Assembly: GCF_964204645.1 (NCBI RefSeq) | Contig: NC_134033.1 | Location: 13,028,655 to 13,092,654, forward strand | DNA from: Tubulanus polymorphus | Lineage: Eukaryota; Animalia; Nemertea | Direction of reading: 5' to 3' | Length of the DNA: 64,000 nucleotides | Notes under the pieces: model-generated | What the model was told of the DNA's origin: nothing | Databases searched by the model: none | The model's input: only the letters and a program-made list of their open reading frames with translations | Position numbers and translations under genes: made by a program | Part shown: piece by piece, positions 1-64,000 of the stretch | Position numbering within the stretch: the stretch's first letter is position 1 | How the letters are laid out: the number at the start of each line of letters is the position of its first letter

Positions 1-869
1 GCTGATCCTTTATCACAATGATCTGCTGATTATTTCTTGAAATAACACAAAATGTGACCGCGTTGACCAAACAAACTCAAAGTAAAATGTTCTTTACAGT
101 TCAACACAAATATAGAAATATATGTTAAGATTTCACGGCATGAAATAGATCAATAGATATGCAATATTTGAATTGTATTTTATTCGCATACACTTTGTAC
201 TTTGTCTCTTGCACCTCGTAAAAACAAGTTTGTAATCACTTGAAACTGTATCTCATTCTTCTAAGATGTACTTTGGACGGCTGTGTCTTCGACTTCAAGA
301 AATAAGTGCGTTTAAAATCTTGATAAATGATCTGGGATCGAATCGAGGACACTTATGTTATGAGCTGCTTAGAACCGGCCCGGATTATGCAACAGGTTGC
401 GTGAAAACGAGGCCTTTGATCGAATCAAAGAAACATATGACAAAAGCTTTCTGATTATTTGACGAAAGATAATTCATATGATTTGATGTGTGATATTGAC
501 AAATAGTTCAACAATAATAAAGAGGATTTGAAAACTTTTTGCAACAATTTGAAAAGAAAATGGGATGATCCGGTCTGGTCCTTGATGGTTCAATTATCTT
601 TACTCAACATTTGTAGAATCAGTGTCACTCGACCGGCTTCGTTCGGACATAGTGCCACCTAGTCAGTGCCGATAGACCGGGTTCGAACTTCGGGCGCCCA
701 ATTCCGCATCTAGACCTCTCGGAATTAGTTTTCCCGGCTCAAACCTACCTAGAAATGACTGTATTCTGCTGACCACAAAAAAATCCCGTACTTAAAACTA
801 CAGGTACAATTTAGAAATAAAGAATTGTATTTTTTTCGAACTCTTCGAAACATGAGAGAGAAGGTGCTC

Positions 870-1106
870 TTGTGATTGGATGGTTGATAGCACAGTGACA
901 GATACTAGGTATATCGTTCATTGGTCAAGTAACGTATGACGTCAGCAAACCTACTAATAAATAAAGAAAGTGTCACTTTGACGAAGCTTGGAGTAATCAT
1001 TTTTTTTGTCAAATGATTACTCCAAGGACGAAGGGTGTTAAAGAGGATAGGTCGTTTTCCAGTGATAATTATCTTTAATTGAAGCGTCACTTTCGATCAC
1101 GTAAGT
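870..1106 (+). promoter_or_regulatory. Putative promoter and non-coding first exon of the MurL-like gene
   Basis: Inverted CCAAT boxes (ATTGG at 875 and 920), a perfect CRE palindrome TGACGTCA (937-944), and a consensus donor AC|GTAAGT at 1100/1101 that could pair with the acceptor at 2487. Confidence 0.4.
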
Positions 1107-1325
1107 AGATATGTACATCAAATTCCAAATATCCAAATATTGACGCTTGATCGGGAAGTGTTAAACTGTATAACAACTCCATGATTCAATTGAGCAATAT
1201 TGTTATCAGCTGTAGAATATTTACGTGTTTTTTCAACGTAGAAATGAACGCACTGATACGTACGCGTTACAATTTCTAATGATGATATAAGTATAATATA
1301 TATATATCTCGGGTAGAGTTCAAAG

Positions 1326-1545
1326 TAGCAAAAACAGAATAAATCTCATTTTCTAATCAGTAAATAATGTTACATTTCCCCTCTTCAGGCAAAGGGCAAG
1401 TGATTAAATTTTGATAGTGTAGTTAAGGTATCAAAATTTAATCACTTGCGCTATGCCTGAAGAGGGGAAAATGAAACTCCCGAAAACGTTCGCTACGATG
1501 AATAAAAATCATTCACTGGAATTAGATTTCTGTTTGTTTTTGCTA
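1326..1545. mobile_element. Fold-back remnant of a probable Penelope-like element terminus with a hammerhead-like core
   Basis: 42-bp inverted arms at 1375-1416 and 1429-1470 with 2 mismatches, plus outer inverted matches at 1326-1336 and 1535-1545. The right arm runs into CTGAAGA-stem-GAAA-ACGTTC followed by AATAAA. Confidence 0.5.
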
Positions 1546-2496
1546 GTACAGATTTATGATATAATATACTGTATATTTGCATTCATACATGTTTATTCTT
1601 GCTGTTAATTTCGATATATTTGATTCTTCAACAACCGGATACAATTGTAAGGAACTGCGTCAGACCTGTTCGGGTTGTACACATAATTTAGATGTTCCGT
1701 AACTTCTTTTTGTCGACGAGTAGTTTCAGCAGTTTAAGATATCAGGTCAATAGTTCATCGTTTTAAGCATAGGCTCATTTTAGAGTCCATGTATTAATAG
1801 ATATGCATTATATCAAAGATTGGTAAACAGTATCGTTGACGGTGCTATTTTAGCCAGTTCGTTATCGAAACCGCAAGTGACTTCGCACGGGGCAAGAAGC
1901 TCATTGTTCAACGACCTATCGATTTAGACAATAAAACACATAAATGGTGCAGGTCAAATTTCATCCATTAATCAATATTATTAAGAACAGATCTGTTAAA
2001 ATATAGACTTTCGTCGACTTGAGAAATGGTTTCCGGCCATTCTACTGTGGCAATCGAGGATTCCAATTGCGGCAAGTTAGGATCCGCTAGGACCGCTGGT
2101 AATATTATGCGTAGTAGGAGTTCAAACCATAACTGGAACGGCAATTGAATAAATGATTTTAAGTGTTGACATAGACAGGTTTAGTGTTCTACCTTGCCGT
2201 AACAGTTTTATCGTTTCTTGGTGTCCGTTTGTATACCTCTTGTTAAGGTGACGAGTGTAAATAGATTTAAAATTTAGATTTCATTTTATTGGACAATACG
2301 CGGTCAAACTCTAAATTTCCAGTATATCGTTAAAGTATCGTCGATAAAACTATAGTTATTTGACCGGGTAGAAAATCTATCATTCTTGAATGTAAAGGGA
2401 AAGCTGCAGAGGGATAGATTGATGTTTTTCTCCCAAATATATCTTAAATTCTCTAAACTTATTGGCGCGTTGATTTATATTTTACAGATATTGAAA

Positions 2497-3903
2497 ATGA
2501 CTACCATTACGCTGAAGTCTTACACCCGTTCCAAGCATCAGATCAGCACTGTTTACGGTGTTGATGATCTGCAATTCACGACTTCGATGTGGTACCACGA
2601 TGTCAATTTCTACGACCTCGAGAACATCTACGGCAAAGACTACATGGATCGGGTTTATTTCCACATAGTCGTATTCGATATGAATAAATTACAAAGCGTT
2701 AAACCCAAGCACATCGACCTGGGTCCTTACGAACGCTACCATACGGTCGAGTTTGAAAATCTTTGGCTGAAACATTTCTCCGGCGCATTTTCCCAGTGGT
2801 TGTACGAAAACGACCTGCACGATTACAAAGGCCCGACGTTTCTTCACAAGGCGAACGATAAAAAATTCAACGCCGTTGAAACCACGGCCCCAGACGGCCC
2901 CGAGGTGCTATCTCTGAACGGTGGAGGTAAAGATAGTCTGCTAAGTATGTCGATTTTCGATAAGGTCGGGGTCGAGTATGGTACCTTGGTTTTCAGCAGT
3001 AGTGTTTACGGTACTTCACGATTGCAGCTCCGTCTGACGGGCGATTTGGTCAAGAATTGCAGTAAGTCGCACAGACATCACCAATTAGCTATGTACGACG
3101 ATTTTCTCGACAGCCCCATTACTGATTTACGAGATGACGTCGACATTAAAACCTTGCAGGAGGATGAAACGATTAAGTCGGTATTTTCGGTGCTGCCTTT
3201 CGTTTTGCAGTATCGATATCGATACGTGAATCTGGGTCACGAGAAGAGCGCCGAATACCCGAATTTAATCTGGGATAAAAACGGCTTGCCCGTCAATCAC
3301 CAATACTGTAAAAGCATCGCCGCGCAGATCCTGGAAGATACGTACATAAAAAATAATCTGGTGTCGAATTGTACGTTCTTTAGCGTCTTGAAGCCTTTGA
3401 ACGACGTAATGATCTTCAGTATGTTGAATTCGGTAGATCCCAAATACATACCCTACACGCATTCTTGCAATAAGATCAAACCCTGGTGCAAAAGGTGCGC
3501 AAAATGCGCCTATATTTGGCTGGCGTTCATGGCCTACCAACCGACCAACTTGATCGACTCGATTTTCAACGAAAACCTTTTCGACGTCGACGAAATTCAG
3601 ATATTCTACCGGCAGCTGTTGGGTCTGGAGAAACACAACGCGTTCGAATGCGTTGGTCAAATCGACGAAACGCGTCTGGCGTTTGAGTTGTGCCGACGTA
3701 AAGGATTGAAGGGAAAAGCTATGGATATTTATATCGATGAGGTCAGCGGTCGATACGATCAGGATTCGGCGATCATGAAACTGACCGAAGTCGATACGGA
3801 CTACGATCGCATTCCATCCAAATTCGCCGAAGATATCATGGCTCTGTTCAGCGAGCAGGAAAAAGTAGCTCGTGACTTCTTGAAAGGAAAGCTTATAAAA
3901 TAA
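2497..3903 (+). CDS. MurL-like PP-loop ATP-dependent enzyme (UDP-MurNAc-L-Ala-L-Glu epimerase family), 468 aa, single coding exon
   Basis: Motifs in MurL order: LSLNGGGKDS (PP-loop), GHEKSAEY, VNHQYCKS, HSCN..KPWCKRCAKCAYIWL, LLGL..HNAFECVG..ETRLA. The ATG at 2497 follows a splice acceptor (tttacag, 2481-2487). AATAAA at 4008-4013. The ORF-track start at 2386 is a TTG inside the putative intron. Confidence 0.8.
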   Translation: MTTITLKSYTRSKHQISTVYGVDDLQFTTSMWYHDVNFYDLENIYGKDYMDRVYFHIVVFDMNKLQSVKPKHIDLGPYERYHTVEFENLWLKHFSGAFSQWLYENDLHDYKGPTFLHKANDKKFNAVETTAPDGPEVLSLNGGGKDSLLSMSIFDKVGVEYGTLVFSSSVYGTSRLQLRLTGDLVKNCSKSHRHHQLAMYDDFLDSPITDLRDDVDIKTLQEDETIKSVFSVLPFVLQYRYRYVNLGHEKSAEYPNLIWDKNGLPVNHQYCKSIAAQILEDTYIKNNLVSNCTFFSVLKPLNDVMIFSMLNSVDPKYIPYTHSCNKIKPWCKRCAKCAYIWLAFMAYQPTNLIDSIFNENLFDVDEIQIFYRQLLGLEKHNAFECVGQIDETRLAFELCRRKGLKGKAMDIYIDEVSGRYDQDSAIMKLTEVDTDYDRIPSKFAEDIMALFSEQEKVARDFLKGKLIK

Positions 3904-4756
3904 TCGTTTTTGGACTCCCTGAGTTTCATCATTACAATCATTAGAGTTGATAATCATGATATTTGATGTAATTGATACCGAATCGCAACATCGAGTGTTT
4001 TGTCAGAAATAAAGGCAACAGGGATTGTAAACATTGAAAATACATAACCTAATTATTACTTTATTTCTGCTCTTTTTATTTTCTCTTTTTTCTTATTCTA
4101 TTCTCAAGATGAAGTAGAAGTCAATACAATTACAGGAAAGTAGAGGAAAAAAGAAATGCACCGACATAGTATTATACGACTACCACGACAGGGGCACGGC
4201 AGGGATTACCCCACATAGATTATTGTGTTGTTTTGACTTTAAACATCTCGAAACAAGGCAGAGTAATAATATTGTCTTCGTGACTGGCTGATTGATTATA
4301 CCGTTGACCATCGCAAAGTTGAACTTTAAGCACCTCCCAGGACACTGTCCTCTAAGACTGGCCAATAATACCAGTCTACAAGCCCACACAACGCAACTGA
4401 TTCGTCCAATTTTTGATGTAATTACCCAGCCGGTATATCCTTAACCGAGTGATGGATAACAGATATCAGAAGATGATCAGAGATCATTGAATCTGTAGCC
4501 AATCCCATTACTTGAGACCGCCAGATTTTGTACACCGAGTTTTAAAATGCAGGAGTGTTAAAAGCCAAAGGAGCTTGCATTGTTTGGGCTGCGGCTCCTG
4601 AAAGCTCCGACAAGTTACGACTAGTATTTACGTAGTTTCCATGAATCAGTATGAACTCGTGAAATACGAAATACATAACCAATTTATTTTCATTCATTGA
4701 AATCTTTTTATTTCCTCTTTTTTTCTCTCGATTTTCAATCTCAATATCATTTTCAA

Positions 4757-4956
4757 TCAGGCTTCGTGGCAATCTAACCAACATTTCTGGAACTCTTCAG
4801 ATTCGACGTCGGCGTTCAGGTCCAGACAGGTCTTCTCGCATACGACGGAGAATTCACACGATTCCAAACAGTTCGGAAGTCCGGTGTCGTTAGTACTGCA
4901 CCATTCTTGACAGAAACCATCCGGTCTTCCGGATACGACTGCCGTGCTTACCAATG
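4757..4956 (-). CDS. Secreted cysteine-rich peptide, exon 2 (four CxxxC motifs); 76-aa precursor
   Basis: The acceptor tattttatcaacag| is in phase with exon 1. Joined protein: MKLYVVSLFAALVSTAVVSG-RPDGFCQEWCSTNDTGLPNCLESCEFSVVCEKTCLDLNADVESEEFQKCWLDCHEA. AATAAA on the minus strand at about 4707-4712 and 4683-4688. Confidence 0.8.
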
Positions 4957-5243
4957 CTGTTGATAAAATACACGATCAAGGCCCTAGTTGTTAGATGTTT
5001 TTTTACACGTTTTTTTTTCTGTACAAAGTGTATTACAAATCCATGATTAAGGCGCCTGATATTTCATCAGAAGGCAAGGAAACTACCCCTGAATCTATTC
5101 ATTTGCAAGTTCTCCACGCAAGGACTAGCTCAGTCTCTCGGTTCGAATTGAAACCAGAATAGTTAAAGCTTGTACCGGCATGTTACAAACCGTTCTAATT
5201 CTCGCCAAGACGGTTAAGTTTGAATGAACGAAGCATAACTTAC

Positions 5244-5274
5244 CGGCAAAAAGGCTGACCACATATAATTTCAT
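5244..5274 (-). CDS. Secreted cysteine-rich peptide, exon 1 (start of signal peptide)
   Basis: ATG AAA TTA TAT GTG GTC AGC CTT TTT GCC G|GTAAGT = MKLYVVSLFA, with a phase-1 consensus donor. A TATA-like TATTTAA lies about 50 nt upstream. Confidence 0.75.
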
Positions 5275-6184
5275 GTTGAATGCGCAAAGTTTCACTGATG
5301 GACCTTTTCAATTCGCATCTATTAAATACCGATTTGAATTATCACCCTTATCGGAAAATTGAAATTTAATTAGTTTTGAATTAGTAGTTATTTACATGTG
5401 AAATGTGGAGCTTATAACAGATGATAAGGTTTGCGATAAGGAACTCAGTATATTCGGTGTTTTTGCACTTTAGTACCAGTTCCAATTTGCCTAAGAATTA
5501 AATTGCGTTGCAAATAAGTTGTTCTGGGCTCTCATCCACATTTTGTACGATCTTCCGTTGAATCTTCCACCGTTCATATTTATATCGTAATTTTTTTTCT
5601 AAATACTTAGTTTGATTTTTGAAGTCGATCTTTTCTTTAGTTTGGAAATTGTATGAACTCTGTCGTATCACCCACCACAGGGTCTTGTCATGATAGGGAA
5701 CTAAAATCAAAGAATCGACCCAGTATCCTAATGTAGGCCTACCGCCTATGAAAAATGTATGGACCGAGTATCGTGCCAAGCTCTCAATGAATGCCTGGCC
5801 CGCGGCGAAATGACCAGCCGCCAGGAGTTTTGGGCAAAGGAGATATTTGTTTCCACGTGTCCCCTTGAATGAATGATGTGCTTAATGATTTTGGAGGAAA
5901 TACGAAGGCACTATGAAGGACTATTATTTTCCATTTCACCCTATATTGCGTAAAAACCGATATCGTCGTTCGATCTCATTACATGCTCAATGAAGTATAT
6001 TTAAATTCGATTGAAAACGTTTTTACGGCGATACTTAGCAACACCGGATGCGGAACCGGTACTCTAACAAGCAGCGCCATCTATCAACAACAAAGCAACG
6101 CAACGAGGATAAACCGTTTTAGTTGTTCGCAGAATCCGAGCAATTTGAGATAAATTTCACCGTCAGAATCGCCGCGGATTTGAG

Positions 6185-6209
6185 ATGAAGATGAATATAA
6201 CATCGGCCG
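6185..6209 (+). CDS. PSMD1: 26S proteasome non-ATPase regulatory subunit 1 (Rpn2), exon 1
   Basis: MKMNITSA plus phase-1 donor G|GTAAGA; matches the PSMD1 N-terminus (ITSAAG). Confidence 0.85.
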
Positions 6210-6847
6210 GTAAGAAAACCGAATCCTTCTCGAAATTACGACCAGAAAATAGAATTTTTAACATGTCTAAAAAAGCTTCATAATTTTGCTGAATCATCCG
6301 GTGATGAATGAATGTTGAACTTGAAGTTTGAACATTCACTTCTTACTCTACCAAATCACTTGACTTTAATTCGCCGTCTAAAAAATTGAATAAATGACTA
6401 TTTACTTCCTTTTTTTCCTTTACCATATGAAATCCGTCTATAAAAGCGACTGTCTTCTTTCCTGCGGCTGACAGCTCTGTTTTTGTCGTTTATCTCTCCA
6501 AAAAATTCCGGCACATGGCATAGGGCACGGGGACCTGACTGAATTTCAATTCTACAATCCTGTACCTGATCAAATTGGTTTTCTTCTATGCTAGGTCAAC
6601 TTTGCACCGGCCGCGTGCAATTAAGACCCTGGCCTTCCTAATTTTTGCGCTCATCTTCACAGTAAGCCTTAGTCTATGTCTTGGAAGATTTTTCAATAGA
6701 CCCACTCGCTCTTGAGTACTATGTGGCTGCTTGGTCGGATGCCTAACCTTTCTTTCGACGTCGACCACCATCTTCCTATTTTCTCAGTACCATCCCATTT
6801 GACCTCTGGTTTTCTACCCATCTGCGCCACTAGAACTCCAGGATCCG

Positions 6848-6943
6848 GTTCCACAGTTGTGAGTTAGAGTTAACTCTGAGTTAAAGTCAGTTCATTTCTA
6901 ATTAGTTAACTCTGAGTTAAATCTTAACTCACAACTGTGGAAC
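6848..6943. mobile_element. Short palindromic MITE-like element (related copies at about 17488-17594 and 21480-21563)
   Basis: Terminal inverted repeats GTTCCACAGTTGTGAGTTA...TAACTCACAACTGTGGAAC, with a shared interior (gttcatttc.aat.agttaactc). Confidence 0.65.
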
Positions 6944-6983
6944 TCGGTCCAGGAGTAGTACACTTCCATTGATGAAACGCAGC

Positions 6984-7486
6984 TACTGTCTGTCACACCT
7001 ACTCTCTGTGCGACGTTTTGGTCCGTAATTTCGTTAATAATCGGTTTATCTACCTTTATTACGTATCAATATGTTCAGTGAGGAATTTGCATTCAGAAAT
7101 AAACAAAATTTTCACTTAAGTTGTTTTTGTTTTCATTTATGAGCGATAGTTTACTCAGCATACGCTCGCGTAATGCTGAAAAATCCGCTGTGGGACGCTC
7201 GGAAACGTTACAGTGACGTCATCACCTGCTCATTAGCATATCAAAATACAGTAGGTGGCGCTCCGTGACGGGCCATAAAAGCCGTTTTTCAGCATTACGC
7301 GAGCGTATGCTAGGTAAACTATCGCTGATAGAAGAAAACACAAACAAATTTCTGCCAGTTCATGATTTATTTCTGAATGCAAATTCCTTACTGAACAAAT
7401 TGATGCATAAAATTTACAGATCAACCGATTATTAACGGAATTACAGACCAAAACGTCGCACGAAGAGCAGGTGTGACAGACAGTAA
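6984..7486. mobile_element. Long inverted-repeat (MITE or foldback) element in PSMD1 intron 1
   Basis: Imperfect arms of about 200 bp (tactgtctgtcacacct...agcatacgctcgcgtaatgctgaaaa versus ttttcagcattacgcgagcgtatgct...aggtgtgacagacagta) around a spacer of about 95 bp. Confidence 0.8.
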
Positions 7487-8640
7487 ATGATAAACTACTA
7501 GTGAATATATCCAAAACGCATGACATTGTAATCCAGCAAAAGAAGCATATCCGACTGATAAAGACACGCTTGATTCGTAGGTCCATCTGTGCAGAGGTCG
7601 ACAGCGACGCAATAATGAATAAAGTTTTCTCATCGTCCTTCCTTTTGATGAACAAATTCTTCCAAATTTGATTTTTATGGATTTTTCGCGAATTCCACAG
7701 TTTGTTTGAATGTGAATAAAAAAACTTATTGCTGCTCAGATTCCCAATCAGTCTGATTCTTGGTGAAGGTATTGCGAAAATGCTTCCATGGGTCCTCATT
7801 TTACTGGAAAGTAGTTCTTTCTCAGTCAAAAAGTCCTTCCTTTTGGGTCTAAAATTGCTGTAAAAGTCCTTCTAAGTACTTCTTTTTACCCTGGCCTTAC
7901 CACTGGAAACCCTGCTTATGGCAGTTGAATTAAAGATACAATTATATCCAGCCTGTGTCCAGTTTGTGGCTGAAGATATGAAACTCATTAGATCCTATGC
8001 AGCCCATGTCCAGCTAGAGAATGAATGACACTGTGTATGACATGAACTGATAGCTTTCATTTACATAATAAACGTGTAGCCTAATGCACACCTCAATGAT
8101 TCTGAACAGCACTCGTTGAGTAGGTAACGATAATTCTGACACTTTATCAATGACCAAAATGACTACCTTACAATATCAACTCATTTGGAGGCCTATTAAA
8201 AAGTACTTTAGAATAATTATATTATAGAAATCAAGAAATTAATCATAAAATAGAAATGACCTTCAAAATTAGTTTCTGGGATGTTCATCGTAACCTGTAC
8301 CTTCTGTTCGTCATTTTGATTTAAATCCTTACTGAATACTTGATCTAATACATTCAACCCCTTAAATACCAACCAAATCAGTGATTTATGATTTTGGCGG
8401 TTTATTGGGACTGGCTTTGACGAGATTCAAATGTTCCATTAATGTCAGAAAAAAACTGGTATTTGATGATGGGTATTGTCATCTTTGACGCGATTATCAT
8501 ACTAAAAAAAATAATCAAGAAAATATTTTTTCATGATTTTCTGTATCACTGTTTGACATTTCATTTTTCTTCTGCCGACCTAAACAAGTATCCTGCTGTT
8601 CAGCCCTGCTAATGTTATTATCATTCTTTAAAATTTTTAG

Positions 8641-8758
8641 CTGGAGTGATCTCATTATTGGATGAAGAAGAGCCCGAATTGAAAGTATTCGCTCTCGAGA
8701 AACTGAATAACATCGTCGATGTATTCTGGGCTGAGATCTCCGAGGCCGTGACGAAAAT
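8641..8758 (+). CDS. PSMD1: PSMD1 exon 2
   Basis: [40 protein letters not shown]; AG/GT bounded with consistent phases. Confidence 0.95.
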
Positions 8759-8924
8759 GTAAGTAGTAAAACAGCGACCGGTACTTTAATCATGGAATAC
8801 CCTCTATAACGATATCAAACTGGTTGGCTTTACTTCAAGAAAATCACTGCGTCCCGTCGCTTATGACATCTATCTACATAAATCCCTCGGTGACATCATC
8901 GAATTGATGCTAATTTCACCTAGT

Positions 8925-9178
8925 AGGGTGGCCACTGACCTGTCCTAGAGGTCTCAGGGAATCAGTAAATTACGGGGAATTTGACAGTTTGTGAAAAACC
9001 TGGAAAACTCAAGGAATTTTGATATGTTATTGACCACATGCATTTCTATCAATACATGATTCATTAAGATGATTGAGTTGTAACATTTTAAACCAAGAAA
9101 TTGGATTTACTGAGAGAATTTTGTGTTAAAGTGTGGAAAACTCAGGAAATAAGTAAATTGGTGGAAATTAGCCACTGC
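8925..9178. mobile_element. Degenerate non-autonomous DNA transposon (CAGGGTGGCCACT-type terminus)
   Basis: AGGGTGGCCACT start with internal ggaaaactcagggaa-like repeats. Complementary or similar termini occur at 20455-20467 and about 32638-32649. Confidence 0.4.
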
Positions 9179-9301
9179 CTTATAACCTTTCAGAAAATCC
9201 ATAAAAATCTCTTCTATAAATCCCCATGAATCCTTGTACAGTGTCACAAATATAAGCCCCTGTTTACATTAATATATTTTCATTAATTGATATTTTTTCA
9301 G

Positions 9302-9471
9302 CGAGGTGCTTTATGAAGAGGCTACGTTCAAACATCGTAATTTAGCGGCTCTGGTCGCGTCGCGAGTTTACTATCACCTCGGCGCGTTCGAGGAATCGTT
9401 GACATACGCGCTCGGCGCCGGAGATCTGTTCAACGTCAACAGTTCGTCGGAGTATGTGGAAACAATCATCG
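9302..9471 (+). CDS. PSMD1: PSMD1 exon 3
   Basis: [56 protein letters not shown]. Confidence 0.95.
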
Positions 9472-10115
9472 GTACGTTGTAACAATCAGTTTTTCCGGTT
9501 CCAGAAACATGACAGACCCCTAGGACCCCTCGACTGTTTAAAGACTCATTCAAACAGAAAATGCTTGATACTGATTAATCGAGCAAACTGCCTAAACTCA
9601 TTTAAAACTTATATTTTGAGAAATAGGCAATTAGAATTTTTTGCTAGTTCCAAGTTGTAGAGTAGACTACGACTAAATTGGTACAATTGGCAGCATACTT
9701 TTTTTTACCAAATTGAAATTAGACGGCTAGCCAATTACCAAATAAGAAGTGAGTTTAGGCACAGTATACAGTCAGATAAAAATGTGCTTATGAAACCTCT
9801 AAATTAACGGCTTGATGAGATAAACAGTATCGATTTAGGGGGTCCAGCTTCACGAAAAAGTTTATCTCAAAGTTTTTTGATTTAATTACTATTGGTAGGC
9901 CTAACTGTACATTGCCAATGAGGCCAACACTTTAGCCTTACCAGTTTTAGCTTACACTTTTTCATGAAACTGGGCCCAGCAGCCATGTTCAAAGGGTTAG
10001 TTTAATTTAGTTTATTTTCTACATTAGAGCCCTCGTGTAAAGTTGTCGAACTGGCCCAAGTTTCCTAGATGTTTCTTTTTTCATCATTCGAATACATTTT
10101 CTTAAAAATTTTCAG

Positions 10116-10321
10116 CTAAATGCATCGATCACTACACGAAATTGTGCATTTATAACATCGACCTGTCGGAGGAGGATCAGAAACCGATCGACCCACGTCT
10201 CGAGGCGATCGTCAATCGCATGTTCCAACGATGTTTCGACGATCACAAGTACAAACAAGCGGTCGGAATCGCTCTGGAAACCAGGCGCGTCGATATATTC
10301 GAAAAAGCCATCTTAGAAGCG
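10116..10321 (+). CDS. PSMD1: PSMD1 exon 4
   Basis: AKCIDHYTK...[36 protein letters not shown]. Confidence 0.95.
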
Positions 10322-10803
10322 GTGAGTAAATGTTTCGGTAGTTGATTTGAAAACGAATCTATCCTCCAGGTTGTAGGAATAGTTTTCTCTAAAAAATTGA
10401 CTTTTCATAAAATCAAAGTTGAACGTTGAAAATACAGACTTTTAGAGAAATCATCTTACTTCATTCGGGTTTTGCAGTGGAGCTTATTCGAGGGGGTGCC
10501 ATTTATTTACCTGGAAATCAGGGAATTTTATTTTCTCTCCTTTAAAAGAATAGTCAGGGAATTCTCTAAAAAAAAGAAGCTTTAAGCCATGTTGATATTG
10601 CTGTATTACAAACAGTCCCTATCTATGTATCTATCTAAATATATATAATAATTGGACATTTTATCGGCTCACTTGAAGAAACTGATGATCAAAGTATGAT
10701 TTGCACTACATTGACGATTGCCTGAAGGTGTGTGGTTCAGGGCTGTAGATTTTATTACAAGGAGATGAGTGGAAATGACCGTTTTAGATATCACTATTTT
10801 CAG

Positions 10804-10947
10804 GATGATGTAAACGCGATGTTGTCGTACAGCGTGAAAGTGTGCATGTCGCTCATCCAAAACCGCCAATTTCGCAATCAAGTCCTACGCATTCTCGTCA
10901 AACTGTACATGGGACTGTCGACCCCAGACTACATCAACGTTTGTCAG
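10804..10947 (+). CDS. PSMD1: PSMD1 exon 5
   Basis: [48 protein letters not shown]. Confidence 0.95.
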
Positions 10948-11150
10948 GTAGGCTTTACAATAATAGCTATTATTCTATTTGAGTATGAAACAATACTTAA
11001 AGTATCTTAACTCTACATGATTAGAAGTGGCTGAAGTCAACTCAATTTGGCCTTAAAGTCAGGGGTCAGTTGCACAGTCACTGCATTTGATATTTTATGA
11101 GACTAGGCTTGAAAAATCAGAAACTTTTATTTGATAATTCATTTTTTCAG

Positions 11151-11516
11151 TGTTTGATATTCTTGGACGACCCGCAAGCGGTCGCCGACATTTTGGAAAA
11201 ACTCGTTAAATCGGACGCGAACGACTCGATGATGGCGTATCAGATCGGTTTCGACTTGTACGAGAGCGCCACGCAACAGTTCCTACAACGCGTGCAGGGG
11301 GCGCTGCGAGCGACGGCCCCGATTCCGATACCGGAAACGATGTCGACGTCGAAGCAGACGGACAGTAGTTCAACGCCGGCGAGCGTCGCCGCGACGACGA
11401 CCTCGAGCGCCGACGGTAAAGAGACGCCGATGGATACGTCGACGACAGATGAAACGAAAACAGACGAGAAAGAAAAAGAAAAAGATGCAATATCAGAAAA
11501 ACAGCTGGAAGATTTA
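11151..11516 (+). CDS. PSMD1: PSMD1 exon 6
   Basis: [18 protein letters not shown]...[18 protein letters not shown] followed by an S/T/E/K-rich loop. Confidence 0.93.
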
Positions 11517-11785
11517 GTAAATATTTTTTTTTTTTTTTTCATTCATGATTATTTATAATTGGGGATTGCCTACGGTTCTTTAGTAATCGAGGATTCCGCT
11601 TATGGCAAGTGAGGATCCATCAGGATTCATCTTAGTAGTAACTTAGTCTTTCTTGTTCAATTTCTTCTATTTTTCAATTAAAATCGGATGAAGTTTTTTT
11701 TTTGTATTTTGTTATGGAAGCTCTATGTATAGTACAAATGAAATTTAGAAATTTCAAATTTTTTCATTTCTTACTATTTTTTCAG

Positions 11786-11923
11786 AGCGAAATGGATCGT
11801 AACATACAAGATCACATCACGAAATTAAACACGATTTTAGGCGGTGAAACGACTATCGGTTTACATTTACAATTCCTCATACGAAACAATAAAACAGACT
11901 TACAAATTCTCAGAAATACAAAG
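11786..11923 (+). CDS. PSMD1: PSMD1 exon 7
   Basis: SEMDRN...[30 protein letters not shown]. Confidence 0.95.
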
Positions 11924-12468
11924 GTAAGGTAATGATTTTATAGTGTGATATAAGGAATCATTCGTTTAGTGTGTACACATTAGGGGAGGGGGAGGGGTAA
12001 GTGCAATTGTGTACTGTAATGCATAACGGATATGAAAAATAGCCCATTTTGCATACAAAAAGGGGGGCTTTGAAAAAGTCAAATTTCATGCATGCGTAAT
12101 AAATGAATGATCCATAAGTTAATATACAATTACCAACCAAATAAATAGCAGGGACAATCCCTATTTTAAGATGAAAGAAAATATACAATTAAAAGTAGTT
12201 TTAAAGTCGAATAATCTTGGTTCCAAATGCTTTGGTATTCTGTACCAAAATCTTGTTAATGCATAGCGCACAGACCTTGCCAACCTGTGACACGTCTTTT
12301 GTAGTATAGAATTAGAATTATTAGAAATAACAATATATCCATTTTAAATGCAGTAAAACGAAAGGGCTTGAAGAAATTTAAACAAAATTTTTTTACATCT
12401 TTAATGTTTGGTAATGTCTGAATCATTAGATGGTAATAAGATAATAATTGTTTGTATTTGAATTGTAG

Positions 12469-12669
<201 letters not shown>

Positions 12670-13022
12670 TGAAATCCAATCCCTCGAATTTCGATAAATT
12701 CTGGAATTTTCCCAAAAAAAGAAACCCCTTCTTAGATCACAACCCTTCTGGATTTTCGGGAGAAAAATCTTTTGAAATTATGCCACTACAGCTCCTAAGT
12801 TAAGGACTCTCCCCGGAATTTTCGATGAATGAATAATCTAAAAAATTCTGTTATGCCTTCTTGACTTAACTGCATATTGAATGAATTTAATGACGGCTAA
12901 ATGTGAAAAAATCTGAAAATTTACAACCATAATCGAGAAAAACGTATTTTTGAAAGCACTTAGTGGAACATTTCATTGAAGTCGATCCTAGATCTATACA
13001 CGATCGCCGTTATTTGTTACAG

Positions 13023-13196
13023 GGTCACGAGAAGGAAGCGTTAGCACTGATGTCGAGTTATCTACCGAAGGACAGCGCCGGCGGATCGGCGTATTCAGAA
13101 GGCGGAGGTCTCTACGCGTTGGGAATGATCCACGCGAATCACGGAGGTGAAATCACGGAATATCTACTGAATCAGCTGAAAGACGCTAGCTCAGAG
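13023..13196 (+). CDS. PSMD1: PSMD1 exon 9
   Basis: [17 protein letters not shown]...[18 protein letters not shown] (PC repeats). Confidence 0.95.
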
Positions 13197-13481
13197 GTAC
13201 GTACACACTGACTAATCCTTCAGTTGCTGAGATTGCGGTTAACCCATTAGCACTCAGAAATTTCACTGATGAAATTACTCGAAAATTTTAATGCCATCAT
13301 CTTATGCCAATGGATTCAAATCCCACTGTTACCATGTTTGATAGCAGACAAAAGAGTCTGGTGGATACAGGTGACTTGAGGAGTGATAGGCTGGGCATGG
13401 CAGCTGCTTGAAAGCTCAAAGTTTGAAATTTGACTCATCAAGAGTTAAACATACAGTTACATTTCGTGTATTTGTTTTCAG

Positions 13482-13670
13482 ATGGTACGCCACGGCGGAT
13501 GTCTCGGGTTGGGTCTCGCCGCGATGGGTACGGCTCGTCAGGATATATACGATCAGTTGAAATTCAATCTATACCAGGAGGACGCGGTGACCGGAGAGGC
13601 GGCTGGTATAGCTATGGGTCTGGTGATGCTGGGTACAAAGTCGGCGACCGGTATCGAGGATATGGTCGCT
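13482..13670 (+). CDS. PSMD1: PSMD1 exon 10
   Basis: [51 protein letters not shown]. Confidence 0.95.
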
Positions 13671-14063
13671 GTAAGTGATATTTTTATTCTAGATCCTAGA
13701 TTTAATAAGTTCATTTCAACTGATTTTAGCTTGACTGCAAAGTTAAGCTCTGCAAATATCAAACTCAAATTAACTTCCCAATCCGGGTCATATTAAGGCC
13801 ATCACTATAGAAATGGGTTCAAAATCTATATTAACCGACAACTGTGATACAAGGTCCAGAATCAAATAAACCCACACAACTGTGGAACTGGATCGAAAGT
13901 CAAATTAAGCCCATACAAATGTGGAAATATGTTGGCCAGGCCAAGCTGTGTAACAGGGTCAAGTGTCAAATAAGACCCATGATCATAATAATAGAAGGGG
14001 CCCAAATTAACCAATTTTACTAATAGAACGTATTTTGTGATTTGCTGTATTATTATGTTACAG

Positions 14064-14279
14064 TACGCTCAGGAGACTCAACACGAGAAGATCCTGCGCG
14101 GTTTAGCAGTCGGTATCGCGTTGACGATGTACGGACGTCTAGAAGAGGCCGACACGTTGATCGAGAGCCTCATGCGTGATAAAGATCCGATACTGCGTCG
14201 GTCGGGCATGTACACGATCGCGATGTCGTACTGCGGCAGCGGAAACAACGAAGCCATTCGCAAGTTATTACACGTCGCC
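14064..14279 (+). CDS. PSMD1: PSMD1 exon 11
   Basis: [54 protein letters not shown]...IRKLLHVA. Confidence 0.95.
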
Positions 14280-14900
14280 GTGAGTAGTGTTTCATTCGGT
14301 TATTACTTTCCGATCGGTCAAGACTGACACATATAAACTTGGCTGAATTCTTATACCAGCTTTATGGCAGGGTCCCTACAACTCCTTGATTCCTTAAAAG
14401 CTGCTTTTAACTGAAAATGCTTTAAAATTTGCATGAAACTCCTTTTAATTCAGGCAAAATGCTTGAAACTCCTTTAATTTTGAGAAATAAAAAATATTAG
14501 GAATGTTTGTAGTTGTACAGCAGACTACACCTTACACGATACAGTTGGGATTTTTAACCCAATAAGACGGTTACCAAGTTTAGGTAGTGCAAAGGTAGTA
14601 ACCACCAAATTACCGGTTTACTGAGAGTACCAATTTAGGAGGAGTCTAGTAGAATATGTCCAACAGTTGTTTCTGCTGTAATTCTTCCATGACATTTTTA
14701 GTCGTGTCTTCAAAGTACCTTCTTATTATCTTATTTATTATTAGATCGCGAATTGAGACTTCTTTTTCAAAAACCTTTCATTTACTAGAATACATTTTGT
14801 TTAATCCCTTAAATAGTGGGTTTTGATTGTCGGAACGTGGCTTTTCTGTTTCGAATAAAGTCGCTGTTTGTTGAGCTGGATTATGTTTTGATTTGAACAG

Positions 14901-14965
14901 GTCAGTGATGTAAATGATGATGTCAGAAGAGCAGCCGTTACTTCCCTCGGGTTCCTATTATTCAG
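14901..14965 (+). CDS. PSMD1: PSMD1 exon 12 (last exon seen; the gene continues beyond the window)
   Basis: VSDVNDDVRRAAVTSLGFLLF(R), phase-2 donor AG|GTAAAT. Exons 1-12 total 1979 nt. Confidence 0.95.
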
Positions 14966-15672
14966 GTAAATCAACCATTGTCTTTTCATTCATGCTTCCT
15001 ACAGAAACCAGGGAAAAACTTGGGAATTTAAAAATTGTAATATTTTGGAATTAGATAGATTTTCCTTTAATCCAGAAAATGTTTGTGTTACACTTGATGA
15101 AGCATAGTTCTGGGATGTCAATTTCTTACCTGATGGGAACTTTCTTCAGTAATTTTTCTTGAAAAACCCCTTTATCAACCAGTAAAATGTTAACTGTTAA
15201 CTTAAATGTGATGATGGTATCTGTTTATTTCATGAAGATCCCATTTTCCATTTGGGAAAATTGAAAAATGTATGTCTTTAAAATTTACAACTTAAAATTC
15301 TTCGTTTAATTTGGTCAAGTTGAAATTCCTATGAAAATATCATGTTGAAATATTAACTGAACTGGCTTACTACTGGATGTGTCTAGAAAACTTCTCTCTG
15401 GTCTTTCCTATTGACGTTCATCTGAACACGGGGAAAGTTTTTTTTGGGGGGGGGGAAATAACTCAGGTAGTTTAGAAGTGGACAGATTGTGGTCAACCTG
15501 TTGAACTTGTTTGCCACCAGCTTCTAGATATCATGTATTTCCAGTTCAGATACCAGTGTCACATCGAGGTATCTCTGAATGATACCATGCGATATACTTA
15601 TTGACATTATCTCGGGCTCTTTTGCGATTTAAACCACTTTCGAGCTCGACGGAAATTTCTCGCGCATTTCTG

Positions 15673-15956
15673 TAACCCTTTCAGTGCTGACTAATTAATA
15701 CCCTATAATGCTGGAGATAATTGGAATTTTTTGAAAAATTTCACCCTAGTGTGTTGAATAAAGGGCGTACCACTGTGCGTCTACACCGTGGTGCAGTGTA
15801 TCGTTAGTTACAAGTATTTCACTATGTTTGACAGGTGCTGCCATCTTTCCAGAGAGATAATTACTAATTACATCAATACACTGCAGTGCGGTGTACTAGC
15901 AAAATCAATCACTGATTTATACACCGCACTGCGGTGTAGACGCACTGAAAGGGTTA
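15673..15956. mobile_element. MITE with 15-bp terminal inverted repeats
   Basis: TAACCCTTTCAGTGC ... GCACTGAAAGGGTTA; the (T)TAA-CCC ends resemble piggyBac-type elements. Internal sub-terminal inverted repeat gtgcgtctacaccg. Confidence 0.7.
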
Positions 15957-16747
15957 AACAAAGTAAAAGATTCGTTAGATGGATATAAGACGCGAAATAG
16001 TTCACTTTCATCATCAATCTTTTTCCGGTTGGAAGGTAATGAATATTGCATTCAGTACGTGAGCAGTGAATTTATGCGCAGCATGCGCGGGCGTTTGAAA
16101 TCTTCTCGGTAATGTTCGTCGGCTGAATTTCTAATTGTTGATCGCTTGCGCGATGAATTATTTAACCGTTTGTTGTTGTAATTCAGTTTAAGTCGAGCTC
16201 AGCCGGAAGTTTGTGAAGTGTCGAGAAAACTCGATTGTTCTCGGGATTCGGCCGCGAACGTCTTCCGCGTAAATAAATCGTCATCTATATTTGATTGATT
16301 TGGTATAGTTTGTCGATTCAGTATCGCTGTACCGACTGCTGGTTTTGGTTCAATGAGGTACCGGCACACCACCGCCAGATGGCGTTACTATACGGTCAGT
16401 TATGGTGTAGTGGTTGTCGCGTGTGATACTATCGAGAGAAACTCACAATATCAGTTTAAACAACTGTTAACATTTTCTTCTTACGTTCGGACGGAATCCT
16501 TCCACACATCTTCGGAGTTTATTTGAAAAATCTCAGTGAATAGTATCAACTATTTACATGGTTTGATACTACTTAGAATTACGGTAGTCCATTTTCAAGT
16601 TTGATCTCGTATTCTAAGGCCGAATCAAAAGTATGATCGTACAAGCCTCCAAAATGACTTAATATTTATTTCTCTCAGTATGTTATTGTTTCCATTGAAA
16701 ATTTGTTTTCTTTAGAGAAAACTTCATTCAATTTTGATTAAGTCTTA

Positions 16748-16790
16748 ATCGATTTCTTGAGTATCCTAACAAGATACTCAAGAAATCGAT
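16748..16790. repeat. Perfect 18-bp hairpin
   Basis: ATCGATTTCTTGAGTATC-ctaacaa-GATACTCAAGAAATCGAT. Confidence 0.85.
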
Positions 16791-17877
16791 GCTTGGTCCG
16801 ACGGAGTAACTACTAGCAACTCCTCACTTGCCGCAGTAGCTATGTCGCTATCCCAAAAGACAAGTCGCCACAAATAACAGGACACGTGTGATTTCGATGA
16901 TATCATATTTTTTTTTAAATTTCAATATTTGCATTATTTTATGTTTTAGAATTATGACCACATGAATATATAAAACACAGTGATGATAGTAGCTGACGGT
17001 ATCTCAGTAGTGTTGATATGTTAGAAAATTGACATTTAGCTTCATCCAAATGGCCGAATTACCGAGAGATGCTGGCTGACTAGAGTTGCTCAGAGTTCCA
17101 GCTGAGCTGAGCCGCATCTCAACTCAAACCACTTTTTGGCAACTCAGAGTTACTCTGATTGAGTTGTTGCACACATTCGACCTGTAACTAAACTATTACT
17201 CGATGTAATATTATGTGAAACAGTTAAATTTTCAAGAGAGAAAACTGCGTGAAAATTATCAGATAAAGCGACTAAGTGTATCATGTGTCAGGGGCCATAT
17301 ATATATTTTCTTGAAGGAGTCGGTAGAACACATTAAAAGTGCAGATGTACTTACAAATTCACAACTTTCCCCCTTATCTGTGTGGGTTATAGGACCGAAA
17401 TGAGCCAAGATAAGTTTCTAGGTCTAAGGCGTGACTGTGACTGGGTCCTGGAGCATTTTGTCCTATAACCAATGTTTGAATGGGCCTGTTTCACAGTTGT
17501 GAGTTAAATTCAACTCCCATGAGTTCTAAAATATTTGAAAATGAATCGAATTGTGACTGCATTCAGAGTTGAATCGAAGTCACAATAGTGAAACCACATT
17601 TTTTATCTAGGCCCTAATATTTGGAGTATAGAAAGTGTATGCAGGCGTTGTAGAAAAACCAGACTCTGAGTGAGATTGGTCTCTTTTTCAGAGTTCAACC
17701 ACTCCTAACAGTATCAAAATAGAATGATAACTAGTTTTTTTTCGATTAAACTACAATTTTTGATGTACGATTCTCTCATTTTTTCTGAAACCACTACTAG
17801 AGATCAGGGGCGGATTACGGGGTGGTTTCGGCGCTCCAGACCCCTGCCTTCCCAAACTGAATTGATTAGACTTCTGG

Positions 17878-20309
17878 TTAAACTTCTTTGATATTGAGGG
17901 TATAAGTGACGGTGTTACGTCGCGTGTCGCTGATCCAGTTCGACGGCGTCAGGAACATCGACTCGGGCTGCTGCGAACTGCGGCGTTCACCGCGCGCGCG
18001 CCGACGCAGCCGATATTTACACGTGATTATCTTATAGAACGCGTTGCGAAACGACGTGTTGAACATCGTGTAGATAATCGGGTTCGCCAACGACGCCAGA
18101 TACCCGAACCACAAGAAGGCACTCATCATTTCGGGCGTGACGCGTGCCATGCACGCCGCGCACGACACCGACAACACGTTCACGACGAAAAACGGCGTCC
18201 ACAACACGACGAACACGACGAAAATAATGCCGAGAACTTTCGACGCTTTTTTCTCATTGTTCGCCGTCCGTTTCGGAATCAAACCGCGAACGTTGATTCG
18301 GTTTTGCTGTTGTTGTTTTTTGTCTTTGAAATGCGGCGGTGTTTGGCGATAGGACGAGTCGGACTGGCGCGACCAGCGCTTTTGGTGTTGGCGTTCGACG
18401 CTGGCTGTTTTGAGCACGCGTTCGCGCCACTCGTCGGCGGAACGATCGACCGGCGCGTGGTGCACGCCGTTGACGAGTATATCGCCGGTTGTTCGCGCGT
18501 CTGTCGACTCGTTGTTGCACGGCGAGGTCACGTGACCGTTTGGCGCTGTCACGTAGCTGTCGCTGTCGGTGCTCGTGTGATTTTCACCTCGTATCAACCG
18601 ATCGTTTTCGCGTGCCGGACGCTTCATGTAATTCACCCGGTAAACATAAATTCCGTTCGTCTCCAGCGATAAAGTTACGATTTCGGAATTTTCGGTCGTC
18701 GCCTCGAGTCGTATTTCCGGTTCGGATTGGCGACCGTCCTCGCGACCGTCCTCGTAGCGACGCTCGTCGTTATCGCTAACTTCATCATCGTCTTCCTCCT
18801 CTTCGTCGCTTTCCTCGCTTAGATTTTGATCGGAGTCTTCTTCGTCTTCGTCCGACGAAGAGCAGCTCTCCGTCGCGGCGAAACGACGTCGATCGTCTCT
18901 CATCGGATCGGAGATCGTAGTCGTACGCGTTACAAACGCGTCGCCGTAACTTTTCCGACGGTTGACGTCGACGTTGTCGGCCGCGGTCGTCGTCGTCTGC
19001 CAACAACGACCTTGACCGCGATGAATCGTCAGCGGACCGTTATCGATCGTTTTTAAGCGCGGTAGACTCTTGCGATCGTGCGGCACAATTTTATAGAATT
19101 GATGGCGATAATCGATGGAGGCGTCCGTGTCGGATTTACCGAGATTGTTTCCTTCTCTTCGTCCGTCGAAACTTTGGAATGTAACGTTTTCGGACATTGA
19201 TCGTTTATCGTTCGGTTGATCGTGACTATCCTCCGTCCCGACGGCGACAGTGCCCGATTTCGAGTCCGGCTCCGGTATTTCCAGATACTCTTCCATTTCG
19301 AGTTCGATCTGGCTGAGTTTTTCTTGCACTTCGGCCGGCGCTTCGAGTATGTCTTTGCCGTGAATGCTGACGAGACTCTCGACGCTGGCGCACAGATTAC
19401 GACTCGACGCGCCCGGTAGAGACAGATACGACATGAGCACATTGTGTTTATTGGCGGCGCCCGTTTCCGGGCAGCTCGTGATGCTGTTCAGACGATCGTG
19501 AAGATTTGTCGGCGGTACGGGTGGCGCCGTCGACGACGAGGCATCGCTGATTTCGGGTTTTAACACGAGCGGTTGACGCGGGTCACCGTCGCTCGATTGC
19601 GCGTAACTAACCGAACTGGAATTCTCTCGCGCCGCTGGCGTATGCGGTATCGGCGGCAATTTGGCGCCGACGTCGCGGCTCATCAACGCCGCTAAATCTT
19701 TCGGATCGACGATCGAGCTATCGCGACTCTGCGTCACGTAAACGCTGTTGTCGTTGCTGATTTCGTTGTCGTAGCTGGAATAGCCGTTCGGCGCGGATAA
19801 AAACTTCTGGTTGTTGTACTGCGGCTGCTGCAGCTGATGCTGCTGGTGGTGATGATTCTGCGCGTTCATCAGGTTGATATTTCGTCGCAGCATCGTCTGT
19901 CGGTTTTTGTCGACGCGTCGCATGAACTTGCTGTTGTTGCGCAGGATGCGTATCGTCAGCACGTACGTGATGATCATGATCGTCAGCGGCACGTAGAACG
20001 CGAGCACCGACGCGTAGATGACGAAGTCGACCAACGTGATCATGCACATGCCGTCGACGTAGACGTTGTCGTGGTCGATGAACCCGAGCACGCAGACCGG
20101 CGAGCAGATCGCGATCGACACGATCCACACGAACGTGATCTTCAACAGCACCATCGTTTTCGTCTTGTTGCGGCCGTATTTCATCGGGTATTTCAACGTG
20201 AAGAATCGATCCATCGACATCGTGCACATGTGCCAGATCGACGCCGTGCACAGACCGACGTCGAACGTCGCCCATAACGCGCACAAGTGCGGCCCCATCG
20301 GAAACAACC
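17878..20309 (-). CDS. HTR2: 5-HT2-type serotonin receptor, coding exon 2 (TM3-TM7, C-tail); 911 aa in total
   Basis: Acceptor tttcag| at 20310/20309 is in phase. TM3 WATFDVGLCTASIWHMCTMSMDRF (aminergic Asp), TM5 FVIYASVLAFYVPLTIM, NEKKASKVLGIIF..WTPFFVVN, and WFGY..NPIIYTMFN..FRNAF are 5-HT2 signatures. Confidence 0.9.
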
Positions 20310-22848
20310 CTGAAACATGCAAACGTAACAATTAGTTTATGGATGATGATAATAAAAGATTAAATGAATTGTAACAATTTAAGACTTTCTCTGATTCACG
20401 CAGGGAGTTTTATGTAGTCACATGGAGAACTAGGGGATGTGTAAATGTATGGAAAGTGGCCACCCTGAGTTGGTCTGAAACTGTTCCTAAGTCTTAAATT
20501 GTCCCTTAAAGTTGATTCTACAGACATGGCATAGATTAAAGACCATCTTAGTTCCGAATCCAATCTAACAACTAAAGACCAGTCTTAAAAATTGGGACCT
20601 TACGACTATGCAACTGGCCCTCCCAGCGTTCTAAAGATTCGCAGTTAAATTTGACTAGGGCAAATTTTTTAACCTCAAGTCTGGAATTGGGTTTGTATAA
20701 AGATAAGATCAGCACAGAGCTTTTCTTCAATTGATCCATGATTTTAAAATCTTTCTCTTTATTTTTAAGGAGCTTTGAGATTTTTATATAGATGTTAATC
20801 GCTTTTAAGGAATTTGTTATGATTATTTTCCACTCGCGGTATTTCCTTCAGTTCATCGAAATATCATCAAACTACCGACATAATCCCTATCGAACCTTGC
20901 CTCCCACGACCTAGAAAAAAAAACCAATCAATTCCGAGTGGAAATGTCGTCTCGTACCGGAACGAAACGTTGCTTGATTTTAATTTTCGTTTCGACGTTC
21001 GCCGTGTGACTTATCTTTACGACGGCGGCGGCGGTTTTTACACGCGCCGCGCGCGATCAATAAGGCTTAGTTCGATCGCTGAAACAACTAACGCAAACAT
21101 CGCCGCCGCGTCAAACGACGAAGAGAGAGAAGATTATAGATCGGCCCAGCAGCAGCAGTAGCAGACTGTCTACGCTTAGAAAACATCCGTGACGTTCGCA
21201 TTAGCTTCGCGTAACCTGTTGCCGTGGAAAAAATGTAGAAAGAACCTTCCGGAAGAGATGGCTACCACAAAAAGTCCTCGTGTGACATCATTATTTTGCC
21301 CAGTTTGGATTGAGAACTTCGGAGACAGTAAAAAGATCTCTACAGAAAGTCTGCTGCCATCCCCCAGGGACAGCTAACGATTACCAGTGATTTTAGGAAC
21401 CTTGCTGAACCAGCCATCGTAAATCCACCTATGACATCATGTTGGATTGTGTAGTGATTTCAAAAGCCTCCAGGGGCGAGTTCCTCAGTCGTGAGTTAGA
21501 GTTGACTCTGAGTTAAAATTAGTTCATTTCCAATCAGTTAACTCTTCCATAACTGTGGAACTGGGTTTTGGAACCTACCATCATGAATCCTAATACGGTA
21601 TCATATAGAATTAGTTAGTTATTTTGCAGAAATTCTGCTGCCTCCATTATTCCTCTTAGTGACATTGTCGAATTTTCCGGTGACCATACAGAAAGAAGCT
21701 GCCAACATTAAACCTCTTTGACATCATCAATTTACCCAGTTTTGTCAATAACATTCTCCTGATAAGGATTTATTCCTCGGCGAATACTCACGATCCATGA
21801 TCCTCGTAATGTTGACTACTAAAAGATGGCTACCTACGAGAGTCACCCTATGACATCATCGAATTTTGAGGTGATTTCGATACGAAGGCGTTTCTGGAAC
21901 GATCGCGCTTCCTTTCTCGGTGATCGTCGTTGTTATACCCGCGGGGCGTTCAAATAGCCGATTTACGACCTTTCAAATATTGAACGATCAATCGAATGTC
22001 GTTCGGATCGCGCCACGATCACTCGCCGGTTTGTAACTGAATTGTAATTGATCTCGGGTAAACAGCGCCTGCGGGTCAGGTGTGTGTTTACCCCCGCTCG
22101 GTGTAAAACACAGTCGATAAATCGATGTTACCCGCTGACACCTCACTGTCTGTTGTGTTTCCCAGGTTTAGCCGAGCGATAGATATAATTAGGTGTGATG
22201 TCGTATCATCGTCAACCGGATGTGGCTACCTACGTCTCAAAAAGTTTTTAGAGTTCGTGAATATGATTTCTAAGTTCCATGATTCGATAGTTATGTTATC
22301 TAGTTGTATGAGTTTGATTTAATTCAGGAACCAGTTCCACAGTTGTGTTGGTTTAAGTTGGACCCAGTTCTGTAGTTATGTGGGTTAAATCTGACTTCGG
22401 GCTGAGATCCCGTTGTGAGTTCGTCTCCATGCAATAAGCTACGCGTTGAAGGAAAGGTTCGGCAGTTTAGACAGACATAAAGGTTGGACACCTGATTGTC
22501 ACCCGTTCAACCCCTGAAGGGATAGACATTGATAATAAGACCCAAAGGGGATAGACCCTGATAGAGAACCCGAGAGCACAACAGACAGCGTCGTTTTAGT
22601 AGAGACAAATAACAATGGAAATCACCGAAGGCAACCGTCGCATTTGTCCAATTTCCTGCGGTCGACACGAACTGTAACGATACGACACGATGATCAATAC
22701 TGATTGAATTACTCGGCGCTGTCGTCCGTTACTGACCGCTCAAATCACTGACCATCACTGACCACTGCTAGACTGACCATTAATTATTATCAATTGAGCC
22801 AACTGACTATTGTAAAAAAGAACGACCTCTAAACAGCTAGCAATTTAT

Positions 22849-23198
22849 AGACTGATGACCCAGATACTGGAAAATTGACCAGACTGATGACCCAGACACT
22901 GGTTAATTGACCAGACTGATGACCCAGATACTGGTAAAATGACCAGGCTGATGACCCAGATACTGGTTAATTGACCAGACTGATGACCCAGATACTGGTA
23001 AAGTGACCTGACTGATGACCCAGATTCTGGTAAAGTGACTAGACTGATGACCCAGATATTGGTAAGGTGACCAGACTGATGACCCAGATACCGGTAGACT
23101 GACAAGACTGACGACCCAGATACTGGTAAGGTGACCACACTGATGACCCAGATACTGGTAGACTGACAAGACGGACGACCCACATACTGGAAAATTGA
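22849..23198. repeat. Minisatellite, 32-bp unit, about 11 copies
   Basis: Unit approximately gaccagactgatgacccagatactggtaaaat. Confidence 0.9.
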
Positions 23199-25137
23199 CT
23201 CACCAACCAGGCTTGTCACATAGACTGCACACTGACCAGGTTAATATACTGATGAAACTGTATATAGACTCATTATAGCCATTGCTTTTATTACTGACTA
23301 ATGCCATATGGCAGTCAATACACAGTCAATACAACGGGAGATTTATGATAGACCCTCAAAGTTTGCAAATCTTCCCATTACCTTTTTCTGTTATGTATAT
23401 AGCAAGTCTCCAACACTGATTGGCAAGCAAACTCTGCTGTCTCCTGTAACACCTCCATAGCACTGCATCATAATACTAACCGATGTAGCTCCCCAGGTCG
23501 GGATTGTTGTAAGTTTGTCTGTGATTCACAGAAATTGGTGTTGTCTTCATTAACGATAAAAAGGGAAACAAAGTGAGAGATACCTTCGCTGCTGAGAACA
23601 CGGTTCGGTAATTTACTCCCATTCAGTGTAACAGAAAAACTAATCTATAACAAGGGTGTATGAATTACACCCAGTCGACGTAATTGGCAACACGTTGAAG
23701 AAACTGGTTGATTGGAGACAACCCTTCGCATGTCCGACAATATGGTCGGATGTGACAATTAGGGATGTTACCGTCTGTCGAATATAGACCGTACAGTCAT
23801 CGACTGTGGTGAGTGCTTTGATTGGTTTCAGGTCCCTTCTCTTCCCTCTTACACATGTTAGCAAAAATAAGTTATCGCCAATGTCCTGCTAGTATCACAG
23901 CACCTGTCCCCATCGCAATTACAGTAACTTGAGAAATCAATGGACTTGGAGCTACGATCACACGTACGTTTTTGACCAGGGCCAATGTTGGCTGTGCCAG
24001 ACTCAGCCCAAGCCAATCGTTCACACTTGTGGCAAATGGGTCCACGTCTGGTTGACACAGGCTCAGACTGAGAACGTCAGACCAGGCCGTGGCTAGTTTT
24101 AGTACCGGTAGAATTATTCCGTGTGAATGCTCATTGGTTATGGAAGTGATTTAACTCGCTAAAAAAAAAAGTTTTGATAGGATTTAGTTACTAGTCAGTG
24201 ATTTATGTAGGATATCTCTTAATAAGCCATCGGCTAAAATGACTCGGGCCTGATTTGACCTGAGCCAAATCCTGTCTGTTTGATCATGGCTAATCGTACA
24301 ATTTAAATCATCAACATTTAAAAAATCACTGTAATCAAGGTTTTACAAGTATCTAGGTTATCTATGTCTGAGGGGGTTGCTCCTGTTCCTAATTGAGGCC
24401 TGACATCACTATCTTCATTCTGATTATTTTAAACATTCACTGAATTGCAAGTTACGTCAATGGAAAAATATTCCCAGCATTTTCATCAGGTTTCACTAGC
24501 TGCGGTAGTAGTTGTGAACTGGGTAGAAAGTGATATTCAATCGACTCTTTAAACAGGAGTGGAAAAAATTAAGTGTTTTATTTTTTTCAAAGGTTGAGTA
24601 AAATGAGATAATTCAATACCATCTGTTTCGTTGGCTACTGTAGTGAGATCTCTTAGCAGGTGGTGGTGGTAGTTGGCAAAGAGATACCGATAGGGGAGGC
24701 GGTAGAGAAAAACTTCCGCTACTTTGTGTAAATGAAATGAAGATATATCTTGCCGTTTGAACGTAGTGTCTGGGGTAATATGAAGGGTTATGTTTGTTTG
24801 GAAAACAGTCTGCAAATTAGAAATCAACAAAACTATACAAAAACCCCGTTCTCTTTCTCTCTCTCACGCAGTGTGGGAGAGGTTACGAATGTACAGCAGA
24901 ATGTACAGCACGCCGGCGCTGATTACGTGACTATGTACCGTAATCACATGAGGCTTATTATCTCTGCGAATGATAGCGGTATTAGAGACTGAATGATATC
25001 GCGTTTGTTTTTACTTTGTGGTTGTGTCGGGCAAAAATTAAATAGGCAGACATGAGAATCGTCAAATAACAGTTGAATTGTTAAAAGAAATGACCTACAA
25101 AGAATTCCACTTTATGGTCTACTATCATTTTTATTCT

Positions 25138-25470
25138 GGCCAATGGCCAGACTCTTACTATAGGTTATTGTCTCAGCCAATCAGCATTCCCAAAATAATT
25201 ATTGACCAATAAGCATCAATGCCTTATTGGCCAATCAGAATTATTTTTTCTGGCCCTAACTATGCATTCTTAGCCAATCAGCATTCCCAAAACACTTATT
25301 GACCAATGAGCATCAATGCCTTATTGGCCAATCAGTATTCTCATCCTACTGTTTTGGCCAATCTTTGTTGCTAATTCTATCAACGAAAACTATTTGTGAA
25401 TGTTTCCAACTGCATTCTGTACTCCAAGAACTCCAAGAAAGTGTAATGATCATTTGGCCAATCAGCGCTC
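25138..25470. repeat. CCAAT-rich tandem duplication (unit about 97 bp)
   Basis: agccaatcagcattcccaaaa...ttattgaccaat.agcatcaatgccttattggccaatcag occurs twice; about 9 CCAAT motifs in 330 bp. Confidence 0.75.
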
Positions 25471-28400
25471 TCTTCTGCTAATCGGAAATTAGAATATAGG
25501 CCTAGTCAATGTTGGGCGATTCGCAGATTTTATCTTTTAAAAAAGTCAGACAACTAAAGTGCTAGATTGTTCACGCTGGCAGCAAATGGCGGGTCGGTTT
25601 TCTGTCCCATATCGACTATTCAGTTGGCTATACGCGTGTAGATCGGTGATATTTTCCGATGGCAATTATTATCACGTCGGTATGAAAATTGCTTCGTAAA
25701 TCACGGATTGCGAAATGTTGTCTGTCGCTGTCATAAACCAAGACGTTTTTTTTTTTGTTTTTTTACGGTTTACACTCGACGAAAAAGGTCTTATTTTCTT
25801 TTAGAGTGAGCAGAAAAAAGGTCTGGGTTCCTACAGCCGCTAAAATTCCTCAAATAATTAGGAAGCTATACCCTGAAATTCTGGCTTTTACCCCTCAGGC
25901 CCCTGAAGTACCCCTAAAATTCTAGAAATCATGTCTGTAAAATAGAGAATAAGAGTTTCAAATTTTATCCCACCTCATTTCCAAGAGTTTCAAATTTTAT
26001 CCCACCTCATTTCCGATTAAAGCCACCCTTAGGCAAATGTTTTTGGTCCATGCCAAATTAGGCCCGGATCAAGCGTTAACTTTGGTACCAAAATAAAGGT
26101 CGAAGCAATAGAAAAGATCTCGACCGACCATTGGCGTTGCATATGTATGGTGTATGTATTACAACTGGTGCCAGTCACGAGACGACAATCCCGAGGCGTT
26201 TCTTAGATTTACAACGTGCATTAAAATCTACGCAGTAAGAAATTGTGATCGCAGTGCATGAAATTTATTCCATTCGCGATGCTGCAGCGCGCTGTCTCAC
26301 TTTTTTGCGAGGATCGTTTTCTGAATTCAAATTACCTGCCGATAGTGAGAGACAGAGTGGGGGAAAACAGGGGGGGACTTGACTGCCAATTGATTGTACA
26401 GTAGAATCCGCTTAATTCAGATAATTTCTTACTTATCTACCGGTTTAAAAGTCATTTTCTTGTATATCGATGAATAAAAGTTACGTCCATCTGGGAACTA
26501 TTTAGATATTTCACGAAATATGTGAATAACATGGAGCAAAATATCCGAGCTCAAAGTGAAAAGAACGGTATGCGCTTCTGTACTTATGAGGTTAGTTATG
26601 ATAAATTTAATTCATGCCGCTCCGGGTTAGGATTGGGGAGCACATCTTTTCATAATAATTTTAGAATTAAGTTTTTTTCCAGTGCAAAACTCAAGGGCGA
26701 CTTATTCAGACAGTGTGGAGTAGATTAACATGTTTTTTCTTTAAATTTTGCTGCCTGGTTCTGGTTGGGTGGCATCATCTAGGGCGTAAAGACTATCGAG
26801 ATTTATAAAGCTCGCGAGCTCATGCCGAGAATGATGGCAACTACTTGAAATATTGATTCGATTAATCTCGTTTGAACTAGCTATTTTCGAGTCTGCAAAC
26901 GTCAAGTGGCTTAATCGAATCGCGAGCAAAAAACGGTAACCTTGACGGCGGCGGTGCCCATGACCCGTCGCGCGGACGACACCGACTGCGTAGAATTTTA
27001 ATCATTTGAATTATGTTTTCAATTTCTGTGATAATAATAGCGCGCTGATATGCCGCGCGGAGAGGAAATTATCATCAGATGCTGGTGATAATTCGTTCGG
27101 AGAAGTCTGCATTTTTGTCATCATTTCAACAGTAATTCAAGGACTTTGAAACTAAGTCGGATAAGGTCGAATAATTTAGAGATTAGTGTACATACGAATT
27201 AAGCGGTTACAGTTGTAAGACCCTTGGATAGTATCTATGATATCATAAGACCATCCGTAATAGCCTCGGGCCAGTTTTGCCATCGAGATTTAAGTTTTGA
27301 AGTTGGCTTAACTCTTTAGACTGGTCCCAACTTGTTAGATCGGCTTTAGAACTTAGGTGGTCTTAAACTTGTTTTAAATGAAAGCCATAACTATCTTACT
27401 GGGCCTCGGGGATCATTTCCTGGACCAGACTGGGTTTCATACTGTGATAATCTTTTTGCTTACATCAGGCTCTAGAGGGTGGTTCATGTAGTGATATCTG
27501 GTAGTTTTGTGCCACGGCAAAATAATCAAACTTGTGCACAATAAATTCTACAGTTATTAGAGCCAGTTACTGGATGCCGTGACCTTAGGGTGAAAGTGTA
27601 AGATGGGAATAGAACCATGATGGTCGTCTTAGATCTAAGCCCTGACTATACAAATAGTTTAAATTCCACGACATGAACTGGCTCCTATCTGCAGGGTTTC
27701 ATAAATGTGCTCTAAGGAAATAGCATGGACTATCCCCTGAGAATGACCTGAGAAATATTTTGTAGAAATTTTCTAACCAAATGCGTAATTTCAACTATCA
27801 TTAATGTATGAATTCAGTTGCGGTCATTCTCTGGATATAGCCACCTTTTTTTCTGTGCGTTGTGTTGATTTTTTTTTCGATTACCTTCATTGCCTAAAAC
27901 AATGACAACATTGAGGGAAAGAAAAAAGCAAAGGATTATTCAGAGTGTTAAAAGCTGGAAAAAACAAAATAGTTACTCATGAATAGATGGCAACCTGCTC
28001 ATTCATTATAGATGTGAAAATTCTGTAAGCGTTATGCCTATTGGTCTTACAACATACACGGGAAAGAAAATAGATTAAAAGATAGTGTACAATTTGAAAA
28101 GAAAAAGAAGTAATATAGCTGCAAAGCAGCGATAACAAGTTTTCTGTGAAGTAACAGAAGACCCTAGATACACTGAAAGCCATTCGGTATAGATGTGATT
28201 TTAAAGTTGGGCACTTAGAAAATAACCATGGAAATACATATTTTCTCTTACAATAAGAAAGTGATTATAAATGAAAAAAACGAGTAGAAATGATATGTTG
28301 AGTTCTACTGAAAATGGAGTCGCTTTTTAAATGAAGCCCATTTTAACTATGAAGCTTGGGCCTGGAACTGATTCAATGGGATACTGGTAACACCATATGG

Positions 28401-28964
28401 CGCAACATAACATTGAATTTTCTTCGTAGAGAAAGTCAGTTCATTTTCAACGAAATTTGAACTTGATTTTTAGGCCGCCAAATACAAAAATTATCAAACA
28501 ATAGTCATTGGATAGATATAAAGTTCCCGCTCAGTGTGGTATAGATTTCCCCGAAAATTGACAGATTTGAATTTACGAATTTTGATCTAATGTAGAAGGA
28601 AATTGAAGCGTGGTACCCGGTAACCACTAGCGATCCTGGCGGAATCCTCGCTTGCCACAGGCGCTGTTAGCGTTGCCAGTCCTCCTCTGACATTACGACG
28701 TATGGTATTCTAATTCGTCTATCCGGTGTACGTAGGCAATACGAGTCTTAACCGCTCTAGACGAGGTCCACCGTGGCCTCGACGAGCGAGTTATTTTTTG
28801 CGCGCTTGAAAATTGATTCCGCCGTTAATCAGCGACGGCGGCCGCGGCGGACAGAAACCGGGAAGGACGTCTTGTCGTTTCGCGGACGAAAATTATCGAC
28901 AAGTCGATGAGGTCGAAATTAACTTTGACAGCACAATTTACATGCTATTAATATGTAATGACCA

Positions 28965-28965
<1 letters not shown>

Positions 28966-29037
<72 letters not shown>

Positions 29038-29112
29038 CTCTCTCTCCCTCCCTCCCTCCCTCTCCTCCCTCCCTCCCTCCCTCTCCTCCTCCTCTCTCCC
29101 TCCCTCTCCCCA

Positions 29113-29207
<95 letters not shown>
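28966..29207. repeat. Compound microsatellite (CT)n / CCCT-rich / (AT)n
   Basis: Directly visible. Confidence 0.98.
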
Positions 29208-29211
<4 letters not shown>

Positions 29212-30289
29212 AAAAAAAAACCGGCAGTATGTGTGCACTTGTATCCACAGAATATATTCATGAGATTCGATGAAAGGTTGTCTAGATTTAAATTAATCCT
29301 AATAAGGAATTGTTGATTCCCGGGGCCCGGTCGCCTGGTTGTGGCATAAGTCAAAAAGACATCCTAAATCATAAGACTGGTCTCTGGTCTCAAGTTTTTA
29401 GATTAGCCACGCATGTGGTCTTAAATCTAAGCCAATTACAGAACTGTCCCCCAGGGTCCGGTTTATATTCTAGACATTCTTGTTTCGATAGGCAGTCTAA
29501 GCATTGTAAGCCGCTGCCACACAAGCGTTTTTGGCCCGTGCCAAACTGGTTGGACCCGGCCCGAGCAAAGTTTTAGCACAGGTCACTAGGAGACTCGCAC
29601 TTCCCTTTGTCATGGCATTATTTGGTATCAAGTCATCAAAGTCATCAAGTGATCCGGGCCATATATATATCTGAATGATCGCGGCTATAGAGTTAGTTAT
29701 AAGCTCTTTATGGTTACCAATTTGTGAAAATTGGCATCGTAGTATAGGCACATTTGGCTCATCCTGTTGTTTTTGTCCATTCTAAGGAATAAGGGCTCTG
29801 TGCCACCGGCTATCTTTGCGGATTGTGTGCAAAAAAATAGGTACAAGATTGAATTTCGTTCACAAAATCCATGAAATAGTCGAGTCGATGCTTGCCTCGA
29901 ATATAACCTGTCATTCGGAATGATTCGAATTTTATGCGGTAAAATTGTTTTCTCGCAGTCGCAGTCGGTTTAATCCGCGCTCGCTGTTGAGACATCACAG
30001 CGTTTACTGGATGATTGACAGCTGACGTCGGCGGCGGCGAGATTGAAATCGCTAAAAAAATATTTTCAAAACACGGCGGATATAAATCTAAGATCCGTTA
30101 TATTGCTAATTGATAATCTAGTCACTGGGAAATCTGTCTTTGACTGGTGTGACATCAGTTGTTTTTCTCTGACGTTGCAGTTGGTTTTTCCTTAATGTCT
30201 TTTCGAATTAATTTCTAAATAAATGTCTAATGCTATTCAACATTTTCAACTGATCAGCTAAAGATTAGGAAATGTAGTGGCGAGATGGA

Positions 30290-30650
30290 TCGAGGGAGTG
30301 TTGGTGAGAGGTAGAGAGGTTGGGAGGTCAGGAAGTTAGCGAGGCAGAATGAGACATGTATAGAGTAGTTGAAGGAAATTTGGCAGAGTGGACTGAGAGG
30401 GAGTGGAGAAAATGGATGAGAGGATGGACGGATCGGAGAGGGAGGTAGAGAAAGGCTGGATGATGGGAGAGTAGAAAGAGAGGTTGAGAGGGAGGTAGAG
30501 AAAGGTTGAATGACGGGAGAGTAGAAAGAGAGGTTGAGAGGGAGGTAGAGTAAGGTTGAATGACGGGAGAGAGGGCAGAAAGAGAGAGTTGGGAATCGCT
30601 GGTGAAAAGTGGAGACGGAGATGGATAAGTAGAAGAGGGTTAGGGGAAAT
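30290..30650. repeat. Polypurine low-complexity tract with a unit of about 50 bp
   Basis: gagagggaggtagagaaaggttgaatgacgggagagtagaaagagaggtt repeated about 3 times. Confidence 0.8.
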
Positions 30651-31137
30651 AATTTCCACTCATTGTTCATATATTATCCACTTGAAGGATATTTCATGTT
30701 TATTATCAATTGAATAAGTAAATTTGTTAAACACAATGAGGTGCATGCAGTTTCAACGTAAGTATTCAATCACACACGCACAGTCCATGAGTTCCTTGAG
30801 TTCATGAACTGGCATCAGCACAGACATTACGCAGATATCAGCTCAGGAGCTGTGGTGTTATGCTGTAATCATCAAAAGGTCTGTGTGGGCGTGATATGGG
30901 CGGCAGCAGTGAGTTTGAATTAATGATTAGTTGACAATTATTAAATATGGAAGTAGTCGGGTTCATTGATGAGTCGTGCAAGTTCTTAAAAGAAGTCGTG
31001 ACTGGGGTACAAAAAAGGAATTTCAAGAAACCGGCCATGCTATAAGCGATAAGGCTGAGCACGTTTTCTAAATTTGGTCATGGGTGTTTAAAGAATCTTA
31101 ATTATAACTGATTAGATAAGAGATCACCATTATTCGC

Positions 31138-31328
31138 AGATCACCAACAGTCGGTCAATACGTAGATCACCAGCAGTCGGTCAATACGTAGATCACCAGC
31201 AGTTGGTCTATACGTATTAGATCACCAGCAGTCAGTCCATTCGTAGATCACCAGTAGTCGGTCTATACGTAGATCACCAACAGTCGGTCCATTCGTTGAT
31301 CACCAGCAGTCGGTCCATTCGTAGATCA
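31138..31328. repeat. Minisatellite, 26-bp unit, about 7 copies
   Basis: gtagatcaccagcagtcggtcaatac. Confidence 0.9.
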
Positions 31329-33270
31329 TAGAAATACCACCTGAGATTTTATTGACATGAATCACGCTATACGTCGTCCTAATGACACGGTAGCTAACTT
31401 AGCGGGATGCTGCACTCCTCTGGGAGCAGTCGTTGTACGGGCTTAGCATCGCTTGTTGAGCAAATGATGAACTGTCACGATAGATGCTAGAACGCTTGGC
31501 TAACCGGCTGAGTGACTGATCAACATTCATCGCTATCCGTGATCAACAGTTAGAGAAATATGAAATTTGAAAATTTGTAGAGCCGGGGATAAGAAGTCAG
31601 GCTTGCGATTACCAGTGACGCGTGCAACGCATTTCTCTGCAACTAACAGCAACAGTCTCGGCGTAAAGATCCGTCTACCTACACGCCTTTACAACTGTCT
31701 GAAACGAGAAGCACATGTTCATCTCTTCCAGTCTCGATCAACATAATATGGCTACCGTCGAGTTGTCCCAGAGCTCCATCGAAAGCTGTCCCAGTGAAAG
31801 TGTGTGGCAAAACGTCGTAACTTATTTTAACTCTTTTACTGCGTCGATCGATGATCTGTATTCCTGTCGCGTTCGTGTCATCGCTGATGAGCTGTCTGCG
31901 ATCGTCGGTGATTTCTCATCACTCGCCGCGTGACTGACACCGATAGAAATGGATCTGATTATTTTGACTGGCACGTCGAAGATCGCGCGCGCGCGCCGAT
32001 CATCGGGGAATCGCAGCGATTGACAATACAATTATCTTTCACCTGTTTTTGAAATGTGCCGACGCGACGCAACGCCGGAGACAATTTCTAATTTTCGTAT
32101 TGCTTCAGGCGGGCGTCGTCTTCTTCATCGTCGTTGTCATCATCGTTTAGGACGGGCAGACGACTTTTATGATGGTTTACGAGTTGGAATTCGATTCGTC
32201 GATGATCGGCTGAATCCACGGCTTTAATGTCGTCGTTCGTTATCAGTTTTCAGGTTGACAAATCGAATCGACCTCGTTTGAACCCGATTCGTTGAGATTC
32301 GATTCCACGCGGGGAGAAGTTAAACTCGTAAAATTAGGTTTCAGTCTCAGTATCGATTGCTTGACCTTTACGACGAGTTAAATTCTGAAATTCAGTTTCG
32401 CTCGAAAGTTGAACCAAAAATTACCCAGTTACGTCAAGTGCTCAATTTGCAAGTCACGGAATTTTCTTTAACTTGAAATAAAGTCGGGAAACCTGAACAT
32501 CACGGAAAAGTCAGGGAAATTTGTTAAGATTGCCAGATCGCGCATAAAATCAAATATCTATGTTTTATGTATTTGACTATGTTAATTGATTCGATTCTAA
32601 GCAGATCAGGGCGGGGAAAACAACAGTCAAATTAAAGTTGCCACCCTGATCTCTGATGATAACAATTATCCTTCTACAAAGGTAATCAAAGCAATATTTT
32701 CTAGGGTCACAACTTTTAGAGCAATGCTAGTGGCAATCTGCAGTCAGGAACCTTCATAACATTCATTCATCATCATAGTGTGTGCTGATCAAATTACTAA
32801 CATTGAAGTTATGATATCATCAGTTTTGGGACTGTTCATTATCGACGAATGTTTGGTTGTTGTAGTTCATTTTCAATTAGATACGTCTTCGACGAGTTTT
32901 CTTCAACACTGGTGATAAAAAAGACACTGTCAATTGAGTGTCAAACATTTCTTGCAATTGACAAACGGCCGGGCGTTCGGCGCCTGCGTATAAATTATTG
33001 AGTTATTGAAGTGAAATGCGGTGCTCGGTTTAGGTATTTACGCATAAGGAATCCGTATACATCAAGTAAAATCGAATCATCGAATCTACGCGCCGCTGCG
33101 TATACATTACAACTAAATAATAATATCAAATTCATTTGAAATTACGACTAAACGTGTTCTACTCATCATCTCGACGCTGTTGACACTGATAATGTTGCCT
33201 GGCAACGCCGTGTATAAAAGCACATGTTTTTGCTCGATTGAATTTGTTCTCAAATTTCTCGTCGTTAGCA

Positions 33271-33432
33271 GAATTCTACTGCCGCTCGCTGTCTGCTGAA
33301 TACTCGTGCCGCTCGCTGTCTGCTGAATTCTGCTGCCGCTCGCTGTCTGCTGAATTCTGCTGCCGCTCGATGTCTGCTGAATTCTGCTGCCGCTCGCTGT
33401 CTGCTGAATTCTGCCGCCCCTCGCTGTCTGCC
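33271..33432. repeat. Minisatellite, 27-bp unit, 6 copies
   Basis: gaattctgctgccgctcgctgtctgct. Confidence 0.92.
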
Positions 33433-34260
33433 CACTGACAGCGGTATCTTAGAATACCTCATACCCCATTCGGTTGTCAGTCCCATGAAGTATGAGTTAT
33501 AGGATCATTGAATGAAAATGAGCTAAGAGCTCAGTGCAGTCTGCATTAGCTACTGCTCCAGTATTTGGTTACAGAATCACAATGAGCTAAGAGATCAGTG
33601 CCGTCTCCACTAGCTACTGCTCCTGTATTTGGTTATAGAATCAAACTGAGCTAATAGCTCAGCCCCGTCGTCATTTACAACTGCTCCTCTGTTTTGTGAA
33701 AGGATAGAAATAAGTAAAGAGCTACGATCCTCACTTACAACGACTCCTGGGTTTGGTTGTAGGAGCGAAAAAGGTATCTGTTCAAGTCTTCAACCGAGCT
33801 GTTACTTTTTAAATGTTTTTACAAGATGAGCCGAGAAAACCAAGTTTTAAACGTCAACATTTAACCTTGTGAGTGAACTCGTAATTCAGTCTAAATACTC
33901 ATAGATTCTGGTTTGGATTTTTAAAATCTCGAGTGCCTGGTATTCGGTATGCGTGCGGGCAGGTATAATGTATGCCAATTACGTGTTAAAAACATTACTA
34001 AACCTTCACTTATTTCCATAATAAACTTCATGTCTATAATGACAGGCGAACTAAACTCTCTCTTGAGTTTGATGTATATATAACTTGTGAAAAAAGAAAA
34101 TCCCCACTTGAAAAACCTAGTCGGAAAAGATGGTAGCGTTGTTTCCAGAATCTGACCTGGTTTTAGTCATAACTTCTTGGTTATGATGTTACTGGTTTGA
34201 GAATTAGTGAAGTGCTAGCGTAAAGAAATAATTAACTTAACCTAGCAGGAAGCTAAACCA

Positions 34261-34328
34261 CTGAGACCGGGACTGGAACCTCGCACTGCTCGCCTGCCAG
34301 GCGATTGCTCTACCATCTGAGCTATGGG
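34261..34328 (-). mobile_element. tRNA-derived SINE head or tRNA pseudogene
   Basis: The minus strand reads TAGCTCAGATGGTAGAGCA (A box/D arm), TCGC-CTGGCAG-GCGA (anticodon-like arm), GGTTCCAGTCC (degenerate B box). There is no acceptor stem. Confidence 0.6.
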
Positions 34329-34549
34329 TGGGGGGGGGGTTACTGTACCCTAGAATTTTGAGGATAAGAAAACAGAAAATGAGCACATCCCGGGCCATGT
34401 CATGAAAGTTACGCAAATAAGGGCGAATGAATTGGTGATGTGAGGCCCTTCCGGGAATTATTCACGGGCACTGTATTTCTAGACTGTCGCCCGCACACTC
34501 TGGGTCTGCTCCTAAAAAAAACGAGTGATTATTCAATTGAAAAACTTAC

Positions 34550-34853
34550 CGTTGAATATTTCGACGGTCATTCCGACTGGCATTACCAGTATCGACACGA
34601 GAAAATCGGCGATCGCCAACGACATCAGGAAATAGTTGGTCATGTTTTGCAGACGACGTTCCCAGCAGACGGCCAGACAAACGAGTATATTCCCGAGAGC
34701 GGTAAACACGATGAAGATCGATAGCGATAACATGCCCCATTTCAGGGGCGGCCGGGCGTCGTCGTCGTCGGCGTCATCGGTCGAGTCGGCGGATAGATTC
34801 CAGATACTGTGATTAACATGGCTCGTTAAGTTTAGATAATCATCAAAGTTCAT
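34550..34853 (-). CDS. HTR2: 5-HT2-type serotonin receptor, coding exon 1 (N-terminus, TM1-TM2)
   Basis: MNFDDYLNLT... with three N-glycosylation sequons, GNILVCLAV, ERRLQNMTNYFLMSLAIADFLVSILVMP; phase-1 donor G|GTAAGT at 34550/34549. Confidence 0.9.
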
Positions 34854-37800
34854 TCTCGGACGACGAAACAAGCGCGGAAATTATCCATGCATCGGATGTG
34901 GGCGCGCGTGCGGTGCGTGTGCCATTTGAGGGTCGTATCTCAATAGATGATCGATTGTTTTCAGTACTAATGATTAATCCTTTTCTTGAGAGATTTTTTC
35001 AGCAATTTCTTCTTTTTTTCGTTCTGAAGAGTTCACTAGCTTAGGTGGAAGGAGGTAAATCCTGTTTTTTTTTTTTTTTAGGATTTTGTTAGCAATTTCT
35101 ACTTTGTTTTGCGTAATGAAGAGCTATTGCGCACTAGGCTAGGTTGAAGGTGATTATTCATTCAGATGATTATGATTAATCCGTATTTTGAGTAATTTTT
35201 CGTAGCAGTTTGGAGCAAAATTTATTTTTATTTGTGGTAGATGAAAGCCTATCGCCAGACGGTGTGAATGAAGGTAATTATACTATATTCGGATGCGAAA
35301 GTGACCACTATAGCCGGGGCGGTTTTTTTTTGCGGCGAGTCGATGTTTTTCTTCAGATGTTTTTCTTCAGATTCCGAGAAAAACCTTTTCCTCGCTTAAT
35401 TCGTGACAAATCTTTTATTTATTTATTTTTTCATGTTCTACCGGCGCTGCTGATATTGTTGTCGACGACGACGACAACGTTTTCGCGATCGATCAATTGT
35501 CAGCCGCCGGATTACGAGACGTCGACACTTCGACGCGTCAAATATATGTGAATAATTCACGTTGTCATCGTCTGCGGCAGTCGTTGCAAAACGGACGTTG
35601 TTGTCGTCGTCTCGTGAAATTGATCGTTCAACCACAGCCGCGTCAGTTATTCCGTCAACTGAAAAATCGTGATGTTTTTTTCTTCTTACCGGAATCGGAA
35701 TCGGATGAATCGTACTTTATTCACACTGCATAGTTTTAAAGAATCGATATAGATCCGTATCGAGCTTATCCTGAACCGGGTTTCATTTGCTCTACGGTCT
35801 AGACTTTGCTTTGAATATTGATGTCAAATTTGATCACTGGTTTGTGTAGACTAAGTTAACACTTTTAGAAAACGTAGACGACATGAAAATCCGCTGGTCG
35901 CATTTACGCGTTATAGATCCAGATCGGCTACAGGGTTTCAGTCGCACTAAGTTAGCACTTTAAGAATACGTAGCGTATCTAAAACCGGAGTTAGCTAGTC
36001 GCGATTATTGTAGATCCGGATTGGCTAGTGATGAGCTTATCCCAAACGTGGTTATATTTCTGAGCTTTGAATATAGATGTAGGATTGAAGCACTGATTCG
36101 CGTACACTTATTAAGCACTTAGACCATATGTAGACGGACTATTCTGAATCCAATAAGCTTGTTGCATTAATCCGCTGTATTCTATTCCAAAAAGCGCTGC
36201 ATGATTTTACCGTTGCTTTCCGTGCCGGGTATGAAACTTTTCAACCAGGTGGATTTTGCTAGTTATGTTGTCATTGGTAATGACAGTGAAAGTCATTGTT
36301 GTCCTCGCTGTAAATGTTGTTACCATTGTCAATTGCAAGGATTTGGCTAGGGTCCTGAGTATGTTGGAAACTTAAATCAATCGCTAGGTAGAAGATGGGT
36401 TATCAATTTTAGGCAGCACTGATAGGATTCCGAATTTAAAGTATCGCTTGGCATACAAATAGCTGCAGAGAGTGTTGTCATGGTTTGTGGTATAACTTGT
36501 GTCATTGTGTTTTATTGAAACGCATTGCTAAGTTTCCTTTTGATGGTTGGCTCTAATCTGAAATCATAAAAAAGAGGACAAATGATTAACATGGCGCCAA
36601 ACTGAAGAACTTGGCTTCAAATGTGATAACCCTAGAATTTCAACAAAGTTCAAACTGATGTAAATGGAAGAAATTTAGAATGTCATCCTTGTTCTTTGGA
36701 TTATAAATGACATCACAAACAATCTGTGTGCTACAATTGTGTAGATACTGAGAATAGTACTTTATTTCTGGATGGTATTATCAGCAAGTAATTTTGAGTT
36801 AAAAATGGGATGGGCAGTACATATATAGAATCTACTGGTTCAGAAAGTCTTATTTTATTTCCGCCAGAATTAAACATTACATTCGGAAGCTATTAGTAGG
36901 CAAATTTCGATGAGACGTACACTTTATGATCACTAGCTGGTTGGAAAAGGAACAAGATGAGAATAACAATAGGGTTTTCTGGGAAGTAGCAGAAAACCCT
37001 AATAGATATTTCTGCTGAATCTGAACTGATACGTCAGGTAAAATTGAATGACTTTAAATAGACTGAGTTGAATGACTTTGAATAGATTTAAGTTCAATGT
37101 GACGAAATGTGGAATTGAGTTAATTCCTATTAGTAAGCCACAGATGCCGTGAATACATCTGAGACTGTAATACATCGAAGCGCTCCGAGAAGTAAAACTG
37201 CGGCGATGTTCTCAAATTCGCTGAAAATTCCTGTAACGTCGCGATAAGGCGTTTTTAATGGTCGATCGCCAGGAAACTTAATGACCAATAAAACCCATCA
37301 TCTCTATTCCTTCCCCTCTGCCCTCTCTCTTTCAGTGCAATAAATTGACTGAAGCAAAATGATATCAGATTATATTGCGATATGGTTAAATGAATGAAAG
37401 TCTTACCGATGATAAAAACTTCTACATTCCGAAGCTCTGTTTGAACACTATATGTCGTTTAAAAAATGCTTTAAAATGTTCTGATCCTGATTGATACCAA
37501 TTCTGTTAAAGATAGGAACATACTCTATGCGTAGTAATTTCGTAGCAGCTTGTCCTCCTATTGCGTTCATGTTAGCATGTGTTTTAAAGAGATAATTCAT
37601 GTCGTCGGGTTAGGTTTTCTGAACATCTGGTTATCTCTGCCTTAAATGAGCTATAGCTTTGAGCAGCTGTCGCCATATGAAGAACTTTGTTCCAATCTCA
37701 GGGAGGGGTCTCCCCATTCTCTCTTTAACTGCTTTCATAATTTCCCCATAAACGCTTATCAAGGTGACATTGGTTTATCGATTGCACGGTCGTGACTCAA

Positions 37801-38802
37801 CCTGTGAAACAGTCGCGAATCTGTCTAGAAAAACTGCCTACAAAAATACCGAATATCCCTTTGGGATAAAGGCGTGATGCTGTTGCATTTACTATCATTG
37901 CTGAGGGACAAGTGAGTTCGAGTCCTGGCTGTTTACAGTGTGCGGGCAACACGTCAAAGGCCGTTCCGTCATGACGTTCAGTAATCCAAACGGTTGAGTC
38001 TTGGAAGACCCGAGATCCGAATGACGGAAAGCAAGAAACAAACAGAAGTGACGATCGTGTATAAAATTCCACGCGATCAATGAAAAATAAATTTCAAAAT
38101 GATTCCTTGTGCTTAAAGTTTATTTGATAAACTATTAGCACGAGGAAACATCTCGGACTTAACTTTTCATTCTCAGTTCGTGATTTCCTACATTATCGAG
38201 ATATTAAATGGCTTGCGGCGCTTTCATGAAAGAAATTGCAGCAAATTTTGTCGTCATCAAATAAGTGTCATTTCTAGTAATATACGCCCTGCATTTTATA
38301 AGTCAAACCATGACCCGGATTGAACCTGTCACCAGCGATGTGCCAACTAGAGGCGCTCTCAAATTTCCTTGACCTTCAAGTTTATTGGGTTCGTGTTTCG
38401 GGTAAAATAGCAATTACGGGCTTCCATCATTGGTAATAATGTTACTATGATGAATTGCTTTATGGAATTAATAAATAACTCAATAATTGAAGCTGGAAGA
38501 ACGAATGTCGTAATGGAATTCAATAACAGGCGAGTGTCCACCGCATGAAGGCGCTGTGAGTGATTTATGTAAATCCGAAAATCTGATGGGCCAAGTTCAT
38601 GGCTTGTTACTCCCCGACGGTCGCTGTCAAAAATTTGGGTTCTGCGCAATATTTTGCCTTGGATCGAGCGGAATGATCTTCGGTAATGATAGTACGATGA
38701 TTGCTCTGCAGGGTTTTGCAATCATAATATCTTCATCCGACTCCGGGGAAGACGTAACAACCTTACTCTAGTTCTTTCCTCAACTCACTGATTGCGTTAA
38801 TA

Positions 38803-39228
38803 GTTAAAGTTTTACTACGGTTAAATAAGTTTTTCTACAGTTAAACAAGTTTTACCACAGTTAAACAAGTTTTACCACGGTTAAACAAGTTTTACTACGG
38901 TTAAACAAGTTTTACTACGGTTAAACAAGTTTTACTACGGTTAAACAAGTTTTACTACGGTTAAACAAGTTTTACTACGGTTAAACAAGTTTTACTACGG
39001 TTAAACAAGTTTTACTACGGTTAAACAAGTTTTACTACGGTTAAACAAGTTTTACTACGGTTAAACAAGTTTTACTACGGTTAAACAAGTTTTACTACGG
39101 TTAAACAAGTTTTACTACGGTTAATTAAGTTTTACTACGGTTAAACAAGTTTTACTAGGGTTAAACAAGTTTTTCTACGGTTAAATAAGTTTTACTACAG
39201 TTAAATAAGTTTTACCACGGTTAAACAG
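38803..39228. repeat. Minisatellite, 20-bp unit, about 21 copies
   Basis: ggttaaacaagttttactac, with a homogeneous centre and diverged edges. Confidence 0.97.
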
Positions 39229-40287
39229 CTGCTTCAATAAACTGTGTATATTGACATAGCTCGCCAATTAACACAGCCAGTTGAAAATTTTAAAAAATCA
39301 CGGAAAACCCACGGAAATCTTATCGCAATTCTACTACCGCACGTTCCACGGATCTGACCTGCTGCGGTCGGCGCTGCCTATCGGATTAAATCCGTGCCAC
39401 GGCTGTTCATACGAAAAACGTCGAAATCGCAGCCATCATCGTCGTCGTCGTACGCCGCAAATTTCGTGGAAACCGAAAATCGACTTGTCACTCGACGGAA
39501 AACAAATAGAATTGACGTGATAAGTACGGCGTCGATGGCGAATAGTTTCAACGATCAGTTTCTGATTCATTCTCGATTAGCCGGATCGATGATGTACGGC
39601 GTTGATTTACTCGTTATAAGCTAATCGATTTTTTCGATTCGGGGCTATTAATTTTCCTACACAGACAGATTTGGAGACCAAAAATGGACGACACACGACG
39701 CACTGGGTTTTTGAAAAAATCTCCAGCACTGGGTATTGATTGAACAGCACTGAAAGGGTTTAGTTTCGGCTTTGTTTAAAGTTGTCATATATATCATTCA
39801 TATATATACTACTACTGTGCACTCCGCATTCACCCTTTGAATAGCAGAAGAATATAGAACAAAGATTTGCAAAATCATGATCAATCATAATGCATTCGTA
39901 AACAGAGTATGTATAAATAAATGATATACATTTAGAATTAAGGGAGGTGTTTACTGGGTTTTGGGTTTCGGCAAGGATGCCAGTCTGCTAACGGTTTCAG
40001 GTGACCGGACGACTGATGTTTGGAAGGGTATTCCACCGGATAGTTGGTCTCTGGGAAGAGTGAGTAATCTGTCACGTAATGCCTGTTAATTCGTAAAACG
40101 AAGGGGACATGTGATTATTTCTCAGATCGAGTTCGTAGATGGTTAAAATGTGTAACTGGATACGCAGTGTTTTCGTGATCTCATGTTTCTCAGAATGCGT
40201 CCAGATTGACCGATTGCGAAACGGGCATTTATCCGTACGACGCATGAGTTCCACGAATTCCAACTTATAGTTCTTCTTCGTTAGCAC

Positions 40288-40620
40288 TGGAGAGAGGGAG
40301 AGGGGGCAGGGAGATGGAGGAGATGGAGGATTGAGGGAAAGATAGGAGAGAGAGAGGTTGAGGGAGGAGATGAAGAAGGGAGTGACAGAGGAGAGAGGGA
40401 GAGGGGGTAGGGAGATGGAGGATTGAGGGAAAGATAGGAGAGAGTGAGTTTGAGGGAGGAGATGAAGATGGGAGTGACAGAGGAGAGAGGGAGAGGGGGT
40501 AGGGAGATGGAGGATTGAGAGAAAGATAGGAGAGAGTGAGGTTGAGGGAGGAGATGGAGAAGGGAGTGAGAGACGAGATAGAGAGAGAGGGAGATGGTAG
40601 GGAGAGAGCAGGAGATAAAG
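40288..40620. repeat. Polypurine tandem repeat, unit about 92 bp, about 3 copies
   Basis: ggagagagggagagggggtagggagatggaggattgagggaaagatagg... repeated. Confidence 0.85.
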
Positions 40621-42708
40621 AGTAGATTGGACTTTGACGTGGCGACAATCATTCATTACCGGTGATTCATAATGTGATTATCTGGCGAAGACATTCGTCA
40701 GAGGCTAATAATGTTTATACGGAATAAATTCGCCCGGAGGAGTTTTTTCCGAGAAATCGATTAATAGTCAACAGGTATCAGCAGACAACAGCGATAGATC
40801 TTTAAACATCGTTTCCATTTATAACATTTGTTTTAACTCGAGGGAGAAAGGACAGAAACTGCATCAAGTATTCTGCGCTGCAGTACTCATGTCGGGGGAG
40901 AGAATATGGTAACTGAAAGGTCAATGAATAAAATATTTCGAGACCAATTTAATTTTTTGGGGGAGGGGTCTATCCCTACCAAAGACTAAAACTCCTCCCA
41001 AGTTTGTTAGAGTTTACCAGTGGATAGTTCATTAAGTTTATATGGTATCTCTATCTTTAAACAAACTTTTCAGCAACTGCAGTCCCAGTCCCATTAGTGC
41101 TTTTAGAATGTATATCATCTCTTTTATCATTGTTGATGTTAATTAAGCAAATCGTTATTCTTAATTCTTCCTCGATACAGACGCACGCTCTCCAAAGAAT
41201 ACGTGCGTATGCGAGGCTGCTAGTTGCCTGCCTCCTAAGAATCAGACTCGAGAAATCGCTTGGAAGCCTTCTTGTATTGAGGTCTCTTTTTAACGGCAAA
41301 ACGAACAAAAAATCGGTTGAAGAATCTGCACCGATGGTCGAACGCAGTGAATTATCGTGTAACGCACCTGAATGCAGCTAATGATTCTATTACCCCGTTT
41401 AAACATTAATTGAACCAGTTCATCGGAATGAAAATCGCGCGATTAAGAAGCCACTTGTTGATGTTCATTTGTGTGGCTGGTATTAAACCAGTTCGGGCCA
41501 CCGCGTTCATTAGCCACGTTAGTATAATTATTCTCGACGCGCCACGAGTTTCCAGACCCGATGATAGTTTCGGGAAAAAGTTGCGCCGGCTTTTCACGAT
41601 ATTCATTGAATACTTCGTAATAAGTCTTTACGTGCATTTTCGATGTCGATCTCGGATATTGGTGATGGTTTGAAAGCCGCGCAGAATATGTTCATGTCCT
41701 CAGTCTGCGCAATAAGTAGTGAATGCGGATTTCAAGCTATACACTCATGAGAAAGGGAGCGCATTTCGCGAAGACCCGGATAGTCCATCCAGTATCATGC
41801 CTTCCATAACTCGGAAGGTAATCTAGTTATGTGAAGAGATGCGGATTGGTCTTGTATCCGGATTGAATGAATGTGGATTGATTGAAAACGTATTCAAACC
41901 ACGTCTCTAGTTGTATAGACATGACTTCAACTCACCAGGTCTCACAGACATAGTCTTTGGGAATATCCTAACACTATTTCTATTCCATATATCTTGCATA
42001 TTACGTCCATTTCTCTCCTTTTACTAAGTCTCTCTTCCTTGAATGCCTAAATCTTACTCGGGAAGTCTTGAATCGGAGTCCAGAAGTTTTGAATCACGAA
42101 GTCATTTGGTCATGCAGTCTCGAATATCTCTCTAGAAGTCTTGACTCTCAAAGCGTTGACTCTGACTCAATCCTCTGATTCTAGTAGTCTCATAGGGTTT
42201 AAGATATTCCTTGGTTTATACAGTTGAATCTCATTGATACGATTCTGCTTAAGACAAAACCCGATTATTACGATGATTTCCAGTATGTCCTAGTTAACAT
42301 ATCAACCAAAATTTGGATAGGCGAAATACAAAACCCGTTTAATACCACAATTTCACTTTTGCCCAGAATATTTGTGTTGATGAGGTTCCACTGTATATAT
42401 TTCGAAAGTCTGTATTTGTGAACCAGTTCTCGGGGCTGTCATTACAGAGTTCTTCGAACGTGCCTCTCGAAGTCTCGCTGAGTGGTTTAAGATATCGCGT
42501 CACTTATATATTCGTAGTCTATGCATATCTGCGCCGGTTCCGGTTGGTATTGTGCGTGTAGTTGAGCTCGATGCTCGGGTTTTCACATGAGTCTCGCTCG
42601 TTCGTTCGTCGGGGAACAAGTGGACTTCAAACGACGACGTTCTGTAATGTTATTGAATTTCAGGTCTGTGCGATAGATCTCCGGGTAGTGCATATGTATC
42701 CGGTTCAT

Positions 42709-42710
<2 letters not shown>

Positions 42711-42788
<78 letters not shown>
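42711..42788. repeat. (GCT)26 trinucleotide microsatellite
   Basis: Uninterrupted run. Confidence 0.98.
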
Positions 42789-42790
<2 letters not shown>

Positions 42791-42934
42791 CTATCAATGT
42801 TCTTTTAGAATTTTATCTGCTATATCAGTCATTTGACATTTTCAGCTCTCAAGTTATACGGCACGATAGATGCTCTAGACACTGTTCACTTGTTCACTTG
42901 TTTACTTGAATCTCCGGATTTCATTTGACTCTGA

Positions 42935-43550
42935 ACTCAGTTCCATCGTTGTGCAGGTTTAATTAGACTCTGGATCCAGTTCCACAGTAATGAAAGGGTT
43001 TAATTTGACGGAATCCAGTTGCACAGTTGTGTGGGTTTAATTTGATTATGGATCCAGTTCCACAGTTGTGCAGGTTTAATTAGACTCTGGATCCAGTTCC
43101 AAAGTTGAGAGGGTTTAATTTGACGGAATCCAGTTGCGCAGTTGTGTGGGTTTAATTAGACTCTGGATCCAGTTCCACAGTTGTGCAGGTTTAATTAGAC
43201 TCTGGATCCAGTTCCACAGTTGAGAGGGTTTAATTTGACGGAATCCAGTTGCGCAGTTGTGTGGGTTTAATTAGACGGAATCCAGTTGCGCAGTTGTGTG
43301 GGTTTAATTAGACTCTGGATCCAGTTCCACAGTTGTGCAGGTTTAATTAGACTCTGGATCCAGTTCCACAGTTGAGAGGGTTTAATTTAACGGAATCCAG
43401 TTGCGCAGTTGTGTGGGTTTAATTTGATTCTGGATCCAGTTCCACAGTTGTGCAGGTTTAATTTGACTCTGGATCCAGTTTCAGTTACGTGGGTTTAGTT
43501 TTTCTCTGGACCCAGTTCCACGCTTATTTGTGTTTAATCTGACTCTGTAT
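42935..43550. repeat. Satellite with 37-39-bp monomers; dispersed family members at about 13840-13980, 22330-22400, 44690-44960, 46880-46930, 52420-52545 and 53975-54040
   Basis: ctggatccagttccacagttgtgcaggtttaattagact and variants. Confidence 0.93.
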
Positions 43551-44033
43551 CCGGTGCTTCCATTTTGTTGTCTAGAACCAGTCCTCTTCACAAAGTTCAT
43601 TCATCCTTTCTCCGTATAAAAAAAAAACATGCGCGACATTTCCTCGAAAGCAGACGGTTGTCATCAGCAATCCGATACATCCTAATTTATGAACAATTTT
43701 ATCATCGTTATTCAATGGAAGGGTAATTTTCACTGCCGTGCGAGATGAAAACCAATTTCGGCGATCGCTTGAATCTTTTAAGACAAATTATAGCGCTTTT
43801 ATACTTCAGCGTGAGAACAAATTGTCGCTGTTCAGTTGTTCAGTTTTTCTTACTGTAGAATTTGTTGTTTTTCTAGGCTTAATAAACTCATTTTAGGCTT
43901 TTACATCGTAATTGTCGATTAAATCTAATTGATAAGAGAATGGTCGCGCCACATCAAGTACGACTCATTGCGGCTTCTTAAGTTGAGGTCGCGTATATTG
44001 ACTGGTTGCAGAGAAGTATGTCCCAATGCATCT

Positions 44034-44110
44034 TCACCCGTCAAGGGATTCGAACCCACTATGCTAAAGCTGTTCGCCGAACCCCTTGACCTCACGAGTC
44101 GTTGGAGTCG
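44034..44110 (-). mobile_element. Degenerate tRNA-derived SINE fragment
   Basis: Minus-strand B box GGGTTCGAATCCC preceded by a GGTCAAGG A-box-like segment. Confidence 0.35.
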
Positions 44111-45473
44111 TTACTAGCCGACCAGAATCCGGTGGTACCAATCACAGCGCTTGTAACAAACGACTGTAGGCTTCTATTGGTTTTCCCGTTAAATGGACCA
44201 ATCAGCGAACGTTTTACTGAACGAGGAAGTATTTCGCAAATCGATATATGACGTCACGCGCAACAGCGCCAGTAATGAAATCACGCTTCGTGAGGCCAGG
44301 GGGCTGGTGGAAGCGAGTTCCGGAGTGATACCGGACCCCTGGCAAGCGAGGATGGTCCCAATGCACAATGTACCCCTCTTAAAACATTTGCATAAATCTG
44401 GGCCCAGAAATAATTGCTGATTGTTGTTGATCGCGATTGTCTCCGCGGCGATGACACAAATGATAAGAATGCAGACTACGACCTCCCTCCTCCTGAAAGG
44501 CAATATCTGCAACCGCATTTTATTTATGGATGTCATAAAATTATCCCCTCTAATGACTGAGCATTAATCTGATGAATCGCTGTGACTGTAGATTATCGCG
44601 AGCCCCGGCAATGATTCACATGTCGCATTAAAACAATTGTCATCTTAAAATGATAAATGTTTCAAAATTCACTTTCCAAGACTGGATTGCGTGGGTTTGA
44701 TTTAACTCAGGATCCAGTTCCACAGTTGTGGGGTTTAAGTTAGACTCTAGACCCAGTTCCTGGATTGTGCGGGTTAAATTTGACTCAGGATCTAGTTTCA
44801 CAGTTATGTGGGTTTAATTTTGCTTCGGGTCCTGTTTCACAGTTGCATGGGTATGATTTGGACTTAGTTCCACAATTTGACTCTGGATGCAGTACCACAG
44901 TTGTTTGGGTTTAATTTGACTTTTGATCCAGTTATGCATTTATAAATATTTATTTGACTCAGGATCCTGTCCTGTGTAGTGTTACGATATAACTCCGAAT
45001 TCCATACTTAAACTCTTAAGGTTTCTAAAGCTTTGCGGGGATTGGTCTTTTTTCTTCATGGGTTCGCTATGTCTATACTTCCACGTGTCAATTCATGAAA
45101 ACAGAGTGGAAAAACTAAAATCCGATGCTGCCTGAAAGGTTAAACTGACGAAGACCTTTATGCACCAAATCCTACTGATACTACTGATGTTATTGCTATT
45201 ACATGTTCTGCGCACAACGTGCAATGGGAGACAGATTTTTACATGAAAAGTAATTTTGTCACCAGCAGCTCAGTCAGTGCCGTAGATATAATAAGACTAG
45301 TTGCACTAACAGTAATTATATCATGTCAGCTCAGGATCATTGGGTTCAATGTGAATATGAGCTGGTTCACATCAACAACCTGTTTACACTATTCCATGCA
45401 TATACCTTGATGTTACCCTGGAGGAGCACATTTGAACTTTGCTTTTTCGCACGGAATTATCGCGCTATATAAA

Positions 45474-45475
<2 letters not shown>

Positions 45476-45517
<42 letters not shown>
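45476..45517. repeat. (ATT)n microsatellite
   Basis: Directly visible. Confidence 0.95.
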
Positions 45518-46340
45518 ACACAGGCTATTCCTGCTACGATGTGCAGGTTTTCCTTCTGAACCTTTCCAAACACCAGCCTCACAACCAAATTCCAAATTAA
45601 TTGGTAATACTCGGGCCTAAACCCGTTTTGAAAGTGGATACGGACTTCCAAATTCAAAGCCAAACACCCAAATACCAACAGCAACACAAACACCAATACC
45701 AATACCAATACCAAAGCAAGTGACCCAGTTCCAAAGTTATGTATAATTTGGATCTGAATTCAGTACTATGCTAAGGACCCTGAGGTCCACAGTGTAGCTT
45801 GGCATAGGTCGAGCTTGCAACTGCCAGCAATGAAAACAACAATGGCATTGCACTCAACCTACTTGCCATTCTACCTATTTATGACCATTCGCAACAAATC
45901 GTGCCGTGTCGCAAGTCGACCTACACCCGCCTTGAAAGTACTGTTTTTAAAGTGCGGTTGCTGTTTTGAGTTGGTAATTCTTAATCTTGAAAAAATCTCT
46001 TATCTCTAATGAAAATGATCAGAACTCAACCGGAGCAGCGTGTTGACCATCCGAATGACTGTAATTAAATTGAAACCCTTTCATCATTACAAACATACAT
46101 ACTTAAATGAATCCGTATGATTCTATAATAGAGATTCGTGTAATGCAGGTATACATACTGTATACAAACGTGTATAAGTCTAAAGCGGCGTCGAATATTG
46201 GCGGCGAAGTGCGAACATTCGTTTATAAAGAGAAATTAGTTTACGAACGATGATGGTGCGTCGTAGTTCAATTCTCGAGTCATGAACGATTCGAATTTGA
46301 TTATACGTTTCGGTGAGCGTTCGTCGTTGACAGTCGTACC

Positions 46341-46436
46341 GGGGTGTACTCCGCGAGGAGTGTACTCCGCGAGGGGTGTACTCCGCGAGGGGTGTACTCC
46401 GCGAGGGGTGTACTCCGCGAGGGGTGTACTCCGCGA
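46341..46436. repeat. Minisatellite, 16-bp unit, 6 copies
   Basis: ggggtgtactccgcga. Confidence 0.95.
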
Positions 46437-47560
46437 GGATTACGATCGTTTAAATAGATGGAAATTACAGTTTAAAGACGTCGTTGTTTTCGCCGAGTTG
46501 ACGTTTTAAACGACCGGTTTAACGCGTTCACTTCGTTAATTACTGTTTGTTTTCTGTCACTGATAGATCGATAGCTAACTCGTTGTTGCGCTTCACTACG
46601 TCTTCATACTTTCAATGTCATTTTTTTCCAGCTAGTTCCTTTCAACGCTTGTTAAAAAAATTGGCAATATTGTCCCCAGTTGCCCTGAAGGGGGGCATTA
46701 GTTAACATCTGTCCAGCTGTCTGTCTGCCGTCATGTAGGGAAAACCCTATTGATTTTGGAGGTTCTACCTTTCAAGATAGCTGCCTGGCAGCCATCTTTG
46801 TTCTTTGAAATGAGTTTAATTTCTCTAAACATTTCTACAGTTGCATATGCTTTATTTGACAGTTTCGTGTATTTAATCAGACTCTGGACCCAGTTTCGCG
46901 GTTTTGTGGGTTTAATTTGACTCTGAATCAAGTTCTATATTTACAAGTTCAATTTGTTGCTAATATCATGTTTAGTAGTGTGCGTATATAGTCATTATAT
47001 TTGATGATAGCCAGTAGTCTCGGCTGTGGCGTATCGTCATGGTTAATTTCCACCTAACGATATTTATATCCGTTGCACAAATGCCCGTAAGACTAATACC
47101 TACCTATACGCGAGAGAGAGAGAGGGAGAGAGAGTCGAGAAGAGCAGAGAGGAAACCGTCGTCGTATCGCGCGTAAATATGACAAATGATGCGATATGCG
47201 AAGATTATGACAAATGATGGCCGGATAGAAGGCAGCATTGTTTGTCGTCGTCGGTTTTTTTTACCGATACGGCGGCTGTTAATCATTGTTAACTGCGCGT
47301 TTCCGCGGTACCGGCAGCCGATGTAACACTCGCGGCGTCCGATACAGCTCTCGTGATTGTTGTCGATTTCGTGAGGTCGTGTTCAAGGACTGATGATTTG
47401 ATAGGATTGAAAAAAAATCAAGGTCTTTGTTAACCCTTCCCTAATATATAAAATATCATCATAACCGAAACATCAGGAGTGACCATATTTTATCTCCGAG
47501 TTAAACTCACTGGATCTTTACAGACAGTCAGGTGCTCCCCTAGGTCGTATGTGTCTAGGC

Positions 47561-48029
47561 TCGGTCGAAGGTTTCAATTTCAGTGAAGTAAGAATTGATG
47601 ATTCAATGAAAAAAGTGGCTACAAGAAATACCCGAGTACAGCGCCCCAGTCACATTGAAAAAAAAACAAACCAGCTCAGGAAAGGGATAATACCTTCTTG
47701 ATAATTACAGATAATACAGATTCGGTCGAAGGTTTCAATTTCAGGGAAGTAAGAATTGATAATTCAATGAAAAAAGTGGCTACAAGAAATACCCGAGTAC
47801 AGCGCCCCAGTCACATTGAAAAAAACAAACCAGCTCAGGAAAGGGATAATACCTTCTTGATAATTACAGATAATACAGATTCGGTCGAAGGTTTCAATTT
47901 CAGGGAAGTAAGAATTGATAATTCAATGAAAAAAGTGGCTACAAGAAATACCCGAGTACAGCGCCCCAGTCACATTGAAAAAAACAAACCAGCTCAGGAA
48001 AGGGATAATACCTTCTTGATAATTACAGA
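47561..48029. repeat. Near-identical tandem triplication, 159-161-bp unit
   Basis: tcggtcgaaggtttcaatttc starts at 47561, 47722 and 47881. Confidence 0.95.
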
Positions 48030-51000
48030 TTTTATCATGCAGCCTAATTGATCGGATACGTTCTCATTTTCGCGGTTCAAGGATGAAAAATGGTTTCCTG
48101 CCACCGGAAAAACATGGCTGGCTTTACTTTCTTCTTCTGTCTTTGATATGTCGGCTCTTTTGGATGCGAACACGAGAAAAGTACTCCTTTTGAAAAATGA
48201 ACAACACAAATTTCTGTTGAGCTCATTACGGTAAATTTTTAACGGTAGATTTATTTATCCGCTTTGAGAACATGAACGTAGTTCGAATAGGTCTCGTGGA
48301 AAGGAGCTTCTATCTTCTCAGTTTGCAAGGTCAAGGTCACTATTTGCAACGCCGTGATTGGCTGAATCGATCGAAGTTCCAACAACAATTTCGATATTGG
48401 GTAGACTAAAGGCGTGGTCCCCGAAATTCATTGATTGATTGCCAATGACTTGTTTGTCTTGTTAGTACGAGGCGATTTCATATATCTCTCGTTGCAGAAA
48501 TCCAATATTTCCAGAAATAACATTTTAGAATTGTTCAATATTTTCGGTTTGCCTTACGTACGATTTCATCGTAATCTAGTTTTTAGTTGAATTCAACTCT
48601 AATTGAAAATGAACTAGTTTCACTTCAACAACCATTTAGAACTCGGTCCATATTGGCTAATTAGGTGCATTACTATGATATACAATGAAGAAACAGGCCA
48701 TTTGATTCTGAGTATGGCTGAATAAAATTCGAATGAATTCAATCATCTTTATTCGAATTTTTACGATGTTCGGATCAGCCGTTCTCTGAGTATTCTCGGA
48801 ATGACTCGGCATATACGTATTTTCTATGAATTGATTAGATGCGCCCGTGCCTGCGTCGCGCGCTACAATTTTATAATCGTTTAATTCGCTCCGAAAGTAG
48901 ACGCGAACAAATTTCGCGTCGTCGATATAAAGTCGATATAAAGTTTTACGACGTCTTTATCCACTGCCTCAAGGTTAAAGGAAGGGTATGGTCTTGTGAA
49001 TGATTTCGCAAACGTGTTGCTTTGTAGCTCCACATTGTCTGAAGTCTTTTCGTTTCATATTTGTTTTTGTGTATATAACGTAGAAAGATGAAACGAGAAT
49101 ATAATAAATGAAAGAGAAATATTCTCCTCCTGTACGTTACTGCTTTTGCGCATTGCGTATTCAATCAAAAAAATGCCTCGCCAGCATCAATTCATTATCT
49201 AAATAGATTATAGTATACAAGTTTATTGGCTCATTCTAGTGCTTGTCGCTTAATTGCGCTCATGTTCAATAGGGGATAGTGGCAGATTAGATAGATGGAG
49301 AGGGAGATATGAGGCACGAGCGAGGTAGTAAGGTAGTTGTAGGGAATAATTAAAGGAGAGCGATAAATGGCAGGGTGAAAGCGAGAGGAGTGAAGGGAAG
49401 TTGATTGGGAGGAATTGGGATGGGAGAGATTAAGAGAAGGACGAGTGGGAATAAGCAGTGGGAGAGGGCGAGGGAGGAATGATAGATAAGTTAGAAAATA
49501 AAAGGGAGATGATTAGGAGAAGTAGAGGGATGAGATGATATGATTTATTTTCTCAGCAAAAATTTTTTATGATTAACTAAATATATAACAGTTGATAGTT
49601 GCTTTACAATATTGAAAGAAAGGAAGAAGTTGAGATAGGTATGAGGGAGATAGCGAGAAAGAAGGAGAGGGTGAGAGGTAGATGGAGGGGAAATAGAGGA
49701 AGACGTAGATGAGGGAAAGAGGGAGATAGAGATAAGGTAAATAGTGAGAGAAAGGTTGAGAAAGAAGGGTAAGAGGATGGAGGGGAAATAGAGGAACTTG
49801 GCAAGGCGCAAGTTACTCACTTATATCAAACTGAACCGAACTGAACTTGAGAGTGGGAAAGGTAGAAGGGAGAGTGGTAAAGTTAGGGCTGATAGAGATG
49901 TAGTAGAGAGAGAGAGAGGAGATTGAGAAAGTTGCGCAGTTAGAGTTAGAGTTGTAGCAGGAAAGGTAGAAAAAGGATACAATGTTGACATTAAAGCAGT
50001 TTATTGCATCATTGTAGTTTTATTACTCTTTGGAGACATTCGCCGCTTGTGTTTATCGAGGCGGAAAGAGAGAAATAGAGAGAGAGAGAGAGAGTGAGCG
50101 GGGGAAAGAGCGGCGAGAGTAATTAATAGCGATTGATTTTTTAATACGGCACCGGTTGCTTTTTTTTTCTACCGGTATCGATCAGCGGCGATGTTATTTA
50201 CGGAGCTGCTGCGTGTATTGTCGGCATTAACATTTGAATATTTTTGCCGTCTGCAGCAAGAGAGTGAAAGAGAGAGAGAGAGAGAGGGAATTATCGAAAC
50301 CGGAGTTTAATTCTAGACGTGACGTGTTCACACTTTGTTTACGCTATCTAATAATGATTATAGATCTCTTGTTATTTTCCGTACTGGTACTGGATATAGC
50401 GCGCGCGTGCATCGTGCGCTCATGGAGTGTTGATTGTATTGATGTGCGCATTGATTTGTGACGATGTTTAATTGCACTCATCGTCGTGAAGAATTTTGCG
50501 AAATGACCCGTAAAGATGATGGTAACCATTTTAATGAAGTCAATTTTTGGTTCTCGTGCTTCTGTGAGACCCTTATTCTCGTACTGTCCGTCTGTCAGCT
50601 TCGTTAATAGTTGATGAAACCTGGGTACAATGTTAATATGGGGTCTAGTTGTGTATTGCAAAGAATGTACACAGTGCGCCGCCTAACAGCCGAACTAGGC
50701 ACTAAAAACTTGTTTTTCAACGATACGACCTTGAAGGCGACCTCATAATTGAGGAACGTGGTCCAAATTCAAAAAGTTGTCTCGACGAAATTTATCCCTA
50801 GATACAACATATCCAATATGCAATGGGAACTAACGCATGGTTATTTCAGAGATCTGGTTTCAGCCTGAGCTTTGCGATACATTGACATCGTCGCCTATGG
50901 CTTTGAGGTATAACTTATTCCTCTTTATGCGGTTGATTGATTTGATTCCTATGTAGCGATGTGGTGTGTCTCCTAAGCTAAGCGTACTCCGGCCTAGCAA

Positions 51001-52969
51001 CTAATCAGATCACGTGCGCGTTAGGCCAGTCTCACACATCGAAAATGAAGTTCTGGCAACTCGCTAGTCTCAAGATCTCGTCGTAAGCGCGAGTTAATAG
51101 CTAGTCTCGAGATCGTAGGACATCCGTACAATAATTAGCATGTGTTATCGAGCATCACGTGACATTAAAAAAGGGTACTTTTTCAGTTTCGCGCAGAGAT
51201 TAGGGATTGTAAGCCATTTGAAATACTCTAGATATGATTTTCGCGTTCATGACATTTGGGTTAATGTGGAAAATGACTTTTAGACGAACCAGGCCATGAT
51301 TCTATAATTGTCGTTTGTACCTTTGTACCTCATTATTGTACCTCTTCTCTGAATCAATGAAAAGCTTATTCGCGCATTGCTGCGTACTGTTGTTTTCTGA
51401 TGATAATAGCTTCTGTTCGGCCTTACTTTTTTAATCTCTGATCGAGAAATGATAAAATCACGTGTCGCAAACGAAACAATTGTTACGAACTAGAACGAAG
51501 AAATAAAAAAGCAAATCGATGTACTACCTGAATTTTTCAGCTCGCGCCCGTAAAATCCTTAAAGCGAAAAAAAAGATATCTATCTATACGGAACTATATC
51601 GTTTCATTGTCGATATTAAATCCAGATTTCGAGTTGCGCGATAAATGGATCCGAGGTTTTGAATATTTTCACTCCGTCTCCGAGCAGTTTTGCGACCTGT
51701 TTCCCTGGCACTGCTGCGCGCTAGTAAAGCTCCCGCCAGTCAGTGATGTAGTTTTGTTTTTTTGAACGCGCTCCGTAATATCTAGTGAAAAATGACAATA
51801 TTATGATTTTCAGCTGTATCCGTTGTCATTGAATACTGAGATGTACCGGGTTTATCCTCCTCCTCTCTGAGAGACTGCGGGTGGTGGTTACAGCGATGCA
51901 GCCACTAGCTCTCTGATGCTGTTGTGTTTTCTATTCAACCCGTCGCCGCTGCTGGCACCGATCTCTCTCTCTCTCTCTCTAGTTGTCGCTAGCGGAATTC
52001 GAAACAGATAATAACATATCAAAGCTGCCAACAGTTTCTGATTTTCAGTATTTGTCACTGTTTTATAATGATTTGATTTGTTTGATCTATACAGAAATAC
52101 TGAGGGTCCTACTGTTCATTACTGATCGATTTAAGCAATTTCTTTCATGTTTCATTGAAATGTAATTGGAAAAAAAAATCAATATGTTTCTGAGGTTGGC
52201 AACCAAAAAGCAACAGTTTTTAATTTGTTTAATACCGGTTGTAACTAAACTATTTTGATGATCTGGTTGAAGTACAGGTTATAGTAAAATATTTATCAGT
52301 CAGATCGTGCTAGGGCTAAAACAAATCTATGTAACTCATAGATCCAGTAGGTCATCATGTCATAGCTCTCGGTCCAGAATTAATTTAGACGTACTAGTAT
52401 GGGACTTGGTCCTGTAAAACCGGAACCGGAGTCAGATTCAACCCACACAACTGTGAAACTGGATCCAGAATCGAATTAAACCCACAACTTCGGAACTGGA
52501 TAACCTCGGGAATCAAGTTGAACCCACAACTTTGGAACTGCATCCGGCATCGAGTAACAATATTCGGTGTTCTTTTTCAATTTTGTTTTCGAACCAATTT
52601 TTTTCCAATCTTCTCAATTTTCGAAATGAAGTCTCGAATATCATTGCGATCATTAAAACTATCGTCATCGCGCCTACGCGTTAACCGTTGAAGCGACGAG
52701 CGACGATTCATTTTAAAACACGTCGAAATCACTGTACACCGCATCATTCAGCGAACGCCGGAAAAACAGCTCTTCCATTTACGTCGAATATTCAATGTTC
52801 GGTGAAGGGCACTAGAAAATACGATACGGTTATATTGTTTCAGACGACGAGCATGCGCGCGCACACGAGCGGCGCTCTCGGCGCTCTCGCTCGTTTCAAT
52901 CAACAATTGATTAGACATAAACAAACCTGAATTATTCATTGTACTATATATGTTACAGGTATACTTTCA

Positions 52970-53008
52970 GTACTTAGGGTTTTACTCAATTTCTAACTCT
53001 TGTTCTGG

Positions 53009-53071
<63 letters not shown>

Positions 53072-53165
53072 GATACATGTCGAAACATGTATCGGGTCAA
53101 TAATCTAGGGGAAATCATATATACATGTACTTAGGGTTTTATTCCATTTCTAACTCTTGTTCTGG

Positions 53166-53224
<59 letters not shown>

Positions 53225-53280
53225 GATACATGTCGAAACATGTATCGGGTCAATAATCTAGGGGAAATCATACATACATA
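52970..53280. repeat. Tandem duplication (about 155 bp), each copy with (TA)n and a hairpin
   Basis: gtacttagggtttta...ctggtat(TA)n cccgatacatgt-cgaa-acatgtatcggg tcaataatctag, present twice. Confidence 0.9.
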
Positions 53281-56139
53281 TACATATTTAGGACTTCCGA
53301 GTTTTGGCGATGCTAATTAGGGATGGTCTTCGAAAAACGGACAGAAAATAAATTGTTATATCATCAATCGTTATATCAGTCGAATTAGGAGATTATTTCA
53401 TATTTTGTTCATTAACTCTCCTTATTATTCTTCAATACTGTTGTTTTTTTCCACAATTTGAATTATACAATCACTTGTCCAAGGAAACCTACCTGCAGTA
53501 TTTATGTATTCGGGAAGCCATTGTTTTTTTTTTCTTCGATATGTACGGCTAATTATTCGTCGGCTCCGCGCTGGTCTCCGCGCGACCTTGCTACCGCTTG
53601 AATTACTCGCGATCGATCATTATATCTGTGTTATCGAATGATCAATCGATCGATTGATTATTGATTATCGACGAACGATCGGTCATCCGGTAATAGATCG
53701 CAATCCGGGTTCCGGTAAGCTTCTTGTTTTAATTGATGTCAGTCAATTGATGCGACGCGCTCGCGTACGGATACCAATACATAAGCATCGATATTAGATC
53801 TATTCACTGATACGATACCAATACGCCGTGTATAGTAGGCTTTTATTTGATTACGAAAAAAAGTTCATTAGAAAACTGGCTCAAAGAGTTATACCCTCGG
53901 TGTATTAGTAAAAAACCATAGCACGACAATGTTTTCCATATTCATATGAAATTGGTTTGGAAAGAATGGTTTAATTTGACACTGGACTGAGTTGCACAGT
54001 TGCGTGTGTTTAATTTGACTCTGGATGCAGTTTCACAGTGACGTGGGGTTCGACTATTATCGTAGATTTGTCGAATGAATGTTCTCAAAAAAATCACGTA
54101 GATAACATAGATTGGAGTAATCATTTGATTATTTTTCAAGCTAATGATTACTCCAAGGATGAACTGATTCTACCACAATTGCAGTTCAAGACTAATCAAA
54201 AAATATCAAAAAAATGTTTGCCATTGAAGAACGCAGAAGTTTATATAGCTACGCTGAGCTCAGTTGATGTTTTTGTGTTACCCACTTTTCTCACGTGGGC
54301 ATATACAATATTATCTTCTAATCGCTGGTATTGTTAGTTTTCGGTTTCAGTTTTTTTGTGCGCAACTTAACCGTTTTTCCGTTTGTTTTCTTTGCAGGTA
54401 AGAAAAAAGAATAAGAGAATTTGTGCGTTGTTTGATAGTACATTGTGTATATAACAGTTATATCTATTTGTCTCGGCAATCTTGGGTAATGTATGGTAGA
54501 TTCAGCTAGAATATTTAACAATTCCAATATTCGCAGTCCCCACATTACTGGGGACTCAGGAAAAACTTGGGTGGAAATTACATTTCTAGGTTTGGAAATA
54601 TTTGGGAATTTAATGAACTTCCTGCTGATCCGGGAAATATTTGGGAAATTAATTTTACACACTTCAGGTAGCAGAGTTATGGGATGTCAATAGCTTGCAC
54701 TTAAGCGACTTTCTTCAGCAATTGTCTTTGAAAAATTGCCTTAACTAGTCAGTCCCTGCTTATATGTCGCCATCCCTATGGTATGATGGTACAGAGGCCC
54801 CATTCGGGAAGAACTTGGGAATTTTGAATTCATGTAACTGTGGGAACAGTGTAAGAGACCTCAAGAGACCTGACTAACTACTATGTTTTTCTATGAAATT
54901 CCCCCCTTTGTGATCGCCAGAGGCGTCTGCTGCTGCTGCTGCTGCTTCTTCTTCTTCTTCTATACAACGAACATTTCTATCTTCGAAGTTGAAGCCTGAT
55001 ACCTGAACAATAGTGTGATTTATCTTTAATTAGCTTAAAGATAATAACACAAGTGTAGTAGTTCAATTTGAATAACACGCTGTCGACTCCGGGAGCAACA
55101 TCCTCGTACGTATTTTTTGACGTCGGTATTTTGAACGATGATGGAAATATTCGAAATTCTTGTTACAACAACGCGTTTTTAAGCCGTCGTCGTGATTGAG
55201 TACGAGCTAGAATCGTGTTATAGTTGATCGGCGATGTCTGTCGAACTCTTCCCTCAAACCGGTGTTACTGTCTTGTCGGCTCCTTTTCCCACCACCGAAG
55301 AACAAGAAATAATAAATCACGAAGCGAAGTGAAGATTTTTTTGCCTTAAGTACGCGTTTTAAGTGTTAGAATGTAATAGAACCAAGTGAAATATCTGCGA
55401 CCACAGAACTAACGCAATATCATCAGTTGGAACCCAATATTGCTGATCGTTGCATTGAGGAGAAATAAAGATTTGTAGGCCAAATTGTTTTCACAGCATT
55501 GTTGGTGAGAGAGAGAGAGAGAGAGAGGGGGGGAGCGGAAGAAGTTTGCGAGGTCTGAATGAGAAGCAAGGCTCAATTTTTACAATTCTAGAGAGTGTCT
55601 TACTGGGATATGAGATCTTCTTTTGTCAGTATTCCACGTCGTCGCAGTTTGGTGCTATTCCAGTTTGCCTTCGATTTATGTTTATACTCAGTAGACACGG
55701 TGAAGAATTAAATCAAACATCTTCAAATTAATGGTAATATCAGAAATATCTTGTATCCTGTCAGGATAGTCGCATTTCAATCTTTATTATCCCAACAAAA
55801 AATCCGGTACACTCGGGAAGCCAGGATAGTGTCAAAATTGAGCCCTGAGAGGGAGAGTTAGAGTAAGGTCTCAAAAAGCGGGTGTGAGATTGGGGAGAGT
55901 GTATTAGATGAAAGAGCCCGGGAGATTGAGAGATCAGGTATGTGTGATGAAATGATGTATTTCTACCCATATGAGGGAAGAGGGAGTCATTAGATGAATG
56001 ACCATCTCATTTACTGTCATTCATTATAGTACCTATCGCTGTAGCACCAGCTGTATCAGTCATCAGTATAGTCATTACATCTTATCTGATTATTCTTGAT
56101 AGTGAGTCTCTATAATAAGTCTTTTCATTGATAAAGATT

Positions 56140-56560
56140 CATTTCCACCGTATTTTGCACGCTTGACCACAGGGATTGAACCTGTGCTGTCTCACAAGTG
56201 GCCTTGTGAGTCTCTGCGAAAGATGAGAAATGCTCCTCAAAGTATCACTTTTCATCAAGCTATAAACATCGTTGAGGTATTCATAATCAAGCTCATTTTG
56301 GGGTTTGAGTGCAACTGGAGATACGCATCCCATATTTTGTTTAGTCACCCACCAATTATATACACTTTTCCATGTATGGTTAGTTCTTTTTCTTCAGCGA
56401 CAAAAGTTGCCTTACCGGACACTATGACTATAAGCGTTGATACCGTTTGGTTCAAATCTTTGATGCTAGAAAAGCGCATAAGCCCCCAAAAAAGTGTACT
56501 AAACGTCCTATAAATCACCGGAAAAGCTCCGCACACCGCGGGGATCAAGGCATAAAGCCT
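56140..56560 (-). pseudogene. Possible decayed tyrosine-recombinase (DIRS/Crypton-like) fragment
   Basis: IYRTFSTLFWGLMRFSSIKDL resembles the YR box-I pattern (F.G..R.S...L). The frame is broken by a stop or frameshift. Confidence 0.25.
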
Positions 56561-58440
56561 CTACATCGCTGTTTAAGGCACGATTTGGCAACTATTGTTC
56601 CTTTGAAGTGCACTCGGTGATCTGAATTAAGGACGTTTTTACCTCGACGTTCTGATACCCTGGCATTAGCCGAACACACTCAAGCATTACCTGTTAGAAT
56701 GATAACAAAGTATAGCATAACAAATGCCGGCTTTTTTCTCTTTTCGCTCTAGATATACGAACTATTCTCTTTCTATCATTGCGACTCATCTCCCTTTGTA
56801 TCTTTACCGTTACTTGTTCTCGGCTATTATCATTAAAAAACCGAGGCGCTCGTAAAGCGAAGCGAGCCGCGCGCGTGAATCTATTTTCGGTCTTTGTTTT
56901 TCATGTCACGTTTCGCCCGATGAATATACGCGTCGCTATTTCCTTATTCGTAATATCTCGGCGCGATCAGGCTTGAAGACTCGGGAACGGCTGGACCGCC
57001 GCGTGCGTGCGAATGCGGAGATCCCGAGAAATTGAAAGGTCATGGCGAAACCTTCGTAAAAATTGTTTTTTCACTTCTGCGCATCGCGTCGCTAAGCAAT
57101 TATCATATATGAGCTAAATAAACTCGCTCGAATATTCGTGTGTATCTATCCCTTTCAAACGCGATCTGTAAATGTTATTTCGTATGTACCGGCGTGATGC
57201 CCCAGGATGTCGGTGACATTTTCTTTGTCGTCCTTCCTCTTCGCATTTTTTCTTTTGTTCAAGATGAATGATAACTGCTGCTCTGGAACAACACCGTATC
57301 TCTTTACGTAGGCATAAACATAGGCGAATATAGATCAACAACAGCGTCCACCCGAGGGTCTAGCCTACCCCTTATAAATATTCATAATCCACTCAAATTC
57401 AAAGCTACTGAGATGAGACTTGGCAAACTATTCGCCCCGGGGACAAGCCCACCTCTCTCTCTCTGCTAGATATCGACTTCATGACGGATGTACGTAGCTG
57501 AGGGATCCGTTACGTGTTGATGTGACGATGCTGAAGCTGGACATTTTTACATCGTCAAAAATTAACAGGGTCGAACACGACCCCGGGCATAGATAGCCGC
57601 CTACTCGGTGTTGTTATCAGAGAATTGGAGATCCATTAGGAAATTCTCGCAAGTCGGTGACATATCTTATTTATAAGTATGTTCGATGTGTGTAGGTTTC
57701 TTTTTTTTAAGTAGGGAAGGTGTCGACGATCTCTCCGGTGCGTAGGAGTTATCGTCGCATATCTTCAAACTGCATTATCCATTTTTTTCGCCGGAGATCT
57801 TCATTTTACGAGATGGAAGTCAGGAACGATTACACGTAAGGGGAATCACAAACGAACACGTTCATTTTCTGATGTAAATCATGCATTTACTTGTAAAACT
57901 TGATTGATTGGGTCCAATTCGACCCATATGTTAGGAACTGGGCCAAACATTGGTAAATGTTCATCTACAGTCAATGTTCGTCATAACGCCAACATTTTTA
58001 AGGGGACAATTTTGACCAATTTAACTCAAATCCAATGAAAATACCATTCTTAATACCAATTTCGTGATGATGCCATGTTTTCTATCGGTCCCAACACTGG
58101 CAATATTAAGGACTTTTAACTGTTTATCCAAAGTCGTATTGAATGCACAGCACAATTTGAATTCGATGCACAACTGTGGAACTTCACACCGGGTGTAACC
58201 GAGTTCGGATTTACGATGATAAATGCCAGACTCGTTAGTTCTAATTGTCAGACTCTTTTGACTGACAGGAAATTATTTTCACTGTGCAGCGGAAATCTAA
58301 TGTGGTACACTGAGTGAACGTAAGTGCCGTGGTTTCGTCATATTCGTTACGCTATCTTCCGCTCAACAAACCGACATACGAATTAGTTACGGATGGTTTC
58401 ACCGATTTCTCTGCTAAATTCTCGTAAAAATGACCGCATT

Positions 58441-59160
58441 GTTTGACAGTCTAGTAGGCTGTAGCAGTCTAGTAGCTGTGTCTATCAGACTGCTTGTTTG
58501 ACAGTCTAGTAGGCTGTAGCAGTCTAGTAGCTGTGTCTATCAGACTGCTTGTTTGACAGTCTAGTAGGCTGTAGCAGTATAGTAGCTGTGTCTTATCAGA
58601 CTGCTTGTTTGACAGTCTAGTAGGCTGTAGCAGTCTAGTAGCTGTGTCTATCAGACTGCTTGTTTGACAGTCTAGTAGGCTGTAGCAGTCTAGTAGCTGT
58701 GTCTATCAGACTGCTTGTTTGACAGTCTAGTAGGCTGTAGCAGTCTAGTAACTGTGTCTATCAGACTGCTTGTTTGACAGTCTAGTAGGCTGTAGCAGTC
58801 TAGTAACTGTGTCTATCAGACTGCTTGTTTGACAGTCTAGTAGGCTGTAGCAGTCTAGTAGCTGTGTCTTATCAGACTGCTTGTTTGACAGTCTAGTAGG
58901 CTGTAGCAGTCTAGTAGCTGTGTCTATCAGACTGCTTGTTTGATAGTCTAGTAGGCTGTAGCAGTCTAGTAGCTGTGTCTTATCAGACTGCTTGTTTGAC
59001 AGTCTAGTAGGCTGTAGCAGTCTAGTAGCTGTGTCTTATCAGACTGCTTGTTTGACAGTCTAGTAGGCTGTAGCAGTCTAGTAGCTGTGTCTATCAGACT
59101 GCTTGTTTGACAAGCTAGTAGGCTGTAGCAGTCTAGCAACTGTGTCTATCAGACTTGTTT
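58441..59160. repeat. Minisatellite, 55-56-bp unit, about 13 copies, decaying into related sequence to about 59650
   Basis: gtttgacagtctagtaggctgtagcagtctagtagctgtgtctatcagactgctt. Confidence 0.97.
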
Positions 59161-62100
59161 AGCAGGATGCTCGGCTAGTCTATCAGGCTGTCTATCTAGC
59201 AGGTTGCTTGTGTAGCAGGCTGTTCATCTATCAGACTGCTTCTCTATCAGACTGCTTGGCTTGTCTATCAGGCTGCTTAGCTTGTCTACTGGGATGCTCC
59301 GCTCATCTAGCTTTGTCTAGTCTATCTGGCTGCTCGCGTGTCAGGCTGTTGATCTATCAGCTTCTTCACCAGGATGCTTGGCTTGTCTTTCAGGATGTTT
59401 GGCTCATCTAGCTTTGTCTAGTCTATCTGACTGCTTGTGGCAGGCTTTGTCTAGTCTATCTGGCTGCATGTAGCAGGCTTTGTTTAATCTATCTGGGCTG
59501 GGCGTAACAGGCTGTTCTTCTCTCAGATCACTGGTTTAGCAGGCTGTTGGTTGATCAGACTGCTTGCCTTGTCTATCAGCCTGCTTATCTTGCAGACATC
59601 TTGTTTAGCAGTCCACTCATCTTTGACTGGTGCCTTCTATCAGACCACTGTCTTTCGGAATGTTTTTCTACAAGACTGCTGGTCTAGCAATTCTTCTCGA
59701 ACTATCGCTGTTAGTTCTAAAGCCAAAAATAAACTGCATGAGAAGTTGGACGGTAGAATTCCCAAATGAGTAGTAGCGCTGAGATTTACGGTCACATGTC
59801 GTTGATATTACTCGATATTGTATGCTAATCCACGTAGTTGTAGTCGGTAGTTAGATATACGTTTTCCTCTAGTCCTCTCTCTCTCTCTCTCTCTGCGGCT
59901 CTCATTTGTTGGTATTACCGATGAAAAAAACATAACGCTAACAGCTCGGTCGTAAACCACTCCGTCGTTAAACCACTCGGCAATTACGCCGTAAAAATTC
60001 ATTGGTCACTCGGGGAAATGGCCGTAATAAGCATTGACGTGTAGCAATGAACTAAACACTCATCAGTACCGGTGAATGTATATAGGTTTTTCTTGAAGCT
60101 CTTATCGCCGTGTTAATCCTCTCGCTGCCCTTATATCCGGTGTGGTGGTATGTCCAATTTGCGTAATTGAAATGCCGCAGGGGTATATGGTGTATATTGC
60201 TACCGGGGGTTTAGCCTGGGTTTACCGGTATCTACGTATATTTCAATGCTTTTCTTTTAGTATGTACGTCTGCTGCAGGGTAACTGGAGTAATGCGGTGT
60301 GGCAAGCAAGGATTTGAGGATAATCCGCCAGGATCCATAGTGGTACTGGGTTACCGTGCTTCAATTTCCTTCTATATTTCAATTTAAATTCGAGTAAAAG
60401 TTGTCATAAGTAAATCATTTCAGTGAAATCTATACCATATGCCTAGTGAGAAAGTCAATCCAATATCTATTCGATGACTCATTTGCTAATTTTTGTATTT
60501 GAAAGGCTAAAAATCAAGTTCAAATCTCATTGAAAATGAGTGGATTTTCCTTACAATCTTGTTGTGCCATCTGTTGATTACCTGAACAGGGTGGCGTTGG
60601 GATTTGTATTTATATCACTGACCGTTCATATAGCGACTCAATGGGAAAGGGTTAAATCATTATTACAATCAGTTTCGTTGTTTTTTATTTTCGCTCGCGA
60701 CTAGGAGTGGTTTATAACAAGGTAGCAGCGGATTATATATCGTCGGCACGGAAATGACATTATAAACCGCGCAACGGATATACGTGAATATCGCGTGCAT
60801 GCGAACCGATGTAACGCACCTTTTCATGTCGCCGGCACGTTTTTTCGCGTCCTCTTCGAAACGAACGAACGAAACAATCTACTTAAATGAGCGCGACTCG
60901 AGAGATAGCGACTGAAACGTAAATGTAATTACGCAAGAAACACCGGCAGACGCTACAATTTGATTATCCTTTCATATTTCCTATTGAGAGCTTCACGTAA
61001 GTGCTGCTGCTGGTACGCTTGTGTCCATCACGATTATCAAAAAAAAAAAGCTCATTGCGGAAGTTCGTCTGCTGTTTCAAACACTTCGCTATTCATATTT
61101 TTTTTCAATGCAAGTTTTTCCGACCTAATTGCACTCGCCCACATGCTCAGACATCATTGCTGGGTGGTTTGAGAAGTTGACTCCAGGCGCAGTCTTCGTT
61201 ATGTTTGTAGTGGAGGAGGAAATTGGAAGAGCCAAAGGCCAATACGGCTAATATCTTCCTGTCACAGCGTTCTAGATTTTCTGTACCGGTATTTGTAACA
61301 CTCCTTTGTGTCAGAGAAATTATACCGATACTGATTCGATCATTGTTTTCACATTTTATAGTGATTTCACCGATGAACCTTTCAATTTTTATCGACAGAG
61401 CTTTTCAGAGGTGTTGCATCTACAAATTGTCATATCCTCCCTCGAATAGGATTTGATCCCAATTGCATCGAGAATACCTGGGTATCTTTGCAACACAGTG
61501 ACACTAGAATATGCGCACCCAATTAGATATCCGGTTGCATATTTGCCCTTCTATAGAAACGAAACACCATTTTTTATTGGACAATGGTGATGCCGTATCA
61601 AGTTTGGCATTGGAATGTTTCGTACACATTCTCGACTCCATGAGTTCCAAATCTCTGTAAGGGTAAACGCAATGACGTCTGCGAATTAGGGCCGTTTATT
61701 CATTCACTAATTTTCTTGCATTTTTTCATCGCTGTCAGTGAAACATGCGGTTTATATGTGCGCGCACGCACGGGCTCCTCGTTTGTTTCATCTTGCGCTC
61801 GCTCGTTCGTTCGGAGATCAAGGAAAATATAATTCGCGGCGAGCTTCGTAATTGACGGAGCAATTATCCGTCGGATGCGGGCGATGTTGACGCTTGGTCG
61901 ATTCATGCGTATTCATCGGGTCGTCGTTCTACACGCGGATCCCGGCGCGGTCGCGCTATGCGTCGCACGGAAGAACGAGGTCGCGTACATCCATCGGGAT
62001 CGGCGTTTTTGAAAGTAGACGAGCGCGGGGGTGTATTGGGGGCGGGTCGTCGCTGTAAATTCTCATGAGATGTTGTCGAATCGCGTCCAATTACTAAACG

Positions 62101-64000
62101 CTTCGATTGTCAACAATTGTCGATATTCCGCTTTTAGAATAATTGGTTATTTTCTGAAAAAATGCTCGGGCAATCGTGTATATGTAGTTCAGACTGGCTG
62201 TTCTCGATTCTCGACACTTTTTTGCCGAATAGAAACTGATTTGATCCCAACTGTTCTTGATAATCTACACTTATTTGATCCTTATGAAGAAAAAAAAGCA
62301 GTTGCAATTCGTAGCAAATAGGTCCTGTGCCGGAGTCACGCTCTCTCTCTTCCTCTACCCTCTTTACTACCCCTATCTTCCTCTCCGTCTCTCCTAGGTA
62401 CATCCTATACCTCTTTTTATTCGTCGCTCTTTGCTTATTTTTTCGCTCACCTCATTCACATTACCGTCACTAACTAGCTCGTGAGAACGTATTTCGAAGA
62501 AAATTGCAGCGACGCATGAGTAAGGAATTGAAAATGAAAAATCCACCCATCAGCGCTATTACTACGCCGTTAATACCTTCTGCATTTGTCGTAGAGACAT
62601 TCAGTGATTTGTAGCCAGACGAAGGCGAACTGTGAATGTTATCAGATATTATCAGTTAAACCTTTTTTCATGTAGAATTTCCCGGTCTTACTTAACAGTA
62701 CATTTCCTTCATCATAGCCGCGATCACATAAGTGTTTTTGACCCCTGCCAAATATTACCAGGAACAACCGCTGAAATGAATGCCATATGAGCCCATGCCT
62801 ATTTGGCCCGGGCTAAATTTGTCCCACAAAAATCGAGGTCTGCGCCAAATCTACAATGGTTTACATGCTCTCTTATTATGCGGGGGCCAAATTTGTCTCT
62901 GTCCTGATCCGTGCCAATTTGACGCAGGCCAAATCGTCTCCTTGTGATCACAGCTCATATTTGCAATCATGTATCGGAATAAGGAAACTTGAATTGAAGT
63001 TGAATTGATACTGGCCTCAGTTCTCATATTGGTAGGATTTGAATCTTGATGAATGACTTGAATTGAATCAACAATCACTTGACTTATCTTAATGTTATAT
63101 CATAAGAATCATTGTGTGAGTACTTCCGTCCGTCCTCGGGGACCGTGCTCAAAAGAAAGTCTTCTTGTCACGATGGCCAGTGATGTGCATGCCTACTCTC
63201 TGAGAGAGGTTCCGGTTTGTCTCCGGAGGTTTAAGATGGAGCTGTAATTTAGTGTGTACCCCTCATGTTTACTCGTAATACACACAGGATCCTAACACTA
63301 TAATTAGCTACGTGACCATTCTTAGTACAGTGATCACAACCACATAGTCACCGGGGGACGCAGGGCACTGCTGTTACAACACACTCTTCCGATATAGCTA
63401 GGGCTATGTTCTTTTCATCGTTGACCTATAGCATTTTTTAAACAAGCCCTTTAGCTGTATAGATCTGTTTAAAAGTTAAATTGGCTTAGACTTAGTGCAC
63501 TTAATATTTAGGTGTTATCTAGGATAATGGTTAATTGTGGGTACATTAAGTAAAACGTTCTATTTTGTCGGATGATATTAGTCTTCCGTCTGCTGTTCAT
63601 ATCTCTTTACCCCAATACAAACCCTCTACCCCTGATGGAAGCGAATCTCTGAAATCGGAGTGTAAAATATAGATGACTGAATTTACAGAATTTTCGATTT
63701 TAATCTGAGTACATAGTGGAAATTCCTATTCTGGTTTGGGTAAAAGAAATATTGCAGAAAAGTTTGTAAAATTTCAATTGGAATTGAAGCAAGGGGACAG
63801 AACCTGGTGGTGGATCCTCACTTGCCACCGCGCCGTTAATTCAAGGTCTACGTTAGATATATTTTTGTACTCTACTGCAACGCCATTGAACGTATTTCGT
63901 CGCAATAATTTCCATTACGTTTGCTTTCCTGACGGCAGCGACTGAGATTGGTAAGATTCTATTATCGACAGGACGCGTGGAAACAGTGGAAACGGTGGAA

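Follow-up and report, generated by a model that had tools for sequence, protein, structure and literature searches.

A bacterial MurL-like gene probably captured and kept as a working host gene in the nemertean Tubulanus polymorphus

We analysed a 64,000-nt stretch of the Tubulanus polymorphus genome (the window), which contains an intact gene for a MurL-like PP-loop enzyme. Our overall reading, which we consider probable, is that a bacterial gene was captured and kept as a working host gene, and that its product belongs to a MurL-like clade whose ancestral substrate was of the ergothioneine type.

Results

Gene structure and transcript

A first-pass annotation had described an intact CDS of 468 aa with no coding introns. 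This CDS was confirmed, and the elements reported around it, namely CCAAT and CRE motifs, a GTAAGT donor at 1101, a spliceosomal acceptor upstream of the CDS and an AATAAA downstream of it, were all located (Table 1). Five protein motifs listed in the same annotation were present in the translation: GGGKDS (residues 142–147), HEKSA (248–252), VNHQYCKS (266–273), SCN..WCxxCxKC (323–337, SCN..WCKRCAKC) and FECVG (383–387). The candidate CRE lies about 90 nt 5' of the first transcribed base seen.

Table 1. Positions in the window of the MurL-like gene, its associated features and the adjoining animal gene.
Feature	Position	Strand	Basis
Candidate promoter motifs	875–944	+	Read off the sequence
ATTGG (inverted CCAAT), candidate promoter motif	875–879 and 920–924	+	Read off the sequence
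Palindromic CRE TGACGTCA, candidate promoter motif	937–944	+	Read off the sequence
Non-coding 5' exon, minimum extent	1033–1100	+	Record 25 of run X5, joined to 2488
5'UTR spliceosomal intron, 1387 nt, GTAAGT...TTTTACAG	1101–2487	+	X5 joint 1100 to 2488, GT..AG ends
Host dispersed repeat in the intron, MITE- or TIR-like	1375–1470		42-nt inverted arms, 95% complementary
MurL-like ORF	2386–3903	+	Window sequence
Exon 2 (last): 5'UTR (9 nt), whole CDS, 3'UTR	2488–4023	+	X5 contig
MurL-like PP-loop enzyme, CDS (468 aa; range includes the stop codon)	2497–3903	+	ATG at 2497; single exon; no internal stop
Polyadenylation signal AATAAA	4008–4013	+	Sequence; transcript contig stops at 4023, 10 nt downstream
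PSMD1, at least five exons coding for the RPN2_N domain	8640–11315	+	Matches at C9:13037294–13039969

A 1604-nt contig from an independent run of 2014 (X5) joined the non-coding exon to the second exon at exactly the 1100-to-2488 junction that had been proposed, with the donor at cac/GTAAGT (1100/1101) and the acceptor at ttttacag/AT (2487/2488). Over 2488–4023 this contig differed from the window by 15 single bases, indicating that it came from another individual. The true 5' end of the non-coding first exon may lie upstream of 1033. The proposal that the enzyme gene is expressed was borne out by the spliced 5'UTR intron and by the poly(A) signal, just past which the X5 contig ends; this spliced contig, from a run that is not on record as RNA, is the sole evidence of expression. 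In runs X2 and X3 the CDS was covered, and the intron in part, but the joint was absent; the kind of these runs is not on record, so they are uninformative on splicing. Almost none of the sequence words of the locus were found in run X6, the kind of which was guessed as RNA.

Integration in an animal chromosome

The locus lies on a 16.5-Mb contig (C9), and its integration in an animal chromosome, as the first-pass annotation had it, was supported by several observations. DNA run X1 was contiguous across the locus, including the 1100/2488 joint. The intron carries a host repeat that recurs across many chromosomes of this genome (at least 90 matches) and that gave a depth spike of 980 in run X1. 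The exons of PSMD1 follow downstream; the annotation was right about an animal gene as neighbour, and its distance of 2.3 kb was partly confirmed, since the verified RPN2_N coding exons begin 4.7 kb past the stop codon. The RPN2_C exons of PSMD1 lie 84 kb beyond the window end. A non-coding first exon of PSMD1 could be nearer than 8640. Host-gene linkage, a host-type gene structure and a transcript were all found at this locus.

The genome contains five intact copies of the gene: the window copy on C9, a tandem array of three on C1 and a single copy on C10. Genes for an SK channel, bHLH factors and rhodopsin-type GPCRs flank the paralog loci, and a pyrimidine-rich AG acceptor lies 4–15 nt 5' of the ATG in all five copies. 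GC3 of the five copies ranges from 0.47 to 0.63, within the host range (0.43–0.70) and above that of the bacterial relatives (0.25–0.43). These observations bear on whether the gene stems from bacterial contamination or from an assembly artefact, as its intronless CDS and its exclusively bacterial relatives would allow. We judge this explanation to be virtually negligible, because an independent individual has the spliceosomal intron and an end at a poly(A) site, the five copies sit on chromosome-scale contigs between animal genes, the intron holds a host repeat, GC3 is host-like and identity to the closest bacterium reaches only about 50%.

Bacterial origin

Outside nemerteans, the worm protein had its best matches in bacteria (45–50% identity), and a search of 1.84 billion representatives turned up none that was closer. 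In a tree of 147 proteins, the five worm copies formed one clade with a support of 100, nested inside bacteria; the neighbours of this clade were, in order, a bacterial metagenome pair, Cyanobacteria and Thiotrichaceae. The bacterial best matches and the nesting inside bacteria agree with the horizontal acquisition proposed earlier, and we regard transfer from bacteria with domestication in the worm lineage as very likely. Since the worm copies form one supported clade within bacteria, a single old transfer followed by duplication appears to be the simplest reading of the tree. A literature search on nemertean gene transfer found nothing relevant.

The sole other animal-labelled match was a homologue from Adineta ricciae, with a separate origin in the tree. 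It lies on a 3.1-kb contig, shares 67% identity with a Sericytochromatia MAG protein and may well be a case of contamination. We considered it as a product of the same transfer event and rejected this on account of its likeness to Sericytochromatia, its short contig and its separate tree position.

Selection on the five copies

None of the five copies has an internal stop, and the catalytic-core residues are all kept in every copy. Between the C9, C1 and C10 copies dS is saturated and dN is 0.20–0.40; among the tandem C1 copies dN/dS is 0.18–0.23 (NG86) or 0.29–0.39 (YN00). The amino-acid conservation across the copies is consistent with purifying selection after transfer. That the captured copies are functionless and drifting to decay, with the transcript as noise, would fit the lack of co-transferred pathway partners in exon-by-exon searches of the worm genome (see below). 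We hold this to be highly improbable nevertheless, as all five copies are intact although synonymous sites are saturated from locus to locus, their dN/dS falls far short of 1 and each copy has all of the catalytic residues.

Several sites with at least 95% conservation in bacteria are substituted in the worm: R102L, E264L, P226L/I and W270Y/H occur in all five copies and G271C in four. Three of these worm-specific substitutions adjoin the NHQ..K motif, suggesting that the substrate may have changed after transfer.

Domains and fold

Precomputed labels assign PF26299 (MurL_N) and PF26298 (MurL_epimerase_C) to the window protein; a local Pfam profile search and a PDB sequence search with the protein gave no match. 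The AF2 model had a pLDDT of 95.4, and atlas structural neighbours had TM scores of 0.82–0.84, in line with the MurL_N plus MurL_epimerase_C architecture. The best fold matches were Cap9 (Z 13.2) and QueC (Z 13.1) over residues 134–351, with an rmsd of 2.5–3.9 across 176–188 residues, and Foldseek matched QueC with an E value of 2e-5. Argininosuccinate synthetase, ThiI, TtuA, TilS and LarE followed at Z 8–9. A PP-loop, QueC-like fold of the protein was upheld by structure comparison. The PP-loop GGGKDS, which directly follows the strand at 137–141 of the model, the first of a Rossmann-like fold, is invariant in 52 sequences. C324, C331, C334 and C337 are invariant across the compared sequences, and this four-cysteine cluster is a candidate metal site, probably for zinc.

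QueC is the 7-cyano-7-deazaguanine synthase, and Cap9/QatC are QueC-like proteins of anti-phage systems; all belong to the PP-loop enzymes, activate a carboxylate by adenylation and have a Cys-rich metal site. The worm protein shares only 13–15% identity with QueC and Cap9, has no deazaguanine context and differs from them by an extra N-terminal domain of 130 aa and a helical C-terminal domain.

Relationship to MurL

MurL is a peptidoglycan enzyme that epimerises a terminal Glu from L to D. The first-pass annotation had called the protein a homolog of MurL-type epimerases. Membership of the superfamily was supported by the two Pfam domains, but orthology was not. The MurL equivalog requires a full-length match of 700 bits, whereas the window protein scored 91.5 bits over residues 231–449 only, which is its C-terminal half. 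MurL scores in Gammaproteobacteria were bimodal, with true members at 350–821 bits and MurL-like proteins at 93–100 bits. The coexistence of both types in one gammaproteobacterial genome speaks for different functions. In the tree, true MurL formed a separate clade (support 100) on a branch of 1.35+1.35 substitutions per site, and the worm/MurL-like clade is about 25% identical to it.

Thirty-seven positions are common to the worm protein and true MurL, including GGGKDS, ExSA, NHQ, K272, SCN, C331/C334/C337, FxCxG with its cysteine, and E391. About 50 conserved positions are specific to the MurL-like clade and differ in MurL, among them E224 (His in MurL), H248 (Asn) and H322 (Ser). The shared motifs suggest that the adenylating chemistry is likely to be the same as in MurL, which requires ATP and Mg2+ and releases AMP (PMC5808125).

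Gene context separates the two types as well. A Mur ligase adjoined true MurL in three of four control genomes, and a ligase of the MurD2 type, the L-Glu-adding ligase, is fused to true MurL in P0254 and P0262. At 80 bacterial MurL-like loci, by contrast, none of the 893 flanking ORFs matched MurD2, and no pairing or fusion with it was seen. An exon-by-exon search for a Mur ligase in the worm genome also gave no match, a weak negative since a heavily split gene could escape such a search. The MurL-like gene of the worm resides in an animal, and animals do not make peptidoglycan.

A true MurL would account for the same two-domain architecture, for the conservation of all 37 core positions and for the RefSeq name 'MurL epimerase-like' given to at least three of the paralogs. 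The low and partial model score, the separate clade with its own conserved positions, the lack of a Mur ligase at all 80 loci and the bacterium with both types make this very unlikely. We are confident that the worm protein is not a MurL orthologue but a member of a MurL-like sister clade.

Gene neighbourhood of the bacterial relatives

Within 8 kb of the MurL-like gene, 26 of the 80 loci encode EgtD and/or a synthase of the EgtB/OvoA/SenA type, 11 of them immediately next to it; these 26 bacterial loci represent five named phyla. The genomes in which an operon of egtD, synthase and MurL-like gene was seen were all MAGs. A fused permease/OpuAC transporter (betaine-type ABC) was present at 15 loci. 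The neighbouring EgtD scored 367 bits against an equivalog cut-off of 291, and the neighbouring synthase scored 176 (OvoA), 168 (SenA) and 155 bits (EgtB), below all three cut-offs, which makes it a distinct branch. The closest metagenomic match sits between a molybdopterin plus aminotransferase-V fusion gene and an EgtD gene. Other neighbours were a B12-binding radical SAM protein ('unk519') and c20, which has no family, is unrelated to unk519 and occurs as a fusion with the MurL-like domain in P0156 and P0179.

EgtD was present in six of seven genomes with a MurL-like gene, in 111 of 301 background genomes (37%) and in none of three with true MurL only. This co-occurrence is modest (p ~0.01, with a base rate from a single class) and suggestive only.

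From these neighbourhoods, we favour a tie of the bacterial MurL-like clade to ergothioneine-type metabolism, with some reservation. The clade lies inside or adjoins bacterial ergothioneine gene sets (EgtD, EgtB, EgtE; EgtUV importer) at 26–30 of the 80 loci, whereas the worm has the MurL-like gene alone. Exon-by-exon searches of the worm genome gave no match for EgtD (Methyltransf_33), the DinB_2 domain or c20, and the synthase query gave one weak match (E 1.5e-4, 27.7 bits); as for the Mur ligase, a heavily split gene could escape, and these are weak negatives. That the worm enzymes still act on an ergothioneine-type compound is a tentative possibility suggested by the bacterial context. We know of no PP-loop enzyme in the described ergothioneine pathways, and a search for literature tying ergothioneine to MurL or to PP-loop enzymes found nothing relevant.

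The worm protein could also be a domesticated enzyme with a substrate unrelated to ergothioneine, such as an N-acyl amino acid or a peptide C-terminus, yielding D-residues in a secreted peptide or toxin. Ergothioneine-type neighbours were absent at 50 of the 80 loci, including two cyanobacterial loci and the metagenome pair nearest the worm clade, which has an aminotransferase and a CDP-alcohol phosphatidyltransferase as neighbours; the worm copies are altered at conserved sites near NHQ..K, and the chemistry of MurL targets a peptide C-terminus (PMC5808125). The set of EgtD, synthase and betaine transporter is, however, the only recurrent context and spans several phyla, and we consider the unrelated substrate unlikely.

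Discussion

In the history that we favour, a bacterial gene would have entered the T. polymorphus lineage by horizontal transfer and would then have gained a promoter region, a non-coding first exon, a poly(A) signal and a spliceosomal intron separated from the ATG by 9 nt. Duplication of the captured gene would have led to the five intact copies on three chromosomes. In the predicted product, MurL_N forms the N-terminal domain, and the QueC-like PP-loop ATP-pyrophosphatase domain that comes next carries the four-cysteine cluster. As in MurL and QueC, ATP would adenylate a carboxylate of the substrate with release of PPi and, later, of AMP; once adenylated, the substrate could be epimerised at its alpha-carbon or transferred to a nucleophile.

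The substrate would be something other than a peptidoglycan precursor. The bacterial genes cluster with those for EgtD (histidine N-alpha-methyltransferase), a sulfoxide synthase of the EgtB/OvoA/SenA family and a betaine-type ABC importer, which makes a histidine-betaine or a thiohistidine compound from the ergothioneine pathway, or an intermediate of that pathway, the most likely ancestral substrate. As the worm took one gene only, the compound on which its enzyme acts would come from the diet or from symbionts, or would be a related endogenous one. This view of the substrate and of the reaction outcome is drawn solely from gene context and homology. The first-pass annotation had proposed a new role for the enzyme; the general idea fits, but its examples, muropeptide processing and D-amino-acid peptides, found no support, and the bacterial context points to thiohistidine-betaine metabolism instead. 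A bolder proposal, which we regard as doubtful, is that the clade represents a missing ATP-dependent step of thiohistidine-betaine metabolism, that the worm modifies (epimerises, amidates or conjugates) ergothioneine-like compounds, and that the changes near the active site in all five copies mark a worm-specific substrate.

Known captures of bacterial enzymes by animals include the D-Ala-D-Ala ligase of bdelloid rotifers and the dae2 amidase of ticks. The worm gene resembles these in being a bacterial enzyme gene with gained introns or UTRs that is expressed and selected in an animal; it differs in its family, its five copies and a donor clade without known function. Few transfers of bacterial enzymes into animals are well supported. 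For the worm gene all the usual objections can be answered by a spliced transcript from a second individual, three loci with animal genes on either side, a host repeat within the intron, and five intact copies with saturated synonymous divergence.

The RefSeq name 'MurL epimerase-like' suggests cell-wall chemistry and is corrected by the finding that the clade is a distinct paralogue. Its bacterial context provides a testable lead, an ATP-dependent step tied to ergothioneine-type compounds, for a family of more than 100 clusters at 50% identity that have no assigned function. Animals are not known to do more than import ergothioneine-like compounds. If the ergothioneine link is true, a new enzyme would join a pathway that is attracting interest at present, and an animal would be using part of that pathway.

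Structure and transcript of the gene

The first-pass annotation had named an open frame with a set of motifs, and every one was present in the window sequence, as were its splice acceptor, GTAAGT donor, ATTGG/TGACGTCA motifs and AATAAA. The CDS lies within one exon. The predicted splice from 1100 to 2488 was matched by a 1604-nt contig of X5, a run dated 2014 from another sample and another study, which joined positions 1033-1100 to 2488-4023 and skipped 1387 nt with GT..AG ends. This contig ended 10 nt past the AATAAA; X5 and the window differed at 15 single bases. Because X5 has no record as RNA, the evidence for expression is the spliced form of the contig. The genome contained no near-identical second copy that might be a retrocopy.

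Features of the window and genes recurring within 8 kb of bacterial MurL-like genes
Feature	Position or occurrence	Strand	Remark
ATTGG + TGACGTCA motifs	875-944		read from sequence
GTAAGT donor	1101	+	read from sequence
Inverted-repeat element, 42 nt	1375-1470		intron; arms 95% complementary, loop 12 nt
Open frame	2386-3903	+	468 residues from ATG at 2497, stop-free
Splice acceptor	2487/2488	+	read from sequence
GGGKDS	residues 142-147		window protein
HEKSA	residues 248-252		window protein
VNHQYCKS	residues 266-273		window protein
SCN..WCKRCAKC	residues 323-337		window protein
FECVG	residues 383-387		window protein
AATAAA	4008-4013	+	read from sequence
RPN2_N domain of PSMD1	8640-11315	+	at least 5 exons; same strand as CDS, downstream
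EgtB/OvoA/SenA-family synthase	23/80 loci		below all three equivalog cut-offs, therefore a distinct branch
EgtD histidine N-alpha-methyltransferase	20/80 loci		367 bits, above equivalog cut-off
Betaine/proline/choline-type ABC ATPase	19/80 loci		ProV-type subfamily
Fused permease/OpuAC protein	15/80 loci		Pfam BPD_transp_1 + OpuAC
B12-binding radical SAM protein	8/80 loci		Pfam Radical_SAM, B12-binding
Heavy-metal P-type ATPase	7/80 loci		NCBIfam ATPase-IB subfamily
Class-V aminotransferase	6/80 loci		Pfam Aminotran_5

Integration and copy number

The DNA run X1 was contiguous across the locus on C9, the chromosome-scale contig bearing the window. The arms of the intron repeat had at least 90 matches over many chromosomes of the worm genome, and the recurring pieces were often 35-45 nt long at 90-98% identity; the element has the appearance of terminal repeats from a MITE or DNA-transposon family. 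The RPN2_C exons of PSMD1 lie 84 kb past the window end. Within the apparent giant PSMD1 intron, the minus strand carries an 817-aa open frame of high GC (0.55) at 17878-20331.

The genome of the worm, the palaeonemertean ribbon worm Tubulanus polymorphus, holds five intact copies: the one on C9, a tandem array of three on C1 with a spacing of ~3 kb, and a single copy on C10. The C1 array has an SK potassium channel gene on one side and bHLH genes on the other, the C10 copy sits amid rhodopsin-type GPCR genes, and no long bacterial-type ORF was found beside any of the five. Upstream of the C10 paralog, at a distance of 3 kb, there is a 537-aa open frame that no Pfam family matches (L116:5232-6842, minus strand; G000:C10:13029231-13030841). 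In each copy a pyrimidine-rich AG acceptor precedes the ATG by 4-15 nt, which suggests, though it falls short of proof, that the 5'UTR intron is older than the duplications. Between the C9, C1 and C10 loci synonymous sites were saturated and dN was 0.20-0.40; inside the C1 array dN/dS was 0.18-0.23 (NG86) or 0.29-0.39 (YN00). GC3 of the copies (0.47-0.63) was inside the host range and higher than in bacterial relatives. Two database proteins labelled T. polymorphus and a third cluster member (P0123) were identical to genome copies letter for letter, and RefSeq names at least three paralogs 'UDP-N-acetyl-alpha-D-muramoyl-L-alanyl-L-glutamate epimerase-like' (XP_074662059, XP_074650393, XP_074658963).

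Bacterial origin

The closest non-nemertean proteins were bacterial (45-50% identity) and came from many phyla; heading them were those of Parabeggiatoa and Thiomargarita, large sulfur bacteria in the Thiotrichaceae. A maximum-likelihood tree (LG+G4, quick search, SH-aLRT support) was built from 147 proteins; in it all five worm copies grouped into a single clade with support 100, nested among bacteria. Its neighbours were, in order, a pair of metagenome proteins, Cyanobacteria and Thiotrichaceae; the genes of the metagenome pair form part of a compact bacterial operon. Among 1.84 billion representatives, searched exhaustively, there were 1760 family members, none closer than 43%. The simplest reading of the tree is one transfer followed by duplication.

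The sole other animal-labelled match came from the rotifer Adineta ricciae (L010, contig CAJNOR010011262.1). Its protein was 67% identical to one from a Sericytochromatia MAG and was placed apart from the worm clade. It is either an independent transfer or a contaminant, between which the 3128-bp contig is too short to decide. The worm gene is a new, well-documented case of a known kind of event, bacteria-to-animal gene transfer: the tree, the spliced X5 contig, the contiguous X1 run and the flanking host sequence upheld the transfer, integration and expression claimed at first pass.

Relation to MurL

The AlphaFold model of the window protein, a confident one (pLDDT 95.4), matched QueC and QueC-like Cap9 over residues 131-351 (Z 13.1-13.2), then other PP-loop enzymes. 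Together with the domain architecture, MurL_N + MurL_epimerase_C, this bore out the superfamily-level placement of the first-pass annotation; its MurL-type identity did not hold. With the curated MurL model, whose cut-off is 700 bits, the protein scored 91.5 bits and the match was confined to the C-terminal half; scores among 301 Gammaproteobacteria split into two groups (350-821 and 93-100 bits). True MurL shared ~25% identity with the worm protein, to whose clade it formed a long-branch outgroup. As a positive control for context, a Mur ligase lay directly beside true MurL in three of four genomes, and was fused to it in two distant matches; of the 893 ORFs around 80 MurL-like genes, none matched MurD2, and an exon-by-exon search of the worm genome gave no Mur ligase match. 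These results indicated that the worm protein is not a MurL orthologue.

One gammaproteobacterial genome, G211, carries both types (MurL-type 524 bits, MurL-like 99.8 bits; C38:37467-38792 and C36:42362-43258), and would be a natural test case for separate functions. Its MurL-like protein is identical to that of locus L014.

Conserved residues

Worm copies retained 37 positions conserved in both the MurL and MurL-like clades, including the PP-loop, E249-x-S-A, N267-H-Q, K272, S323-C-N, C331, C334, C337, F383-x-C385-x-G and E391. QueC adenylates a carboxylate. MurL requires ATP and Mg2+ and releases AMP (PMC5808125). The chemistry in common with MurL is therefore most probably the adenylation of a carboxylate with ATP. 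Some 50 more positions were conserved in the MurL-like clade only, among them W32, Y33, W90, W101, E224, H248, H322, K328 and P329, of which E224, H248 and H322 are His, Asn and Ser in MurL; this pattern would fit a different substrate. At sites at least 95% conserved in bacteria, all five worm copies carried R102L, E264L, P226L/I and W270Y/H, and four of five carried G271C and four of five P382A. Three of the worm substitutions flank the NHQ..K motif.

Bacterial gene neighbourhood

For 80 bacterial MurL-like members, we grouped the ORFs lying up to 8 kb away into clusters, which were then named. EgtD and/or the synthase occurred in 26 of the 80 loci, immediately adjoining the MurL-like gene in 11; by phylum the counts were 11/19 in Pseudomonadota, 6/9 in Bacteroidota, 5/7 in Acidobacteriota, 1/5 in Chloroflexota and 1/17 in Myxococcota. 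Chance co-location in 16 kb of a 4-Mb genome is expected at well under 1% of loci. EgtD was present anywhere in the genome in 6/7 genomes with a MurL-like gene, versus 111/301 in the background and 0/3 with true MurL only. At the closest metagenomic match (L007), the MurL-like gene comes after a 1128-aa molybdopterin-oxidoreductase/class-V aminotransferase fusion (L007:6307-9693) and before EgtD; the fusion presumably resembles metallopterin-dependent ergothioneine synthase.

The radical SAM protein (~500 aa) directly adjoins the MurL-like gene at L011:9474-10991, L016:9412-10914, L076:4723-6234 and five other loci, mostly Thiotrichaceae and beside EgtD and the synthase. Its presence may point to a thiohistidine product that is modified. 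A ~460-aa protein (c20), assigned to no Pfam or NCBIfam family, is encoded immediately 3' of the MurL-like gene at L088:9379-10767, L083:9389-10783 and L077:9391-10734, and is fused to the C-terminus of the MurL-like domain in two proteins (P0156, residues 465-968; P0179, residues 392-834). It is likely a functional partner of the MurL-like protein.

Meaning for the worm

EgtD, DinB_2 and the c20 partner were not found in an exon-by-exon search of the worm genome, where the synthase query gave only one weak match (E 1.5e-4, 27.7 bits). The worm holds the MurL-like enzyme gene alone. With the gene standing alone and substitutions beside the NHQ..K motif, we infer that the substrate of the worm enzymes may be an ergothioneine-type compound taken up from outside, or that they may have moved to a new substrate after capture. 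No paper that we found connects ergothioneine with a PP-loop enzyme or with a MurL-like one. The bacterial neighbourhood gives a new functional lead for this uncharacterised bacterial enzyme clade.
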